A DNA stretch of 64,000 nt from Burkholderiales bacterium (GTDB taxonomy: Bacteria > Pseudomonadota > Gammaproteobacteria > Burkholderiales > Burkholderiaceae_D): NCBI GenBank assembly GCA_016177875.1, contig JACOUL010000008.1:79432-143431 (forward strand), in the 5' to 3' direction. Of this stretch, positions 1-64,000 are shown one piece after another (within the stretch, counting starts at the first letter, position 1; each line of letters starts with the position of its first letter). The notes below the pieces were generated by a model. The model was not told where the DNA came from, did not search any database, and saw only the letters and a list, made by a program, of their open reading frames with translations. A program made the translations under genes and the position numbers.

Positions 1-525
1 GCCGAACATGCCGTACAGTTTTTGCAGATATGTTAGCGCCGCATCGGTAGACGCCAGCACATTGCGCCGATCGTCTTTGAAAGCGCTTTGCTTCAAGTTG
101 TAATCGCGTCCGGTCGATGGAATAAATTGCCACATGCCGGCGGCCTTGGCGCTGGACAGTGCTTGCGGGTTGAACGCGGATTCGATGAAGGGCAACAGCG
201 CCAGCTCCGTCGGCATATTACGCTTCTCCAGCTCTTCTAAGACGTGGAAAAGGTAGCGCGAGGCGCGTGTCGTGGTACGTTGAATGTAATCGGGGCGCGC
301 AGTGTACCAAGCCAACTGGTTTGCGACCAGCGGATTTTCTAAATCGGGAATGCCGAAACCATTGCGGATGCGTGCCCAGACATCGATTTCTTCAATGCCC
401 AAAAGCGGATTGGTTTCGTCAGGATCGTTGTAATTGAGGGAAATATCGCCGGCGTGGGACGCTAGGGGCGAACTTGCAAGCAATACGACAAACAGACGCG
501 CAGCGGTAGCTTTCAACAGATGCAT
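1..525 (-). CDS. mltD: Membrane-bound lytic murein transglycosylase D, N-terminal part (3' end lies beyond the window start)
   Basis: Reverse-strand ATG at 523-525. Translation MHLLKATAARLFVVLLASSPLASHAG... continues to ...RNMPTELALLPFIESAFNPQALSSAKAAGMWQFIPSTGRDYNLKQ, matching the conserved MltD lytic transglycosylase core. Signal peptide present. Confidence 0.8.
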   Translation of the reverse strand, partial: MHLLKATAARLFVVLLASSPLASHAGDISLNYNDPDETNPLLGIEEIDVWARIRNGFGIPDLENPLVANQLAWYTARPDYIQRTTTRASRYLFHVLEELEKRNMPTELALLPFIESAFNPQALSSAKAAGMWQFIPSTGRDYNLKQSAFKDDRRNVLASTDAALTYLQKLYGMFG

Positions 526-872
526 GGGCACGATACAAAAAATGACCGACCCTGCATCAGTCGGTTGTTGCGTTAATGAAGCTTAGCGAAGCTTGGATTG
601 AAGCTGTAAATAAGGCGCGAACGTCCGAAATTTTCGGTACGGCATTTTACCTGCGTTCCCATGCTCTAAATCAATTTTTAAGGGGAAATTTACGCAGAGC
701 ATGACGCTTATGATTTCGATATGGCAATTTAGTTTCCCAAAAGAAGAATTATTTTTTGATTAGGCGTAAAACTTGTCTAACAAATACCATTTTTGCTGGC
801 TTGACTTGGATCAAGTGAATTTCAGACCCCCTTTGCTACATTGGCCCGTCATATTGGCGTGTCGAGGTCCCT

Positions 873-2066
873 GTGCTAAAAAACCCCTTTCGTAGCCTGC
901 AGCTAAAAGGCAAGTCTCTTCTGCCTATCGTGCAAGGCGGTATGGGGGTGGGCATTTCCGCCCATCGCTTAGCGGGTACGGTCGCGAGCCATAATGCGGT
1001 CGGCACCATTGCCAGCGTGGACCTCCGGCGTCATCACAAGGATCTGATGGCGCAGACCGGTAAATCGCGCGACAAAGAATTGATCAATCGTGTCAATTTG
1101 ATTGCGCTGGATCGTGAAATCAAAGCCGCGAAAGAACTCGCCAACGGCTTCGGGCTGATCGCCGTGAATGTAATGCGGGCGGTGTCTGAATATGCCTCCT
1201 ACGTGCGCCAAGCATGCGAAAGCGAAGCCGATGCCGTGGTAGTGGGCGCGGGCTTGCCGATGGATTTGCCGGAACTGACCGCCGATTTTCCCCGTGTCGC
1301 GCTGATTCCCATTTTGTCCGATGTGCGCGGCATTGGGCTGATTCTAAAGAAGTGGATGCGCAAGAACCGCCTGCCCGACGCGATCGCGATTGAAAATCCG
1401 CGTTATGCCGCCGGACATTTGGGCGCCGCGCGTCCGGAAGACGTCGCCGATCCGCGTTTTCATATGCCTCACGTGTTGGAAGGTACGCTTGAGCTCTTCA
1501 AGGAACTGGGCATCGAAGGCGAAAAAATTCCGCTGATCGCTGCCGGCGGCATCAACAGTCATGAGAAAGTGCGCGAAATGTTGGCGTTGGGCGCAAGCGC
1601 GGTACAACTCGGCACGCCGTTCGCCGTTACCCAGGAAGGCGATGCGCATCCCAATTTCAAAAAGATACTGGCGGACGCCAAACCGGAAGACATCGTGACC
1701 TTCATGAGCGTGGCCGGTCTGCCGGCGCGCGCGGTACGCACAACATGGCTGGCGAATTATTTGGATAAGGAAGCCAAGCTTCAGGGTAAAGCCAAGCCCA
1801 AGGAGTGCTTGATGGCGTTTGACTGTCTACAGCAATGCGGCTTGCGTGACGGCATTCCAAAAGCGGGGCAATTCTGCATCGACAACCATTTGGGTTTTGC
1901 TTTGGCCGGCGACACCAAGCGCGGCCTATTTTTCAGAGGTTCCGAGAGTCTGCCGTTCGGCAATGAGATTCGGTCGGTGAAAGAGTTGCTGCAGTACCTG
2001 TTGACCGGCGAACGTCCCGAAAACTCTAGCGAAGAACAAACCGACGGGCATTTGGTGCCCGCGTAA
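873..2066 (+). CDS. Nitronate monooxygenase (NMO / 2-nitropropane dioxygenase-like) family protein
   Basis: 397-aa ORF. PIVQGGMGVGIS FMN-binding motif near the N-terminus and a GGI...LGA TIM-barrel signature. Confidence 0.7.
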   Translation: MLKNPFRSLQLKGKSLLPIVQGGMGVGISAHRLAGTVASHNAVGTIASVDLRRHHKDLMAQTGKSRDKELINRVNLIALDREIKAAKELANGFGLIAVNVMRAVSEYASYVRQACESEADAVVVGAGLPMDLPELTADFPRVALIPILSDVRGIGLILKKWMRKNRLPDAIAIENPRYAAGHLGAARPEDVADPRFHMPHVLEGTLELFKELGIEGEKIPLIAAGGINSHEKVREMLALGASAVQLGTPFAVTQEGDAHPNFKKILADAKPEDIVTFMSVAGLPARAVRTTWLANYLDKEAKLQGKAKPKECLMAFDCLQQCGLRDGIPKAGQFCIDNHLGFALAGDTKRGLFFRGSESLPFGNEIRSVKELLQYLLTGERPENSSEEQTDGHLVPA

Positions 2067-2840
2067 TTATTTGTAGGTGTTCTTCCATTCCCTCAGCGCC
2101 GCGAATGCGGCAATGGGCACATCCTCATATAAACGTCCCTCGCTGCGCAAGCGCTGTACGATTTCCGGTTCGCGATAACGCAAGAAAGGATTGGTCGCTT
2201 TTTCCAGGCCGATCGTTGACGGTACCGTCGGCACTTCTTGATCCCGCTTCGCTTGTTCCGTTTTGATTCGTTCTTGCAAGGCGCGATTGCCCGGTTCGAC
2301 TTCGGCGGCAAAGCGCAAATTGGCCAATGTGTATTCGTGCGCGCAAAACACTTCTGTAGCATCCGGCAAGGCAGCCAGCTTGGCCAGTGACGTTGCCATT
2401 TGCTGAGGCGTGCCTTCAAACAAGCGTCCGCACCCGCCTGCAAATAAAGTATCGCCGCAAAACAGCCATTTCTGCGCTTCGCAAAAATAAGCGATATGTC
2501 CGCGCGTATGGCCGGGCACCTCGATGACAGTCAATTCCAATACGGGTTGCGAAAGCCGAACGATATTGCCTTCGTCCAAAGCTTCGGTAACGCAATCGAT
2601 ATTGTCGTGACGCGGACCATATACCGGAACTTTGAACTGCCGCAAAAGCGCAGGTACCCCGCCGATGTGGTCGGCATGGTGATGTGTCAGTAAAATAGCG
2701 GAAAGAGACAAGTTGTGCGATGCTAATGCCGCCAGGATAGGTGCAGCATCGCCCGGATCGACTACCGCCGCATGCCTGCCGTCATGGATCAGCCACAGGT
2801 AATTGTCCTTGAACGCGGGAACCGCTAATACCTTAAACAT
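2067..2840 (-). CDS. gloB: Hydroxyacylglutathione hydrolase (glyoxalase II)
   Basis: Metallo-beta-lactamase motif [10 protein letters not shown]. GloB-like end to end. Start taken at [10 protein letters not shown], consistent with the gloB-yafS-rnhA-dnaQ synteny. Confidence 0.85.
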
Positions 2841-2854
2841 AGAACATCCGCACC

Positions 2855-3634
2855 ATGCAACATCCGCCATCCGAAAAACCCATTATAGCGCTCGGCTCCT
2901 GGCTCGAGTCGCCGGCCGGCGTCTATGTCCGGCAATGGGAAGAGTCGCGGCTGGATGCATTGACGGCGGATATCTTCGGCTTCAACGCCATGCAAATCGG
3001 CTTGCCGCAAGTCGATGCGTTGCGCGCCAATCGCATGCCGCATAAGTGGCTATCCGATACCTTAATGCCTGCGCCGACTGAAAATGGGCCGCGAGCAGTC
3101 GTGGTCCATGATTTCGCCGAACTGCCGTTCGCATCGCAGAGCTTGGATTTGGTGGTGTTGCCGCATGTACTGGAATTCGCCGAAGAACCGCATCAAGTGC
3201 TGCGCGAAGTCGAGCGCGTGTTGATCCCCGAGGGCCAAGTCATCATTTGCGGATTCAATCCTGCGAGCTTGTGGGGTTTGCGCCAGGTAGCAGGGCGTTT
3301 AACCGGCGCGCACTTCTTGCCGCAAGACGGTGAATTCATCGGCATGCCGCGCATGAAGGATTGGCTCAAACTATTGAACCTGGGTGTGAATCGCGGCTAT
3401 TTCGGATGTTACGCGCCGCCGTTTCGCAAAGAGAAATGGCTGACGCGTTCCGCGTTCATGGAAAAGGCCGGCGACCGCTGGTGGCCATACTTGGGCGCGG
3501 TCTACATCGTGCAAGCGATCAAGCGCGTCAAAGGCATGCGCCTGATCGGTCCGGCATGGGTTAAGCCGAGTCCCGCAGTGACGGCGGGCATGCCTGCTAC
3601 CAACAAAATGCACAAAACGGAAGTCGATGGATAA
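2855..3634 (+). CDS. Class I SAM-dependent methyltransferase (YafS-like)
   Basis: 259-aa ORF with methyltransferase-fold motifs ([12 protein letters not shown]...[10 protein letters not shown]). Sits in the conserved gloB/rnhA position occupied by yafS in enterobacteria. Confidence 0.65.
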
Positions 3635-4061
3635 AGTTGAGATTTACACCGACGGCGCTTGCAAAGGCAATCCCGGTCCGGGTGGCTGGGGCGCGTGGCT
3701 CGTGTGCGACGGTAATGAAAAAGAACTCTTCGGCGGCGAGCGCGACACCACCAACAACCGCATGGAATTAAGAGCGGTGATTGAGGCGTTGAATGCATTG
3801 AAGCGTCCATGCGAAGTGACCGTGCATACCGACAGCGAATACGTTCACAAAGGCATCAGCGAGTGGATACACGGTTGGAAAGCGCGCGGATGGAAAACCG
3901 CGGCCAAGGCGCCGGTAAAGAATGTCGACTTGTGGCAAGCGCTCGATGAAGCGCAGGCCAAACATAAGATCGAATGGCGCTGGGTCAAGGGGCACGCCGG
4001 ACATGAAGGTAACGAGCGCGCCGATCAGCTGGCCAACCGCGGCGTTGAAACGATCCTGTGA
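3627..4061 (+). CDS. rnhA: Ribonuclease HI
   Basis: [23 protein letters not shown]...HTDSEYV...[14 protein letters not shown]: canonical RNase H catalytic residues. Confidence 0.9.
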
Positions 4062-4105
4062 ATCTCGTCCACCGCAACGCCGAACGCATCGTTACCTCTT
4101 TCTTC

Positions 4106-5506
4106 CTACTGTTCTAAAGACAACCGCCACCCCCCGCCGAGAGCTCTAAACAGATCGGCTTGCGTGGCGGCGAGCGCGCGGTGCTCATCCGCATTAGCCG
4201 CTTGCGCCGTGAGCGCGAGACGCTCGGCATTGATTACGTCGAGCCGGCTGGCTTCGCCGCCCTTGTAGCGCAGCCGCGTCAGTTCGGCAGCGCGCAGCAG
4301 CGCCTGCGCACGCCGTTCGCCGCTATCCGCGCTGCTGCGCGTCTCAGCGACCGCCGCAATCGCATTGCGTACTTCGCGGAAGGCATTGGCCACGCTGTCG
4401 CGGTAGTCGAGCTCGGCTTGCAGCTGCTGCGCTTGCACCACTTCCTTCTGCGCCGAAAGGCGTCCCCCGTTCCAGATCGGTTGCGTGATCGATCCGACCA
4501 CGTTCCACAACAGCGACGGCCCGCTCATGAGCTGCGACAGCCGCGTGCTCTCATGGCCGACCGAGCCGGTGAGGGCGATGCGCGGGAAATAAGCCGCACG
4601 CGCCGCGTCTACCTGCGCACCGGCCGCGCGCAGGCGCGCCTCGGCCGCTTGCACGTCGGGACGGCGCAGCAGCAAATCGGAAGGCAAGTCTGCGGGCAGC
4701 GCACTGCTTGCTACCACCGGCTTGCCGGCACGCGCTACCTGCTGTTCGATCATCGCCTTGGGCGAGCGCCCGAGAACGATCGCCAGCGCGCGCTCCGCTT
4801 CACCGCGGGCGCGGTCGAGCTTGGGCAGTTGCGCTTCGTTGCCGATCAGTTCGGCGTCGAGCTGGCGGATGTCCAGCTCGCCGATATCGCCGTGATTGAA
4901 GCGCAGGCGCTGCAGCTTGAGGCTCTCGCGTTGTGCTTCCACCGCCTCGCCAAATAAGCGGCGCTGCGCGTCCAGGGACTGCAGCGCGGCATACGACTGC
5001 ACCACTTGCGCGATCAGCGCGGTGCGCAGCGTCTCGCGCGCGTATTCGGTGGCGAGTAGTTCTTCGCGTGCGGCGGAGGTGGCGTTCGCAGCCCGGCCCC
5101 AGAGATCCAGCTCGTAAGCGACGTCGAGCGTGATGCGATGATCGTTGGTCACCAGCGGCGTGCCCGCCGGCAGCGGCATGGTGCCGTTCTGGCTCATGCG
5201 CTGGCGGCTATTGTTGAAGCTCGCACTCACGCTCGGCAGCTGGTCGGCGCGCGCCAGCTTGAGCGCCGCGCGCGACTCGTCGATGCGCGCCATCGCGCGC
5301 GCCAGGTCTCGGTTGTGCGCGAGCGCTTCCTCGATCAGCGCATTGAGCTGCTCGTCGCCGAACTGTTTCCACCATGCAGCGGGCACCGGTTCCATCTTGG
5401 CGCCGGCAGGCAGTTCCAACGGCGCCATGCTCTTGGGCGCTTCGCCCGGCGTTGCGCAGGCGGCCAAGGCAGCCGCCGCAGCTATCGTCAATACGAAATT
5501 TTTCAT
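4106..5506 (-). CDS. RND efflux system outer-membrane channel lipoprotein (NodT/OprM family)
   Basis: 466 aa. Lipoprotein signal LAAC. OEP-family coiled-coil repeats. 4-nt overlap with the upstream RND pump gene. Confidence 0.85.
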   Translation of the reverse strand: MKNFVLTIAAAAALAACATPGEAPKSMAPLELPAGAKMEPVPAAWWKQFGDEQLNALIEEALAHNRDLARAMARIDESRAALKLARADQLPSVSASFNNSRQRMSQNGTMPLPAGTPLVTNDHRITLDVAYELDLWGRAANATSAAREELLATEYARETLRTALIAQVVQSYAALQSLDAQRRLFGEAVEAQRESLKLQRLRFNHGDIGELDIRQLDAELIGNEAQLPKLDRARGEAERALAIVLGRSPKAMIEQQVARAGKPVVASSALPADLPSDLLLRRPDVQAAEARLRAAGAQVDAARAAYFPRIALTGSVGHESTRLSQLMSGPSLLWNVVGSITQPIWNGGRLSAQKEVVQAQQLQAELDYRDSVANAFREVRNAIAAVAETRSSADSGERRAQALLRAAELTRLRYKGGEASRLDVINAERLALTAQAANADEHRALAATQADLFRALGGGWRLSLEQ

Positions 5507-8500
5507 GCCGTTCCTCTTTCCGGCTTGGGCAGCTCGGCCTGGATTTCGCGCGTGCTGCGGTGCTCGCGCAATCGGCGAGCGGTGATGACTTTGAAGAACA
5601 TGGGTACGAAGAAGATGGCGAGGAAAGTAGCAGCGAGCATGCCGCCCATCACGCCGGTTCCGACTGAGCGCCGTGCTCCGGCGCCCGCGCCGCTGGAGAT
5701 CGCCAGCGGCAGTACGCCGAGTATGAAGGCAAGCGAAGTCATGATGATGGGACGGAAGCGCAGGCGCGCGGCTTCCAATGCCGCCGCCGAGGGCGACAAG
5801 CCTTCGTGATGCTTCAACGACGCATACTCGACGATCAGGATGGCGTTCTTCGCCGCCAGGCCCAACAGCGTGACCAAGCCGATCTGGAAGTACACGTCAT
5901 TCGTCATGCCGCGCAGCCACACGGCGGCGAACGCGCCGAAGGTTCCGAAGGGCAGGGCGAGCAGCACCGATAGCGGCAGGCTCCACTTCTCGTATTGCGC
6001 CGAGAGAATCAGGAATACCATCAGCGCGCCGAGCAGCAGCGCGATGCCCGAGGTGCCGGAAGAACGCTTCTCTTGATAGGAGGCGCCGCCCCAGTCGAAG
6101 CTGAAATCGGTCGGCAGCACTTCCTTGGCGATGCGCTCCACTTCGGCGATCGCCTGGCCCGAACTCACGCCGGGCGCGCCCTGGCCGAACAGCTTGACCG
6201 CCGGCAGGTTGTTGAAACGATCCAACGTTTCCGGGCCGGCCACGTACTTCACGCTTGCCAGCGCCGATACCGGCACCATCTCGCCGCTGCTCGAACGCAC
6301 CCACATGCGTCCGATGTCATCGGGCTGCTTGCGAAAGCGAGCGTCGGCCGACATCAGCACTTGCCAGGTGCGGCCGTACTTGTTGAAGTCGTTGACGTAA
6401 TAGCTGCCCAGCGTGGCAGATAGCGTGTCGAATACATCGTTGATCGGCACGCCGAGCGCCTTGGCGCGTTCGCGGTCGACGTCGACATATAGCTGCGGCG
6501 TAGTGGCGCGCCACAGCGTCTGTACGCCGGCCAGCTGCTTGCTCTTGGATGCCGCCGCCATGAATTGCTGCGACACTTCCTGCAGGCGCTTGGCGCCGCC
6601 TTCGCCACGGTTCTGCAGGTAGAGCTCGAAACCGCCGGCCTGGCCGAGGCCGAAAATTGGCGGCGGATTGAATGCCAGCACCAGCGCTTCCTTGATATGC
6701 CCGGTTTTCATGAACAGGTCGCCCACCAGCGCCTGCACCGGCATCGGCCGTTCCTTCCAATCTTTCTGTGTCACGAAGATGGTGGCCGCGTTGTTGCGGT
6801 AGCCGCCGCCGAGGAAGTCGAAGCCGGTGAAGGCGACCGCATCCTGGTTGTAGGGATTGGCTTTGATGATCTTCAGCACTTCGCCCACCACCTTGTCGGT
6901 GCGCTCCAGCGACGCGCCATCGGGCAGAATCACCGCCGAAATGTAGAAGCCTTGGTCTTCGTCGGGCACGAGCGAGCCGGGCGTGATGCGCCACAGTCCC
7001 ACTGCCAGCAACACCATGCCCGCGAACAGCGCGAGCCCGATGCCGGCGCGCCGTACCATGAAGCCCACGCCTTCCACATAGTGGCCGGTGGCGCGGTGGA
7101 AGAAATCGTTGAACCAGCGGAAGAAGCGGCCCGGTTGCCTGTGTTCGTGCTTCAGGATCAGCACGCACAAGCTGGGCGTGAGCGTCAGCGCGACCAAGCC
7201 GGAGATCACCACCGCGATGGCGATGGTGACGGCGAACTGGCGATACAGCTCACCCGTCAAGCCGCCGAGGAAGGCGATCGGCACGAACACCGCGCACAGC
7301 ACGAGCACGATGGCGATCACCGGACCCGACACTTCTTTCATCGCCTGGATCGCGGCGTCGCGCGCCGGCAAATGCTGCTCATGCATGATGCGCTCGACGT
7401 TCTCCAGCACGACGATGGCGTCGTCCACCACGATGCCGATCGCCAGCACCATGCCGAACAGCGTGAGCGTGTTGATGGAATAGCCGAGCACCAGCAAGCC
7501 GGCCAATGTGCCGATCAGCGACACCGGCACCGCCACCACCGGAATCAGCGTGGCGCGCCAGTTTTGCAGGAATAGGAAGACGACGGCGATCACCAGCACC
7601 ATGGCTTCCAGCAGTGTCTTCATCACTTCCGTGATCGACACTTTCACGAAGCGCGTGGTGTCATAAGGGATGGAGTAGGTGATGCCCTTGGGGAAGCGCT
7701 GCGAGAGCTTTTCCACCGTGCCGCTCACCTCTTGCGCAACGTCGAGCGCATTGGCGCCGGGCTGCAGGAAGACGCCGACCAGCGTGGCCGGCTGGCCGTT
7801 GATGCGGCCGATGAAGTCATAATCTTTCGAACCCAGTTCGACGCGCGCCACATCCTTCAAACGTACGGCGCTGCCGCCTTGATCGGCGCGCACGATGATC
7901 TGCTCGAACTGCGCCGGGTCGGCGAGGCGCCCCTGAGCGGTGATCGTGTAGACCATTTCCTGCGCGCCGCCGGTGGGCGATTGCCCAACCTTACCGGCGG
8001 CGAATTGCGCGTTCTGCTCATTGATCGCGCGCGCCACGTCGTTCGTGGTCAGATGCAATTGCGCCAGGCGATCCGGCTGCAGCCAGATGCGCATGGCATA
8101 GTCCTTGGCGCCGAAGATCTGCACGTTGGTGGTGCCGGGCACGCGCTTCAAGGAATCAAGCACGTTCAGCGTCACGTAATTGCTGATCGCGAGATCGTCC
8201 TTGCTGTTGTCGGGCGAGTAGAAGGCGAACACCTGCAGGAAACTCGACGAACCTTTTTCCACGGTGACGCCCTGGCGGCGCACTTCCTGCGGCAGCTTGG
8301 CCTCAATTTGCTTGACGCGGTTGTTGACCAGCTGCGCGGCCTGGTCGACGTTGCTGCCGATGTCGAAAGTGACTTGGATCTGCACCACGCCGTTCGAGGT
8401 GGAGGTCGAGCCCATGTAGATCATGTGCTCGACGCCGTTGATCGCGTTTTCGATCGGTGCGGCCACCGTTTGCTCGATGACTTCGGCGCTGGCGCCGGGA

Positions 8501-8649
8501 TAGACGGCGGTCACGGTAACGACTGGCGGTGCGATCTCGGGATATTGCGCAATCGGCAAGGCACGCGATGCAGCCAGGCCGGCGATCACGATGAAGATCG
8601 ACAGCACGGCGGCGAAGATCGGCCGATCAATGAAGAAGCGGGAAAACAT
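5503..8649 (-). CDS. RND multidrug efflux transporter permease (HAE1, AcrB/MexB family)
   Basis: 1048 aa. Starts MFSRFFIDRPIFAAVLSIFIV (AcrB-type N-terminus). 12-TM architecture with two large periplasmic loops. Confidence 0.9.
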   Translation of the reverse strand: MFSRFFIDRPIFAAVLSIFIVIAGLAASRALPIAQYPEIAPPVVTVTAVYPGASAEVIEQTVAAPIENAINGVEHMIYMGSTSTSNGVVQIQVTFDIGSNVDQAAQLVNNRVKQIEAKLPQEVRRQGVTVEKGSSSFLQVFAFYSPDNSKDDLAISNYVTLNVLDSLKRVPGTTNVQIFGAKDYAMRIWLQPDRLAQLHLTTNDVARAINEQNAQFAAGKVGQSPTGGAQEMVYTITAQGRLADPAQFEQIIVRADQGGSAVRLKDVARVELGSKDYDFIGRINGQPATLVGVFLQPGANALDVAQEVSGTVEKLSQRFPKGITYSIPYDTTRFVKVSITEVMKTLLEAMVLVIAVVFLFLQNWRATLIPVVAVPVSLIGTLAGLLVLGYSINTLTLFGMVLAIGIVVDDAIVVLENVERIMHEQHLPARDAAIQAMKEVSGPVIAIVLVLCAVFVPIAFLGGLTGELYRQFAVTIAIAVVISGLVALTLTPSLCVLILKHEHRQPGRFFRWFNDFFHRATGHYVEGVGFMVRRAGIGLALFAGMVLLAVGLWRITPGSLVPDEDQGFYISAVILPDGASLERTDKVVGEVLKIIKANPYNQDAVAFTGFDFLGGGYRNNAATIFVTQKDWKERPMPVQALVGDLFMKTGHIKEALVLAFNPPPIFGLGQAGGFELYLQNRGEGGAKRLQEVSQQFMAAASKSKQLAGVQTLWRATTPQLYVDVDRERAKALGVPINDVFDTLSATLGSYYVNDFNKYGRTWQVLMSADARFRKQPDDIGRMWVRSSSGEMVPVSALASVKYVAGPETLDRFNNLPAVKLFGQGAPGVSSGQAIAEVERIAKEVLPTDFSFDWGGASYQEKRSSGTSGIALLLGALMVFLILSAQYEKWSLPLSVLLALPFGTFGAFAAVWLRGMTNDVYFQIGLVTLLGLAAKNAILIVEYASLKHHEGLSPSAAALEAARLRFRPIIMTSLAFILGVLPLAISSGAGAGARRSVGTGVMGGMLAATFLAIFFVPMFFKVITARRLREHRSTREIQAELPKPERGTA

Positions 8650-8659
8650 GGCGCTCCCC

Positions 8660-9841
8660 TTACTTCGCCAACGCGACTTTGGCCGCGGGAGCGGGGGCAG
8701 GCGCGGGTGTAGAAGCGGCCACCTGGATCGGCGCGCCGGGGAAGAAGATCCGCGCCATGCCGTCGACGATCACTTCATCGCCCGCTGCCAGGCCCTGCGT
8801 GACGATCCAGCCCTCGGCCGACTGCTCGCCGACTTGCACCGGCTTAGGATTGGCTTTGCCGTTCGCTGCTACATAGACGAACTTGCCTTGCGGTCCTTCC
8901 AGCACGGCACGCGCAGGCACGCGCAAGGCTTGCGGGCGGACTGCGCCGAGCAGGCGCACGCGCACGAACTGGCCCGGACGCATGACGCCATCCGGATTCG
9001 GAACTTCAGCTTCGGCCTCGATGGTGCCGGTGGTGCGCGAGACGCGCGTGTCGGAGAACAAGAGCTTGCCTTTGCGCGGATAGACGCTGCCGTCGGCAAG
9101 CTTGACTTCTACTTCGAAGGCTTCGCGCTTAGGCAATTGCAGACGGCCCGCGGCCACCTCGCTGCGCCAGCGCATCTGGTCGGTGTCGGCGATACCGAAG
9201 CGGATCTTGATCGGATCGGTTTGTGTGACGGTAGTGAGCAGCACCTGCGGCCCGGACACCAATGTGCCCTCTGAGACTTGCGAGCGGCCCGCCATGCCGG
9301 CGATCGGCGATTCGACGCGCGTGTAGCCGAAATCCAGCGCAGCTTGCGCGCGCACTGCCTTCGCGCGTTGCAGGTCGGCGCGCGTCACCGCTTCCGCGGA
9401 CACCGCCTCGTCGTAGTCGCGCTGGCTGGTGGCCTGGGCTTCCCACAAGGGCTTCAAACGCGCAAGAGTACGCGCGGCTTGCGCATGGCGCGCCTCGGCG
9501 GCGGCCACCTCGGCGTCGGCGCGATGCAGTGTCGCGCGCAGCGGTTCAGGGTCGATGCTGTAGAGAGACTGTCCGTGCTTAACCGGCCCGCCTTCCGCGA
9601 AATTGCGCTTCAATAAAATGCCAGACACACGCGCACGCACTTCCACGTCGCGCGAGCCGGCCGTCTGGCCGACGTATTCATAAATTGCGGGCACGTCGGC
9701 AGCGGCGACCTTTTGCACGGCCACTTGCGCCGGCGGCATCCCCCCCGCGCCGGGCGAGGAACCATTGGCAGGGCTGCATGCAGCCAATACCGCCGCGATG
9801 GCCGGCGGCGTCAGAAGAAAAGCGAGGCGTTGTGCGTACAT
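8660..9841 (-). CDS. RND efflux periplasmic adaptor (membrane fusion protein, AcrA/MexA family)
   Basis: Lipoprotein-type signal (LAAC), coiled-coil hairpin and beta-barrel segments. Start chosen at MYAQRLAFLL, preceded by GGAAGAGGA. Confidence 0.85.
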   Translation of the reverse strand: MYAQRLAFLLTPPAIAAVLAACSPANGSSPGAGGMPPAQVAVQKVAAADVPAIYEYVGQTAGSRDVEVRARVSGILLKRNFAEGGPVKHGQSLYSIDPEPLRATLHRADAEVAAAEARHAQAARTLARLKPLWEAQATSQRDYDEAVSAEAVTRADLQRAKAVRAQAALDFGYTRVESPIAGMAGRSQVSEGTLVSGPQVLLTTVTQTDPIKIRFGIADTDQMRWRSEVAAGRLQLPKREAFEVEVKLADGSVYPRKGKLLFSDTRVSRTTGTIEAEAEVPNPDGVMRPGQFVRVRLLGAVRPQALRVPARAVLEGPQGKFVYVAANGKANPKPVQVGEQSAEGWIVTQGLAAGDEVIVDGMARIFFPGAPIQVAASTPAPAPAPAAKVALAK

Positions 9842-9970
9842 GGTATTCCTCTTCCTGTTATGCGGCGGCAACGGCTATGCATTCCTCTTGAATAATCTGA
9901 GGGCGAGAACCGTCGAATTTGTTAAAGACAATTGGGTTGATTAGTAATATACTGGATGAGATGTTCTTAG

Positions 9971-9985
9971 TCAAGAATGTCTTGA
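9971..9985. promoter_or_regulatory. Perfect palindrome TCAAGA-ATG-TCTTGA in the divergent marR / RND-operon intergenic region (candidate MarR operator)
   Basis: 6-3-6 inverted repeat read directly from the sequence, inside an AT-rich promoter region between the two divergent genes. Confidence 0.4.
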
Positions 9986-10020
9986 ACGGGAACAAATCGG
10001 CAAGAAAAGTGTCGGAGTGA

Positions 10021-10599
10021 TTGCACTTATCTCGACACCGAACCAAGCTGAGCTTATCCTTCGCATATGAAATGCATATGAAAAGCATGAAAAAATCGAC
10101 CGCCAAGACTTGTAGCCATGCAGCCCCGCCGCGCTGCGCAGGCCGCGTCACGCCCGAAGCCGATCTGACCTGGCTGCTGCATCGCGCTGCCCACCGCATG
10201 CGGGCGGCGATGGAGGAGCAAGTCGAGAAGCACGACATTCAACTGCGCGACTACCTCGTGCTTACCGCTCTTGGCGGAGAAGCGCAAACTACGCAGCTCG
10301 CTTTGGGACAGGCAATGGGTCTCGACAAGACTACGATGACATCGCTGCTCGATCGTCTCGAACAGGAAGGGCTGGTTGTCCGCTGCTCCGTTCCGCACGA
10401 CCGCCGTGCCCGCATACCGCAGGCGACCGACGCCGGCCGCGCTCTGCAGGCCAAGGTGGCCAACGCGCTTGCGCGCGTCGAATCCGAATTGCTTGCGGCG
10501 TTCAGCGCAGCGGAACAGCACTCCCTGCGCTCCATGCTCTGTCACATCATCCGCACCGGCGAAGGGTCCGACACCCACATTTCCGGCTCCTGCGTTTGA
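10021..10599 (+). CDS. MarR family transcriptional regulator (likely repressor of the divergent RND operon)
   Basis: Winged-helix MarR core (LRDYLVLTALGGEAQTTQLALGQAMGLDKTTMTSLLDRLEQEGLVVR...DRRA). The true start may be the internal M near 10078-10090. Confidence 0.75.
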   Translation: MHLSRHRTKLSLSFAYEMHMKSMKKSTAKTCSHAAPPRCAGRVTPEADLTWLLHRAAHRMRAAMEEQVEKHDIQLRDYLVLTALGGEAQTTQLALGQAMGLDKTTMTSLLDRLEQEGLVVRCSVPHDRRARIPQATDAGRALQAKVANALARVESELLAAFSAAEQHSLRSMLCHIIRTGEGSDTHISGSCV

Positions 10600-10632
10600 G
10601 CTGACTGTAGAGAATACGTGGCGCTGCATAAC

Positions 10633-10983
10633 TTATGCACCCGCCGCCTGATCCAAGACCAACTCCCGCACCGGCCGCACTTCGATGCTGCCGTATTTGG
10701 CAGGCGGAATGCCGCTTGCGATGCGGATCGCATCGTTCAGATCGACGGCATCTACCAGATAGAAGCCGGCGAGCTGCTCCTTGGTTTCGGCAAACGGGCC
10801 ATCGTAAAGCGATATCTGTCCGTTGCGCACCCGCACCGTGGTGGCGGTGTGGACCGGATGCAGCGGCTCGGCAGCCAGCAGCCGCTTGCTTTCCACAAGC
10901 TGCTGCGCATAGGCGGCACAGTTGGGGTCCGGGCAGGCACTCCAGTTTTCTTGATCGAGATAAACCAGGCAGAGATATTTCAT
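10633..10983 (-). CDS. YciI-like / DGPF domain protein
   Basis: MKYLCLVYLDQENW... is a typical YciI family start. AGGAG RBS upstream. Co-oriented directly downstream of the ECF sigma gene. Confidence 0.65.
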   Translation of the reverse strand: MKYLCLVYLDQENWSACPDPNCAAYAQQLVESKRLLAAEPLHPVHTATTVRVRNGQISLYDGPFAETKEQLAGFYLVDAVDLNDAIRIASGIPPAKYGSIEVRPVRELVLDQAAGA

Positions 10984-11251
10984 TGCAACTCCTAGAGTAA
11001 GCACTTGGTAGAAATTCAATCCAATGCAAACGAAGCCGTTTTCAATGGGCCGGCGCGGCGAAACACGCAATATACGACGCCGTCGCTGGTCTTCGAACAT
11101 GCAGTTACAGTCAGATAGGCGATAGGATGGGGCATGTCGGTTTCCTTTCCGTTGATAATGTGTAATTTAAGAAGCTGGGATGACTTCCTTGTTACTAGTC
11201 GAACGGCGCTGATCGATTTCGACAATGCTCCGAAAAATTTTTACGAGTTTT

Positions 11252-12484
11252 TTAAGCTTGCAGTTCGGCAAGCCGGCGGCGAATGAAACGCCGCTCCGGT
11301 TCCTGCTTGGCGAATTTGAGCGCCCGCTCGTAGGCGTCTCGTGCTGCGGCGGCGTTGCCGATGCGCCGGCAAAGATCTGCCTTGGCCGCGTGCGCCAAAT
11401 GATAGGTGGACAGCGCTTCCTGTCCAAGCAAGCTTTCCACGAGCGCCAATCCGGCTTCCGGGCCATTGCACATCGCCACCGCTACCGCGCGATTCAGTTC
11501 AACCACCGGCGACGGTTCCAATCGCAACAGTGCGTCATACAAACCGATGATCTGCGGCCAGTCCGTATCCTCTGCGCGTGCGGCCTCGGCATGGACTGCC
11601 GCAATCGCCGCCTGCAAGGCGTAAGGGCCGAAGCGGCGCGAGCGCAGCGCACTTTGCACCAAGTCGCAGCCTTCATTAATCAGCGCCGCATCCCAGCAGC
11701 TGCGATCTTGTTCATCCAGCGGGATCAGGTCGCCGCCGGCCGTGACGCGTGCAAGGCGGCGCGACTCATGCAAGAGCATCAGCGCAAGCAGTCCGGACAC
11801 TTCCGGTTCGGGCAACAGTTCCTGCACCAGGCGCGCCAGCCGAATCGCCTCGCCCGACAAATCGGCCCGCAAGACCGCATCGCCCGACGATGCGGAATAA
11901 CCTTCGTTGAATACCAGATAAATTACGCGCAATACGCTAGGCAGACGGTTGGATAATTCATCGATACCGGGCACCTGGTAGGGAATGCGCGCATCGCGAA
12001 TCTTGGCTTTGGCGCGTACGATGCGCTGGGCCAGGGTCGGCGCCGCAAGCAGGCAGGCACGTGCGATTTCTTCCGTCGTCAGGCCGCATACTTCGCGCAA
12101 GGTCAGCGCGATTCTCGAATCTTCCGCAAGACTGGGATGGCAACAGGTAAAAATCAGGCGCAGCCGGTCATCCTCCAGCTCGTGCGCCGCTTCGCCCGAC
12201 TGCGATTCATCGGCGAGATTGTCCATGTGCTCGGCAACTTCATCCCAAGGCGTGAAGCGGCGCTGACGGCGCAGTTGATCGATCGCCTTGAAGCGCCCGG
12301 CCGATACCAGCCACGCAACGGGATTGGCCGGGACGCCTTCACCGGGCCAGCGCTCGGCTGCCGCGGCGAATGCATCATGCAAAGCTTCCTCGGCAAGATC
12401 GAAGCTGCCGAGGAGCCGAACCAGCGTCGCGAAAACACGCCGGGACTCATCGCGATAAATGGATTCCAAATTTGGGGCGGTCAT
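11252..12484 (-). CDS. ECF-type RNA polymerase sigma factor with long C-terminal TPR-like extension (ECF42-like)
   Basis: Start set at MTAPNLESIYRDESRRVF (ATG at 12482-12484). Sigma-2 and sigma-4 regions (LTLREVCGLTTEEIARACLLAAPTLAQRIVRAK). ~230-aa C-terminal extension. The DGPF/YciI neighbour is the ECF42 hallmark. Confidence 0.8.
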   Translation of the reverse strand: MTAPNLESIYRDESRRVFATLVRLLGSFDLAEEALHDAFAAAAERWPGEGVPANPVAWLVSAGRFKAIDQLRRQRRFTPWDEVAEHMDNLADESQSGEAAHELEDDRLRLIFTCCHPSLAEDSRIALTLREVCGLTTEEIARACLLAAPTLAQRIVRAKAKIRDARIPYQVPGIDELSNRLPSVLRVIYLVFNEGYSASSGDAVLRADLSGEAIRLARLVQELLPEPEVSGLLALMLLHESRRLARVTAGGDLIPLDEQDRSCWDAALINEGCDLVQSALRSRRFGPYALQAAIAAVHAEAARAEDTDWPQIIGLYDALLRLEPSPVVELNRAVAVAMCNGPEAGLALVESLLGQEALSTYHLAHAAKADLCRRIGNAAAARDAYERALKFAKQEPERRFIRRRLAELQA

Positions 12485-12682
12485 GATCGCTGACGAGAGC
12501 TCGCTGAAATGGGGATGGATGTCGATCAACTGATGCGTCGCGGAGTTGAACCGATATTGTAAATCGTGTACCCAACGGCAGATTACGTTACCGAACTGCC
12601 GAAATCTGTAAAAATCTTTCAGTACCAGAAAACGCGGACTACATAATGGTATGCTTGCAGCTGAATTTTTCTGAATAAGTCC

Positions 12683-13393
12683 ATGCGCCAAATCGTCCTC
12701 GATACCGAAACTACCGGCTTGAATCCCCGCTCCGGCGACCGCATCATCGAGATCGGTTGTGTAGAGATCGTCAACCGGCGTCTGACCGGCAATAATTTTC
12801 ACCGCTACACCAATCCGGAACGCGACTCGGAAGAGGGCGCGCTCGCGGTGCACGGTTTGACCACCGAATTTCTGTCCGACAAACCCAAGTTTGCCGAGAT
12901 CGCCGACGAGTTGCGCGATTACGTCAAGGGTGCGGAAATCATCATCCATAATGCGCCGTTCGACTTGGCATTTTTGGATGCCGAATTTGAGCGGCTGGGT
13001 TTGCCGGTGTTCAAAGAGCATGTCGGCCCCGTCGTCGATACTTTAGTTCAAGCAAAGGAAATGCATCCGGGTAAGCGCAACTCCTTGGATGCGTTGTGCG
13101 ACCGCTACGGCGTGTCGAATGCCCACCGCACCTTGCACGGCGCTTTGCTCGATGCGGAGTTGCTGGCGGAAGTGTATTTGGCGATGACGCGCGGCCAAAA
13201 CAGCCTGACGATCGATTTGGCCGAGCCTGCAGCACAAGCGGCCGGCGCTGCCGCTGAAGGCGCGGCGCTGATCGAAAGCATCATCGTCTTGGCTGCGAGT
13301 GCGGAAGAGATTGCCGAGCATGAAGCGATGCTCGACAAGTTGGACAAGGAAGCCAAAGGCACTTGCGTCTGGCGCGCCGTAGCCGCGAATTGA
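12683..13393 (+). CDS. dnaQ: DNA polymerase III epsilon subunit (3'-5' proofreading exonuclease)
   Basis: MRQIVLDTETTGLNP...HNAPFDLAFL...HGALLDAELLAEVY: DEDDh Exo I-III motifs. Conserved rnhA/dnaQ neighbourhood. Confidence 0.9.
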   Translation: MRQIVLDTETTGLNPRSGDRIIEIGCVEIVNRRLTGNNFHRYTNPERDSEEGALAVHGLTTEFLSDKPKFAEIADELRDYVKGAEIIIHNAPFDLAFLDAEFERLGLPVFKEHVGPVVDTLVQAKEMHPGKRNSLDALCDRYGVSNAHRTLHGALLDAELLAEVYLAMTRGQNSLTIDLAEPAAQAAGAAAEGAALIESIIVLAASAEEIAEHEAMLDKLDKEAKGTCVWRAVAAN

Positions 13394-13431
13394 ACGCCCC
13401 AGCCATTTATGCGATAATGCCGTCCTCTATC

Positions 13432-13506
13432 GGGCGGTTAGCTCAGCGGTAGAGCACTGCCTTCACACGGCAGGGGTCACTGGTTCGAACCCAGTATCGC
13501 CCACCA
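13432..13506 (+). tRNA. tRNA-Val (anticodon CAC)
   Basis: Manual cloverleaf: acceptor stem GGGCGGT/ATCGCCC; D-arm GCTC..GAGC; anticodon stem CTGCC/GGCAG with loop TTCACAC; T-arm ACTGG-TTCGAAC-CCAGT; discriminator A; encoded CCA. Confidence 0.85.
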
Positions 13507-13514
13507 AATAAATC

Positions 13515-13548
13515 AAGGCCTTACGAGTGATCGTTTGGCCTTTTTTTT
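13515..13548 (+). terminator. Rho-independent terminator downstream of tRNA-Val
   Basis: AAGGCC...GGCCTT hairpin followed by a T8 run. Confidence 0.5.
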
Positions 13549-13605
13549 ATACGTGGAATTTGGCACATAATTGGCACAACGAGGTTTTTCCTTGGAGATC
13601 CATTT

Positions 13606-13686
13606 ATGGCGAATATTCAGAAGCGTGGAATCTATTGGCGTGCCCAGGTTAGGCGTAAGGGCTATCCTCGTACGCGAGCTGGTTAA
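13606..13686 (+). pseudogene. Remnant of a tyrosine integrase (N-terminal ~26 codons only)
   Basis: MANIQKRGIYWRAQVRRKGYPRTRAG* resembles the arm-binding N-terminus of tRNA-associated phage/island integrases (M..IRKRG..WQAQVRRKG..). No integrase-like continuation in any frame downstream. Confidence 0.5.
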
Positions 13687-13893
13687 ACATGATTGGGCTT
13701 TGACGGACAAAGTGACGCTCGCGGGATTTCCAATTCATAAGTGGACGGATATACCGCGTTCACTTGATAAGAATGGTCAGCAGCGATTTGACCTATTCGC
13801 TTTTGTTTTGAAAGAGTATTCGTCGGCGGCCAATTTTTCGATCGGCAGATAGTGAATCTCGATCCGTAAAAAAGCAGGGATTTTGGAGGAGCG

Positions 13894-14256
13894 ATGTCCG
13901 AACAGACCAAAGTGCAGCCGAGCTTTCGAGTTCACTACGAGAAGCTCGATTCGCCTGTCCGATTAATGCAGGAATTGCGAAGTGATGTCAAATTTGATGA
14001 CGACGCCTTAAACAACTTCGTTTGGATGATTTGGCCAAAATTTGAATGCGAAATAGATTCGCCGATTGAAGAAGGCATTGAGGCCGCGCCAGTCGGAACT
14101 GCAGTGATGCTGATTCTTAATCAGAACCCAGACTACAGAGCCATGCTACGAACAAGATTAAAAATAGGCGCAACTGGTTATTTTGTCGGCGGCTCAATGA
14201 AAATCGCGAAATTTGAAATAACAGAATTGCTTGGGGACGAAGCAAAGGCAAAGTGA
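13894..14256 (+). CDS. Hypothetical protein (island)
   Basis: 120-aa ORF in the low-GC island. Overlaps the next ORF by ATGA. Confidence 0.5.
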   Translation: MSEQTKVQPSFRVHYEKLDSPVRLMQELRSDVKFDDDALNNFVWMIWPKFECEIDSPIEEGIEAAPVGTAVMLILNQNPDYRAMLRTRLKIGATGYFVGGSMKIAKFEITELLGDEAKAK

Positions 14257-14723
14257 TGAGAGTAGCTGTTGAAAACATATTGAAGGAGATGTTGTCTCCT
14301 CATGGCTTCAGCCTGAATGTGTCCAAGGAAGCCAGGGAATATGTTCGAGAAAGAGCAGGACTTCTGGAAATTGTCGGAACGCGCAAGAGTCGTAAAGTCT
14401 CCGGACAGACGGCGGTATATTTTTCAGTGGAGGGAGGAAATCTCGCCGAACCGCGGACTTATGAGATTTCCCACGTCGCTCCGTTCAAGAATACATGGTG
14501 GTGGTCAAAGGGTTCATCCGAAGTTGAATGGGCCGGGCTTAGGCAACAACTTAGCTCCGTAGTGCTGCCGTATCTGGTTTCGCACGAGTCCGAATTCGAC
14601 GAAGCGCAGGCCCGTGAAGACGTTCATCAAGGTTTGTCTTTCCTTAACGCGAGCAACCCTTCATTTGAAAAAGTTGAGAATGCATATTGGCGTAAGCGCG
14701 GCAGCATTATTGATATGCAGTAA
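14253..14723 (+). CDS. Hypothetical protein (island)
   Basis: 156-aa ORF, translationally coupled to the upstream ORF. No recognisable motifs. Confidence 0.5.
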   Translation: MMRVAVENILKEMLSPHGFSLNVSKEAREYVRERAGLLEIVGTRKSRKVSGQTAVYFSVEGGNLAEPRTYEISHVAPFKNTWWWSKGSSEVEWAGLRQQLSSVVLPYLVSHESEFDEAQAREDVHQGLSFLNASNPSFEKVENAYWRKRGSIIDMQ

Positions 14724-14907
14724 ACCATACTTGACCTGGTAACCTCTGTCCGCTTTCATCGCGCATTGAAACTAGCCGAGCTTCCGAGATCAGCGAATTT
14801 CGTTCGGTAAGGCAATTATGTTATAAATTCCTCGTGGCGGCGTGCCGCAGCGATGTTAGCTACTAAAATGGCGAACACGTCACTACGCTCGCAAGCCTTC
14901 GACGTGA

Positions 14908-15663
14908 TTGAACCAGCACGTTCGGCAAATAAGAAATTTGAATTACATGAATACGACTTGGTACGAAGACGCTATGCAGTCAAGAGAGGTCGCCTTAATT
15001 GCGCGTTTTGGCCCGTACTCTCCTGAAGACAAAGTCTTTAAGCCACAAAATCAAGCGCTGGAAACAGCAATTCCAGGATTTGCCTTTCTTCGCTTTCCAC
15101 CTTCCGAAGGGCGGCCTTTTTGGCTTTATATTACGCACGGATTATCTCAACCATCCGAACCTGAGGAAAGCGAAAAACGTGATCAAGAACGTCTTTCAGG
15201 TTTTGGCATCGAGTTTGCGCTAGCTACTAGAGTTGAAGAAGCATGGCCATTTACGATGTTAGAGGCTCTGACCTCATATGCACTTCAAGGTATAAAGCCA
15301 GTGCTTCCATGGGATCGCGTTCCCTCAAGTGACCTAATGGAGAACGCGCCAGGAGGCCACCTGCTTGCACTTCAGGCGCCCGGCTATGACACCCAGATAA
15401 TCACAGCCACAGGAAAATTTCATATTGTTCACCTTGTAGGTGTGACCTCTGCGGAGGTGACGAAAGCCAAACTGCGGCCCGGCGTAGAAGGGAGCAAAGC
15501 TCTAGAGTGCGTCCTCCATCGACTAAATGTGGGCTGTGTCACTGACAGGAAACGAGAATGCTTGACTGATTCCATGGAATTTGAGGCGGCATGGGTAGCT
15601 TGCAACGAACAGCCTGCGCTCATAAATGACGAAAAAAAGAAACCATTTTGGAAAATCTGGTGA
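14908..15663 (+). CDS. SUFU-like (Suppressor-of-fused family) protein, candidate polymorphic-toxin immunity protein
   Basis: PFWLYITHGLS, GFGIEFALAT and AWPFTMLEALTSYAL align with the conserved SUFU N-domain blocks (HWHYISFGLS / GFGFELTFRL / PTWPAELMQGLARY). The true start may be MNTTWYEDA at ~14947. Confidence 0.55.
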   Translation: MNQHVRQIRNLNYMNTTWYEDAMQSREVALIARFGPYSPEDKVFKPQNQALETAIPGFAFLRFPPSEGRPFWLYITHGLSQPSEPEESEKRDQERLSGFGIEFALATRVEEAWPFTMLEALTSYALQGIKPVLPWDRVPSSDLMENAPGGHLLALQAPGYDTQIITATGKFHIVHLVGVTSAEVTKAKLRPGVEGSKALECVLHRLNVGCVTDRKRECLTDSMEFEAAWVACNEQPALINDEKKKPFWKIW

Positions 15664-15677
15664 CGCTGTGACGGAGC

Positions 15678-16409
15678 ATGAAATTGATTAGTTGTTCATG
15701 GAGGACTGGCCCAGAATTGAACGCGAAAACTCTAATTTCACTAATCCTTTGTTGGTGCATCCCCGCAGCGAACGCTTTGGCGGATGAGTTTGGCGAAGTT
15801 CAGCAATTGGCGCGAGCCTTCTTTATACGCGCAGGCACCGTAGAAGGGGACATTCAGGGCGTATATCTCAATTCACTTTCGGGCGGTTTGCCAAACAGCA
15901 AAAACGTGGAACAGGTAGCAGACGTCGCATTCCGCGTACGCGGACAAGGCACGCGCTACGTGCAGCTCTTCCAAATAGCAGGCAAATGGCAAGCGCTACG
16001 CATGCTGCCAGCTAACCAGCTGGCAGCGGCTAATCCCCAATTGATTGAGGAGTATAGACACGAGTATTGGCGCGAGACGGCACGCATGGAGCAGCGCATT
16101 GCCGCAGACTTACAGACGAGGCTGATCGCCGAGAAGAAGATCGATGATGTCAAATTCGCTCGTCCGCGCTGCTTCGTCGACTTGAAACACAACAAAGCGC
16201 TCTGCGACATCTTTTACCAGACGTGGTTGAAGCCCGAGCCGCAGTGCACCAATGCGGCTCGGCTGTTCGCACGCCATAACGGACAGTGGAGTGAAATTTC
16301 TGGCAAATATCATTCGGGGAAGCGTATCAATCCGAACAACGGCGAGGTTTTCACCATGATCTCAGAGCGGGAGAGTGCCGAATTTTGTCAAGCAAAAGGG
16401 GCACCGTGA
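15678..16409 (+). CDS. Hypothetical secreted protein (island)
   Basis: 243 aa. Hydrophobic N-terminal segment ending ...PAANALA (signal-peptide-like). Confidence 0.45.
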   Translation: MKLISCSWRTGPELNAKTLISLILCWCIPAANALADEFGEVQQLARAFFIRAGTVEGDIQGVYLNSLSGGLPNSKNVEQVADVAFRVRGQGTRYVQLFQIAGKWQALRMLPANQLAAANPQLIEEYRHEYWRETARMEQRIAADLQTRLIAEKKIDDVKFARPRCFVDLKHNKALCDIFYQTWLKPEPQCTNAARLFARHNGQWSEISGKYHSGKRINPNNGEVFTMISERESAEFCQAKGAP

Positions 16410-16936
16410 ATAAATTTTTTGTACTCCTACTGGGGTTATTCGTTTTCTGTTCGGCCGGAGCACAATCTGCCATTTCCTCGGCGAGGAGAGAGCTTTCTCC
16501 CATGATTCACTTGGAAGTAAAACGCCTATCCTCTCAAGGCGATGCATTAACAAAAAAAGGGAGCTATGCTGAAGCTATAGAGACATACTGGAAGGCATGG
16601 GACTTATTGCCTGAGCCAAAACAAGAATGGGATGCAGGTTTATGGCTTTTGGCAGCAATTGGCGACGCGAACTTCTTGAATCGAGATTATGTTGCATGTC
16701 GAGACAATCTCTCAGTAGCTATGCATTTCAGCGGTGCCATTGGTAATCCCTTTTTACACCTTCGGCTGGGACAATGCCAGTACGAACTCGGCAACATGAA
16801 GCGCGCAGCGGATGAACTCGCGAGAGCCTACCTCCTCGAAGGGAAAAAGATCTTTAAGAACGATGATCCAAAATACTTGACATTTATTAAGTCGAAGCTG
16901 AAGCCACCGCCAGGTGGATGGCCAGAAGGATGGTGA
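16406..16936 (+). CDS. Hypothetical secreted protein with TPR-like helical repeats (island)
   Basis: GTG start preceded by AAGGGG. Signal peptide MNKFFVLLLGLFVFCSAGAQS. Helical repeat content (YAEAIETYWKAW...). Confidence 0.45.
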   Translation: MNKFFVLLLGLFVFCSAGAQSAISSARRELSPMIHLEVKRLSSQGDALTKKGSYAEAIETYWKAWDLLPEPKQEWDAGLWLLAAIGDANFLNRDYVACRDNLSVAMHFSGAIGNPFLHLRLGQCQYELGNMKRAADELARAYLLEGKKIFKNDDPKYLTFIKSKLKPPPGGWPEGW

Positions 16937-17441
16937 TAAATCAAAACTTCGAACGCCCGCTTCCCGAACGTCCGACCGATTAAAATGGGTCGAACTCGGA
17001 AGTTCGCAATCTGACACATCCTGTCGGGTCAAGTCACAGCTTATACAATTGATATTGTCGACGTAGAGTTTCTCGGCGACTCGCGGTTTGCATTTTTTTA
17101 CGCCTCTGTGTGGCACCGCTCTCTTGATCGTAGCGGTCCGATTTCCTGCCCAGATGATGTGACGCGAGCTGCGTCCCAGTCGCTGGGGATTGAAGCTGTA
17201 GATCCCGTTCCGTGTACTTCACTTTTCTATGTTGGCCCGCCAAGCGATGGCGTACTGATTCCTCAGTATGCGGCACTCGAATCTGTGGCCCTCAGTCACT
17301 TCGGGAAGATAACGAAGCCGATGGATGTGTGGGGGCAAATACGCCCTGAATTTCGATATATGTTTAAGATGCCGACATAATATCGTTGCTTTCGCCAGCA
17401 AACATGGCGGCAACCTAATAAGCTTAAACTAAGGGGGGCAC

Positions 17442-18125
17442 ATGCCACCGTCAATCTGCGTTACCAAGGATAAATTACTAGAGTATGTCGTTCTTGAAGA
17501 AGACGAGGATACCGCTGTCTTACTCAAAGCCTCAAGCTTCCTATACATTGGTGCCGCCGAAAAAGAACATATTACGTATCACTACTGGAGCTACCCCACG
17601 TCTTGCGGTGTCGCATGGGTCTCGTTTTCGACCGATCTTACTATGAGAACGGAGAGTGAAGTTCCGTCTCACATTCAGTGCGCAACTCGCTCTCGCGACG
17701 AACATCCCATAAAGCAGACTGCGCCTCGCCATAAAATTCCTGTCGACCGCACACCAATAGCGAAGCCAGTTTTGATTCCCTATATGCTGGCTCCGGTCTG
17801 TGATTATTACCCGGTTTGGAACGAGAATATTCCGTTCGAAAACGCGGCCAATGCGTTCGAGGCCAAGCCAGTAACGGCGAACGTGGGGTACGTAGAATTA
17901 TCTTTCTGCGTTAAATTGTCCAGCGGACGGTTTGCACAATTGACTGCCCCAGCCCATCAGTCAAGTTCAGTATCGATTTCGCTGGAAATGTTTGAAGACG
18001 CAAGAAGTCGGGAGGACGAGAACTGCATAGGTTTTGTGCACGTTCAAGACATTAAAGAAATATTGGCGGTATTAGGGCGTGAGTACGTTGCTCCAACGGC
18101 TCGATATCCTTATGAATGGCGATAG
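17442..18125 (+). CDS. Hypothetical protein (island)
   Basis: 227-aa ORF with GGGGG RBS. Low GC. Confidence 0.45.
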   Translation: MPPSICVTKDKLLEYVVLEEDEDTAVLLKASSFLYIGAAEKEHITYHYWSYPTSCGVAWVSFSTDLTMRTESEVPSHIQCATRSRDEHPIKQTAPRHKIPVDRTPIAKPVLIPYMLAPVCDYYPVWNENIPFENAANAFEAKPVTANVGYVELSFCVKLSSGRFAQLTAPAHQSSSVSISLEMFEDARSREDENCIGFVHVQDIKEILAVLGREYVAPTARYPYEWR

Positions 18126-18200
18126 CCAGTTGACAAAAGCCTTGAGCGCGAATCCTACCAGATTCGTATTGAGCGAAATTGCAAAGGCGGAGGAGCCGAA

Positions 18201-18683
18201 ATGCTTTCGTGGATAGAACAAATGATTGGTTTGACTCCTAAGGCCAAGGAAAAGGCCAAGCAAATGGAGCAGAAGGCAAATGAGCTTGCATTGGTGTTGC
18301 CTTATGTCGTAAATCGCCAAGTTCTCGCTCTGATTCCCAAAAAAAAATGCTTCGACTGGACGAATCAGTGGAATGAACGTTCCAAAGTGGAGCGCCCTTT
18401 GGATGTGGGCCGTGATCAATGGTCTTATACCCGGTTTTATCTGGTTCACGGACAACTCAAATCGGAAGATCTGCCAGCACTTATAGCGAAACATCGAAAA
18501 TATTTCCTGAAATCTTACGTTGATGGATATGCCCCAAAATCACTGTGGCCGTGGGCGCCGACGGAAGATGAGTTTTCAGAGTGGTACGACGCTGTGCTGA
18601 TTCCAGGAAACGTTCACGATCTCGACGAGTCCTTATTAGCCAAAGAGCCGGATATTCTTAAAGCAATAACCCACCAATTTTAA
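18201..18683 (+). CDS. Hypothetical protein (island)
   Basis: 160-aa ORF. No recognisable motifs. Confidence 0.45.
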   Translation: MLSWIEQMIGLTPKAKEKAKQMEQKANELALVLPYVVNRQVLALIPKKKCFDWTNQWNERSKVERPLDVGRDQWSYTRFYLVHGQLKSEDLPALIAKHRKYFLKSYVDGYAPKSLWPWAPTEDEFSEWYDAVLIPGNVHDLDESLLAKEPDILKAITHQF

Positions 18684-18690
18684 ATAATAA

Positions 18691-19302
18691 ATGCAGAGGC
18701 TATCAATGGAGATTTCCAAGCTAATCAAAAAGATAGATGCACTGCCAAAGAGTATGTATCTTGAGTTTGACGGCAAAACTTACAAGAAGACTTATAAGCA
18801 TACGTTTTCGCCAGGGCTAAATAAAAATGATGTTGTTCAGGAATTGCTCAGGCTTTGGGTGCCTTTAGATATTTTGGAAGAAGGATGGCAGGACCTCTAC
18901 CAAATTTCAAATGGAATTAAGCTGTTCCATAGCGAAAGTGAGGATGTAGATACCGGCGAATACTTTATTCCCTCCATAGAGCTACACCCTCTAGGCAGAT
19001 TGGCGGCTGAGACGGGTTATATGCAATCTGAAGTATTCCAGGAGATTGAAGATGGGGATGATCCCCCTGTTTATTCCAAAGGCGTAGCAATAGGAGAGGC
19101 GTGTGGGACAGGTAATCGTTTTATTCTGAATAGATGGGGTGAACTGTCAGGAAATATCATTTATGCGGACCATGATCCCGACATAAACGAATGGCATACA
19201 AAGGCGTTTTCGAGTTCGCTTGTCGATTTTCTCGAGCAATTATCGTCAGATCCGTTTTCCACTCTTAGTCGCATTAGTGGTGCAGATAAAGTTTGGTTTT
19301 GA
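18691..19302 (+). CDS. SMI1/KNR4 (SUKH superfamily)-like protein, candidate immunity protein
   Basis: VAIGEACGTGNRFILNRWGELSGNIIYADHD matches the SUKH signature (I..d.gGn...d....G.V...dHe). C-terminal SLVDFLEQL is also SUKH-typical. Confidence 0.55.
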   Translation: MQRLSMEISKLIKKIDALPKSMYLEFDGKTYKKTYKHTFSPGLNKNDVVQELLRLWVPLDILEEGWQDLYQISNGIKLFHSESEDVDTGEYFIPSIELHPLGRLAAETGYMQSEVFQEIEDGDDPPVYSKGVAIGEACGTGNRFILNRWGELSGNIIYADHDPDINEWHTKAFSSSLVDFLEQLSSDPFSTLSRISGADKVWF

Positions 19303-19368
19303 TGCTAATTCGAATGGGAAAAATGAAACGCCTGATTTGGCTCTGAATGAATTGAAAAAGGGTGAGGT

Positions 19369-21009
19369 ATGGGAGCGTGGGGAACCGGCATTCTGGATAA
19401 CGATACTGTTAGAGACGTAAGAGATCAGTACAGAGATCGGATAATTGCCGGTGACTCTGATGAAGGCGCAACAAACGAAATATTTCAGGAGTGGGGAAGC
19501 ATTTTCAATGAGGATGCGGACGGTGACGTATTGCTTGGGCTAACCTACGCCAAACTTGAAACCGGACGGCTAGATGCCGCCACAAAGGAAAAGGCAATTT
19601 CTTTTCTGGAAGGCGGCGGCGACCTCGATCTTTGGGACGAAAAGGCTAAAAAACGTAGAGCTGCGGTTCTTCAGAAATTTCTAGCAAAACTTCAAGCGGT
19701 CGATATTAAAAGCCAAAAGCCCAAAAAGCTTCGCGCACCATTTCTCGCGGAGTGTGATTGGCAAGAAGGGGAATACTTGGCATATCGCTTGTCTTCAGGC
19801 GAATATCTGGTTCTGGTGGTTATCTTGTTGGTCAATGATGTGTCTATGGGCACATTTCCATCCGTTGGCATAATCGGTAGAACTTTCTCCTCTATAGATT
19901 CTTTAGATGACATTGACTTGCTTCCATTGGCGCCTTGCTCACTTAGTCCAAGTGGAGTCGAGCGGTTTCACATCTATGAGGAGCGACATGATCGAATACC
20001 GCATGACCGGGTCGTTCGGCTAAACAAAAAAAGAAATATTACCGCCGATATGAAGTCGGGGACGCATGGTGGGACATTTTGGGTCTCTTTGGAAAAGTAC
20101 ATTCACCAATACAGATTTCCCGATACCCCTGGGGTAGTGAGCCTTGGTGATCGCTTTGCTCCGGATACCTTTGGAGGCGTTATCGGTGTCTTGCGCAACA
20201 CTCAGTTTTCTGTTGAAGCCAGAACTCAACATCCGCTTGCAGGCTTTCAACAAAAATCCGTTGGAATTAGTGATGGCAAAACACCGGGAGCGATATATCA
20301 AACAATGCTCGCGAATATGGCGCTTGGCCATTGGGACAAAAGTCTTAGTTTAATTAGTGAACTCAAGCAACTTCTGCCGAAGGAAAACATGCAGTTTGAT
20401 TTGGCGATACGCGAGGCACAAGCTAATTTGCAAAAAGGTCTTCCTTTAGATGAAATAGTCAAGAGTTTAGAAGCCTGGCAGAAAAATGAAAATGTCATCG
20501 GTTTAGGTATGTATGAGGTGCGGCTAAGTGCTCTCTATTTCATAAATGGTGATTTTCAAAAAGGTTTGGCCCTTCATAGGGCTGCAATCGACTTAGGAAA
20601 GCATGACAGCATGAAGTGGCTTGATCTCGCTTTAGCTGAAGCTCAGTATGGGGATCTCGCAGCGACTGAAGATTCTTTAAGCCATGTAGAGATCAATCAG
20701 GTTGCAAATTTCGCGTTGCCATTTCTGAGTTGGGCAAGGGGTATTGTTGCATTTGGAAAGGGACAACACGCAGTCGCTTCAATGTACTTCCTTAATGCCA
20801 TAGGTCCGATATTGGCGCGTCGAACAAATCCCACAATTTGGAGTTTATTAGCGCTAATTTCTGGTTGGAGTGCACTCACATTAAAGGCGCAAGGACTAGG
20901 CGACGAAGCTAAAGCACTTACCCAAGCTGTATGGCCGGTATTAAAAGTACAGGGTTCGAAGAAATTGTTGGCATCGTTGAGCGAGGGCCAATTGACCGGA
21001 ATTATGTAG
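19369..21009 (+). CDS. Large hypothetical protein with DUF4259-like N-terminus and helical C-terminal region
   Basis: N-terminus MGAWGTGILDNDTVRDV is characteristic of DUF4259 proteins. The remaining ~430 aa are helical-repeat-like. Confidence 0.5.
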   Translation: MGAWGTGILDNDTVRDVRDQYRDRIIAGDSDEGATNEIFQEWGSIFNEDADGDVLLGLTYAKLETGRLDAATKEKAISFLEGGGDLDLWDEKAKKRRAAVLQKFLAKLQAVDIKSQKPKKLRAPFLAECDWQEGEYLAYRLSSGEYLVLVVILLVNDVSMGTFPSVGIIGRTFSSIDSLDDIDLLPLAPCSLSPSGVERFHIYEERHDRIPHDRVVRLNKKRNITADMKSGTHGGTFWVSLEKYIHQYRFPDTPGVVSLGDRFAPDTFGGVIGVLRNTQFSVEARTQHPLAGFQQKSVGISDGKTPGAIYQTMLANMALGHWDKSLSLISELKQLLPKENMQFDLAIREAQANLQKGLPLDEIVKSLEAWQKNENVIGLGMYEVRLSALYFINGDFQKGLALHRAAIDLGKHDSMKWLDLALAEAQYGDLAATEDSLSHVEINQVANFALPFLSWARGIVAFGKGQHAVASMYFLNAIGPILARRTNPTIWSLLALISGWSALTLKAQGLGDEAKALTQAVWPVLKVQGSKKLLASLSEGQLTGIM

Positions 21010-21061
21010 CAGCCGCACAAAGCGTTTTATATCAATAGCTTACTGAGTTTTTCCGCATAGC

Positions 21062-21101
21062 CAATCAGTTGGAGGAAAAATTCGCAAATTCTCAAAACTT
21101 C
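21062..21101. terminator. Imperfect hairpin between convergent genes (candidate bidirectional terminator)
   Basis: GTTGGAGGAA...TTCCTCTAAC 10-bp stem (1 mismatch) with ~20-nt loop. Confidence 0.25.
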
Positions 21102-21103
21102 CT

Positions 21104-21628
21104 CTAACTATTTTCCGCAAGCACCGGCTTCCATCCGTTTGCAGTAGCGTGCGCGTAGCAATGCCTCAATGCATGCGCATCATGCAACGCATGATGCTTC
21201 GGCCGCGCAGGGCCGAAATAGCCATCCATCACTTTCTGTAATGCCGGCTGCCAATCGTCGCCCATCGACCATGTAGTGAACTGGATTGGCCAAGCATCCA
21301 AGTTCGCCGGCCACGGCGTCAACAATCGCTTTAGCTGGCCGAAGAAATCGGCGTCAGGGCAGTCGGTAACGATTACGGCCATTTCGGGAAGTTCGTTAAT
21401 CCATGCCGTCAGCTTTTCTCGTGTGACGACCTCGGACTGGACGTATTCGCCTCGCCATAGATGCCGTACCACGTTGAAATGCACCCACTCGTTGCATTGA
21501 ACCGTCCAGTGTTCTTCGGGCAGCTCCGCGTAGAATTCGCGGCCGTCTTCGTTAACCAGGGCAATCGAAATCAAATCAGGCTTGGCCTGATTGATGCCTG
21601 TGAATTCCGTGTCCAGGAACAGTAGCAA
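21104..21628 (-). CDS. DEDDh 3'-5' exonuclease, Rv2179c-like family (paralog 2)
   Basis: LLLFLDTEFTGI...DLISIALVNEDGREFYAE...HHALHDAHAL: Exo I (D-x-E) and Exo III (H-x4-D) motifs with the Rv2179c-like N-terminal block. Start proposed at TTG 6 nt after the upstream ORF's stop. The ATG-extended ORF at 21772 would overlap the upstream ORF by 139 nt. Confidence 0.6.
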   Translation of the reverse strand: MLLFLDTEFTGINQAKPDLISIALVNEDGREFYAELPEEHWTVQCNEWVHFNVVRHLWRGEYVQSEVVTREKLTAWINELPEMAVIVTDCPDADFFGQLKRLLTPWPANLDAWPIQFTTWSMGDDWQPALQKVMDGYFGPARPKHHALHDAHALRHCYAHATANGWKPVLAENS

Positions 21629-21633
21629 TTGAA

Positions 21634-21912
21634 TTATCCGACCGCCGGTGGTGCTTCGGTGATCTCGTACATTTGCAGAATTTCGTGGCGGGCCAAGTGG
21701 CGCAAATTCGCTTCGTTCGCCAGGATACTCTTCTCCTGGTCGACTTGCGTTTCCAAGAGATCGAGATAGCAATCGGCGTCGATCATCGCCTTGACGCGAT
21801 CCGGCCAGCCAAGCATCCAGCGGTTTGCGATGGAAACTGCCATAGCGCCCATCGATTCGATTCTAGCCGCCACTTCGGTGGGGTAATTTGCTCGGTAGGT
21901 CAAATCTTCCAT
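21634..21912 (-). CDS. Small hypothetical protein upstream of exonuclease paralog 2 (possible partner/antitoxin)
   Basis: 92-aa ORF. Its stop lies 6 nt before the exonuclease TTG. No recognisable motif; not VbhA-like. Confidence 0.4.
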   Translation of the reverse strand: MEDLTYRANYPTEVAARIESMGAMAVSIANRWMLGWPDRVKAMIDADCYLDLLETQVDQEKSILANEANLRHLARHEILQMYEITEAPPAVG

Positions 21913-21952
21913 GTTATCGCTCGTTATTCAATTTAAAGGAATCTGACTACGT

Positions 21953-22411
21953 TTAAGACGCGGGCGTAAAGCCGAACTTGTTGGCTAAACTATCGTAGAG
22001 CGCATGATGTTGGCGCCCGCTCGCACAGTTCTCAATGTACCAAGTGAACTTGGCTTGATCAATTTGGTTGCGGATATCGCGCGTGGCTAACCATGCCGGC
22101 AGATCGCCAATCAAGTCGCGCAACAATGTGATATCCCTTGCCAAGTCATAGCAAAGAACTGGCGTTTCATCGGCAAACTGAAGCAGCCAGCCATTTACTT
22201 TTTGCGCCAACTCGCTTTTCGTAAATACGGAGTCGGCCTTTTGTCCGAGCTGAGGCAATACCGTGCTCTTGACGAAGGCGCTGCATCGATCAACCGAGTA
22301 ATCGTTTCGCTCGCCGTAAAACTGGCGCCCGTCTTCGCTCACCAGTCCGATGGAGATGAGTTCGGAAGGCGAGTCGAAGTCGGTGAATTCGGTATCGATG
22401 AAAATGTTCAT
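21953..22411 (-). CDS. DEDDh 3'-5' exonuclease, Rv2179c-like family (paralog 1)
   Basis: MNIFIDTEFTDFDSPSELISIGLVSEDGRQFYGE...HHALYDSLAN parallels the Rv2179c N-terminus (..FYDTEF...ELISIGVV.EDGREYYA) and has the Exo III H-x4-D motif. Its ATG overlaps the upstream TGA (ATGA). Confidence 0.7.
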   Translation of the reverse strand: MNIFIDTEFTDFDSPSELISIGLVSEDGRQFYGERNDYSVDRCSAFVKSTVLPQLGQKADSVFTKSELAQKVNGWLLQFADETPVLCYDLARDITLLRDLIGDLPAWLATRDIRNQIDQAKFTWYIENCASGRQHHALYDSLANKFGFTPAS

Positions 22412-22590
22412 TTCAATCCAAAAACTTGATCTGTCACTTCGCGAACCTCTGCGATTGTGAGTTCGCCTTTGATATACCGATCCAGTAATGTACGAAAATC
22501 CGGCTCCGGCTCAAAGCCTTCGAGCGCGGCGCTCGCCAAGGTTTGCTCAACGAATTTTTTACGATCTTCTTCGGAAGTTTCCACACTCAT
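22408..22590 (-). CDS. VbhA-family antitoxin-like small protein (class I Fic antitoxin fold) without a Fic partner
   Basis: MSVETSEEDRKKFVEQTLASAALEGFEPEPDFRTLLDRYIKGELTIAEV carries the (S/T)xxxE(G/N) inhibitory motif (SAALEG) and the EP.P / GE-T/I VbhA-family pattern. AGGTGA RBS. The ORF-track start is an upstream TTG. Confidence 0.65.
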   Translation of the reverse strand: MSVETSEEDRKKFVEQTLASAALEGFEPEPDFRTLLDRYIKGELTIAEVREVTDQVFGLK

Positions 22591-22646
22591 ATTTTCACCT
22601 ATGCGCAGTGTTATAGGCGCCAATGTCAGTTTATGCCGGCTGCCGG

Positions 22647-25600
22647 TTATGCCGCAAGCTTGCCTGATTTGATCGGAGGATGATTGATCCGCTCAAATAG
22701 CGTTTCAAGCTTATCCGAAATCTCCTGCCTGGTCTCCTTGATTTCCGCCAGCAGGCCAGCTACTCGCTGTTCCTCCTTGACGAGTAAGGCAAGCGCTTTT
22801 TCTGCCAATTCCGGTGTTTCTGGAATCAGGGGCTTTGCCTGTTCTATCTCACCAAGCGTTGTCCCTTCCGGGAAGGTCTGGAACTGCCGGCGCAGCCATT
22901 CAATTGCCAGTTCCGGCTCAGAGGGAGCGATTTGCGCAACTTCCTGCTTGCCCGAGAATAGCCGATGACCACTGCGTACCAGCTTATGCACTTTCGCACT
23001 CGGCATAGAAATATGCAGCCCCCATTTGACACGAGCACGATCAATCGAAAGCCCTGGAATGTTCGCCGGGATATTCGCTGGCGCTTGCGCCATGCTGTCA
23101 TCAATTCTCCAGCCTGCTTTGCGCAGTGGCAGAAGCATCTTTTGAATGCCACTGGCCCGTTGCGCAAGTTGCGCAATAGCCGCCATGACTGCCGGATCGT
23201 CTGGAATGGGAATCGAAATCTGCCGAAGATCGTCTGGCTGCAAGCGTCCGGCGATGGCGCTGCGGTTGACGCCATCCAGCAAGGCGCGCATCTGCTGGCT
23301 ATTCAGGAACGCCAGCACATACCAAGGATCGATCTTGGCCGAATCTGTTTCCAGCATCTCGCGAATCGGTGCGCGATGATCGAGTTGGTTGCGAATCGAC
23401 TTGTTATCTACGCCTGCGAGATGACACCAGCGCATCAACAAAAACACGGAATGATTGCACTTTAAGAATCCGCCATCGTCCCAAGTGCCATCGTCATAGG
23501 CAAAGCCGCCGAATTCCGCGACCATCAGCTTGGGGCGGTCGTACAATTCGGGGAAGGTCGGACGCCTGACTTGTGCCGGTACTCGCGTTCCAGACCCGTA
23601 TTCCAGGTAGCGTACATTGATGATGCCGAAATAATCGACATCCTTGCTTCCAGCAAATGGCGCTGGATGCGCTGAATCCATTTGATCGGCTATCAGATCA
23701 TCAATCGTAAAGGCTCCTTTATTGGTTTTTTCATTCGCGTTGAGAACCATGCCTACGGAAATGTAAAAAATGTCCTCTAATGGGATCGCCTTCACGTTAT
23801 GCGCCAATGTCAGCGTCGGCAATTCCTGCCTAAATACGCTAGTCTTGTAATGCGATTGCCGCAGGTTCTGGCTGCGAGCGTGCGACAGGCTGCCCCACTT
23901 GGGCGCGGTCTCGTGCCAGAAGCGTTCCGTATGCGTGTGGCCAGTCGGCGGTCGGTTCGTGGCAACAGTAATGGTGTTTTGCACCATCGCGTCTTCAAAC
24001 AGTTTCACGCCGGGGAAGAAATGCACTTCATCGACTGTGGCGCGATTGACGAATAATTCACGCAAGCCATCGCAATAGGGCACGGTCTCGATGGCATTGC
24101 TGGTGATGATTGCCATTTTTCCCGCCTTGCCATGTTCGGATTCCTGCTTGAGCAGGTTGAGACTGGCCGCAACGAACGGCACGAACAAATCCCACTTGAG
24201 AACCATTGTGCTGCGCACGGCTTCGCTCGGATATTCCCGCTTGATGCGGTCACGATAGGAAAGCATCGCGTCGCTTTCGTTCGCCTTGACATAAGGCGGA
24301 TTGCCGACGACGAAATCGAATTTGTCCCTCCATTGCCCGATACCCGCCTTGATTTGATCTTCCTTCGGTAAATCTTCATCGGGGAATGGCAATGTCCCGG
24401 CCTGGCTTGCCAGCGTATCGGCGCTGAACGACAGGCTATCGGAGTTATAGATATGGAAGCGTTCGATCGTCGCTGGCTGATCGCCCTTGTGCGCAATGCT
24501 GAACAGGTCAATCACCTGAATCAGCAAGTTGGTTTCCGCCAATGAGCATGCGAAGGGGTTCAGATCGACGCCATGCAGACAATCCCTGATTTCATTCAGA
24601 ACGGTTTGCACTTCCTCGGCTGGCACGTGGCTATGCCCGCGCCCACGCCAGTATTCCCGATAGGCGCTGACCAGGCGGGTTGCCGCTTCGACGAGGAAGC
24701 CGCCAGAGCCGCACGACAGGTCAATCAGCTTCTTGCCGATGATGTCCGTTCCCTTATAGCCGATACGATCTAGCATAAAGGAGACAACATCAGGCGACGT
24801 GAAGTACATCCCGCTTTCATGCTTATGCTTGGCTTCGACGTACTGGTTATAGACGGTGCCAATGATGTCTCGGTTGATGTTGCTGAGATCGAAACCGGCA
24901 AGCTTATGTAATACCCGTACTACCGCATTCCGGTCAGGAATATACCAATCCAGGACGGTGCGCTCTGCGAAGAAATGCGCGTAGATGTGTTGTGCGGAGG
25001 TATACGCCAATTCAAGCAGGAAGTCGGCGCTGCGGCCCATTGCATGCTCCAGGTAGTGCGATTCCACTTGCCTGAACCAAAGCGACACGCCGCCGTTGGT
25101 GAACATCCGGTTGACCAGCCCCTTGTCTTCCATGATGCGCACCAGGAGGATACGGATGATGACCAGGTACGCCGTCTGCGCCAGGAATTCACGCCGCAAC
25201 AATTTGGCGTCGTCGGACTGAAACACGAGAGAAGCAGTCTTCTCTTTCCAAGTCTCGATATGGTGATAGACCTTGATACTCGCCTTGTGTTGCGCCTCCA
25301 GCTTGGTGAGATAACGGTAGCGCTTTTCCGTATAAGCACGAATCCGACTAATTAGAACGTAAATAGGGTCGCGGTCTGTGCCTTTCCCGGATTTGATCGC
25401 ATGCAGGGCATAGAGACGCCGCTCAATCTGCTTTAACTCGCCCATCAAGACATCGCCGTGCATGATTTTGCGCAGCAAGCCTTCATCGTATTCCTTGGTC
25501 TCTTTATCGGCAGCCACCATCAATTGCATGGCGGTTTGAATGAGATTGTCTTCCTGTTCTTGGAGCGTCGTGTTCTCAGTTGGTATCTTCTTCGAAGCAT

Positions 25601-26282
25601 CCTTGTACGCATTGAAATCCGTCTCGACTGCGGCAAGCTGTGCGTCGGCATCATCCTCGAATTCCGAAATCAGTTCCTTGATGGCTTCGGTAAGCTGATC
25701 GGCGTTGTCATGGGTGACGGGGACGATGCGCAGGCGGCAGTATGTGTTTGTCCACGTCTTACCGTTTGGCTTGTGAGGCTTGTTATTCCCAGTCTCATTT
25801 TGAAGCGTCAAATCGTCGATGAGATTGCGTAGGCTTGCAAAGCTGCCGCGCTGGAAGCGGCGCCACAGCGCAGAGAATCGCGCAATGAAGCCACATGCAT
25901 CCAGGGCGTCGATCTTGGATTTTCCGCTGGCGAGTATATCGCCGCCCGTCCATGCATGAACCGCCTGCGCCAAGGGAATTTCGATTGCGGGCGTGTGCAG
26001 ACCGCCTTCCATTTGGTCATAAACTAGAATCGCATGGCCGTTGACGAGCATGCCGCGTGAGGCGCCGAATTGCGTCATGTAGCCTTGCAGTTGCGGACGG
26101 TGATGACGAAGGTCTAGGGCGGCCGTATTTTTATCTTCGACGATAAAGCATGCCTGGCGCGGGTATTCATCTATCTTGATGACGAAATCGGGGCGCTGCC
26201 GACCGGCTTGGGCATTGTATTCGTATTCTTGCTTGCTGTAGCCGAGCGCTTCAATCAGTAAAGCCGTGATGCGCATGTCCAC
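22647..26282 (-). CDS. Type IIG restriction-modification fusion enzyme (MmeI-like: N-terminal PD-ExK endonuclease + gamma-class N6-adenine methyltransferase + target-recognition domain)
   Basis: N-terminus RPDFVIKIDEYPRQACFIVEDK (D...ExK). Methyltransferase motif I DLSCGSGGFLVEA. Motif IV VVGNPPYV. ~400-aa C-terminal region. No helicase motifs and no brx/pgl neighbours. Start is GTG 26282 or ATG 26276; an in-frame TGA lies just upstream. Confidence 0.75.
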   Translation of the reverse strand: MDMRITALLIEALGYSKQEYEYNAQAGRQRPDFVIKIDEYPRQACFIVEDKNTAALDLRHHRPQLQGYMTQFGASRGMLVNGHAILVYDQMEGGLHTPAIEIPLAQAVHAWTGGDILASGKSKIDALDACGFIARFSALWRRFQRGSFASLRNLIDDLTLQNETGNNKPHKPNGKTWTNTYCRLRIVPVTHDNADQLTEAIKELISEFEDDADAQLAAVETDFNAYKDASKKIPTENTTLQEQEDNLIQTAMQLMVAADKETKEYDEGLLRKIMHGDVLMGELKQIERRLYALHAIKSGKGTDRDPIYVLISRIRAYTEKRYRYLTKLEAQHKASIKVYHHIETWKEKTASLVFQSDDAKLLRREFLAQTAYLVIIRILLVRIMEDKGLVNRMFTNGGVSLWFRQVESHYLEHAMGRSADFLLELAYTSAQHIYAHFFAERTVLDWYIPDRNAVVRVLHKLAGFDLSNINRDIIGTVYNQYVEAKHKHESGMYFTSPDVVSFMLDRIGYKGTDIIGKKLIDLSCGSGGFLVEAATRLVSAYREYWRGRGHSHVPAEEVQTVLNEIRDCLHGVDLNPFACSLAETNLLIQVIDLFSIAHKGDQPATIERFHIYNSDSLSFSADTLASQAGTLPFPDEDLPKEDQIKAGIGQWRDKFDFVVGNPPYVKANESDAMLSYRDRIKREYPSEAVRSTMVLKWDLFVPFVAASLNLLKQESEHGKAGKMAIITSNAIETVPYCDGLRELFVNRATVDEVHFFPGVKLFEDAMVQNTITVATNRPPTGHTHTERFWHETAPKWGSLSHARSQNLRQSHYKTSVFRQELPTLTLAHNVKAIPLEDIFYISVGMVLNANEKTNKGAFTIDDLIADQMDSAHPAPFAGSKDVDYFGIINVRYLEYGSGTRVPAQVRRPTFPELYDRPKLMVAEFGGFAYDDGTWDDGGFLKCNHSVFLLMRWCHLAGVDNKSIRNQLDHRAPIREMLETDSAKIDPWYVLAFLNSQQMRALLDGVNRSAIAGRLQPDDLRQISIPIPDDPAVMAAIAQLAQRASGIQKMLLPLRKAGWRIDDSMAQAPANIPANIPGLSIDRARVKWGLHISMPSAKVHKLVRSGHRLFSGKQEVAQIAPSEPELAIEWLRRQFQTFPEGTTLGEIEQAKPLIPETPELAEKALALLVKEEQRVAGLLAEIKETRQEISDKLETLFERINHPPIKSGKLAA

Positions 26283-26623
26283 GATACTGGCTTCATCGCC
26301 CGTTCGCTGTTCGGGCGGCGTGGAGAGATAGGCGTTTAGATTTCCCTCAGTGCTAAAGCTCGGGCTGGCGAGATGGCCCAGGAAGCGGTCGAGGAACTTT
26401 TCAAATGACGCATCTGTCGAAGGCTGCTGGCTGCTGGCTCATGCTATCGCCGCTCTCATTTTTATCCATCAGTTTTCCTCTAAGCGATTCATTTTTTGCT
26501 GAGCATCTTCATGCCATCCGGGAAGGGCACGAAGCTCGGCGCGTTCTTCTTTAATGAATTTGGGTTGGATAGTAAGACTTTTGCTGCAACTTCAAATTTG
26601 ATTTTGAGCCGCAGAATTTTCCG

Positions 26624-27217
26624 TTATCGAGAAGGCCCAATATCTTTAGATTGATTCAGTGACAGGACTTTGCCATCACCATCCCCGTTATAAGTAATTT
26701 CAACACTGGCGCCAACCGCCGGAATGCAATCCAACTTGCCTACATGATGCGCGACTAATTTTCCTCTTCCCGTATCTTGTAAGACGCGATCAGGCGTTGT
26801 CGCACTGACGATCTTCCCAATATAGGTACGGCCTGGTTGTGCCTCTGGAATGGCCTCATCCTGCATTGCCTGTTCGCTTTGCAAAGCGGGCAGTTGCTTC
26901 AATAAGTCAGGCAGCGCTTTTTGCACTGTGTCCCATACCACATCAAGATTGATATCGAAATATCCATGAGCGATACGGTTGCGCATGCCGCGCATGCTAC
27001 GCCAGGGTACTTCTGCGTGTTGATTGGCAAATTCGGCATACTCTCCCATCACCTTGGTCGCGGCCTCGCCAATGATGATAAGACTCATGACCACGGCTTG
27101 TTGCGTCCGCTTGTCGGCCATGAATTCGCTTTTACTCAGGCCGGCAACGAAGCTGCACGCATCCGATGCGGCTTGCTGCATGTGGTCGATATAGTCGGGA
27201 AGGCGGTTCTCGCTCAT
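26624..27217 (-). CDS. hepT: HepT-like (DUF86) RNase toxin with ~70-aa C-terminal extension
   Basis: R-x4-H-x-Y motif (RNRIAHGYF) inside a HepT-like N-terminal ~120 aa. The extra C-terminal segment (TYIGKIVSATTPDRVLQDTGRGKLVAHH...) is of unknown family. Overlaps mntA by 4 nt. Confidence 0.7.
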   Translation of the reverse strand: MSENRLPDYIDHMQQAASDACSFVAGLSKSEFMADKRTQQAVVMSLIIIGEAATKVMGEYAEFANQHAEVPWRSMRGMRNRIAHGYFDINLDVVWDTVQKALPDLLKQLPALQSEQAMQDEAIPEAQPGRTYIGKIVSATTPDRVLQDTGRGKLVAHHVGKLDCIPAVGASVEITYNGDGDGKVLSLNQSKDIGPSR

Positions 27218-27504
27218 ACCGGCTTTGCTTCTGCAAGCACCTTGGCCCGAAATTTCGCTGGCAAGTCTGCCGGCGTTAAAAGATCAACGTGGACGCCAAG
27301 CAAATCTTCGAGTTCGGCTTGCAAACCACCCAAATCGAACAAGGTTGCGCCAGGAAGGGCATCTACGAGAATATCCAGATCGCTATTGTCGCCATCTGTG
27401 CCGTGCAATGCTGATCCAAAGACACGCGGATTGACGGCCCGATAGCGTGCAGTAACGGCTCGAATGGCCTCACGCTTTTTTTCCAGAATGATGGATGGTC
27501 TCAT
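27214..27504 (-). CDS. mntA: MntA-type nucleotidyltransferase antitoxin
   Basis: GSALHGTDGDNSDLDILV: minimal nucleotidyltransferase G-S-x9-13-D-x-D motif. Classic MntA-HepT pairing. Confidence 0.75.
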   Translation of the reverse strand: MRPSIILEKKREAIRAVTARYRAVNPRVFGSALHGTDGDNSDLDILVDALPGATLFDLGGLQAELEDLLGVHVDLLTPADLPAKFRAKVLAEAKPV

Positions 27505-27528
27505 ACGCTTTCCATGTCGGTTCCGGTA

Positions 27529-27822
27529 TCAGGAGTTTTGCTGCAATTCCAAATCGGTTTTGGATCCGCCGAACTTCCCTTTCGCCGCGCCGCCACGCGG
27601 CTTGCTTGCTTCGAATTCAATTCGGCTGAGCGTTGCGCGAAAATCGAGGCCAGCCTCTGCCATATCGCCCATCAGCGCGGCGACAATCGCCAGATGAGGC
27701 GGCACCTCTCCCTGCGTGGAGTAGTTCGTGATGGAGTTGGGCGTTTGCTTGATCAGGTCGGCAAAGGCTTTGATGGTCAATCCCGCCTTGCCAAGCTGAC
27801 GCCGAAATTCTTCATAGGTCAT
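27529..27822 (-). CDS. Small HTH DNA-binding protein upstream of mntA-hepT
   Basis: XRE-like HTH (LGKAGLTIKAFADLIKQTPNSITNY) and a lysine/glycine-rich tail. 24-nt gap to mntA on the same strand. Confidence 0.5.
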   Translation of the reverse strand: MTYEEFRRQLGKAGLTIKAFADLIKQTPNSITNYSTQGEVPPHLAIVAALMGDMAEAGLDFRATLSRIEFEASKPRGGAAKGKFGGSKTDLELQQNS

Positions 27823-27849
27823 ATCTTCATCATATCAGCTGGATGGAGA

Positions 27850-29070
27850 AAATCACATCAATAGACAAGTTATGCACATTAAAAAATGCGTTAAATACTG
27901 CAAATAATGTGCTTTTCACTTGAAACACATAATTCTATGTGTATAATGAACACATAATTTGATGTGTTTCTCCGGCGAATGTCTCATAAACAACACTTCC
28001 TGCTCTCTGCCAAAGCCCGCACGCTGTCCGTGCGGCAGGTGTTTGAGCTGACGGAAGCTCAAGCCTTTGAGACGTTCAAGGAAGTGCGTTGGGGAACGGG
28101 CAATGTCACATGCCCTTGCTGCGGATCGGTATCGAAGCACTATTTCATCCGCGTGCGCCGCCAATGGCGGTGCCGTGATTGCAACCATACGTTCTCGGTC
28201 ACGTCGGGCACCATCTTCGCCTTCCATAAGCTCTCGCTGAAGGTCTACCTGGCTGCCATTGCGATCTATACCAATGCGGTCAAGGGCATCTCTGCCTTGC
28301 AACTCGGCCGCGATCTCGGCGTGCAGTACAAGACGGCATTCGTGCTGGCGCATAAAATCCGTGAGTCCTTGATGGAGCAGCGCGACGAAGCGCAATTGTC
28401 CGGCGAAGTGCAGATCGACGGCGCCTATGTGAACGGCCATATCCGGCCCAGGAACAAGAAGGCAGACCGGATCGATCGTCGTTTAGCCATCCATCAAAGA
28501 GCCAGCAAGCGTTGCGTGCTGGTCTATCGCCAAAAAGCGCTTCCGGCCGCATTACAGGCTGCCATCAACGACAATGAGGGTAAGGATGAGCCGATCGTCT
28601 CTGGAGCCAACAAGACCATTACATTCGTCGTGAAGGCCGAGAACCAGGCCGATATCGTCAGCTTGACGGATCGCGTGGTGAAACGTGGCAGTATCGTATG
28701 CGCGGATGAAAACTCGGCTTACGATCCTTTGCACGCTCGGTATGACACGCGCCGCGTGAATCATCAGATTGAATACGCCGCCGATGACGGCACCACCAAC
28801 AATCTTGCGGAAAGCTACTTTGCGCGTTTCCGCCGCATGCAACTCGGCCAGATGCATAAATTCGGCAATCTCTATCTGGACAACTATGCCAACGAGGCGG
28901 CGTATCGCGAGGATACGCGCCGCTGGTCGAACGGAAAAATCTTTACCGACATCCTAACCAAGTGCATGCGCACCCGCACGCATCACGACTGGTGCGGCTA
29001 CTGGCAGGGGAATAAGCGCCAGTCCGAACGGCTGGCGGCGTAGACGACCATTAAATTGCCAGGGATAGTG
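27850..29070 (+). mobile_element. IS1595-family insertion sequence (ends approximate)
   Basis: Single transposase ORF preceded by an AT-rich leader carrying a TATAAT box and short inverted repeats (GAAACACAT...ATGTGTTTC; ACACATA-ATTC-TATGTGT). Terminal IRs and target duplications could not be delimited by eye. Confidence 0.45.
27964..29043 (+). CDS. IS1595-family transposase
   Basis: N-terminal transposase zinc ribbon (CPCCGS...CRDCNH) and a DDE_Tnp_IS1595-type core (LAAIAIY...QIDGAYVNG...VCADENSAYD). Confidence 0.8.
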   Translation: MFLRRMSHKQHFLLSAKARTLSVRQVFELTEAQAFETFKEVRWGTGNVTCPCCGSVSKHYFIRVRRQWRCRDCNHTFSVTSGTIFAFHKLSLKVYLAAIAIYTNAVKGISALQLGRDLGVQYKTAFVLAHKIRESLMEQRDEAQLSGEVQIDGAYVNGHIRPRNKKADRIDRRLAIHQRASKRCVLVYRQKALPAALQAAINDNEGKDEPIVSGANKTITFVVKAENQADIVSLTDRVVKRGSIVCADENSAYDPLHARYDTRRVNHQIEYAADDGTTNNLAESYFARFRRMQLGQMHKFGNLYLDNYANEAAYREDTRRWSNGKIFTDILTKCMRTRTHHDWCGYWQGNKRQSERLAA

Positions 29071-29079
29071 GCGCAGAAT

Positions 29080-29571
29080 TCATTTCCACAGTTCTCTGCG
29101 TGTGGCGCCCAGCTGGTCTGCCAAATGCGCGACGTGAGACCAAATAGCAGATGGCGGCATACGCTCAAGCTGCGCCGTCTCCTCCACTGCCATGACAACG
29201 ATCGGTATCGGCGTCTCGTCAATGAAATGAGCAATAGTGGCCTCACATCCAACAGGGATTTGCCCAGTTGCCAGCGCCTTCCGAAGCATTTCTTCAGACA
29301 GCTTATGTTTGTAGCTAACACTTGAAGTATTAGCGGCCATCCACAGGCCGGGCTTCTTCTCCCGTGCCGCGATTGATGGCCCGTCGATGGTCAATCCAAG
29401 AACATTCAGTATGCGTAATAGACGATTAAAGCTTAGATCCTCGATCGTGCCAGCCTCCAACCGCTGCACCGTTTGGCGCGACAAGTTAGCCAGGCGCGCG
29501 AGGCGCACTTGCGTCAGGCCGACCGCCTTGCGGCGAGCCTGGATATCCTTGCCGATCGTTTGAATGTACAT
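29080..29571 (-). CDS. XRE-family HTH protein with ~100-aa C-terminal domain (island regulator or antitoxin-like)
   Basis: N-terminal HTH_XRE (GLTQVRLARLANLSRQTVQRLEAG). C-terminal domain not recognised. Confidence 0.5.
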   Translation of the reverse strand: MYIQTIGKDIQARRKAVGLTQVRLARLANLSRQTVQRLEAGTIEDLSFNRLLRILNVLGLTIDGPSIAAREKKPGLWMAANTSSVSYKHKLSEEMLRKALATGQIPVGCEATIAHFIDETPIPIVVMAVEETAQLERMPPSAIWSHVAHLADQLGATRRELWK

Positions 29572-29652
29572 TGCCGGTTCCCCTCAAAGGTACAATATAT
29601 TGTACTTTCCGTAATGTGTTTTTGAACGATAGGCAGTCGATTGTGCCGAGTC

Positions 29653-30090
29653 TCAGTTCAGCTTCCACTTCAACGCTTCGCCATCTTTTTTCACTTGCTT
29701 TACCGTCTTATTCTTCTCCAACCGATACAAAATCGCGAGGACATTCTTTTGAATGCGCGCCGTAACTTCGGCGTCGGCATCAATGCCTTTGCGTTTCAGG
29801 AGTGCGTCGGTAATCTCCCGGCTGCATACCAAGCCTTTCGCGTCGCGCATCGTCTCCAGCGTCATGCGCTGCGCTTCACCCTTGATGAAATATTGATTGC
29901 GCCTGCGACGTGCGCGCGATTTAATCTGCCGAAGATCGACATCAGGCGCAAAGAGCTTTATCGTACTGTCCAGGTGCGATAATGCCGCTTGTAAATGCTT
30001 GATTTCGGTTTGGTAGGATTCGATTTGACCGGCGATTTCGCTGCGCTTGGCAACGAGGCCGGATACGACATGCGATTGCGCCATGTGCAT
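29653..30090 (-). CDS. Hypothetical basic protein with a predicted coiled-coil (island)
   Basis: 145-aa ORF with a heptad-rich N-terminus and a basic stretch (RARRRRNQYF). Family not recognised. Confidence 0.4.
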   Translation of the reverse strand: MHMAQSHVVSGLVAKRSEIAGQIESYQTEIKHLQAALSHLDSTIKLFAPDVDLRQIKSRARRRRNQYFIKGEAQRMTLETMRDAKGLVCSREITDALLKRKGIDADAEVTARIQKNVLAILYRLEKNKTVKQVKKDGEALKWKLN

Positions 30091-30333
30091 TCCCTTTCAT
30101 GTTGGTCATGAAGGAATGGTAGGCATTAGTTCACAGAAGAGCTTGTGCGGTTGCTACATAATTCCGCAATTGACCCCATTGGGTTGAGACTAACGATAAA
30201 TTCAGATGGCACAAATCTGGCACAGTTGCCGTTAAATATTGCGGGATCTTGCGGTACGTATTCAGCGTTGAAGTTATTGATTAATAATGGTATTTTTAAG
30301 TACCTCGTTGATTTTAAATGCCTTAATTTTGTT

Positions 30334-30378
30334 TTCACACGGCAGGGGTCACTGGTTCGATCCCAGTATCGCCCACCA
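30334..30378 (+). repeat. 45-bp direct repeat of the tRNA-Val 3' end (island right-hand att site)
   Basis: TTCACACGGCAGGGGTCACTGGTTCGATCCCAGTATCGCCCACCA equals tRNA positions 13462-13506 with a single mismatch (A->T in the T-loop). Confidence 0.85.
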
Positions 30379-30383
30379 CATTC

Positions 30384-30412
30384 AAAGCCCTGCGAATTTT
30401 CGCGGGGCTTTT
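30384..30412 (+). terminator. Hairpin plus T-run after the right-hand repeat (likely the original tRNA terminator)
   Basis: AGCCCTGCG-AATTTT-CGCGGGGCT stem (1 mismatch) followed by TTTTTCATTT. Confidence 0.4.
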
Positions 30413-30505
30413 TCATTTGAGCTTTGGAAAATGATCGCGCGCAGAAGCGCGTTTTGCCTCTCATGGTAAGGTATCGTTTCGAGACGCCTTGTGGGAGATC
30501 GCGAA

Positions 30506-30748
30506 ATGGCCATCAAGTACTTCAAACCCGACGTCATGATCGATACGCGCTGCGAACATTGCGGCGCCGAGCACAAGGAAACCTTGGAACGCTTGTATTC
30601 GACCGAAGTATTGATTTGCGTTTCCTGCGGCGAAGAGCATACCGCCGACCGCAGCGAATTCCGGCGAACCGTCGACGAGACCGAAGCGCTGTTGGACAAG
30701 CTGCCGGATATACCGTGGTTAGAGGACGACGAGGCAGACTATAAATAA
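30506..30748 (+). CDS. Small zinc-ribbon protein (hypothetical)
   Basis: CEHCG...CVSCGEEH pair of CxxC motifs. ATG start MAIKYF; the track uses an upstream GTG. Confidence 0.45.
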   Translation: MAIKYFKPDVMIDTRCEHCGAEHKETLERLYSTEVLICVSCGEEHTADRSEFRRTVDETEALLDKLPDIPWLEDDEADYK

Positions 30749-30817
30749 GCGCCTCTTTTGTTAGAGGCATAAATATTGCACAGCTTAAGAAGTTTCCAAT
30801 TTTTCTTAATGTGTGCC

Positions 30818-31306
30818 ATGAAAACCTATTCTTTTCTTCTCGCATCGGTAATTTTTACGGTGGCAAATACAGCGCATGCTGTGACTATTTATAAGTACGT
30901 TTTGCCGAACGGAACGGTCCTTTATTCCCAAACCGAATTGAAAAAAACCAAGCCTGTGAAGGTCTTGCGTTTGCAATCGGAAACAAGCATCGCTAAGCAG
31001 GAGCAACGCAACGCGCGTCGCGAGTTGGAGCGTTTACAGGTAAGGGCTGATCGGTTGTCGCTCCTGTCGGCCGCCAAAGAGATGGCGGATAACGCTGCTT
31101 GCTCGCCGCCTTCCTCAGTTGCGCCGCCGACGATTTCGCCCAGCGTATTGACTCCGCTTCCCGGTGAACGCACGGGCACGGTCGGCGGCGGCTCGCGACT
31201 GAATGATGCGTACTGGGACCGCATGCGTTCTACGCTCGGGCCGCGTTACGAATCGCGCGAACAGCTCGATCAAGCCTTAGCCGCTGCCGGCATCTCCCCG
31301 CAGTAA
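30818..31306 (+). CDS. DUF4124 domain-containing secreted protein
   Basis: Signal peptide MKTYSFLLASVIFTVANTAHA followed by IYKYVLPNGTVLYSQ (DUF4124 signature). Confidence 0.6.
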   Translation: MKTYSFLLASVIFTVANTAHAVTIYKYVLPNGTVLYSQTELKKTKPVKVLRLQSETSIAKQEQRNARRELERLQVRADRLSLLSAAKEMADNAACSPPSSVAPPTISPSVLTPLPGERTGTVGGGSRLNDAYWDRMRSTLGPRYESREQLDQALAAAGISPQ

Positions 31307-31423
31307 GGTCAACTCTCCGAAATCGATGTGAATACTCCACATATTTCGTATGTAATCCCTCGGCTTACAAAGAGCGGTTTCTTCCTACAATGAGCTCAAG
31401 TAGAGCGAATTTAGGAGACCATC

Positions 31424-32578
31424 ATGTTATCCATACCGTGGGTTTACTTTCTAAAGGACGGCGAGCAGCTTCTCATCGAAACGCCGACGCGCCGCCGCGT
31501 GTTGAATGGTCCTTGCGTCGCCACGGTGGGCCCGCTTGAGAAAGCCACCAAGCGCGAAGGCATCTGCATCGGCCCGACTTTCTACGCAAGAGTGTGCGAC
31601 AAAGGCAGCGGCAAGTTGCGCAATGAAATCGGCCCGAAGATGCTGTTTCTCGGCCCGAACGATGTGCTGGAGCGGATGATGCAGCTGATTCCGTTGAAGA
31701 GTAATGAATACGTAAAAATCGTCGACCGCGCCACCGGCGTGATTCGCGTCGTACGCGGGGAGTCGAGCGTCATCCTGGAACCGACCGAGTCTTTGCTGGG
31801 TGAAGTGGCGCAGGGCATTTCGGTCGATGAACATACCGCTGTCGTGGTGCGCAATATCCGCGACGGCGAGTTGAAGCTCATCACGGAACATCAGTTGTTC
31901 GTGCCGGCTGCCGATCAGGAAGTGGTGGAGATACGCAAGTGCGTTCTCCTGGACGACCATGAAGCAGTCGTCATACGCGATCGCGATGGGTGTCATTCCG
32001 TGCATACCGTTAGCGATGCGGGTCACTCGTTCTTCCTTGATCCCTATTCGTCGCTGGTGCAGTTCCGCTGGTCGACCGGCCTCCATAAAGATACGCGCAG
32101 CTTGGAATTCACCCACTTGGATCAGCGTCCGAAATTCATGCAGCATTCCGTCACGGTGCGCACGCAAGACGATGTGGAGGTGGAGCTGGGTATCACGGTG
32201 TTTTGGCAGGTCGAGAATATCGAAGCCATGCTTCATACCACGGAAGACGCGCCGGCGGATTTGTGCTGGCGTGCGCGCAGCGCCATCATGCAAGCGGCCT
32301 CGAATCGGACGCTGGAAGAGTTTCGCAGTTCTTCCAACAGCATCGTGGCGGATGCCGTGTTCAGCGACGGCAAGTTTTATGCTGAGCGCGGTCTCCGCTT
32401 GCATGCCATCGAAGTGCGTTCGGTACAGTGTCGTGGAGAGAAATCGCCGCTGGAAGATCTTTCGCCTTTGGATACGTTCCACGGCGAAGATGTGCCGCTT
32501 GAGCTCTCCAACGGCTGGCCGCAGTTGTGTTTCGCGCCGGATCAGGTTAATTTAAGCATTGAACCTCGGGCTGCATAA
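31424..32578 (+). CDS. Major-vault-protein (MVP) repeat / SPFH (band-7)-like protein
   Basis: Four ~45-aa repeats of pattern V-x-[DN]-x-x-[DS]-G-x-x-[RK]-x-[VI]-x-G-x-x-x-x-[FIL]-L-x-P-x-E (e.g. YVKIVDRATGVIRVVRGESSVILEPTESLL). These are followed by an SPFH-like shoulder segment (ITVFWQVENIEAM...RSAIMQAASNRTLEEF). Confidence 0.5.
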   Translation: MLSIPWVYFLKDGEQLLIETPTRRRVLNGPCVATVGPLEKATKREGICIGPTFYARVCDKGSGKLRNEIGPKMLFLGPNDVLERMMQLIPLKSNEYVKIVDRATGVIRVVRGESSVILEPTESLLGEVAQGISVDEHTAVVVRNIRDGELKLITEHQLFVPAADQEVVEIRKCVLLDDHEAVVIRDRDGCHSVHTVSDAGHSFFLDPYSSLVQFRWSTGLHKDTRSLEFTHLDQRPKFMQHSVTVRTQDDVEVELGITVFWQVENIEAMLHTTEDAPADLCWRARSAIMQAASNRTLEEFRSSSNSIVADAVFSDGKFYAERGLRLHAIEVRSVQCRGEKSPLEDLSPLDTFHGEDVPLELSNGWPQLCFAPDQVNLSIEPRAA

Positions 32579-32626
32579 CAACTATTCATTACACCGCCCC
32601 GGCCGCTCTGGCCGGGTTTTATTTAC

Positions 32627-33148
32627 ATGTCCAAACTTTCTGTCCGCCTTTCTCACGCAGCGGCGCGCAAGCTGCGTCAAACGCCATGGCTGCGTTGGTG
32701 CATCGCTGCGTTCCTTTGGTTGGCGGCGCTGATGGTTGTCGTCGTAGGCGGCTTAGAGCTTCGCGAAGATGTTAAGAGTACATCGTGGCCTACCACCGAA
32801 GGCGTGGTCACCGACGATGCGCGCGTTTACAGCAATCGCCGCAAGACGGTATGGGGCGTCTCGGTGCATTACCACTATCGGGTAGCAAACGAGGCTCACA
32901 CTTCGGACCGTATTCGGCGCAGCAGCGCACGGCAAGATGATTACTACTTTGAAAGCAAGGCGCGCGATGTCGCGGCGGGTCTGCCTAAAGGAAAACGCGT
33001 GACGGTCTTTTATCCGCCGGATAAACCTTATCTTGGAATTCTCAATCCCGGCGTTCAAGCACTGTCCGTTTTCATGATTGTGTTTGGTTTGTTGCTGGCG
33101 CTGTGGGCATTTGTACTGAGCATCTCCAAAAAAGATAATGCAGAATAA
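32627..33148 (+). CDS. DUF3592 family membrane protein
   Basis: TM helix, then TEGVVTD...YHYRV core, then C-terminal TM helix. Confidence 0.5.
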   Translation: MSKLSVRLSHAAARKLRQTPWLRWCIAAFLWLAALMVVVVGGLELREDVKSTSWPTTEGVVTDDARVYSNRRKTVWGVSVHYHYRVANEAHTSDRIRRSSARQDDYYFESKARDVAAGLPKGKRVTVFYPPDKPYLGILNPGVQALSVFMIVFGLLLALWAFVLSISKKDNAE

Positions 33149-33244
33149 ATTGACAAAAAAATCACAGGCTTGCGGTTATTAAATCTTGGATTTACCATGA
33201 CTTACGCGTCCTATCGGCGCGTTTTATAACTCAGGGAGACAACA

Positions 33245-33508
33245 ATGAAACGTATCGCTATTGCCGGCGTAAGCGGCCTTCTGTTTTTTAGCGCATCTGC
33301 ATTTGCAGGCGTCAAGCTTGTCAATAAAGACAGCGCTTCGCACGAGGTCAAAATCAAGTGTTCGTCCACTGCCATCAGCAGTATCGGCGGCAATTCCACC
33401 CGCGACCTCGGCAATGGGCCTTGCACCGTCACCGTAACGAAGACGGGCGCATCGGCCACCAGTAGCGGCGGTACGCTCACCATCAAGAACGGCGGCATTT
33501 CCTCTTAA
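33245..33508 (+). CDS. Small secreted protein
   Basis: Signal peptide MKRIAIAGVSGLLFFSASAFA. Ser/Thr/Gly-rich mature part. TAATG overlap with the next ORF. Confidence 0.45.
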   Translation: MKRIAIAGVSGLLFFSASAFAGVKLVNKDSASHEVKIKCSSTAISSIGGNSTRDLGNGPCTVTVTKTGASATSSGGTLTIKNGGISS

Positions 33509-34509
33509 TGCAAAAAAACGTCGAACTGCTCGAACCCCGCGGGGATTGCGAGCAGTTCATCATCGACGTCGATTGCCGGCGGCGCGGCTTGCCGCCGTGC
33601 GAGCGCGAATGGGTATGTCAGCATTCCTGCGCGCCTGAAACCATTCCCGACTGTCAGGACATGAATTGCGAAGGCACGACCGTCGTTAATAGCGCCTGCA
33701 TTGCGGCGGTATGCGATCAAGCGGCGCGCGGGGATTTTGCAAGCTTCGATGCGACTCAGGTGCGCTTACGCTTCAACGTGGATGCATCGGTGGTTGCCGA
33801 GCTCGAAAAGGCGGCTTCCGATGCGGACCTTTTGCCCGGCGTAGAGAAAGAAGGCGCGACATTTGTCGCCACGGGTTCTCTGCTGGCTTTTGCACGATAT
33901 TGCGCGCTGCGGATCAACCAGGACTTGTCGGAATCCGCGCGCGCTGTGCTCATGGAAACCGAGCACATATTGGCAAGCCAGTTTTATCGTGCTGGGGCTG
34001 CCTTGTTTCAGCAGCGCCATGTCGATTTGCGGACCGATCGCGCCAGCCGCGGCAATGTCATTTTATTTTTAGGCAGCGGCGTGTGGCCTGTGCGTGCTCT
34101 GGTGGGCTGGGAAGTGCCCGAGCGTTATTCGCGTCGCTATCCCGCACCGGCGAATCCCGCGCCGAATCGGGGATTCGGTTTGCGTTTAGAAGGAAAGGCT
34201 TTTTGTCTCGGGCCGATCGATTCCGGATTGCATGAAGTGCCCGGCGATTTGTATGGGCCGCAGACACATTTGGAATTTCGCGTCGATCAAGCTGTGGCCG
34301 ACCGCGTTATCGCCTTGTGCAATGAATACGCGACCGCGGTTCCGGAAAATGAACTGGCCGATACGGCGCTTGGATTCATGCGGGCCGTTGTGCACGAACT
34401 TGGTTTGCCTATCCCGGTAATGCCGCCTGCGCACGGCGATGAAGAGGGCGTCTGTGTTCGCCCCGCCCAATTCATCCGCCGCTTGTTGCTGGCACAGCAT
34501 CTTGGCTGA
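33508..34509 (+). CDS. Hypothetical protein (Cys-rich N-terminus)
   Basis: 333-aa ORF translationally coupled to the upstream small secreted protein. Confidence 0.45.
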   Translation: MQKNVELLEPRGDCEQFIIDVDCRRRGLPPCEREWVCQHSCAPETIPDCQDMNCEGTTVVNSACIAAVCDQAARGDFASFDATQVRLRFNVDASVVAELEKAASDADLLPGVEKEGATFVATGSLLAFARYCALRINQDLSESARAVLMETEHILASQFYRAGAALFQQRHVDLRTDRASRGNVILFLGSGVWPVRALVGWEVPERYSRRYPAPANPAPNRGFGLRLEGKAFCLGPIDSGLHEVPGDLYGPQTHLEFRVDQAVADRVIALCNEYATAVPENELADTALGFMRAVVHELGLPIPVMPPAHGDEEGVCVRPAQFIRRLLLAQHLG

Positions 34510-34511
34510 TG

Positions 34512-34823
34512 CTATTGGTGACAGCAGCATCCCTGGTCTTCGCCTGTACCCGCGCCGGCTTCGGTCGCCACTAAAAAATCGATGACGATCGCACCCGGTT
34601 CGCGCTGCACATACGAGATTTTGACGCGCGGACCGAAATATCCGTTGATCTGGGAAAGCAGCGGCAGCGGATCGTGGTCATTGCAGAAGCGCATGGTCTC
34701 GCCGGGCTCCAATGCTTCCAGCGCACCGAATATCGCCGCATGCCGAAAACGTTTCGCGATGCCGCGCGCGTCGAACGGGTAGACGCCGTTGGAGATGGTG
34801 GGAAGAGAACAATCGTGTGCCAT
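34512..34823 (-). CDS. DUF2249-like protein (NO-stress cluster accessory)
   Basis: FDARGI...LEPGETMRFCNDHDPLPLL pattern. Position adjacent to norB. Confidence 0.45.
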   Translation of the reverse strand: MAHDCSLPTISNGVYPFDARGIAKRFRHAAIFGALEALEPGETMRFCNDHDPLPLLSQINGYFGPRVKISYVQREPGAIVIDFLVATEAGAGTGEDQGCCCHQ

Positions 34824-34905
34824 GGTAAAACTCCTTTAGGGTCGGGATTTAAATAAGACCGGCGCTTAACCGGTCTTGTTACGAGGTCGGTAAATCCTCA
34901 ATCGA

Positions 34906-37185
34906 TCAGACTTTCGCGCCTTGCGCTTGCGGCAATTCCTTGGCATCGCGATGCAGGCCTGCCGCCAACAGGCGATAAGCAAACAAGCCAAGGAATATGA
35001 CGCCCACGGCGAATACCACGTCGCCGGGAACGCGCAGCCACACCATGGTTTCCATGAAGGGCGAGTGAATCACTTCCGGCGAGCGTGCGTACCACATGCC
35101 CTTGCTGATGCTGGCGACCGCTTGGTAAATGCCTGCCGGCACCAGCGAGATGAAGACCATCATCGCCAAGCCGATGTTGAGCAGCCAGAAAGCCGGGGCA
35201 AGCAAACGATCCGGCCAGACGGCACGTGCAAACAAGCCGCGCAGGCAGAACAGCATCAAGCCGATGCCGAGCATGCCGTACACGCCGAACAGCGCTGCGT
35301 GGCCGTGCGCCGCCGTCATGTTCAAGCCCTGCATGTAGTACAGCGCGACCGGCGTATTGATCGAGAAGCCGAGCAAGCCGGCGCCGACCGTGTTCCAGAA
35401 GCCGACGGCGATGAAGCACAAGATCGGCCACTTGTAGGTTTGCACCCAGGGTGCGGCTTTGGAACGCTGGTAGTTGCGATAAGCCTCGATGCCGATCATC
35501 GTCAAGGGCACCACTTCCAGCGCGGAGAACATGGCGCCGATGGCGATGACGAAAGTCGGGGTGCCGGTGAAATACAAATGGTGCAGGGTGCCGAGTATGC
35601 CGCCGAACAGGAACACGATGGTTTCCAGCACGATCGCGCTGTTGGCGGTAGCGGTGCGGATCAAGCCCAAGCGGGTGAACAGCAAGGCGATCACCGCGGT
35701 GGCGAACACCTCGAAGAAGCCTTCCACCCACAGGTGCACCAGCCACCAGCGCCAGTATTCGACCATCGAGTAATGCGTATGCTTATCCCAGGTCAGCGAG
35801 GTGGCATAGAAACCGCCGATGCACATCGCAGCCAGGAACACCATGGCGATCAAGCCGCGGCTTTCCGACGGTTTTTTGAGTGCGGGCCACAAACCGCGGC
35901 CGAGCAGCGCTACCCAAATCAAGAGGCCGACGAACAGCAGGTATTGCCAGATGCGGCCCATGCTGGTGAATTCCAGCCCTTGGTTACCGATCCAGAAAGT
36001 ATAGTCCGTGCCCATGCGCTGCAGCGTACCCAGCCAGCCGCTGACGGTCGAACCGACTACGATGAACAAGAGAGCGTAGAACAGCAGGTTGACGCCCAGC
36101 TTCTGAAATTTCGGCTCATGGCCGGAAATGGCCGGGGCGATATACAAGCCGGTCGCGAGCCATGCGGTGGCGATCCACAGTACGGCGAACTGCGTGTGCA
36201 GAGTGCGGCTGACCGTGAACGGCAGGATTTGCGCGAGCGGTATGCCGAAGAAGCTTTGGCCCTCGACGGCATAGTGCGCAGTGATGACACCCATGCCGAC
36301 TTGCGCCAATATCAGGCCGACGACGACAAAGAAGTATTTCTTGGTCGCCTGCATCGACGGCGTGGGCTTCAGGTTCAACAGGGGATCGGCTTTGGGCGGC
36401 ACCGGATCGTCTTCTTCCTTTTGCGAAGAATGATAGAAAATCATGCCGGCGATGGCAGCGATCATCAGGATCACGCTGGCGATCGACCAGATGCCGGTGC
36501 CGGCGGTGGGCGTGTTGCCGACCAGCGGCTCGTGCGGCCAGTTGCTGGTATAGCTGAGATTCTCTTCGCCGGGCCGGTCGGTCGTTGCGGACCAAGCCGA
36601 CCAGAAAAAGAAGGCGGTTAAGGCTTGACGGTCTGCCGTGTCGGCCAGCGAACCCGCTTTCATCGCGTATTGCTCACGCAATTTATCGAGTGAACGTTCA
36701 TCGCCGAACAAGTCTTCGTAATGACGCGCGACTTCCTGCACGGCGGCGGCGCGTTGCGCGCTCAAGGTGAGTTGGCCGGATTGCGCATCATAAGTGTTGC
36801 GGCGCATTTCCTCTTTCAGTTGACCGTTGAGCTGCGCCTGCTGGCCCGCATTGAGCTGGGCAAACGGCTTGCCGAAATCGCGTTGCGCATGCATCTCGCG
36901 CAGCGCCAACGCTTCACGGTGCAGCCAGTCGGCCGACCAGTCCGGCGCCAGGTAACTGCCGTGGCCCCAGACGCTGCCGAGTTGCTGGCCGCCGGCCGCC
37001 AGCCATGCTTGTTGTCCCTGTTGCACTTGTGCGGCGGAGAACAGGACCTCGCCTTTGTCGCTCATGACTTGTTTGGGAATCGGCGGAGCTTTGAGATAGA
37101 TTTCGGTCCCGACCCAGCCGAGAACCGAGAACGATAAGAGACAGATGATGGCTAGCCAAGTCCATAATTTGCGTGTTGCATGCAT
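34906..37185 (-). CDS. norB: Quinol-dependent nitric oxide reductase (qNOR, single-subunit NorZ/NorB)
   Basis: 759 aa. N-terminal periplasmic extension fused to a 12-TM haem-copper oxidase-like core with conserved His ligands. Confidence 0.85.
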   Translation of the reverse strand: MHATRKLWTWLAIICLLSFSVLGWVGTEIYLKAPPIPKQVMSDKGEVLFSAAQVQQGQQAWLAAGGQQLGSVWGHGSYLAPDWSADWLHREALALREMHAQRDFGKPFAQLNAGQQAQLNGQLKEEMRRNTYDAQSGQLTLSAQRAAAVQEVARHYEDLFGDERSLDKLREQYAMKAGSLADTADRQALTAFFFWSAWSATTDRPGEENLSYTSNWPHEPLVGNTPTAGTGIWSIASVILMIAAIAGMIFYHSSQKEEDDPVPPKADPLLNLKPTPSMQATKKYFFVVVGLILAQVGMGVITAHYAVEGQSFFGIPLAQILPFTVSRTLHTQFAVLWIATAWLATGLYIAPAISGHEPKFQKLGVNLLFYALLFIVVGSTVSGWLGTLQRMGTDYTFWIGNQGLEFTSMGRIWQYLLFVGLLIWVALLGRGLWPALKKPSESRGLIAMVFLAAMCIGGFYATSLTWDKHTHYSMVEYWRWWLVHLWVEGFFEVFATAVIALLFTRLGLIRTATANSAIVLETIVFLFGGILGTLHHLYFTGTPTFVIAIGAMFSALEVVPLTMIGIEAYRNYQRSKAAPWVQTYKWPILCFIAVGFWNTVGAGLLGFSINTPVALYYMQGLNMTAAHGHAALFGVYGMLGIGLMLFCLRGLFARAVWPDRLLAPAFWLLNIGLAMMVFISLVPAGIYQAVASISKGMWYARSPEVIHSPFMETMVWLRVPGDVVFAVGVIFLGLFAYRLLAAGLHRDAKELPQAQGAKV

Positions 37186-37231
37186 GGCAGTTCCTTAGAG
37201 ATGAATAAATGGGGTGGAGTAATCTTGCATT

Positions 37232-37254
37232 TAAGATGCATTGTATATGCATCT
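37232..37254. promoter_or_regulatory. NsrR operator (AAGATGCATT-N3-AATGCATCTT) between divergent norB and nsrR
   Basis: AAGATGCATTGTATATGCATCTT matches the proteobacterial NsrR inverted-repeat consensus. Located in the norB/nsrR divergent intergenic region. Confidence 0.7.
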
Positions 37255-37345
37255 TTTAAAAGATTCAAATAAAATGTATGTTTATGCGCATGTAAAGACG
37301 CGACATCGCCAAGCGGGGAAAATAAACATATAAAATGGACATACG

Positions 37346-37840
37346 ATGAGACTGACTTCCTACACCGACTATGCTTTGCGCACGCTGATGTATCTCGCGG
37401 TGAATCGCGATCGGCTGGTGACCATTCAAGACATCGCGGATTTGCACGGCATCGCCAAGAACCACTTGACGAAGGTGGTGCATCAATTGGGGCAGCTGGG
37501 CGTAGTAGAAACCGTGCGCGGCCGCAGCGGCGGATTGCGGCTCGGTAAAGAGCCGAGCGACATCAATATCGGCGAGGTGGTCAGGCAGACCGAAAGCGAT
37601 TTCATGATGGCCGAATGTTTTGATCGGGACAACGCCAGTTGTGCGTATTCATCCGCATGCGTACTTAAAGGCGTGTTGAGTTCGGCGACCGCAGCCTACC
37701 TGGCCGTGCTCGATGGCGTTACCTTGGAAAATTTGGTCAAGAAAGGCAGCGTCCTTGGCGGTAATGCAAACGCGATCGGCAAGCCGTTGCGGTTTCAAGC
37801 GGTAGCCAGGGCAAAAAGATCAGCAAATGAGGGCAAGTAA
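37346..37840 (+). CDS. nsrR: NO-sensing Rrf2-family transcriptional repressor
   Basis: MRLTSYTDYALRTLMYLA...: Rrf2 HTH. C-terminal Cys cluster (C..C.....C) for the Fe-S centre. Confidence 0.8.
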   Translation: MRLTSYTDYALRTLMYLAVNRDRLVTIQDIADLHGIAKNHLTKVVHQLGQLGVVETVRGRSGGLRLGKEPSDINIGEVVRQTESDFMMAECFDRDNASCAYSSACVLKGVLSSATAAYLAVLDGVTLENLVKKGSVLGGNANAIGKPLRFQAVARAKRSANEGK

Positions 37841-38521
37841 ATGAGCGTCGGAAAAATCAGGCCGCAAGACTTCCTTTCCAAGCTGCCGCTATTTAATGAA
37901 ATGGGGGAAGCCGAGCTCGACCGTATTGCGGCGGGCGCAACTGAAGTACGCGCAATGCGCGGCGATACCTTGTTTCGCCGCGGCGATCCTTGCGTCGGGT
38001 TTCATACCGTGGTCTATGGCCAAATTAAACTGGCGTTCACCTCGCCGCAGGGCGACGAAAAAGTGGTGGAATTGATCGGCCCGGGACATAGCTTCGGCGA
38101 AGCGCTGATGTTCATGGAAAAGCCGTATATCGTTACCGCGCAAGCGTTGGCAGATAGTCTTTTGCTGCACGTTTCAAAAACCGTCGTGTTCGATGAGATC
38201 GAACGCGATCCCAAATTCGCCCGCAAAATGTTGGCGGGCATGAGCCGGCGCTTGCATGGCTTGATGAGCGACGTCGAAGCGTATTCGCTGCGCTCCGGCA
38301 CCGAGCGCGTGATCGGCTATTTGTTGAAGGATGAAGCGCAGGGCGATGGCGCGACCGTCACGTTGCAGGCGAATAAAGCGGTGATTGCTTCGCGCTTGAA
38401 TCTCACGCCGGAACATTTTTCACGCGTATTGCAGGTCTTATCGTCGCGTAACCTCATCAGCGTAAGCGGCAAGGAAATCACGATCCTGGATGTTGAAAAG
38501 CTGCGTAATTATCAGGAATAG
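37841..38521 (+). CDS. Crp/Fnr-family transcriptional regulator (Dnr/NnrR-like, no N-terminal Fe-S Cys cluster)
   Basis: cNMP-binding-like sensor domain plus C-terminal HTH (RLNLTPEHFSRVLQVL). Lacks FNR-type cysteines. Confidence 0.75.
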   Translation: MSVGKIRPQDFLSKLPLFNEMGEAELDRIAAGATEVRAMRGDTLFRRGDPCVGFHTVVYGQIKLAFTSPQGDEKVVELIGPGHSFGEALMFMEKPYIVTAQALADSLLLHVSKTVVFDEIERDPKFARKMLAGMSRRLHGLMSDVEAYSLRSGTERVIGYLLKDEAQGDGATVTLQANKAVIASRLNLTPEHFSRVLQVLSSRNLISVSGKEITILDVEKLRNYQE

Positions 38522-39816
38522 CTTGGCAGCAGATGAGTGCGGATGAATTGGCGATAGCTGCTTGCCGCGCGCAGCAGATTCCAGCCAAGGAAACCCGACG
38601 AAATGCCAAGTGCCAAACCGGCCGGCCGCGCCAGCATCTCAGGCCAGATGACCGCCCCCGTCAACATGAGCACCGCGACAAGATGCGCGCAAAATTGGTT
38701 GAAGGCAGCCGGCTCTGAAATGACGTCTCGTACATTGGGCGCTCTTATGCGTCGATCGGTAATCTGATTTTGTAGGTGATACCACACTAAGAACGGCACG
38801 ATTTTGTATAGCATCCCATTGACTATCGATAATACAAAGCCGGCGATGAATAGCACACCCAAGAGCAAGGGGTAAGCTGCAGTTTGCTGTAGATGCGGGG
38901 CGAACTGGCCGGTCATCCAAATCGCGCCGCAGATCGCCAGAAAAATCATGCCGCATACCCAAAAATACGTCGTCGCATCCGGTGGGCGCTTGCGGCTCTT
39001 TAGCAAGCGGAGGGTGACGATGGCAAATGCAAGATAGGCGACAGCCGCCGGCAGCATAAACGCATCGAGTGAATCGCCCTCGGCATTTGTGCCCCATGCA
39101 AAGGCGAGGGTCCCCGCGGCAAGAATGCCGAAAATCGACCGCGCAAGCCATTGCGTCATCGCAGCGGGATAGAGCGGTGTTACTTGGAACATGGGTAAAA
39201 CTTGATAGGCGACGCCGACGATCAAAAGCCCGACCCAGCCGAGCAAGCCCCAACCGGCATGTAGATTGACGAGAGGCACCAGCGGCAATGCAACTTGCCA
39301 GGCGAAGATGGCGGCAACACTTGCGCCGAGCAGTATCGTGATCGCCAACGCCATGAGTGCCATGCGGATAGCGGATACGGTTGCGCTTAGCTCTCGTAAG
39401 CGCCGCATACCGCGCACGCACGCGGCTAAAAGAATAACGAAAGCGGTTGGAAGGATCAGGATGGCCAGCTTGAACATCCACGCTTCGGACGAGAGAAAGG
39501 CAGCACATAAAAGCAGCGTGCCGAGCGTCAGTAATACGTGTGTGGCTGAAGCCGTAAGGCGCAACTGCGGTAATGCGACGCCGGCAACGACATGCAGGAT
39601 TTGTATCAAGGCCCCAATCATTGTCATCGCGAGAAAGCCGAGTGTCAATAGATGGGTAAGCGCAAGCGTGCCGGGCGACCAACGCGATACAAACAGATCC
39701 TGGCCCTGCCAAACGATCAATAAAGAGGCAAGAATTGCGAAGAAAGGTGCCGTAAGGAAGAAACGCAGCGGGATAGATAGGGCAGGCGCTTGATCCAAGG
39801 ACAATACACGCTGCAT
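38512..39816 (-). CDS. nnrS: NnrS family haem-copper membrane protein
   Basis: 434-aa polytopic membrane protein with conserved His residues. Typical partner of nor/nsrR loci. Confidence 0.7.
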   Translation of the reverse strand: MQRVLSLDQAPALSIPLRFFLTAPFFAILASLLIVWQGQDLFVSRWSPGTLALTHLLTLGFLAMTMIGALIQILHVVAGVALPQLRLTASATHVLLTLGTLLLCAAFLSSEAWMFKLAILILPTAFVILLAACVRGMRRLRELSATVSAIRMALMALAITILLGASVAAIFAWQVALPLVPLVNLHAGWGLLGWVGLLIVGVAYQVLPMFQVTPLYPAAMTQWLARSIFGILAAGTLAFAWGTNAEGDSLDAFMLPAAVAYLAFAIVTLRLLKSRKRPPDATTYFWVCGMIFLAICGAIWMTGQFAPHLQQTAAYPLLLGVLFIAGFVLSIVNGMLYKIVPFLVWYHLQNQITDRRIRAPNVRDVISEPAAFNQFCAHLVAVLMLTGAVIWPEMLARPAGLALGISSGFLGWNLLRAASSYRQFIRTHLLPSYS

Positions 39817-40052
39817 TAGGTTTGGCCGTCTTTCCAGATCAAGATTTCAAAGAGATAGTCGGGACGCGCTTCGGCCTTGAATTGGTAGCCGTTGTTTTCC
39901 AGGAGGCGATACAAAGGGCGCGGCTCGCGGTCGATCAGCATGCATAACTCCTGTTGCGGCTGCAGAGCCGAAAGTGCGTTGAGCACACGCTCAAGCGGCT
40001 CGGGCGGCTCCAGCCCGCAGACGTCGATATGCACGCGCTCCCTTTCACTCAT
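39816..40052 (-). CDS. DUF2249 domain protein
   Basis: HIDVCGLEPPEPLERVLNAL...LIDREPRPLY: DUF2249 signature. 78 aa. Confidence 0.55.
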   Translation of the reverse strand: MSERERVHIDVCGLEPPEPLERVLNALSALQPQQELCMLIDREPRPLYRLLENNGYQFKAEARPDYLFEILIWKDGQT

Positions 40053-40498
40053 GCTACAACCCCCAAGCGACTCATCGCTTCCATGATTTCATCCTGCATA
40101 TCGAACAGTACTTGCTCCGTCATCGGGTAAAGGATGTTTTCTTCCTTCATATTGTGTTGCTGGAGCATGATGTTGAGTGTATCCGCAAATCCAAGAAAAG
40201 ACGCGCAGTTTTGCGTGCTTAATGCTTCGTTCAAGTCGTCCAGTATATTGCGGATTTCCCGATGCTCGCTGCGCATCACGCAAGTAGGGCCGCGTGTATT
40301 GCCGGTCTTTTTTTCGAATGCGGGGAACAGCACTTCCTCCTCCATGGAAAGATGGCGCGTGGTGGCTTCATAAAATTCCCGAAAACTCGTTTCGACCTGT
40401 TGCCATTCATTTTTCGAAGCCGCAATTTCCGCTTCCGCCAATAGTTCATCGCAATGACGGTGCTCGCCTGTTAAAAAATCGGTAAGGCCTTTGCTCAT
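40049..40498 (-). CDS. Hemerythrin-like (HHE cation-binding) domain protein
   Basis: H..E...H...E pattern (EHRHCDELL...HLSMEEEVLFP...EHREI). Confidence 0.65.
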   Translation of the reverse strand: MSKGLTDFLTGEHRHCDELLAEAEIAASKNEWQQVETSFREFYEATTRHLSMEEEVLFPAFEKKTGNTRGPTCVMRSEHREIRNILDDLNEALSTQNCASFLGFADTLNIMLQQHNMKEENILYPMTEQVLFDMQDEIMEAMSRLGVVA

Positions 40499-40553
40499 TC
40501 TGTTCTCCTAAGATGATGGCTGCATTGTTGCAGTCGCGGCGAAGCCGTTACCT

Positions 40554-40567
40554 TGATTCAAATTAAG
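40554..40567. promoter_or_regulatory. FNR/Dnr-type box candidate (TTGAT-TCAA-ATTAA, one mismatch to TTGAT-N4-ATCAA)
   Basis: Located in the divergent hemerythrin / ubiU intergenic region. Confidence 0.35.
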
Positions 40568-40729
40568 TATTTTTTGGCTCGGAAACGCTTGATCTCGATC
40601 AATCAAATTCCGTTTCCGCTTTGCTACAGTGCATCGCGTAAGTTCGTTTTTAACTCCCGATCTCTTCTCATGTCAGCGGCTGTTACGCCTTTTCCCACTC
40701 GTGGCCAGGTTGCGCCTGCAACGGCGGCT

Positions 40730-41725
40730 ATGGAATTGGTATGCCCTGCAGGCAGTCTTCCGGCATTAAAGGCGGCAGTCGACAATGGCGCGGATTGCGT
40801 CTATCTGGGTTTTAAGGATGCGACCAACGCCCGCAATTTCGCCGGCCTGAATTTCGACGAAGCGGCGATTCAAGAAGGCGTACGCTACGCACACGACCGC
40901 CGCCGCAAGGTTTTGCTGGCCTTGAATACCTATCCGCAAGCTACGCATTGGGGCATGTGGAAGGCCGCTATCGATCATGCCGGCCGTGTTGGCGTGGATG
41001 CCGTGATCTTGGCCGACCCCTCGTTGATGGAATACGCCGCGACAAATCATCCGCAGCTGCGTCTGCATTTGTCGGTGCAAGGATCGGCGACCAATTACGA
41101 ATCGATCAATTTTTATCATCGGCGCTTCGGCATCGCGCGCGCCGTATTGCCGCGTGTTTTGTCCTTATCGCAGGTGGAGCATGTCGCCGAAAACACGCCG
41201 GTGGAAATTGAAGTGTTCGGCTTCGGCAGTTTATGCGTCATGGTGGAAGGCCGTTGCGCACTTTCCTCCTACGTGACAGGTGAAGCACCGAATACGGCGG
41301 GCGTGTGTTCGCCGGCCAAAGCGGTGCGCTGGCAGCACACGCCCAAGGGATTGGAGTCGCGCCTCAACGGCGTGTTGATCGACCGCTATGCCGACGGCGA
41401 AAACGCCGGCTATCCGACGATATGCAAGGGGCGCTTCGATGTCGCCGATGAAAATTACTACGCGATCGAAGAACCGACCAGCTTGAACACCCTTGAGCTA
41501 CTGCCGCAGCTGATGAAAATCGGCATACGTGCCATCAAGATAGAAGGACGCCAGCGCAGCCCGGCCTATGTCGCCCAAGTCACGCAAGTATGGCGGCAGG
41601 CGATCGATCAATGCCTCGACAGCCAGCAGCGTTATTCGGTCAAGCCGTCGTGGATGAATGATTTGAACAAGGTGGCCGAAGGGCAGCAGCATACGCTCGG
41701 CGCCTATCACCGGCCGTGGAAATGA
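40730..41725 (+). CDS. ubiU: O2-independent ubiquinone biosynthesis protein UbiU (U32 peptidase family)
   Basis: MELVCPAGSLPALKAAVDNGADCVYLGFKDATNARNFAGLNF: UbiU/YhbU-like. Four conserved Cys for the Fe-S cluster. Confidence 0.75.
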   Translation: MELVCPAGSLPALKAAVDNGADCVYLGFKDATNARNFAGLNFDEAAIQEGVRYAHDRRRKVLLALNTYPQATHWGMWKAAIDHAGRVGVDAVILADPSLMEYAATNHPQLRLHLSVQGSATNYESINFYHRRFGIARAVLPRVLSLSQVEHVAENTPVEIEVFGFGSLCVMVEGRCALSSYVTGEAPNTAGVCSPAKAVRWQHTPKGLESRLNGVLIDRYADGENAGYPTICKGRFDVADENYYAIEEPTSLNTLELLPQLMKIGIRAIKIEGRQRSPAYVAQVTQVWRQAIDQCLDSQQRYSVKPSWMNDLNKVAEGQQHTLGAYHRPWK

Positions 41726-42612
41726 AGCTCTCACTCGGCCCACTCCTGTACTACTGGTCGCGTGACGCGGTATTTCAGTTTTATGGCGACATGGTGGATG
41801 CGCCGGTCGATATCGTGCATCTCGGCGAAGCGGTTTGCTCACGGCGCCATGAATTGCGTTTGTCCGACTGGTTGGAGATCGCGGAACACCTTGCCGCTGC
41901 CGGCAAGGAAGTCGTGTTGTCGACCCAAGTTTTGCTGGAGTCCAAGAGCGATTTGTCGACTCTGCGCCGGATGACCGACAACGGCAAGTTCGGCGTGGAA
42001 GCCAACGACATCGGCGCGGTCAATTGCATTGCCGGACAGGCACCATTCGTCGCCGGCCCGCACCTGAATATCTATAACGCGCATACGCTTGATTTTTTTG
42101 CCAAGACCGGCGCCAAGCGCTGGGTCATGCCCTTGGAAATGTCGCGCGACAGTCTTGCGCATATTCTGCGCGAAGCGAAACAAGCACCGGAAACGGAAGT
42201 GTTTTCTTATGGCCGCATGCCCTTGGCATTTTCCGCACGCTGCTTCACCGCGCGTCATCGCAACCTGCCCAAGGACGATTGCCAATTCAGCTGTCTCGAT
42301 TATCCGGACGGCTTGCTGATGAAAACGCGGGAGAGCGAAAACTTCCTGGTCTTGAACGGCATTCAAACGCAATCTGCCTTGGTGTACAACTTGATCGATC
42401 AGCTCGATGCCATGCGCGAGTTGGGCGTAGGTGTCGTGCGCTTAAGTCCGCAGTCGCAATACATGCCGCGCATTGTCGAGCTTTTTAAAGGCGTGATGTC
42501 CGGCCAGCTGGCAGCGGACGCAGCGGCGCGGGAATTGCAGCCCTTGATGCCGGACGGCGCCTGCAACGGCTATTGGCACGGCAAGCCCGGTTTGGAACGA
42601 TTGGTAGCGTAG
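41716..42612 (+). CDS. ubiV: Ubiquinone biosynthesis protein UbiV (U32 family partner)
   Basis: MKLSLGPLLYYW...IVHLGEAVCSRR: UbiV/YhbV-like. Overlaps ubiU. Confidence 0.75.
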   Translation: MEMKLSLGPLLYYWSRDAVFQFYGDMVDAPVDIVHLGEAVCSRRHELRLSDWLEIAEHLAAAGKEVVLSTQVLLESKSDLSTLRRMTDNGKFGVEANDIGAVNCIAGQAPFVAGPHLNIYNAHTLDFFAKTGAKRWVMPLEMSRDSLAHILREAKQAPETEVFSYGRMPLAFSARCFTARHRNLPKDDCQFSCLDYPDGLLMKTRESENFLVLNGIQTQSALVYNLIDQLDAMRELGVGVVRLSPQSQYMPRIVELFKGVMSGQLAADAAARELQPLMPDGACNGYWHGKPGLERLVA

Positions 42613-42620
42613 GAGAAAAA

Positions 42621-43094
42621 ATGAGTCAATCGCGTTTTCAAGTTCCCGGTCCGGTTGGACGCATGCTCTCGTTGCTGCCTCCCTATCCCGGCTCATTTTT
42701 GTTTGCGACGGCGCTTAATCTGGTGTTGAAGCGCAGCTTGCCGGCCGACGTCTTGCAGTCGCTGCACGGCAAACGCCTGCGCATCAAGGTCATCGACGCG
42801 CAACTCGCATTCGATTTTCAATGGACCAATGCCGGCTTTTCCGCCTGCGGTTCAGGAAGCGCACCCGATTTATTGATCGGCGCAAGCGCGCACGACTTTG
42901 TACTGCTCGCGCGTCGCCAGGAAGATCCCGATACGCTCTTCTTCAGCCGGCGCTTGATCATGGAAGGCGATACGGAGCTCGGACTTCTGGTTAAAAACAC
43001 GCTGGACGCCATTGAATTACCGCCGTTTGAACCGGCGCAATTAGCACCTGCACGCGTCTTCGGTCGCTTGCGTGCGGGATTGCGGAGAAACTAA
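42621..43094 (+). CDS. ubiT: Ubiquinone biosynthesis accessory protein UbiT (SCP2 domain)
   Basis: AGGAG RBS. SCP2-like sterol-carrier fold sequence following ubiU-ubiV. Confidence 0.65.
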   Translation: MSQSRFQVPGPVGRMLSLLPPYPGSFLFATALNLVLKRSLPADVLQSLHGKRLRIKVIDAQLAFDFQWTNAGFSACGSGSAPDLLIGASAHDFVLLARRQEDPDTLFFSRRLIMEGDTELGLLVKNTLDAIELPPFEPAQLAPARVFGRLRAGLRRN

Positions 43095-43102
43095 GGTGAA
43101 AC

Positions 43103-43498
43103 ATGGAAATTATCGAAAAATCTTTACCGCTGGTGTATTCCTGCTCAGGCTGTTCAAGCGCCGCGCAGGCGGCAAACTTCATCGCGCTTCAACTTGACCG
43201 TCGCGGCATGGCGGAGATGTCATGCATTGCCGGCGTCGGCGGCGACGTGCCGCATTTGCTGAAGATCGCAAAATCCGGCCGCCAGATCATCGCGCTCGAT
43301 GGTTGCGCGCTGGCGTGCACCAAGAGCTGCTTAGCGCGCCACGATTTGAAGCCAGACCAGTATTACCAATTGCAGGATTACGGCGTCAAGAAGCGCTTCC
43401 GTGCCGATTTTGACCGTGTGCGCGCCGACGCCGTTGTCGAAACCATCGCCGCTATCCTGCCTGCCTCTAGCAAAACACCGCAGCGGCGCATGTTGTAA
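43103..43498 (+). CDS. DGC-domain putative zinc-binding protein
   Basis: ALDGCALAC motif (DGC domain) and several conserved Cys. Confidence 0.5.
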   Translation: MEIIEKSLPLVYSCSGCSSAAQAANFIALQLDRRGMAEMSCIAGVGGDVPHLLKIAKSGRQIIALDGCALACTKSCLARHDLKPDQYYQLQDYGVKKRFRADFDRVRADAVVETIAAILPASSKTPQRRML

Positions 43499-43503
43499 GG
43501 CGC

Positions 43504-44094
43504 TTATTTGATCGGCGCCATCAAATGCTGGTACGGCGTGCCCGGCCACATCACATATGGCACGGCGGTATCAGGATCGGCTGCTTTCGGATACATATCA
43601 TAAAAGCTCGGATCGGCGCCCACGATCATTACGTGCGGCCCGGTCTTAATCCAGTGGTTGCCGGGTTCCGGCTTGGTGGCGTACGGATCGGTGTTGCTGG
43701 CATCCGTGCCGCCCGACAGCATATACATGAACCCGACTTTGCCGCTCGGTGGCGTCTTATGTTCCATCCACGCGTTTGCCCACTCTAGCGCCGCCTTATC
43801 CATGCACATCGGATCTTTGCTCGGCGTGGCCGGATTGTCCGGCATGCATGTAAAACCGTTCTTGCCTTCTCGAATCGTCCGCATTTTTCCATCAGGACCA
43901 GGAGCGATGATCGTTGCGCCTGCACCGACCTTCGGCGGCGCCGCATCCATCGCGCTCTTGATTAATTCCTTGTCGCTTGGCATGCGGCCGGTTGGTTTAG
44001 CATGTTGCATGGGCTGGTCCGCCGCAAGCGAAACTTGCGCAAGAGAAGCGATGAAGATCGACAACACAGAAGCGATCGCGGATAGTTTGGCCAT
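43504..44094 (-). CDS. Secreted hypothetical protein
   Basis: Signal peptide MAKLSAIASVLSIFIASLAQVSLAA. Pro/Gly-rich mature protein. Confidence 0.5.
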   Translation of the reverse strand: MAKLSAIASVLSIFIASLAQVSLAADQPMQHAKPTGRMPSDKELIKSAMDAAPPKVGAGATIIAPGPDGKMRTIREGKNGFTCMPDNPATPSKDPMCMDKAALEWANAWMEHKTPPSGKVGFMYMLSGGTDASNTDPYATKPEPGNHWIKTGPHVMIVGADPSFYDMYPKAADPDTAVPYVMWPGTPYQHLMAPIK

Positions 44095-44343
44095 TGCGTT
44101 CTCCTAAAGTGCTGGTTCAATGTTTTTAGGAGGAGGCGGCGATGGTGTCAATTTAAGCGTCGGAAAATCTGCGCGGGCGCAAAGTGGATTGCTGGTGAGT
44201 CAGCGTTCGGGGCGGCAAGAGCACGCTTGACTGGCTACTTACTTAGTGCCGAACGCTTTGTTAATTCGCAAGCTCCGATTATGCTTGCAAATCTCCACAA
44301 ATTTGCGTAATGTGTCTATACGCAGATTGCGTATATTTTATCC

Positions 44344-44688
44344 ATGAAAGCACTTTTCGTCGAACTGCCCCCATTTGAACGTTTTCGCGCGATTTATCTT
44401 GACGATGCTGCTTATCAAGACTTGCAAAAGACCTTGATAGCCAATCCAGAATCGGGCGACGTCATTGAAGGAACCGGCGGTTTGCGAAAAATGCGGTATT
44501 CCGATGCCCGGCGTGGCAAAGGCAAGCGTGGTGGCTTGCGAATCATTTATTACTGGTGGGTAGGTGGTTCCCAGTTCTGGCTCTTCACTTTATACGACAA
44601 AGATGAGATGGACGATTTAAGCGCTGACGACCGTAAAAAACTCAAGGCCATGCTGAAGCGCGAAATTGAAGTAAGGAGTAAAAAATGA
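44344..44688 (+). CDS. RelE/ParE-superfamily (HigB-like) toxin
   Basis: GGLRIIYYWWVGGSQFWLFTLYDKDEMDDL matches the HigB/Gp49-like killer family. ATGA overlap with the downstream HTH gene. Confidence 0.65.
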   Translation: MKALFVELPPFERFRAIYLDDAAYQDLQKTLIANPESGDVIEGTGGLRKMRYSDARRGKGKRGGLRIIYYWWVGGSQFWLFTLYDKDEMDDLSADDRKKLKAMLKREIEVRSKK

Positions 44689-44996
44689 AACGTAATTTGA
44701 TGGCGGAGCTGACCGAAGGTTTTGATGCGCTGGCCGCCGAGCGTAAGGGAAAAATCACCCTGAAACATCAGGCCGTCAATATCAATCCTGCGCCGGTCGT
44801 GACGGCGGAAGAGCTTCTCAAGCTGCGCGAAAAACTTCATCTGTCGCGTGGCGTATTCGCGCGCTATTTACGCACGAATGAACGTACTCTGGAAAATTGG
44901 GAGCAAGGACGCGCAAAACCCAATGCGCAAGCCGCGCTTCTCATTCGTATGGTGGAACTGTACCCAGATACCGTGGAGCGGCTTGCCTTGATTTAG
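44685..44996 (+). CDS. XRE-family HTH antitoxin (HigA-like)
   Basis: LSRGVFARYLRTNERTLENWEQGRAKP: HTH_XRE. Toxin-first gene order typical of HigBA. Confidence 0.65.
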   Translation: MKRNLMAELTEGFDALAAERKGKITLKHQAVNINPAPVVTAEELLKLREKLHLSRGVFARYLRTNERTLENWEQGRAKPNAQAALLIRMVELYPDTVERLALI

Positions 44997-45041
44997 GTTG
45001 GCTGATGTGAATGTGCGTTGTCAATATGCGAGACGTTAAAC

Positions 45042-45506
45042 ATGGAGGCCTTTTTTACGGCGTTACTTCTCTTAGCTCTTGCGCTTCCATTTCTTTTTGT
45101 CGGGATTGGAAATTTAATCCGCGTGAGAAAAGTATCGAGGTGGTCGACCGTAAAGGGCGTAATAGACTCAGCGGATTTTCAACGACCGGAAGTGCCTTCC
45201 GATGTAGATACCACTTTCCGGCCGAAGATTTGCTTTTCCTGGACATTCAATGGACACCGGTATCAATCAACCAGGCCGGGCATACATGAAAACAGCTTTG
45301 ATCACTTTAGCGAGAGCTCTGTTCGAAAATTTCTGAATCAACTTCCTATCGGCGGTGAAGTCTTGTTACTTATGGACCCAAGTGATCCATCGCGCAGTGT
45401 AGTCCGGCCGGGTATTTCAGCGCCGAGGCGTAGCCACTATTTGGCGCTGATCGCCGCAGGAGTCATTCTGTTGATTTGCGCATCAACGCTATTTGCTTTG
45501 CAGTAG
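45042..45506 (+). CDS. DUF3592-like membrane protein
   Basis: N-terminal TM helix, VKGVIDSAD...Y core, C-terminal TM helix. Same architecture as the ORF at 32627. Confidence 0.45.
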   Translation: MEAFFTALLLLALALPFLFVGIGNLIRVRKVSRWSTVKGVIDSADFQRPEVPSDVDTTFRPKICFSWTFNGHRYQSTRPGIHENSFDHFSESSVRKFLNQLPIGGEVLLLMDPSDPSRSVVRPGISAPRRSHYLALIAAGVILLICASTLFALQ

Positions 45507-45509
45507 CGA

Positions 45510-45881
45510 CTACTTCTCCTTATGCACAATAATCGCCCCGCCGCAATTCACAAAGCAAGTCCGGTAATCTTCCTCGCAGCGATAAGTCGATTCAAGTCCC
45601 CAGCAGCTACGCTTGTCATGGTCCTTTTCGCATGCCTTGACTTCCTCTTTGCCGGAGGCTTTTGCCAAGCAGGCGCGGAAATGCGATTCATTGGAGCGCT
45701 CGCAGCTGGCCTTTTCTCTTTGCGCGCGCTGGATTTCATTGCCGCGGCAGGTCTCTTTAATGGCGGCGCATTGGGTGATGCACATCCGTCCTTGGTCGGT
45801 TACCGGCGGCCGGTATTCGTAACGGATGGTCTCACAGGCAGATAGTAGGAGTAGGGCGAGTAATCCAAGGAAGCGAATCAT
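45510..45881 (-). CDS. Cysteine-rich lipoprotein (hypothetical)
   Basis: Lipobox LLSAC. 14 Cys in 123 aa. Confidence 0.45.
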   Translation of the reverse strand: MIRFLGLLALLLLSACETIRYEYRPPVTDQGRMCITQCAAIKETCRGNEIQRAQREKASCERSNESHFRACLAKASGKEEVKACEKDHDKRSCWGLESTYRCEEDYRTCFVNCGGAIIVHKEK

Positions 45882-45963
45882 GGCGTTTAATGTGTTGGTT
45901 TATCCATCTTGGCAATTCTAACTTGCTTGTTTAATTGCACCACGTATTTCAGAAAATTTCGTG

Positions 45964-46827
45964 TCACTGCGATTCTTTATCGATGAGCTCGTACTGCGCG
46001 ATCACCTGCGCACCGAACAGCAGCAAGGTCGCCACCACTTCCAAGCTCAGCAGCGCGACAATCGCGGTGGTGAGGGTGCCGTACACCACACTCGCTTGCG
46101 ACAGATTTGAAAAATACCATAACAAAATATGGCGGGTGATTTCCCACAGGATGGCGGCCGTCACGCCGCCGATGATCGCGTGCCGAAATTGCAGCCGGCC
46201 GACCGGCATCATCCAGTAAATCAGCGTGAACATGAGGATCTCGCCGCCCAGCCCGAGCAGATAGAGTAAGACGCCGGACACGCCTGCAAGACTCCACGCA
46301 TGGTTTCCTAAAACAAGATTGTGCTGGCCGAGCGCTTCCAGCAGATTGGATACCACCGTCAACACCAGCAGGCCTGCACCGAGAATGAGAATGACGCTGT
46401 ACGGAATCAAAGCGGATATCAGGAAATGACGTTTTCGCTTGAGGAAGCGGTGATAAAAAATGACCGACATCGCCTGGTTTAATCCGGAGAAAGCAAGCGA
46501 GCTGAAAAAGATCATGGTGATGAGCAGCGTCCAGCCGATCGCCGTGCGGTTCTCCAGAAAAATCGCAAGCTCATTCACCACGGCTTTGGATTGGCTCGGC
46601 ACCAGCCATTCGAGATAACGTCCAAGCGTGTGCAGCAATTCCGCTTGGCTGACGATATGCGACAGCGCAATAAAGCTCAGGATGAGCAAAGGAACGATCG
46701 ACAGCAAGGCGTAGTAAGCGAGCGCGCCTGCGAGCAGGAGGCCATTGTTCGCGCTGAAATTTTTGACGGCATCCAGAAAAAATTTCCCCGGATGCTTCAT
46801 GACATAGGCAAGGTTTGGGCTGAGCAT
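45964..46827 (-). CDS. YihY/BrkB family inner-membrane protein
   Basis: LLLAGALAYYALLSIVPLLIL: YihY signature. Six TM segments. Confidence 0.7.
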   Translation of the reverse strand: MLSPNLAYVMKHPGKFFLDAVKNFSANNGLLLAGALAYYALLSIVPLLILSFIALSHIVSQAELLHTLGRYLEWLVPSQSKAVVNELAIFLENRTAIGWTLLITMIFFSSLAFSGLNQAMSVIFYHRFLKRKRHFLISALIPYSVILILGAGLLVLTVVSNLLEALGQHNLVLGNHAWSLAGVSGVLLYLLGLGGEILMFTLIYWMMPVGRLQFRHAIIGGVTAAILWEITRHILLWYFSNLSQASVVYGTLTTAIVALLSLEVVATLLLFGAQVIAQYELIDKESQ

Positions 46828-46886
46828 GCAAACGCTATCATCCAACGAAAGTGCAAACTTTAACACTTTCGAGAATGATGATTGCC

Positions 46887-47627
46887 TTAGCTTTTTCTGA
46901 ACGTAAACTTTGGAAATAATTTCGACACGCGTGCGATCGTGTCGGCGGACGGATAGCCGGCCGTGGTGGCGGCCTTGAGTTTGTCGTCCGTGCATCCTTG
47001 CGTTCGAAATAACTGCAAGGCGTAATTGTTGACGCCCATCGACGCCAAGGTCGATGCAAGCTCGACGATTTCTTCTTCATCCAACAGTGTGGGATGGATG
47101 GTGGTACGGACTTCGTAATCAATGCCGCTTTCAAGCATGGCGTCAATGCTGGCTTGCGCCAGCTTGCCGCTGTCTGGAATGCCGGTGATCTTTTCATAGC
47201 GATCGAACGGCGCCTTGATATCCAGGCCTACCCAATCCACCCAAGGCAATACCTCGGCCAAGCGCCGAGGATAAATGCCGGCGCTATGCAGGCCGATGGC
47301 GAAGCCCATCTTGCGCACGCTCCAGATCGCTTCATTGAGCGCCGGGTCGATCGCCGGCTCGCCGCCGCTGAAGACGACGCCGTCGATCAATTCGCTGCGC
47401 CGATATAGAAAATGCAGCACATCCGACCATGCAATTGCGCTTTCCTGGGTACGCGGCTGCAGATGCGGATTGTGGCAGTAGCCGCAGCGCCAGGGACAAC
47501 CCTGGACGAAAAGCACTGCGGCCAGCATGCCGGGATAATCCGTTGCGCTGAACGGCGTCATCCCCCCGATTTTCAGCGTATCAGCAGTGCTGTTCGGCGG
47601 CGCATTCAGTGAAATATTGGCGCTCAT
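46887..47627 (-). CDS. nrdG: Anaerobic ribonucleotide reductase activating protein (radical SAM)
   Basis: FVQGCPWRCGYCHNP radical-SAM cluster motif. NrdG-like N-terminus (LKIGGMTPFSATDYPG). Confidence 0.85.
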   Translation of the reverse strand: MSANISLNAPPNSTADTLKIGGMTPFSATDYPGMLAAVLFVQGCPWRCGYCHNPHLQPRTQESAIAWSDVLHFLYRRSELIDGVVFSGGEPAIDPALNEAIWSVRKMGFAIGLHSAGIYPRRLAEVLPWVDWVGLDIKAPFDRYEKITGIPDSGKLAQASIDAMLESGIDYEVRTTIHPTLLDEEEIVELASTLASMGVNNYALQLFRTQGCTDDKLKAATTAGYPSADTIARVSKLFPKFTFRKS

Positions 47628-47775
47628 GGAACTCTCCTTTTTTACCGATGTTGAACGAGGAGACGGGGCGGTGATACCCCATCACGCGCGTCCAAATTTC
47701 GCAGCGTTGGCGCTCTGCGTCGGTCAGGATAATTTGTTTGGTGGATAAGGCGTTTTGATTGCTCAGATCGGTCAT
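47581..47775 (-). CDS. Stand-alone glycyl-radical domain protein (NrdD C-terminal module encoded separately)
   Basis: TRVMGYHRPVSSFNIGKKGEFHERQY aligns with the NrdD glycyl-radical tail (RRVCGYLG...FNAGKKEEVKRRV). GAAAAGGAG RBS before ATG (MTDLSNQ...). Overlaps nrdG by 47 nt. Confidence 0.6.
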   Translation of the reverse strand: MTDLSNQNALSTKQIILTDAERQRCEIWTRVMGYHRPVSSFNIGKKGEFHERQYFTECAAEQHC

Positions 47776-47801
47776 GGCGGTCTCCTTTTCGGGTGGGTAA
47801 A

Positions 47802-49817
47802 TCAAGCAAGCTCTTGGGTTTTGCGGGCGATGAGCTCTTCATCGCATTTCGGGCAGAATTCATGGCTGCCTTTGAGATAGCCATGCTTCGGACAAATCGA
47901 GAACGTCGGCGTCACCGTGATGTAAGGCAGGCGGAAGCGGCTCAGCGCGCGCTTGACCAGCGTGCGGCATGCCTGCGAATTCGACAGCGATTCGGTCATG
48001 TACAAATGCAGCACGGTGCCGCCGGTGTATTTGCGCTGCAATTCATCCTGACGCTCCAATGCTTCGAACGGGTCGTCGGTAAAGCCGACCGGCAACTGCG
48101 ATGAGTTGGTGTAGTAAGGCATGTCTGGCGTACCGGCCTGGATAATGTCCGTGAAGCGCTTCTTGTCTTCCTTGGCAAAGCGGTAGGTCGTGCCTTCTGC
48201 GGGCGTGGCTTCCAGGTTGTACATATTGCCGGTCTCATCCTGGAAGGCGAGCATGCGGCTGCGCACATGGTCCAGCAAACGTACGGCAAATGCATGGCCC
48301 CACTCGGTGGTGAGGTCGTGCTCGTCGCGCGTGAAATTACGGATCATCTCGTTGATGCCGTTCACGCCCAGCGTCGAGAAGTGATTGCGCAGCGTGCCGA
48401 GATAGCGCTTGGTGTACGGGAACAAACCGTTATCCATATGACGCTGGATGACCTTGCGCTTGATTTCCAAGCTGTTCTTGCCCAGCTCCATCAACTGATC
48501 GAGGCGATTCATCAATGCTTCTTCGTCGCCGCGATGCAGATAACCCAGGCGTGCGCAATTGACGGTCACCACGCCGAGCGAACCGGTTTGTTCCGCCGAA
48601 CCGAACAAGCCGTTGCCGCGCTTGAGCAGTTCGCGCAAATCCAGCTGCAAGCGGCAGCACATCGAGCGGATCATGTTGGGCTTTAATTCCGAATTCACGA
48701 AGTTCTGGAAGTAGGGCAAGCCATACTTGGCCGTCATCTCGAACAAGAGCTCAGCGTTGGGGCTGGTCCAATCGAAATCCGCCGTGATGTTGTAGGTCGG
48801 AATCGGAAAGGTGAAGACGCGTCCCTTCGCGTCGCCCGCCATCATGATCTCGATGTAAGCGCGGTTGATCATGTCCATCTCGGCCTGCAGTTCGCCGTAG
48901 CTGAACGGCATCTCGACGCCGCCGACCACCGGCACTTGTTCGCGCAAGTCTTCCGGGCAGATCCAGTCGAAGGTGAGGTTGGTGAACGGCGTTTGCGTAC
49001 CCCAGCGCGACGGCACGTTGAGGTTATAAATCAGCTCCTGCATGTACTGCTTGACTTCCACGTAGTCCAAATTGTCTTTGCGGATGTAAGGCGCCATGTA
49101 GGTATCGAAGGAGCTGAAGGCTTGCGCGCCGGCCCATTCGTTTTGCAGCGTGCCCAGGAAGTTGACGATCTGGCCGATGGCGGAAGACATATGCTTGGGC
49201 GGGCTCGATTCCACCTTGCCCGGTACGCCGTTCAAACCTTCATGCAAGAGCGTGCGCAGCGACCAGCCGGCGCAGTAACCCGCCAGCATGTCGAGGTCAT
49301 GAATGTGAATGTCTGCATTGCGATGCGCTTCGCCGACTTCCGGCGGATAGACGTGGTTCAGCCAATAGTTGGCGATGACTTTGCCGGAAACGTTCAGGAT
49401 CAGGCCTCCCAGCGAATAACCCTGGTTGGCGTTGGCGTTGACGCGCCAGTCGAGCTGCTGCAGGTATTCATTCATCGATGATTCGACATCGACCAGGGTT
49501 TGCTTATCGCTGCGCAGCTTCTTGTGCTGTTCGCGATACACCACATAGGCGCGCAAGGTATTGCGATAGCCGGCATCGAACAGGACGGACTCGACCACGT
49601 CCTGGATTTGTTCGACAAGCGGCGCTTCCGCGCCGTTTAACTGCACGCGGCGCATGACGACTTTGAGCGTCAGCTCCTCAGCTTCTTCGAAACCGTATTC
49701 GCCGCTGGCCTGTCCGGCACGCACGACGGCTGAGAGAATTTTGCGGGAATCGAAGGGGGCAATGCTGCCGTCGCGCTTGATGATATGGGTAAGAAAGGAA
49801 ATCGCTTGTGGTGTCAT
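47802..49817 (-). CDS. nrdD: Anaerobic ribonucleoside-triphosphate reductase large subunit, lacking the glycyl-radical tail
   Basis: N-terminal ATP cone (IIKRDGSIAPFDSRKI). Class III RNR core. C-terminal zinc ribbon CPKHGY...CPKC. Ends 15 residues after the ribbon with no RxxGY motif. Confidence 0.85.
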   Translation of the reverse strand: MTPQAISFLTHIIKRDGSIAPFDSRKILSAVVRAGQASGEYGFEEAEELTLKVVMRRVQLNGAEAPLVEQIQDVVESVLFDAGYRNTLRAYVVYREQHKKLRSDKQTLVDVESSMNEYLQQLDWRVNANANQGYSLGGLILNVSGKVIANYWLNHVYPPEVGEAHRNADIHIHDLDMLAGYCAGWSLRTLLHEGLNGVPGKVESSPPKHMSSAIGQIVNFLGTLQNEWAGAQAFSSFDTYMAPYIRKDNLDYVEVKQYMQELIYNLNVPSRWGTQTPFTNLTFDWICPEDLREQVPVVGGVEMPFSYGELQAEMDMINRAYIEIMMAGDAKGRVFTFPIPTYNITADFDWTSPNAELLFEMTAKYGLPYFQNFVNSELKPNMIRSMCCRLQLDLRELLKRGNGLFGSAEQTGSLGVVTVNCARLGYLHRGDEEALMNRLDQLMELGKNSLEIKRKVIQRHMDNGLFPYTKRYLGTLRNHFSTLGVNGINEMIRNFTRDEHDLTTEWGHAFAVRLLDHVRSRMLAFQDETGNMYNLEATPAEGTTYRFAKEDKKRFTDIIQAGTPDMPYYTNSSQLPVGFTDDPFEALERQDELQRKYTGGTVLHLYMTESLSNSQACRTLVKRALSRFRLPYITVTPTFSICPKHGYLKGSHEFCPKCDEELIARKTQELA

Positions 49818-49831
49818 CTCGTCTCCGTTGA

Positions 49832-49878
49832 AACACTATATGTTGGTGCGAAAGCTAGGGTAGGCACTAAATATAGTG
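49832..49878. promoter_or_regulatory. Tandem NrdR boxes upstream of nrdD
   Basis: ACACTATATGTTGGTG and GCACTAAATATAGTGG resemble the 16-bp NrdR palindrome (acaCwAtATaTwGtgt). Starts are 31 bp apart (three helical turns). Confidence 0.6.
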
Positions 49879-50296
49879 GGGTCAACGGCGTGCGAGGATT
49901 TTTTTGAAATTCTTGATCTAGGTTGGTTTTTTGAATTTGGAGGGAAAGGCGGCGTTCAAATCGGCTAGAAGTTTTTCTGTTCGTTGCTCTGGATACTTCT
50001 GTGTTGATTTTGCAATATTTTCATGTCAGGATGGTTGGAAGTTGCCGATGAAGAATTTAATGAAAAGAGGCGCCGCATTCATGAGCCGGCCGCTTTCGCG
50101 CTCGGTAACCCAAATGGATTCTTTGCCCACTGAAACTGTGACTGCAGGCGCGGCAATTTCTTTCGACGCGAAGCACTCTTCAGGCGTATGCAAGCCACGG
50201 TTCGCCTCGCTTAGTTCTTGTACTTCCGAACCGGTGAAGGCCACCCAGGCATATGGCGAGTCGGGAGCGCTGTGTTCCATGGATAGGCGAAGGGAA

Positions 50297-50830
50297 TTAC
50301 TTTGGCAAGAGTATGGAAAGTATGAGCTTAAGCTGCTTTTCGGTGGTGACTGGTCCATCAAGCGCAGCATAGCCAACCCATGCGCAATATGCCCATTGTC
50401 CTAAAGTCAGCGCTTCGTCTTTTGACCAGCCGACGCCCCGCAATAGTTTGGCGAGATAGTTGATTCTTTCCAGATCGACTCGCGCACGCACTTCTCGCAC
50501 AGCGGGATTATTCAATGACCATGACCGGATCGCTCGGTCTAATTTGAAATCCGAATAGGCGGCGCCAATAATCCATGTGCGCAATTTTGTGTGCGGGTCG
50601 TTGTTATCTTTCTCCAGGCATTGAATCGCTTCTTGCGTATAGCTCTGTTCCCATTCTTCCAGCAATGCTGTCCGGTACTCTTCAAGATTTTTGAAATGCC
50701 AATAAAAACTGCCTTTGGTGACACCCAGCTGCTCGGCAATCGGCATGATCCGGAGTCCTTCCGGCCCTTCTTCGGCAAGGGCTTGCAAGCCGGCAGTTAG
50801 CCAGCGCTGTCGATTCAATTTCTCGTCCAT
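50297..50830 (-). CDS. TetR/AcrR family transcriptional regulator
   Basis: N-terminal HTH (GLRIMPIAEQLGVTKGSFYWHF). Start at MDEKLNRQRW. Confidence 0.7.
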   Translation of the reverse strand: MDEKLNRQRWLTAGLQALAEEGPEGLRIMPIAEQLGVTKGSFYWHFKNLEEYRTALLEEWEQSYTQEAIQCLEKDNNDPHTKLRTWIIGAAYSDFKLDRAIRSWSLNNPAVREVRARVDLERINYLAKLLRGVGWSKDEALTLGQWAYCAWVGYAALDGPVTTEKQLKLILSILLPK

Positions 50831-50917
50831 GATGTCACCATACCGCAAGGTATTGACAAGCGCAATCGTTGATGTGATTATGTCCATACCGAATGGTATG
50901 GAAAATGGGAGAGCGCA

Positions 50918-51634
50918 GTGGAGTCTATTCGTATTGCAGGCATGCGGCCTGTCTGGGGATTGCCGAGCCCAAGTCCTTTTTGTCTCAAGCTGGAAACTTG
51001 GCTGCGCTTCGAAGGGATTCCATACAGCCAAGTCATCTTAAATAAGCCGCCTCAATCCAAGACCGGAAAAGTGCCTTACTTATTGCGTGCTGACGGCAGT
51101 ACGCTAGCCGACAGCAACGTCATCATCGAGACGCTTGCAAAGGAGCGCGGCATCGATCTCGGCTATGGATGCACGCCTGAAGAACAGGCACGAGCCCATG
51201 CCGTTCTGCGCATGATCGAAGAGAGCCTCTATTTTGCGGCCGTATGGGAGCGGTGGATGGATGCCAAATTTTGGCCGACGACGCGGGAAGGGTACTTTGG
51301 CCATCTGCCTGCCGGACTAAGCAAGCTGATCGCGGGGATGATACGCAAAAAAGTCCGGACCGCGCTGCATGGTCAAGGCATATCCCGGCATGAGCCAGCG
51401 CGCATTGCTGCCTTCGGCGGGGCAGATGTGAAGGTACTATCTTCAGCGCTGGGAAATCGGTCATTCTTCAGCGGCGAAAGACCGGGTGTGGTCGATGCTT
51501 CCGCCTACGGCACATTGGCCAATCTTTTGGGATTTCCGGAATCTACACCTCTAAAGGCGGTCGTTGAAGCACATCCCAATTTGGTGGAATTCTGTCGCCG
51601 TATTAAGAGCGGTTACTGGCGTGAGGAGGGCTGA
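50918..51634 (+). CDS. Glutathione S-transferase-like (thioredoxin-fold N-domain) protein
   Basis: GST N-terminal-like region (PFCLKLETWLRFEGIPY...GKVPYLL) plus a helical C-domain. Confidence 0.55.
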   Translation: MESIRIAGMRPVWGLPSPSPFCLKLETWLRFEGIPYSQVILNKPPQSKTGKVPYLLRADGSTLADSNVIIETLAKERGIDLGYGCTPEEQARAHAVLRMIEESLYFAAVWERWMDAKFWPTTREGYFGHLPAGLSKLIAGMIRKKVRTALHGQGISRHEPARIAAFGGADVKVLSSALGNRSFFSGERPGVVDASAYGTLANLLGFPESTPLKAVVEAHPNLVEFCRRIKSGYWREEG

Positions 51635-51637
51635 AAC

Positions 51638-52000
51638 ATGGCAAAAATTATTGCGTGGGCGATGTTCATATTAGGCATTGGGCATATCGTATTTGGCATT
51701 GTCAGATTTCATGGGCCGCTTGCAGATGCTGTTTCTGCAGGCTTTATCGGCCAGTTCATAGAGCCTGAGGTTAGACGTACGGCATTTTGGTTCCTATTGT
51801 GCGGACCCTTAATCATGCTGATGGGGCATTTGGCAATACGAGCGGTTGCGGCTGATGATAGGGCAATGCTTAAAATCGGCGGCGCCTACGGCTTTATTAC
51901 ATCCGCGATCGGCGTGGCGGCATTTCCGGTATCGCCATTGTGGGCGCCGCTGGTGCTTTCATTGCTGCTTCTTGCGGTTGGGTATCGATGGATTAAATAA
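51638..52000 (+). CDS. Small membrane protein (hypothetical)
   Basis: Three or four hydrophobic helices. Confidence 0.4.
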   Translation: MAKIIAWAMFILGIGHIVFGIVRFHGPLADAVSAGFIGQFIEPEVRRTAFWFLLCGPLIMLMGHLAIRAVAADDRAMLKIGGAYGFITSAIGVAAFPVSPLWAPLVLSLLLLAVGYRWIK

Positions 52001-52017
52001 CTTCTGATTCGCCTATT

Positions 52018-52455
52018 ATGAAAAGCATTTTGCTGCCGCTGCATCTTGTGTTCGCCGGCCTCTGGCTGGGGTGCGTGCTGACCGAAGCGTTGTTTGAACG
52101 TGCATTGCTTGGAACAGGCCGCGATAAGGAGCTGATCTTGGCCAAGCTTCATAAGAAGGTGGATATCTTTATTGAGATTCCGGCGTTTTTACTGGTTTTG
52201 ATAACCGGCGGATTTATGTTGCACAGTGCGCCGCATAGCATGGCTCTCTTGGCAAAGATCGGCTTTGGCGGCTTGGCGTTAGTCGCTAACGTATATTGCG
52301 TATGCTTGGTATTTAAGCGCGTTCGTTATGCATCCGATGGGCATTGGAAAGCATTTGAAATTGCGGATCACCTGCAGCATAAAATCGGCGCGCTTGTCTT
52401 GATCGGCATTTTGGGCGCCTTCGGATTGGGGTTGTATCTCTATGCGCTTAGCTAG
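52018..52455 (+). CDS. Membrane protein (hypothetical)
   Basis: Four predicted TM helices. Confidence 0.4.
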   Translation: MKSILLPLHLVFAGLWLGCVLTEALFERALLGTGRDKELILAKLHKKVDIFIEIPAFLLVLITGGFMLHSAPHSMALLAKIGFGGLALVANVYCVCLVFKRVRYASDGHWKAFEIADHLQHKIGALVLIGILGAFGLGLYLYALS

Positions 52456-52562
52456 GGCAGGGAGCATGGAAGTTCGAAACGCTCGCTGTAGCCTAAAGAA
52501 TTTTCGCACGCTGTAGAATTGCATTTTTTCTATCTTTTGCGATTCTTCTTTGTGAGAAAAAA

Positions 52563-52982
52563 ATGACCGCATCTGCACTTGCACTGTTTGGTTACATTGG
52601 ATGGACACTGCTTTTAGTTCTTGCGATGGAAGGCATGCGGACACTATTGGTGCTTCGCGGGAAAAAGGTGGCTTCCGATTTTAAGCCTGACGGAACGGAT
52701 GTATCGCCATTTGCTCATCGATTGGCGCGGGCACATGCCAATTGTTATGAACATTTTCCGATTATCGGGGGTCTTCTGATTTTAGGGCTGGCGACAGGAA
52801 AGTCGTCGATTACCGATCCGCTCGCACTCTGGATGTTAGCGGCGCGAATTGCGCAATCATCGGTGCACCTTGTATCTATAAGCAATAGAGCGCTTCAAAT
52901 TCGCTTCTTTTTCTTCGCGGTTCAGTTAGTCATAGCGGTGTGGTGGTCCTTGCGGTTTTTAGGAATATGGATGGCAACCTAA
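52563..52982 (+). CDS. MAPEG-family membrane protein
   Basis: HANCYEHFP motif typical of MAPEG. Four TM helices. Confidence 0.55.
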   Translation: MTASALALFGYIGWTLLLVLAMEGMRTLLVLRGKKVASDFKPDGTDVSPFAHRLARAHANCYEHFPIIGGLLILGLATGKSSITDPLALWMLAARIAQSSVHLVSISNRALQIRFFFFAVQLVIAVWWSLRFLGIWMAT

Positions 52983-53050
52983 CGGAACGTTAGACTGTGG
53001 AAGGCAACAGGTATACTAGCCAGTTGTATTCCCTTCGCAACGAGTATTCA

Positions 53051-54337
53051 ATGACTTCCAGAAATGAAATTTTGATGGCGCGTGCCCAGGCTACCACGCC
53101 GGGCGGCGTCAATTCTCCCGTGCGCGCTTTCCGCTCCGTGGGTGGCACGCCGCGCTTTATCACGCATGCCGAAGGCCCGTATTTTTGGGATGCGGACGGC
53201 AAGCGCTACATCGATTACATCGGCTCATGGGGGCCGGCGATTGTCGGGCACGCGCATCCGGAAGTCGTGCGCGCGGTGCAAGAAGCCGCTGCGCGCGGCT
53301 TGTCCTTCGGTGCGCCGACCGAAGGCGAAATCGACATGGCGGAAGAGATTTGCAAGCTGGTGCCTTCTGTCGAGCAAGTGCGCTTGGTTTCTTCCGGCAC
53401 CGAAGCGACCATGAGTGCATTGCGCTTGGCGCGCGGGGCCACCGGCCGCGACAAGATCATCAAATTTGAAGGCTGCTACCACGGCCACGCCGATTCGCTG
53501 CTGGTGAAGGCGGGCAGCGGCTTGCTCACCTTTGGCAATCCGACTTCCGCCGGGGTGCCGGCCGATTTCGCCAAGCATACCCTGGTGCTGGACTATAACA
53601 ATACGCAGCAACTCGAAGACGCCTTCAAGCAATATGGCGATGCGATTGCCTGCGTGATTGTCGAACCTGTGGCCGGCAATATGAACCTGGTGCGCGCGAC
53701 GCCGGAATTTTTGCAGGCCATGCGGCGCTTGTGTACGCAGCACGGTGCAGTGTTGATTTTCGATGAAGTCATGTCGGGCTTCCGTGTGGCGCTCGGCGGC
53801 GCCCAATCGCTCTTCGGCATTCGGCCGGATTTGACTGCTTTGGGCAAAGTGATCGGCGGCGGCTTGCCGGTTGCCGCATACGGCGGGCGCGCCGATTTGA
53901 TGAAGCAAATGGCGCCGCTCGGTCCGGTGTATCAAGCCGGCACCTTGTCCGGCAACCCAGTCGCGGTGGCTGCCGGCATGAGCACCCTGAAATTGATCCA
54001 AGCACCGGGTTTCTATGAGTCGCTTGCCGCGCAAACCAAAAAATTGATGCAAGGCTTGGCCGATGCCGCAAAAGCGGCGGGCATCGTGTTTTGCGCCGAT
54101 TCGGTGGGCGGCATGTTCGGCGTTTATTTTGCCCAAGCCGTTCCGGGCAGCTTTGCCGAGATGATGGCGTGCGACAAAGAGCGCTTCAATTCTTTCTTCC
54201 ATGCGATGCTCAATGAAGGTGTTTATCTGGCACCATCCGCGTTTGAGGCGGGATTTGTGTCGGCAAAGCATGACGACGCCGTGATTGCGGAAACGATAAA
54301 TGCTGCGCGCAAGGCATTTTCTGCTGTACCACGCTAA
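53051..54337 (+). CDS. hemL: Glutamate-1-semialdehyde 2,1-aminomutase
   Basis: PLP aminotransferase class III. Sequence matches GSA aminomutase along its length ([18 protein letters not shown]..., [16 protein letters not shown]). Start at MTSRNEI. Confidence 0.9.
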
Positions 54338-54451
54338 TTCGAAGCAGCCCGGTCAATTTTGACTTGAATCAAGGAACTTGCGTATTGGGGTCCGTAGACT
54401 GCAAAGTCGTCGGGTCCTCATTTTTTTACTCGCCCGGCGCCGGAGTACACA

Positions 54452-55882
54452 ATGGCAGCCTTGGCAAAAACCTCACTCGTTACCTCTTCCGTCGAATTCG
54501 ATGCGCAACTGATTAAGAAACTCAGTCAGCTCGGTCCGCGCTATACCTCGTATCCGACGGCGGATCGGTTCACCGACGCCTTCACCGTAGAAGATTATCG
54601 GCAAGCGGTGGCGCGTGTGCGCGAACGAGGCGCGCCTAGTCCGCTTTCGCTGTATCTGCATATCCCGTTTTGCAACACCGTTTGCTATTACTGCGGCTGC
54701 AATAAGATCGTGACGAAAGATCGCAGCAAGGCGGAGATTTATCTCGGCTACTTGAAGCGGGAAATCGATATGCAGGCCGAGCTGCTTGCCGGCATGAACC
54801 ATGTCGAGCAATTGCATTTCGGCGGCGGTACGCCGACTTATCTCTCGGATGAGCAGATGGACGACTTGCTCTTGTATTTGCACAGGAGCTTCAAGTTTGC
54901 GCCGGATGAAGTAGGGGAGTATTCGATCGAAGTCGATCCGCGCACCGTGACACCGGAGCGCGTGCATACTTTGCGCCGCCAAGGATTCAACCGTATCAGC
55001 CTGGGTGTGCAGGACTTCGATCCTGTCGTGCAAAAAGCGGTCAATCGCATCCAGCCGGAAGAACAAACTTTTGCGGTGATCGAGGCGGCGCGCGAGGCGG
55101 GCTTCCGTTCGATCAGCATCGACTTGATCTACGGTTTGCCGAAGCAAAACCTGGTGACGATGTCGCAGACGATCGATAAAGTGATTGCCGCCAATCCGGA
55201 TCGTCTTGCCATTTACAACTACGCGCATTTGCCGCATTTGTTCAAGCCGCAGCGCCGCATCGCCGAGGAAGATTTGCCGAGCGCCGACACCAAGCTCGAT
55301 ATGCTTGCCTTGTGCATCAAGCGTTTGACCGAGGCGGGCTATGTCTACATCGGCATGGACCATTTCGCCAAGCCGACCGATGATTTGGCGGTCGCGCAAA
55401 GAGAAGGGCGCTTGCATCGCAACTTCCAAGGATATTCCACGCATGCCGATGCCGATTTGGTGTCGTGCGGCGTATCGGCCATTAGCGCCATGGGGAATAC
55501 CTACAGCCAGAACGTCAAAACGCTGGATGAATATTATGCGCGCTTGGATGCGGGTGAATTGCCGATTTCGCGCGGCATCAAGCTGGGCATGGATGACATT
55601 TTGCGCCGGACGATAATTCAAATGCTGATGTGCCATTTCGAATTGTCGGTGGATGCCGTCGAAGACCTCTTTCCGATCAGCTTCCATTCTTACTTCGCCT
55701 CCGAGCTTGAAAAACTGCGAGCCTTTGAAGCGGACGGCCTGGTCACCGTCGATCAGGATCGTATCTTCGTGCCTTTGAAGGGACGTTTGTTGATCCGCAA
55801 TATTTGCATGGTATTCGACCGCTATTTGAGTTTGCCCAGAGTGTTGGAAGCGCAGCCCATGCGGTTTTCGAAGACGATTTGA
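54452..55882 (+). CDS. hemN: Oxygen-independent coproporphyrinogen III oxidase (radical SAM)
   Basis: LYLHIPFCNTVCYYCGCNK CxxxCxxC motif. Full-length HemN architecture (476 aa). Confidence 0.85.
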   Translation: MAALAKTSLVTSSVEFDAQLIKKLSQLGPRYTSYPTADRFTDAFTVEDYRQAVARVRERGAPSPLSLYLHIPFCNTVCYYCGCNKIVTKDRSKAEIYLGYLKREIDMQAELLAGMNHVEQLHFGGGTPTYLSDEQMDDLLLYLHRSFKFAPDEVGEYSIEVDPRTVTPERVHTLRRQGFNRISLGVQDFDPVVQKAVNRIQPEEQTFAVIEAAREAGFRSISIDLIYGLPKQNLVTMSQTIDKVIAANPDRLAIYNYAHLPHLFKPQRRIAEEDLPSADTKLDMLALCIKRLTEAGYVYIGMDHFAKPTDDLAVAQREGRLHRNFQGYSTHADADLVSCGVSAISAMGNTYSQNVKTLDEYYARLDAGELPISRGIKLGMDDILRRTIIQMLMCHFELSVDAVEDLFPISFHSYFASELEKLRAFEADGLVTVDQDRIFVPLKGRLLIRNICMVFDRYLSLPRVLEAQPMRFSKTI

Positions 55883-55913
55883 TCGGGCGTACGTACATAT
55901 AAGGACGGCATCG

Positions 55914-56207
55914 ATGATGAGCAAGGATTCCGGAAATTGGCTGTCGGCGCAACAAGCGGTGCAGCCGGACGGTACGGTGGTGGAGAATCTCCCCCTGGTC
56001 AATAAGAAGTTGCCGCCGCTGGTGCCGCAGGCGGAACCAGTGATCACCGTCACCTTACCTGCCGCCGGCATCCAAGCGTTGACGTCGGTACTGGCGCATT
56101 TGCGAGCAGAGGACTTGCGCAAGCTGGTATCAAGCGACGCGGAAGCGCGCGCCGCCTTGTCGGCAGCCGGCTTGCTGCAAGCAGCGCTGGAGGATTATTT
56201 TTCTTAG
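55914..56207 (+). CDS. Hypothetical protein
   Basis: 97-aa ORF downstream of hemN. Confidence 0.35.
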   Translation: MMSKDSGNWLSAQQAVQPDGTVVENLPLVNKKLPPLVPQAEPVITVTLPAAGIQALTSVLAHLRAEDLRKLVSSDAEARAALSAAGLLQAALEDYFS

Positions 56208-56277
56208 GGGGCGTTCCTAACTCCAAGCTGACCTGCTCGAGCGCCTCGAACGCGAAGTGACGGAGTCTAGCTTCATG

Positions 56278-56691
56278 TTAGACCAGCATTTCTCTAAGAT
56301 TTCTGACTATCGATGTGAGCTGGTCTTGCGCAACATCGAAGCCACCAGTAAATGCAAAGGGTGTGTTTGGATTTTTATATCCGGCAAACGCATCTCCTAT
56401 GCGGAAGCGGATGCTAACACTTGAACTTACACCAACGAATTCAAGGTAACTGTCGTATGTTCCTGACAGTTTTGGTTGAAGAGATCGATCAAGTATAAAT
56501 GCATCCAATTCCTCAACGAAGAACTGAAAATTGAAGAAGTTGATATCCTTATTAACGGCTTTGAACATCCCATGACCGATATTTACTGATGCGCCAAAAG
56601 TGAACGAAGCATAGTCCGGCGTCTCATAGCCATCATATTCAATCTCAATACTGCATTTCGCTTGTGTATCGACAATTTGCATGATGCCCAA
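56278..56691 (-). CDS. Hypothetical protein in a short low-GC islet
   Basis: 137-aa ORF. Local GC is clearly lower than the flanks. Confidence 0.4.
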   Translation of the reverse strand: MGIMQIVDTQAKCSIEIEYDGYETPDYASFTFGASVNIGHGMFKAVNKDINFFNFQFFVEELDAFILDRSLQPKLSGTYDSYLEFVGVSSSVSIRFRIGDAFAGYKNPNTPFAFTGGFDVAQDQLTSIVRNLREMLV

Positions 56692-57053
56692 ATTCTAATC
56701 AGGTTTTATAAAACCTATCCCATTAGGTATGAATAACACGCCCCAAGAAAACAGGATAAGCAGTTGATCTTCAAGATTTTATTCCATCACCTGTCCACCT
56801 AACGCTTTCCCAGCAAACCCGGCAAGCCGGACAGGTTTCATCATCATGCAGTGTATGGCCAACAATATCGCTTTGCAATCGAGCCGGCCGCCGCTTATAC
56901 GCCTTTAGTACTAGTTGCCGTCGCCGCCACTTAGCCCTTCCGGCTGAAATTGCTAGCCTGATTGCTCTGCCGAGATAACCCTCCGGCGAATGGTGTTAAG
57001 CAAGGCCGGCGCGTACTCTTCTCTCATCGTGTGTCAATTGTGAGGGGTGTATC

Positions 57054-58304
57054 GTGGCTTCAAACCAGGGCAGGCAAATATCCGTTTTAGCCAGCAGCAC
57101 TTTCGCGTTCACTATCTGCTTTGCAGTGTGGATGATGTTTGCAGTGCTCGGTATTCCGATCAAGGCCCAGCTGGGGCTGAACGAAACACAGTTTGGTCTA
57201 TTGGCGGCGACGCCGGTGTTGACCGGCTCGCTGGTGCGGGTGCCGCTCGGCATTTGGACCGATCGCTTCGGCGGCAGAATCGTCCTGTTTGTCCTGATGC
57301 TGTCGACCGTGGTGCCGATCTACTTGATCAGCTACGCGACCGAATACTGGCATTTCCTGGTGCTCGGCTTATTCGTCGGTGTCGCGGGCGGTTCGTTTTC
57401 GGTGGGGACGCCTTACGTTGCGCGCTGGTTCCCGAAAAACCGCCAAGGCTTGGCGATGGGGATATTCGGTGCAGGCAATTCCGGTTCGGCCCTGACCAAG
57501 TTCGTTGCGCCTTCCATCATCGCCGCATTCGGCTGGCAATTTCTTCCCAAGGTATATGCGGTCGCGATGCTGGTCACCGCCGTGGTGTTCTGGCTTTTTT
57601 CCTTCAGCGATAAATCCCACACGGTTACTTCCAATGTGTCCTTCATGGAGCAAATGAAGGTATTGAAGGACCCGCGCGTTTGGCGCTATTGCCAGTATTA
57701 CTCGGTCGTGTTCGGCGGCTATGTGGCCTTGGCGCTGTGGATGACCAAGTACTACGTATCCGAATACGGCTTCGACATGAAGCTGGCCGCGCTGCTCGCC
57801 GCTTGCTTCTCCTTACCGGGCGGCGTGCTGCGCGCGCTCGGCGGCTGGATCGCCGACAAATACGGCGCCTACAAGGTGACCTGGTGGGTGATGTGGGTGT
57901 GCTGGGTGTGCTTCTTCTTGCTGTCGTATCCGCAGACCGACATGGTGATCCGGACCGTGAAAGGCGAGATGAACGTGCACATCGGCGTTTCCCCCGTGAT
58001 GTTCACCGTGCTGCTGTTTGTCGTCGGCGTCGCTACCGCCATCGGCAAGGCATCGGTCTTCAAGTTCATTTCGGATGACTTCACCCACAACATCGGCGCC
58101 GTTTCCGGCGTGGTGGGCTTAGCCGGTGGCTTGGGCGGCTTCATTTTGCCGATCATGTTCGGCGCGCTGGTGGACATCACCGGCGTGCGGTCCAGCGCAT
58201 TCATGCTGCTGTACGGAACCGTGTGCGTGTCGCTGGTGTGGATGCATTACTCGTTTAGGCCGGAACGCGCGATGGCTGCGCGCGCCGCCCATGCAATGGT
58301 ATAG
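57054..58304 (+). CDS. narK: Nitrate/nitrite transporter NarK (MFS), first of two
   Basis: 12-TM MFS transporter. GTG start with GAGGGG RBS. NarK-type motifs (GxxxDRxGGR). Confidence 0.8.
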   Translation: MASNQGRQISVLASSTFAFTICFAVWMMFAVLGIPIKAQLGLNETQFGLLAATPVLTGSLVRVPLGIWTDRFGGRIVLFVLMLSTVVPIYLISYATEYWHFLVLGLFVGVAGGSFSVGTPYVARWFPKNRQGLAMGIFGAGNSGSALTKFVAPSIIAAFGWQFLPKVYAVAMLVTAVVFWLFSFSDKSHTVTSNVSFMEQMKVLKDPRVWRYCQYYSVVFGGYVALALWMTKYYVSEYGFDMKLAALLAACFSLPGGVLRALGGWIADKYGAYKVTWWVMWVCWVCFFLLSYPQTDMVIRTVKGEMNVHIGVSPVMFTVLLFVVGVATAIGKASVFKFISDDFTHNIGAVSGVVGLAGGLGGFILPIMFGALVDITGVRSSAFMLLYGTVCVSLVWMHYSFRPERAMAARAAHAMV

Positions 58305-58333
58305 CAAATAAAGATCTTTTCAGGAGAACCAAC

Positions 58334-59719
58334 GTGAGTAAATATGTGCTTACCCAATGGGAACCCGAAGCGCCGTCTTTCTGGGCTTCTTCGGGCAAAT
58401 CGACGGCCAATCGCAATCTGTGGATTTCGATCCCGGCGTTGTTGCTGGCATTCGCAGTGTGGATGGTGTGGAGCGTGGTGGTAGTGAACTTGCCCAGTAT
58501 CGGCTTCCAGTACAGCACCAACCAATTGTTTTGGCTCGCCGCCTTGCCGGGCTTGTCCGGCGCGACGCTGCGGATTTTCTATTCGTTCATGGTGCCGATT
58601 TTCGGCGGACGCAAGTGGACGACGATCTCCACGGCATCTCTGCTGATCCCGGCGATCGGCATCGGCTTCGCGGTGCAAGACCCCAACACGAGCTACCCGA
58701 CCATGCTGCTGTTGGCCTTGCTGTGCGGTTTCGGCGGCGGCAACTTCGCTTCCTCGATGGCCAACATCAGCTTCTTCTTTCCGAAAGCGCAAAAGGGTTA
58801 TGCGCTCGGCATGAATGCCGGCCTGGGTAACCTGGGCGTGTCGGCGGTGCAGTTTGTGGTGCCGATCGTGATCACTTTCGCCGCCTTCGGCGCGCTCGGC
58901 GGTGCGCCGCAATCCATGACCAAGGCGGGACAGGTCCAGCAAATCTGGTTGCAAAATGCAGGCTTCATCTGGGTGCCATTTATCGCGATTACCACCTTGG
59001 CTGCTTGGTTCGGCATGAACGACATTGCCTCCGCCAAAGCATCGTTCAGTGAGCAAGCGGTTATATTCAAGCGCAAGCATAATTGGCTGATGTGCTGGCT
59101 GTATGTAGGCACCTTCGGTTCCTTCATCGGTTACTCCGCCGGTTTTCCGCTGCTGACCAAAACGCAATTCCCGGACGTCAATCCGCTGCAATACGCTTTC
59201 CTCGGTCCTTTGGTCGGTGCGCTGGCGCGCGTGGCGGGCGGTTGGATTTCCGACAAACTGGGCGGCGCGATCGTCACGTTCTGGACTTTCATCGTGATGA
59301 TCATTGCTGTCTTCGGTGTCCTGAATTTCTTGCCGCATAACGGCGTCGCCGGCAACTTTACCGGCTTCTTCTGGATGTTCATGCTGTTGTTCGCCGGCAC
59401 CGGCGTCGGCAATGCATCCACCTTCCGCATGATTCCGGTGATCTTCTTGACCGAACGTCAACGCGCCGCAGCCGGCAAGGGGGCGCAAGCGCAACATCAA
59501 GCAATCGCCGATGCCAACAAGGAAGGCGCTGCCGTATTGGGCTTCACCTCTGCCGTGGCTGCTTATGGCGCCTTCTTCATTCCGAAGAGCTACGGCACGT
59601 CGATCGCCATGACCGGCAGCCCGAATGCGGCGCTGTATTGCTTCATCGGTTTCTACGTGACATGCGTCGTCATCACTTGGTGGTTCTATTCGCGCAAGGG
59701 CGCGGAAATGCCTTGTTAA
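58334..59719 (+). CDS. narK: Nitrate/nitrite antiporter NarK2 (MFS)
   Basis: Second NarK-family transporter immediately upstream of narG. Confidence 0.8.
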   Translation: MSKYVLTQWEPEAPSFWASSGKSTANRNLWISIPALLLAFAVWMVWSVVVVNLPSIGFQYSTNQLFWLAALPGLSGATLRIFYSFMVPIFGGRKWTTISTASLLIPAIGIGFAVQDPNTSYPTMLLLALLCGFGGGNFASSMANISFFFPKAQKGYALGMNAGLGNLGVSAVQFVVPIVITFAAFGALGGAPQSMTKAGQVQQIWLQNAGFIWVPFIAITTLAAWFGMNDIASAKASFSEQAVIFKRKHNWLMCWLYVGTFGSFIGYSAGFPLLTKTQFPDVNPLQYAFLGPLVGALARVAGGWISDKLGGAIVTFWTFIVMIIAVFGVLNFLPHNGVAGNFTGFFWMFMLLFAGTGVGNASTFRMIPVIFLTERQRAAAGKGAQAQHQAIADANKEGAAVLGFTSAVAAYGAFFIPKSYGTSIAMTGSPNAALYCFIGFYVTCVVITWWFYSRKGAEMPC

Positions 59720-59868
59720 AAACTTTCAGTTAAAGCATCTACGCCTTAATGACTAGTCGGGCTAGTTCCAATCTCCGGGGCTGGCCCGACTTAGGACGAA
59801 TATCAAGCAAAGCCGGTAGTCCGTAGACTTCTTCTCATAGACACGAACCGCCAGTACAAGAGGAAAAC

Positions 59869-62800
59869 ATGAGTCACTTTCTGGATCGATTAAAGTTTTT
59901 CAGCAAGACGAAAGAAACCTTTTCCAACGGCCACGGCGCCGTGGTGCAGGAAGATCGCACCTGGGAAAACGCTTATCGCCAGCGCTGGCAGCATGACAAG
60001 ATCGTGCGTTCCACCCATGGTGTGAACTGCACCGGCTCATGCAGCTGGAAAGTCTATGTGAAGAACGGCTTGATCACATGGGAAACGCAGCAAACCGACT
60101 ATCCGCGCACGCGCCCGGATTTGCCCAACCATGAACCGCGCGGCTGCCCGCGCGGCGCTTCGTATTCCTGGTACGTGTATTCCGCCCAGCGCGTGAAATA
60201 CCCGATGGTGCGCGGCCGCTTGATGGAGATGTGGCGCGAAGCGCGTCTGACCATGGACCCGATCAAGGCATGGGAATATATCAGTCAAAACCCGGAGCGG
60301 GCGAAGAAATATAAATCGGTGCGCGGGCAGGGCGGCTTCGTGCGCGCCAAGTGGGATGAAGTCAACGAAATCATTGCCGCCGCCAATGCATTTACGGTCA
60401 AGAAATTCGGTCCCGACCGCGTGGTCGGCTTCTCGCCGATTCCCGCCATGTCGATGGTCAGTTACGCGGCCGGTTCGCGCTACCTTTCCCTGATCGGCGG
60501 CGTGCCGCTCTCCTTCTACGATTGGTATTGCGATTTGCCGCCGTCTTCGCCGCAAATTTGGGGCGAGCAAACCGACGTGCCGGAATCGGCCGATTGGTAC
60601 AACTCGACCTACCTGATGGTGTGGGGCTCCAACATCCCGATGACCCGCACGCCCGACGCCCACTTCTACACCGAGGTGCGCTACAAGGGCACCAAGACGG
60701 TTGCCGTGTCTTCCGATTTCGGCGAGATGGCCAAGTTTGGCGACATCTGGCTGGCGCCCAAGCAAGGCACGGATGCCGCACTGGCGATGGCGATGGGGCA
60801 CGTGATCCTGAAGGAATTCCATGTCAGCGGCAAGTCGCAATACTTCCGCGACTATGCGCGTCAATACACGGACTTCCCGATGCTGGTGGTCTTGAAGGAA
60901 AAAGATGAAACGCTGATTCCCGATTACTTCCTGCGTGCATCGAACCTGGCCAACAATCTGGATGAAGCCAACAACCCGGAATGGAAAACCCTGGTGATCG
61001 ACGATGCCACCGGCCAGATCGTCGCGCCGGCCGGCACCATCGGTTTCCGTTGGGGCGAGTCCGGCAAATGGAATTTGGAATTGAAAGAAGGCGGCAGCGG
61101 CAAGCCCATCACGCCCCGTCTGTCGTTGATTGATTGCCGCGATGACGTGGCGACGGTCGGCTTCCCCTATTTCGGCGGCCAGGATGCGAAAGATCTATTG
61201 CATCGCCGCGTGCCGGTCAAGCGCGTGCAATTGGCCGACGGCAGCGAAGTGCTGGTGGTGACCGTCTATGATTTGTCGATCGCCAACTACGGCATCGATC
61301 GCGGCTTGGGCGGCAACAACGTCGCCAAGGATTACGACGACGACGTTCCATATACGCCGAAGTGGCAAGAGAAGCATACCGGCGTCAAAGCCGCCGACGT
61401 GATCACCGTCGCCCGCGAATTCGCCGATAACGCCGACAAGACGCGCGGAAAAAGCATGGTCATCGTCGGCGCCGCGTTGAATCACTGGTATCACATGGAC
61501 ATGACGTATCGCGGCATCATCAACATGTTGATGATGTGCGGTTGCGTCGGTCAATCCGGCGGCGGCTGGGCACACTACGTGGGCCAGGAAAAGCTGCGTC
61601 CGCAAACCGGCTGGACCCCGCTCGCATTCGCACTCGACTGGCACCGTCCTTCGCGCCAGATGAACGGCACCTCGTTCTTCTATGCGCATACCAGCCAATG
61701 GCGTCACGAGAAACTCCATACCTCGGAAATTCTGTGCCCGACAGCGGACAAGCATGTCGGACAGATGGCGCTGATCGACTTTAACGCCAAAGCCGAACGC
61801 ATGGGTTGGCTGCCTTCGGCGCCGCAATTGGAAACCAATCCATTGGAAATCACGCGCGCCGCCCATGCGGCCGGCCAGGATCCGGTGCAATACGCCGTCG
61901 AGCAAATCAAGAATAAAAAGCTGCATTTTTCTTGTGACGATCCGGACAATCCGGCCAACTTTCCGCGCAATATGTTTGTGTGGCGCTCCAATATTCTCGG
62001 CAGTTCGGGTAAGGGGCATGAATACTTCCTCAAGTATTTGCTCGGCACCCAGAACGCGGTGATGAGCGAGGAAGAAGGCTGCGTCAAGCCCAAGCACGTC
62101 AAACTGCGTCCGGCTGCGGAAGGCAAGCTTGATCTGATGGTGGTGCTGGACTTCCGCATGTCGACCACCTGCTTGTACGGCGACGTCGTATTGCCGACCG
62201 CGACCTGGTACGAGAAGGATGACTTGAATACGTCCGACATGCATCCTTTTATTCATCCGCTGTCGGAAGCGGTGCAGCCGTTGTGGCAATCCAAATCGGA
62301 TTGGGAAATTTACAAAGGCATCGCGAAGAAATTTACCGAAATCGCCGGCGATTATCTCGGCACGCAACAGGATTTGGTGTTGACGCCGCTGATGCATGAC
62401 ACGCCGGGCGAACTCGGCCAGCCTTTCGACCCGAAAGATTGGCGCGCAGGCGAATGCGAGCCTATCCCCGGCAAGACCATGCCGAGCATGACGGTGGTGG
62501 AGCGCAATTATCGCGACGTCTACAAGAAGTTCACCTCGGTCGGCCCCTTGCTGGAAAAAGTGGGCAACGGCGGCAAAGGCATCTCCTGGAAAACGGCGCA
62601 TGAAGTCGATGTGCTGCGCGGCTTGAACCGCGTGGTGACGGAAGAAGGTGTCTCGCAAGGATTGCCGCAATTGAATACCGCTATCGACGCAGCTGAAATG
62701 ATCTTGACGCTCGCCCCGGAAACCAACGGCCACGTGGCGGTCAAGGCATGGGATGCATTGTCGAAGATTACCGGCCGCGACCATACGCACCTGGCCATTC

Positions 62801-63681
62801 CGCGCGAGCACGATTCCATCCGCTTCCGCGACGTGCAGGCGCAGCCGCGCAAGATCATCTCGTCGCCGACTTGGTCCGGTCTGGAATCGGAAGAAGTCAG
62901 CTACAACGCCGGCTACACCAACGTGCATGAACTGATTCCTTGGAGGACCTTGACCGGTCGCCAGCAGTTCTACCAAGACCACTTGTGGATGCGTGAATTC
63001 GGCGAAGGCTTCTGTGTGTATAAGCCGGCGATCAATACCAAGACCACGGCGTCGGTGTTGAACAGCAAGCCGAACGGCAACAAGGAAATTGCGCTGAACT
63101 GGATCACGCCGCATCAGAAGTGGGGCATCCACTCCACCTACTCGGACAACCTGCGCATGCTGACCTTGTCGCGCGGCGGCCCGCACGTGTGGCTCTCGGA
63201 AATCGATGCCAAGACAGCCGGCATTGTCGACAACGACTGGATCGAGGTATTCAACGTCAACGGCACCCTGACGGCCAGAGCAGTGGTCAGCCAGCGAGTC
63301 CCGGTTGGCATGACATTGATGTACCACGCCCAGGAGAAGATCGTGAATGCGCCGGGCGCGGAAATGTCCGGCAAGCGCGGCGGTATCCATAACTCGGTCA
63401 CGCGTGCGGTCACCAAGCCGACCCACATGATCGGCGGCTATGCGCAGCTTTCATACGGCTTCAATTACTACGGCACTGTCGGCTCCAACCGCGACGAGTT
63501 TGTGTTGATTCGCAAGATGAACAAGGTCGATTGGCTGGAGGGGCCGCTCGTGGAAGAGCCGGAAAGCAAGACGACGACGCCTTCATCCGGCGAACACGGC
63601 GCGGTAGCGAAACCGCATGTGTCGAGCACGGAACGCGAAGAAGCCGCAGTGACGATGAAAACATCGCCCAAGGGCGTGTAA
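59869..63681 (+). CDS. narG: Respiratory nitrate reductase alpha subunit
   Basis: 1270 aa. N-terminal H/CxxxC...C [4Fe-4S] motif (HGVNCTGSCSWKVY). Molybdopterin-binding domains. Confidence 0.9.
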   Translation: MSHFLDRLKFFSKTKETFSNGHGAVVQEDRTWENAYRQRWQHDKIVRSTHGVNCTGSCSWKVYVKNGLITWETQQTDYPRTRPDLPNHEPRGCPRGASYSWYVYSAQRVKYPMVRGRLMEMWREARLTMDPIKAWEYISQNPERAKKYKSVRGQGGFVRAKWDEVNEIIAAANAFTVKKFGPDRVVGFSPIPAMSMVSYAAGSRYLSLIGGVPLSFYDWYCDLPPSSPQIWGEQTDVPESADWYNSTYLMVWGSNIPMTRTPDAHFYTEVRYKGTKTVAVSSDFGEMAKFGDIWLAPKQGTDAALAMAMGHVILKEFHVSGKSQYFRDYARQYTDFPMLVVLKEKDETLIPDYFLRASNLANNLDEANNPEWKTLVIDDATGQIVAPAGTIGFRWGESGKWNLELKEGGSGKPITPRLSLIDCRDDVATVGFPYFGGQDAKDLLHRRVPVKRVQLADGSEVLVVTVYDLSIANYGIDRGLGGNNVAKDYDDDVPYTPKWQEKHTGVKAADVITVAREFADNADKTRGKSMVIVGAALNHWYHMDMTYRGIINMLMMCGCVGQSGGGWAHYVGQEKLRPQTGWTPLAFALDWHRPSRQMNGTSFFYAHTSQWRHEKLHTSEILCPTADKHVGQMALIDFNAKAERMGWLPSAPQLETNPLEITRAAHAAGQDPVQYAVEQIKNKKLHFSCDDPDNPANFPRNMFVWRSNILGSSGKGHEYFLKYLLGTQNAVMSEEEGCVKPKHVKLRPAAEGKLDLMVVLDFRMSTTCLYGDVVLPTATWYEKDDLNTSDMHPFIHPLSEAVQPLWQSKSDWEIYKGIAKKFTEIAGDYLGTQQDLVLTPLMHDTPGELGQPFDPKDWRAGECEPIPGKTMPSMTVVERNYRDVYKKFTSVGPLLEKVGNGGKGISWKTAHEVDVLRGLNRVVTEEGVSQGLPQLNTAIDAAEMILTLAPETNGHVAVKAWDALSKITGRDHTHLAIPREHDSIRFRDVQAQPRKIISSPTWSGLESEEVSYNAGYTNVHELIPWRTLTGRQQFYQDHLWMREFGEGFCVYKPAINTKTTASVLNSKPNGNKEIALNWITPHQKWGIHSTYSDNLRMLTLSRGGPHVWLSEIDAKTAGIVDNDWIEVFNVNGTLTARAVVSQRVPVGMTLMYHAQEKIVNAPGAEMSGKRGGIHNSVTRAVTKPTHMIGGYAQLSYGFNYYGTVGSNRDEFVLIRKMNKVDWLEGPLVEEPESKTTTPSSGEHGAVAKPHVSSTEREEAAVTMKTSPKGV

Positions 63682-63698
63682 GAGGAACAGGAGCAAAC

Positions 63699-64000
63699 AT
63701 GAAAATCAGAGCGCAAATCGGCATGGTGTTGAATCTGGATAAGTGCATCGGTTGCCACACCTGTTCTATCACGTGCAAAAACGTCTGGACCAGCCGCGAC
63801 GGTGTCGAATACGCATGGTTCAACAACGTTGAAACCAAGCCCGGCATCGGTTATCCGAAAGAATGGGAAAACCAGGACAAGTGGAACGGCGGCTGGAAGC
63901 GTAATGCCGCCGGCAAGCTGGAGCCGCGCCAAGGCAGCCGCTTGAAAATCCTGGCCAACATTTTTGCGAATCCGAACCTGCCGTCCATCGACGAGTACTA
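63699..64000 (+). CDS. narH: Respiratory nitrate reductase beta subunit (5' part; continues past the window end)
   Basis: MKIRAQIGMVLNLDKCIGCHTCSITCKNVW: ferredoxin-like CxxCxxC NarH N-terminus. Confidence 0.85.
   Translation, partial: MKIRAQIGMVLNLDKCIGCHTCSITCKNVWTSRDGVEYAWFNNVETKPGIGYPKEWENQDKWNGGWKRNAAGKLEPRQGSRLKILANIFANPNLPSIDEY

Follow-up and report, generated by a model that had tools for sequence, protein, structure and literature searches.

Three consecutive ORFs on the minus strand of the window (the whole 64,000-nucleotide stretch of Burkholderiales DNA analysed here) most probably, at an estimated 85%, encode a naturally split, obligate heteromeric class III ribonucleotide reductase (RNR) of the NrdDh4 group, the radical subunit of which is made in trans. 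Enzymes of this class are oxygen-sensitive and provide the building blocks of DNA anaerobically. These ORFs are nrdD (49817–47802), encoding a large subunit of 671 aa with an ATP-cone, a ten-stranded barrel and a zinc ribbon but without a glycyl-radical loop; a 64-aa ORF (47775–47581) encoding the small, glycyl-radical subunit; and nrdG (47627–46887), encoding a radical SAM activase of 246 aa. The nrdD stop codon TGA (47804–47802) is followed by a 26-nt spacer (47776–47801) that contains the RBS GAAAAGGAG at 47790–47782 and, after a further 6 nt, by the ATG of the small ORF at 47775, which lies in the +2 frame relative to nrdD. The nrdG ATG at 47627 results in a 47-nt overlap with the small ORF, and both this start codon and the nrdG RBS AAAGGAG (47634–47640) sit within the conserved GKKGEFHE codons of the small ORF. 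An earlier note on this DNA had described a small ORF with its own frame and RBS as well as the 47-nt overlap, and both were borne out.

The large subunit, an exact match to the protein P0388 named ‘ribonucleoside triphosphate reductase [Burkholderiales bacterium]’, was recognized by NF006126 with 1151 bits (cutoff 548) over positions 3–659 of 684, and by PF13597 (NRDD) with 589 bits (cutoff 26.2) over profile positions 2–531 of 562. Its residues 11–100 (49518–49787) form the ATP-cone allosteric domain (PF03477, E=5e-20). Before the finger loop, residues 386–389 (48651–48662) read MCCR, a variant of the SCCR motif that was also found in 78 of the 79 related loci; as this double-cysteine motif is the mark of group NrdDh4 in RNRdb (PMC4493059), we infer that the enzyme belongs to this group of the subclass NrdDh. 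The zinc ribbon CPKHGYLKGSHEFCPKC (CxxH-x9-CxxC, residues 642–658, 47844–47894) is contained entirely within the large subunit and is homologous to the Zn site of Thermotoga maritima NrdD (TmNrdD). Since its ligands align with the CxxxHx6CxxC site of the TmNrdD crystal structure (PMC4493059), the break between the two chains can be placed between the Zn domain and the Gly loop. The large chain terminates with ...CPKHGYLKGSHEFCPKCDEELIARKTQELA*, 13 residues past the last zinc-ribbon Cys and not 15 as stated in the earlier note, which was nevertheless correct that nrdD lacks the RxxGY motif, the profile match stopping at position 531. The R[VI]xGY glycyl-radical motif is absent from the 671-aa chain, and this feature of an NrdD is found only in the two chains jointly.

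The missing portion resides in the small ORF, whose translation, MTDLSNQNALSTKQIILTDAERQRCEIWTRVMGYHRPVSSFNIGKKGEFHERQYFTECAAEQHC (64 aa), carries an RVMGY glycyl-radical loop. This protein matched PF13597 with 30.9 bits (cutoff 26.2) at profile positions 532–562 of 562, confirming the alignment with the NrdD glycyl-radical tail reported previously, and NF006126 at positions 649–682 of 684. The NRDD profile is therefore divided exactly at 531/532 of 562 by the two ORFs and, based on this complementary coverage together with the NF006126 matches spanning positions 3–682 of 684, the two ORFs jointly constitute one complete NrdD. The PFL-type Gly_radical domain (PF01228) was not found in the small protein, for which a Pfam scan at E≤1 gave NRDD only and an NCBIfam scan NrdD models only. 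It is identical to the protein P0001, ‘hypothetical protein HYS18_02285 [Burkholderiales bacterium]’.

Within the small subunit (47581–47775), a variable leader (residues 1–16) and a variable tail flank a conserved glycyl-radical core (residues 17–57) that includes Cys25 (47701–47703) and Gly33 (47677–47679). For the leader, put at ~30 aa in the earlier note, 24 residues precede the invariant Cys25 and 32 precede Gly33, and of the extra Cys residues that the note had pointed out, only Cys25 is conserved (82 of 82 loci and 100 of 101 database proteins), whereas Cys58 and Cys64 are variable. The core is under strong purifying selection, with a pN/pS of 0.15–0.19 as compared with 0.84 in the leader and 0.97 in the tail. 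In an AF2 model of the concatenated chains (moderate confidence, mean pLDDT ~70), Gly33 is located at the tip of a beta-hairpin, matching class III RNR structures. When modelled alone, the small protein was mainly coil (pTM 0.34), as expected of a peptide that folds only on docking, and a PDB sequence search with the small protein alone as query gave no match. A Zn site shared between the chains, formed by three Cys of the large chain and Cys25, was considered as fused relatives read CxxC-x3..11-C, but was not retained as the main interpretation, given that the four ligands of the Zn in TmNrdD (Cys/His/Cys/Cys) all have counterparts in the large chain. Cys25 should be situated near the Zn site.

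The nrdG product was assigned to the NrdG2 type by TIGR02495 (205 bits, cutoff 131), and hence a radical SAM activase, as expected for an NrdD, adjoins and overlaps the small ORF. This overlap is kept in many of the related loci (g_gap about −35 to −55).

The two-gene layout was present in 77 of 79 related genomic loci drawn from finished genomes and MAGs. Relative to nrdD, the small ORF is in the +2 frame in 38 loci, in the +1 frame in 24 and in the 0 frame in 17; the gap between both genes ranges from −41 to +221 nt, and in each locus the small ORF starts with its own ATG preceded by a Shine-Dalgarno-like motif. Relatives of the small protein were detected in at least 598 species genomes and in at least 162 plasmid or chromid records. 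Among 3965 homologues of this protein, the top 120 are all 55–86 aa long, and nearly all of the best 150 cluster representatives are 55–130 aa, with 440 reaching E≤1e-10. The split layout also occurs in Cupriavidus necator H16 (pHG1), Ralstonia solanacearum, Bradyrhizobium japonicum and Paracoccus, the small gene is annotated in RefSeq complete genomes, and the split clade extends across Alpha-, Beta- and Gammaproteobacteria, Chlamydiae, Elusimicrobiota and Omnitrophota. The nrdD/nrdG locus of C. necator H16 pHG1, which itself carries the split, is reportedly indispensable when the bacterium grows anaerobically by denitrification (Siedow 1999, cited in PMC2864759). The comparison of orthologues suggested in the earlier note thus revealed a split in every close relative examined, in three frames and with variable spacers, and strongly supports the first of its two alternatives, a genuinely split class III RNR. 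Judged from sequence comparison, hundreds of bacterial species share the split as a conserved feature, and it does not stem from an error in sequencing.

Fused relatives were seen in Actinobacteria only. In an Actinomyces fused relative (72% identity) the same sequences are joined by an 11-residue linker, and an NJ tree rooted at the midpoint places this protein outside the entire set of split sequences. A search for full-length fused relatives with a chimeric query (large-subunit tail plus small-subunit core) returned short fragments only, mostly actinobacterial, and no re-fusion was seen among the 77 split loci. Further candidates for fusion were rejected: the nrdD of Massilia sp. H-1 (L074) reads through, but was dismissed since it has at least five other frame changes; P0458 (748 aa) contains an internal duplication instead, and P0219 is an unrelated repeat protein. 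At two loci (L078 and L079) the small ORF occurs without nrdD or nrdG within 4 kb, so that tight operon coupling is not universal. Unlinked small genes were noted in gut Sutterella and Parabacteroides bins, one of them beside rubrerythrin.

Single-chain NrdDh enzymes, such as TmNrdD (PDB 4COI/4U3E) and the thioredoxin-dependent NrdD of Neisseria bacilliformis, have the same fold and domain order as the system described here, namely an ATP-cone/N-terminal region, the barrel, xCCR, a Cys/His/Cys/Cys zinc domain and the R[VI]xGY loop, and likewise have an NrdG2-type activase. In these single-chain enzymes, however, one polypeptide carries the zinc domain and, after it, the glycine loop (through a 4-residue linker in TmNrdD), whereas here a stop, a spacer, an RBS and a new start lie in between. 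The TmNrdD type furthermore shows SCCR where this group shows MCCR, and Val where this group has the invariant Cys 8 residues before the Gly. In NrdJa/NrdJb of Pseudomonas aeruginosa the catalytic chain of an RNR is also encoded by two adjacent genes, with the break near the C-terminus around the zinc-finger region (PMC9669993), but this RNR is of another, B12-dependent class without a glycyl radical.

Like the small protein, GrcA/YfiD and Y06I of phage T4 are small and free-standing, with a flexible N-terminus and a glycyl-radical loop (PMC13450708, PMC12288474). GrcA is activated by a radical SAM enzyme and gives its radical domain in trans to a large barrel protein (PMC13450708, PMC12288474), and by analogy the small protein may act in a similar manner. 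GrcA, however, belongs to the PFL-type Gly_radical family and rescues a pyruvate formate-lyase that normally bears a radical domain itself. The small protein, by contrast, matches only the tail of NrdD, provides the sole glycine loop of its partner and is usually encoded between nrdD and nrdG. Because no glycine loop is encoded in the large subunit, the small protein would be an obligate part of the enzyme with a constitutive rather than a rescue role. The comparison with a GrcA-like cofactor made in the earlier note therefore holds for the function, but neither for the family (NRDD, not Gly_radical) nor for the role as a spare for an intact enzyme.

The second alternative of the earlier note, that a single-chain nrdD was disrupted in this MAG, be it by a recent mutation or by a frameshift introduced in sequencing or assembly, was rejected on the basis of the comparative data and of selection, and we regard it as almost certainly wrong. 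Ahead of its ATG, the small ORF has 22 further codons free of stops in its frame, and a single insertion or deletion in the final ~13 codons of nrdD would make the two frames continuous, NF006126 is one family of 684 positions, and the related Massilia sp. H-1 assembly does read through, albeit with its other frame changes. However, 77 of 79 independent loci are split in three frames, with spacers of up to 221 nt and an SD-like motif and ATG for each small ORF, and thousands of stand-alone small proteins, the purifying selection on the core and the annotated gene in RefSeq complete genomes all speak against a frameshift. Contiguous orthologues in close relatives, which the earlier note had coupled to a frame-restoring indel as signs of a frameshift, were not found among those examined; a single indel could formally join the frames near the nrdD end, but this is not by itself an argument for a frameshift. 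It is also highly improbable that the two ORFs are joined in translation by a programmed frameshift, stop-codon readthrough or ribosomal bypass to yield a single-chain NrdD. The adjacent, co-oriented arrangement of both genes, the 17 loci with the small ORF in frame with nrdD, and the translational bypassing known in T4-like phages, though for genes other than nrdD, would be in line with such recoding. A recoding signal would be conserved, whereas the relative frame and the length (−41 to +221 nt) and sequence of the spacer are not; this variation and the own start of each small ORF led us to reject recoding or bypass, against which the unlinked small ORFs (L078, L079) and an Rfam search of 45500–51000, which gave no element, also argue.

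For the split enzyme, we infer that the two subunits assemble, that the small one is perhaps activated in trans and exchanged once damaged by oxygen, and that translation of the genes is coupled. All three genes would share a single transcript, on which ribosomes translating the small ORF would run into the RBS and start codon of nrdG. The ATP-cone, the zinc ribbon and the catalytic barrel bearing the MCCR cysteines would come from the large subunit, and the beta-hairpin with the radical glycine, Gly33 in RVMGY, from the small one; this hairpin would be inserted into the barrel and thereby place the radical beside the active-site cysteine. NrdG would abstract the hydrogen of Gly33 while the small subunit is docked, or else from the free peptide. 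Oxygen cleavage at the glycyl radical would then cost only a 7-kDa peptide, and the 76-kDa subunit would not need to be remade; such a design may represent a built-in form of the ‘spare-part’ principle of GrcA, suited to facultative denitrifiers that cross oxic-anoxic boundaries. This rationale of replacement after oxygen damage is drawn from the likeness to GrcA and from host lifestyle and perhaps applies; neutral gene fission would predict identical sequence data. Only tentatively do we propose that the 64-aa protein is a diffusible, exchangeable radical cofactor, with NrdG acting on the free or loosely bound peptide, which would subsequently dock and be swapped after oxygen cleavage. Rather unlikely, in our estimate, is a real but neutral fission, after which both chains would be permanently assembled as in the fused enzyme, with neither exchange nor activation in trans. 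Conservation, complementarity and selection on the core would equally be expected after fission followed by obligate co-dependence, and the split class II RNR NrdJa/NrdJb provides a precedent without known benefit (PMC9669993); the wide occurrence of the split clade and its retention across phyla, the lack of re-fusion among the 77 loci and the unlinked small genes, once beside rubrerythrin, are suggestive of the opposite.

To our knowledge, current descriptions of glycyl-radical enzymes all place the radical glycine at the C-terminal end of the catalytic polypeptide. The way in which the buried loop leaves the barrel to reach its activase is a standing structural question, and coping with irreversible oxygen cleavage is understood for PFL and GrcA only. 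A loop on its own 7-kDa chain would offer a direct handle, by which the radical subunit could be labelled, mutated, activated and titrated apart from the barrel, and the hosts of the system include denitrifiers and pathogens amenable to genetics (C. necator H16, P. denitrificans, R. solanacearum, Bradyrhizobium). If the small subunit were indeed an exchangeable cofactor, this would be the first glycyl-radical enzyme that depends on delivery of its radical domain in trans, as well as the first ‘spare-part’ system beyond the formate lyases, and the unlinked Sutterella and Parabacteroides copies, including the one by rubrerythrin, would be dedicated replacement genes. According to a 2026 review, formate lyases alone possess small radical ‘spare-part’ proteins, and no description of a split NrdD was found in the searchable literature; the small ORF may have been noted before, by Siedow et al. 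(1999) or by Wei et al. (2014). Some records lack the small gene or term it ‘hypothetical protein’ while naming the large gene a complete reductase, and consequently neglect of the small ORF may render pathway predictions or knock-outs misleading.

Upstream of nrdD (49832–49879), two NrdR-box-like palindromes, CACTATATTTAGTG and AACATATAGTGTT, are statistically weak and were assigned by position only; the box at 49864–49879 has 3 mismatches to the consensus, and the second palindrome was recognized by eye. Neither an FNR/Anr box at ≤2 mismatches nor a sigma-70 consensus promoter was found upstream of nrdD. The neighbouring genes in the window, encoding qNor, a U32 peptidase pair and a HemN-like protein, are of a type associated with an anaerobic lifestyle.

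Three successive ORFs on the minus strand of the window encode the 671-aa nrdD product (49817 to 47802), a 64-aa protein (ATG at 47775, stop codon at 47583-47581) and a 246-aa NrdG (47627 to 46887), the last being of the NrdG2 type by TIGR02495 (205 bits). The nrdD product ends in ...FSICPKHGYLKGSHEFCPKCDEELIARKTQELA, its stop codon lying 13 residues past the final zinc-ribbon Cys and not 15 as previously counted. The small ORF occupies the +2 frame with respect to nrdD and is preceded by a 26-nt spacer containing GAAAAGGAG (47790-47782), 6 bases 5' of the small-ORF ATG. The ORF coordinates reproduced the 47 nt overlap between the small ORF and nrdG reported in the earlier note. As the RBS (AAAGGAG, 47640-47634) and ATG of nrdG are embedded in the codons of the small protein's conserved GKKGEFHE motif, positions 47625-47642 (minus strand) are under constraint both as protein and as translation signal. 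Overlaps of similar size (35-55 nt) were found in many related loci, and elsewhere nrdG is located 4-284 nt downstream. At two MAG loci, L052 (Omnitrophica) and L082 (Betaproteobacteria), nrdG lies ∼1.9 kb downstream of the small ORF with no overlap, indicating that at least one gene is inserted between them. After nrdG in the window, an ORF for a BrkB/YihY-family membrane protein (45964-46995, minus strand) shares, as listed, 109 nt with the 3' end of nrdG, and its true start is therefore probably further downstream.

Profile matches indicated that the large and small ORFs together make up one NrdD. The large protein corresponds to positions 2-531 of the 562 positions of Pfam NRDD and the small protein to positions 532-562 (30.9 bits versus a cutoff of 26.2); on NCBIfam NF006126 (684 positions) they span 3-659 and 649-682, respectively. 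The large protein carries an ATP-cone (residues 11-100), and the closest solved structures are the class III RNRs of Prevotella copri, Thermotoga maritima, Streptococcus thermophilus and phage T4. Of the related large subunits, 78 gave a readable match, and every one of these has both a CxxH-x9-CxxC motif and, ahead of the finger loop, MCCR, the mark of group NrdDh4 within RNRdb subclass NrdDh (PMC4493059). In the crystal structure of T. maritima NrdD (TmNrdD), Zn is ligated by CxxxHx6CxxC and the glycine loop follows four residues on, dipping into the barrel (PMC4493059). By homology with TmNrdD, the zinc domain is judged to be complete in the large subunit, and the chain break is placed in the short surface linker between zinc domain and glycine hairpin. 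In the window, the large chain instead ends in a 13-residue tail and the small chain starts with a variable leader of 24 residues, which together take the place of this linker. An invariant Cys 8 residues before the Gly was found in 82 of 82 loci, in 100 of 101 database proteins and in the fused relatives as well, whereas TmNrdD has Val at this position; the Cys should be close to the zinc site. One or more Cys also occur in the variable C-terminal tail of approximately 57% of the small proteins (47/82 loci, 56/101 database proteins), those of the window being Cys58 and Cys64 (47584-47604, minus strand). Such tail cysteines might conceivably have a part in re-reduction by thioredoxin, like the C-terminal cysteines of class I and II RNRs.

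The earlier note had offered both a genuinely split anaerobic RNR and a frameshifted gene as explanations. Database searches with the small protein yielded 3965 homologues at E<=1e-3, the best 120 of which are all 55-86 aa long, and an exact match, 'hypothetical protein HYS18_02285 [Burkholderiales bacterium]'. Among 50%-identity cluster representatives there were 1573 matches (440 at E<=1e-10), the best 150 being almost all 55-130 aa, and a scan of one genome per species detected a relative in at least 598 genomes. The 80 best loci and three plasmid loci were classified for layout. The split state was found in 77 of the 79 loci containing both parts, and across these 79 the small ORF is in the +2 (38), +1 (24) or 0 (17) frame relative to nrdD, with distances from nrdD stop to small ATG of -41 to +221 nt (median 29). 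Every small ORF among the classified loci starts with ATG after a Shine-Dalgarno-like motif. With synonymous sites near saturation, pN/pS over 82 small ORFs was 0.19 for the core (residues 17-57), 0.15 for the part of it outside the nrdG overlap, 0.84 for the leader and 0.97 for the tail. Although a single indel in the last ∼13 nrdD codons of the window could formally join the frames, the comparison of loci shows the two-gene state to be the selected state. A genuine split is thus upheld by the prevalence of separate ORFs in three frames, their own starts and the low core pN/pS, and the frameshift explanation fails against the variable frames and spacers of the related loci.

The two exceptions among the 79 loci were Actinomyces oris and Massilia sp. 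H-1 (locus L074, CP087969.1). The latter was rejected as a fused case, its nrdD being split over six or more tblastn matches that differ in frame; given at least five other frame changes, the read-through appears to be an assembly artefact. Actinomyces oris NrdD is genuinely fused (659 aa), has 72% identity to the window protein and shares the MCCR motif. Fused relatives were seen only in Actinobacteria, with fragments from Dermabacteraceae, Propionibacteriaceae, Microbacterium and Streptomyces, and in these 3-15 residues link the zinc ribbon to the invariant Cys. A midpoint-rooted NJ tree of 29 large-subunit sequences placed the fused Actinomyces protein outside all split ones, which fits a single fission event, the test being weak with one fused sequence and no outgroup. 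Two database proteins retrieved as homologues were set aside: P0458, an NrdD of 748 aa in which ∼77 residues are duplicated internally, probably through misassembly, and P0219 (988 aa), an unrelated protein with a dozen or so GRCEVWTR-containing Cys-rich repeats that matched spuriously in ten stretches.

The large nrdD/small ORF/nrdG layout is annotated in Ralstonia solanacearum (small gene a 'hypothetical protein', ATGA overlap) and Paracoccus ferrooxidans, and is present in Bradyrhizobium japonicum, where PGAP calls the small gene nrdD. Plasmid pHG1 of Cupriavidus necator H16 encodes a 676-aa protein followed, after a 142-nt gap, by a 66-aa protein (WP_011154154.1) and then NrdG, and 162 plasmid or chromid records gave a tblastn match to the small protein. 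The species scan also yielded Alpha- and Gammaproteobacteria, Chlamydiae, Elusimicrobiota and Omnitrophota. The C. metallidurans CH34 genome paper gives NrdDG as Rmet_5137 and Rmet_5139, one locus tag being skipped between them, and states, citing Siedow et al. 1999, that pHG1 nrdDG is required for full denitrifying growth of H16 (PMC2864759). At least one model organism would hence have a split locus that works in vivo. Small ORFs were also observed on gut-derived contigs from a Sutterella MAG and a bin labelled Parabacteroides distasonis (47-49% GC), at L078:4013-4204 (+), flanked by phosphoribosyltransferase and M20 peptidase genes, and at L079:∼4004-4183 (+), flanked by UvrD-like helicase and rubrerythrin genes. 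No nrdD or nrdG was found within 4 kb on either side; each ORF may be an unlinked gene for the subunit or a copy dedicated as a spare.

For the AlphaFold2 model of the concatenated chains (mean pLDDT 69.9, pTM 0.62), large and small subunits were aligned together with fused fragments. The small part formed a beta-hairpin from small residues 26-31 and 34-37, the tip being Gly33, and continued into a helix, and Foldseek retrieved class III RNR structures (TM 0.5-0.68). Modelled singly, the small protein was mostly coil (pTM 0.34). At this moderate model confidence, the predictions are compatible with a peptide that folds upon docking.

In view of the architecture, conservation and selection observed, the locus most likely encodes an obligate two-chain class III RNR, for which assembly, trans-activation and exchange of the small chain may be proposed. 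The small chain would place its hairpin inside the large-chain barrel, and the radical on Gly33 would be generated by NrdG; the nrdG overlap suggests translational coupling of radical-subunit and activase production. A detached radical subunit could be activated away from the barrel and, after cleavage by oxygen, replaced at a cost of 64 residues rather than 735. Neutral fission, with the two chains permanently assembled, would account for the sequence data equally well, and we regard it as possible though doubtful. Low-cost replacement of the radical subunit would, if it occurs, fit the lifestyle of the facultative denitrifiers in which this enzyme is encoded.

The closest family is that of the single-chain NrdDh enzymes (T. 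maritima, N. bacilliformis), all of whose defining sequence features are present in the window enzyme, except that the glycine motif is off the catalytic chain. The GrcA-like autonomous cofactor envisaged in the earlier note holds as a functional analogy, GrcA/YfiD being a free-standing glycyl-radical protein, but not as family membership, since Pfam and NCBIfam scans of the small protein gave NRDD matches only and no PFL-type Gly_radical match. The small protein differs further in being the sole glycine loop of its partner. A precedent for a divided RNR chain is the split class II RNR NrdJa/NrdJb (PMC9669993). Neither a split NrdD nor a separately encoded radical domain was found in the searchable literature, though subscription journals may mention one. 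The RNRdb paper, the NrdDh paper, the survey of RNR insertions and extensions, the review on the origin and evolution of ribonucleotide reduction, the Prevotella copri NrdD study, the aminoacyl-radical-enzyme paper and the 2026 GRE review make no mention of a split NrdD, and the 2026 review states that, among GRE classes, small spare-part proteins are confined to formate lyases (PMC13450708). Annotation pipelines call the small gene, as 'nrdD' or 'hypothetical protein', so the ORF is visible in databases, yet as far as we have seen it is without interpretation in the searchable literature.

Just upstream of nrdD, two NrdR-box-like palindromes lie ∼33 bp apart (49832-49879, minus strand); one of them passed an NrdR consensus search allowing 3 mismatches, the match count of which was not above chance for the window. 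No FNR/Anr box was detected upstream of nrdD within 2 mismatches. The neighbourhood is of anaerobic-lifestyle character, with a quinol-type nitric oxide reductase (qNor, 34906-37185, minus strand; NorB with a cytochrome c-like domain), two adjacent U32 peptidase genes (40553-42612, plus strand), of the family of UbiU/UbiV, and a HemN-like radical SAM gene (54452-55882, plus strand). The Ralstonia nrdD locus adjoins a U32 pair and an SCP2 gene.
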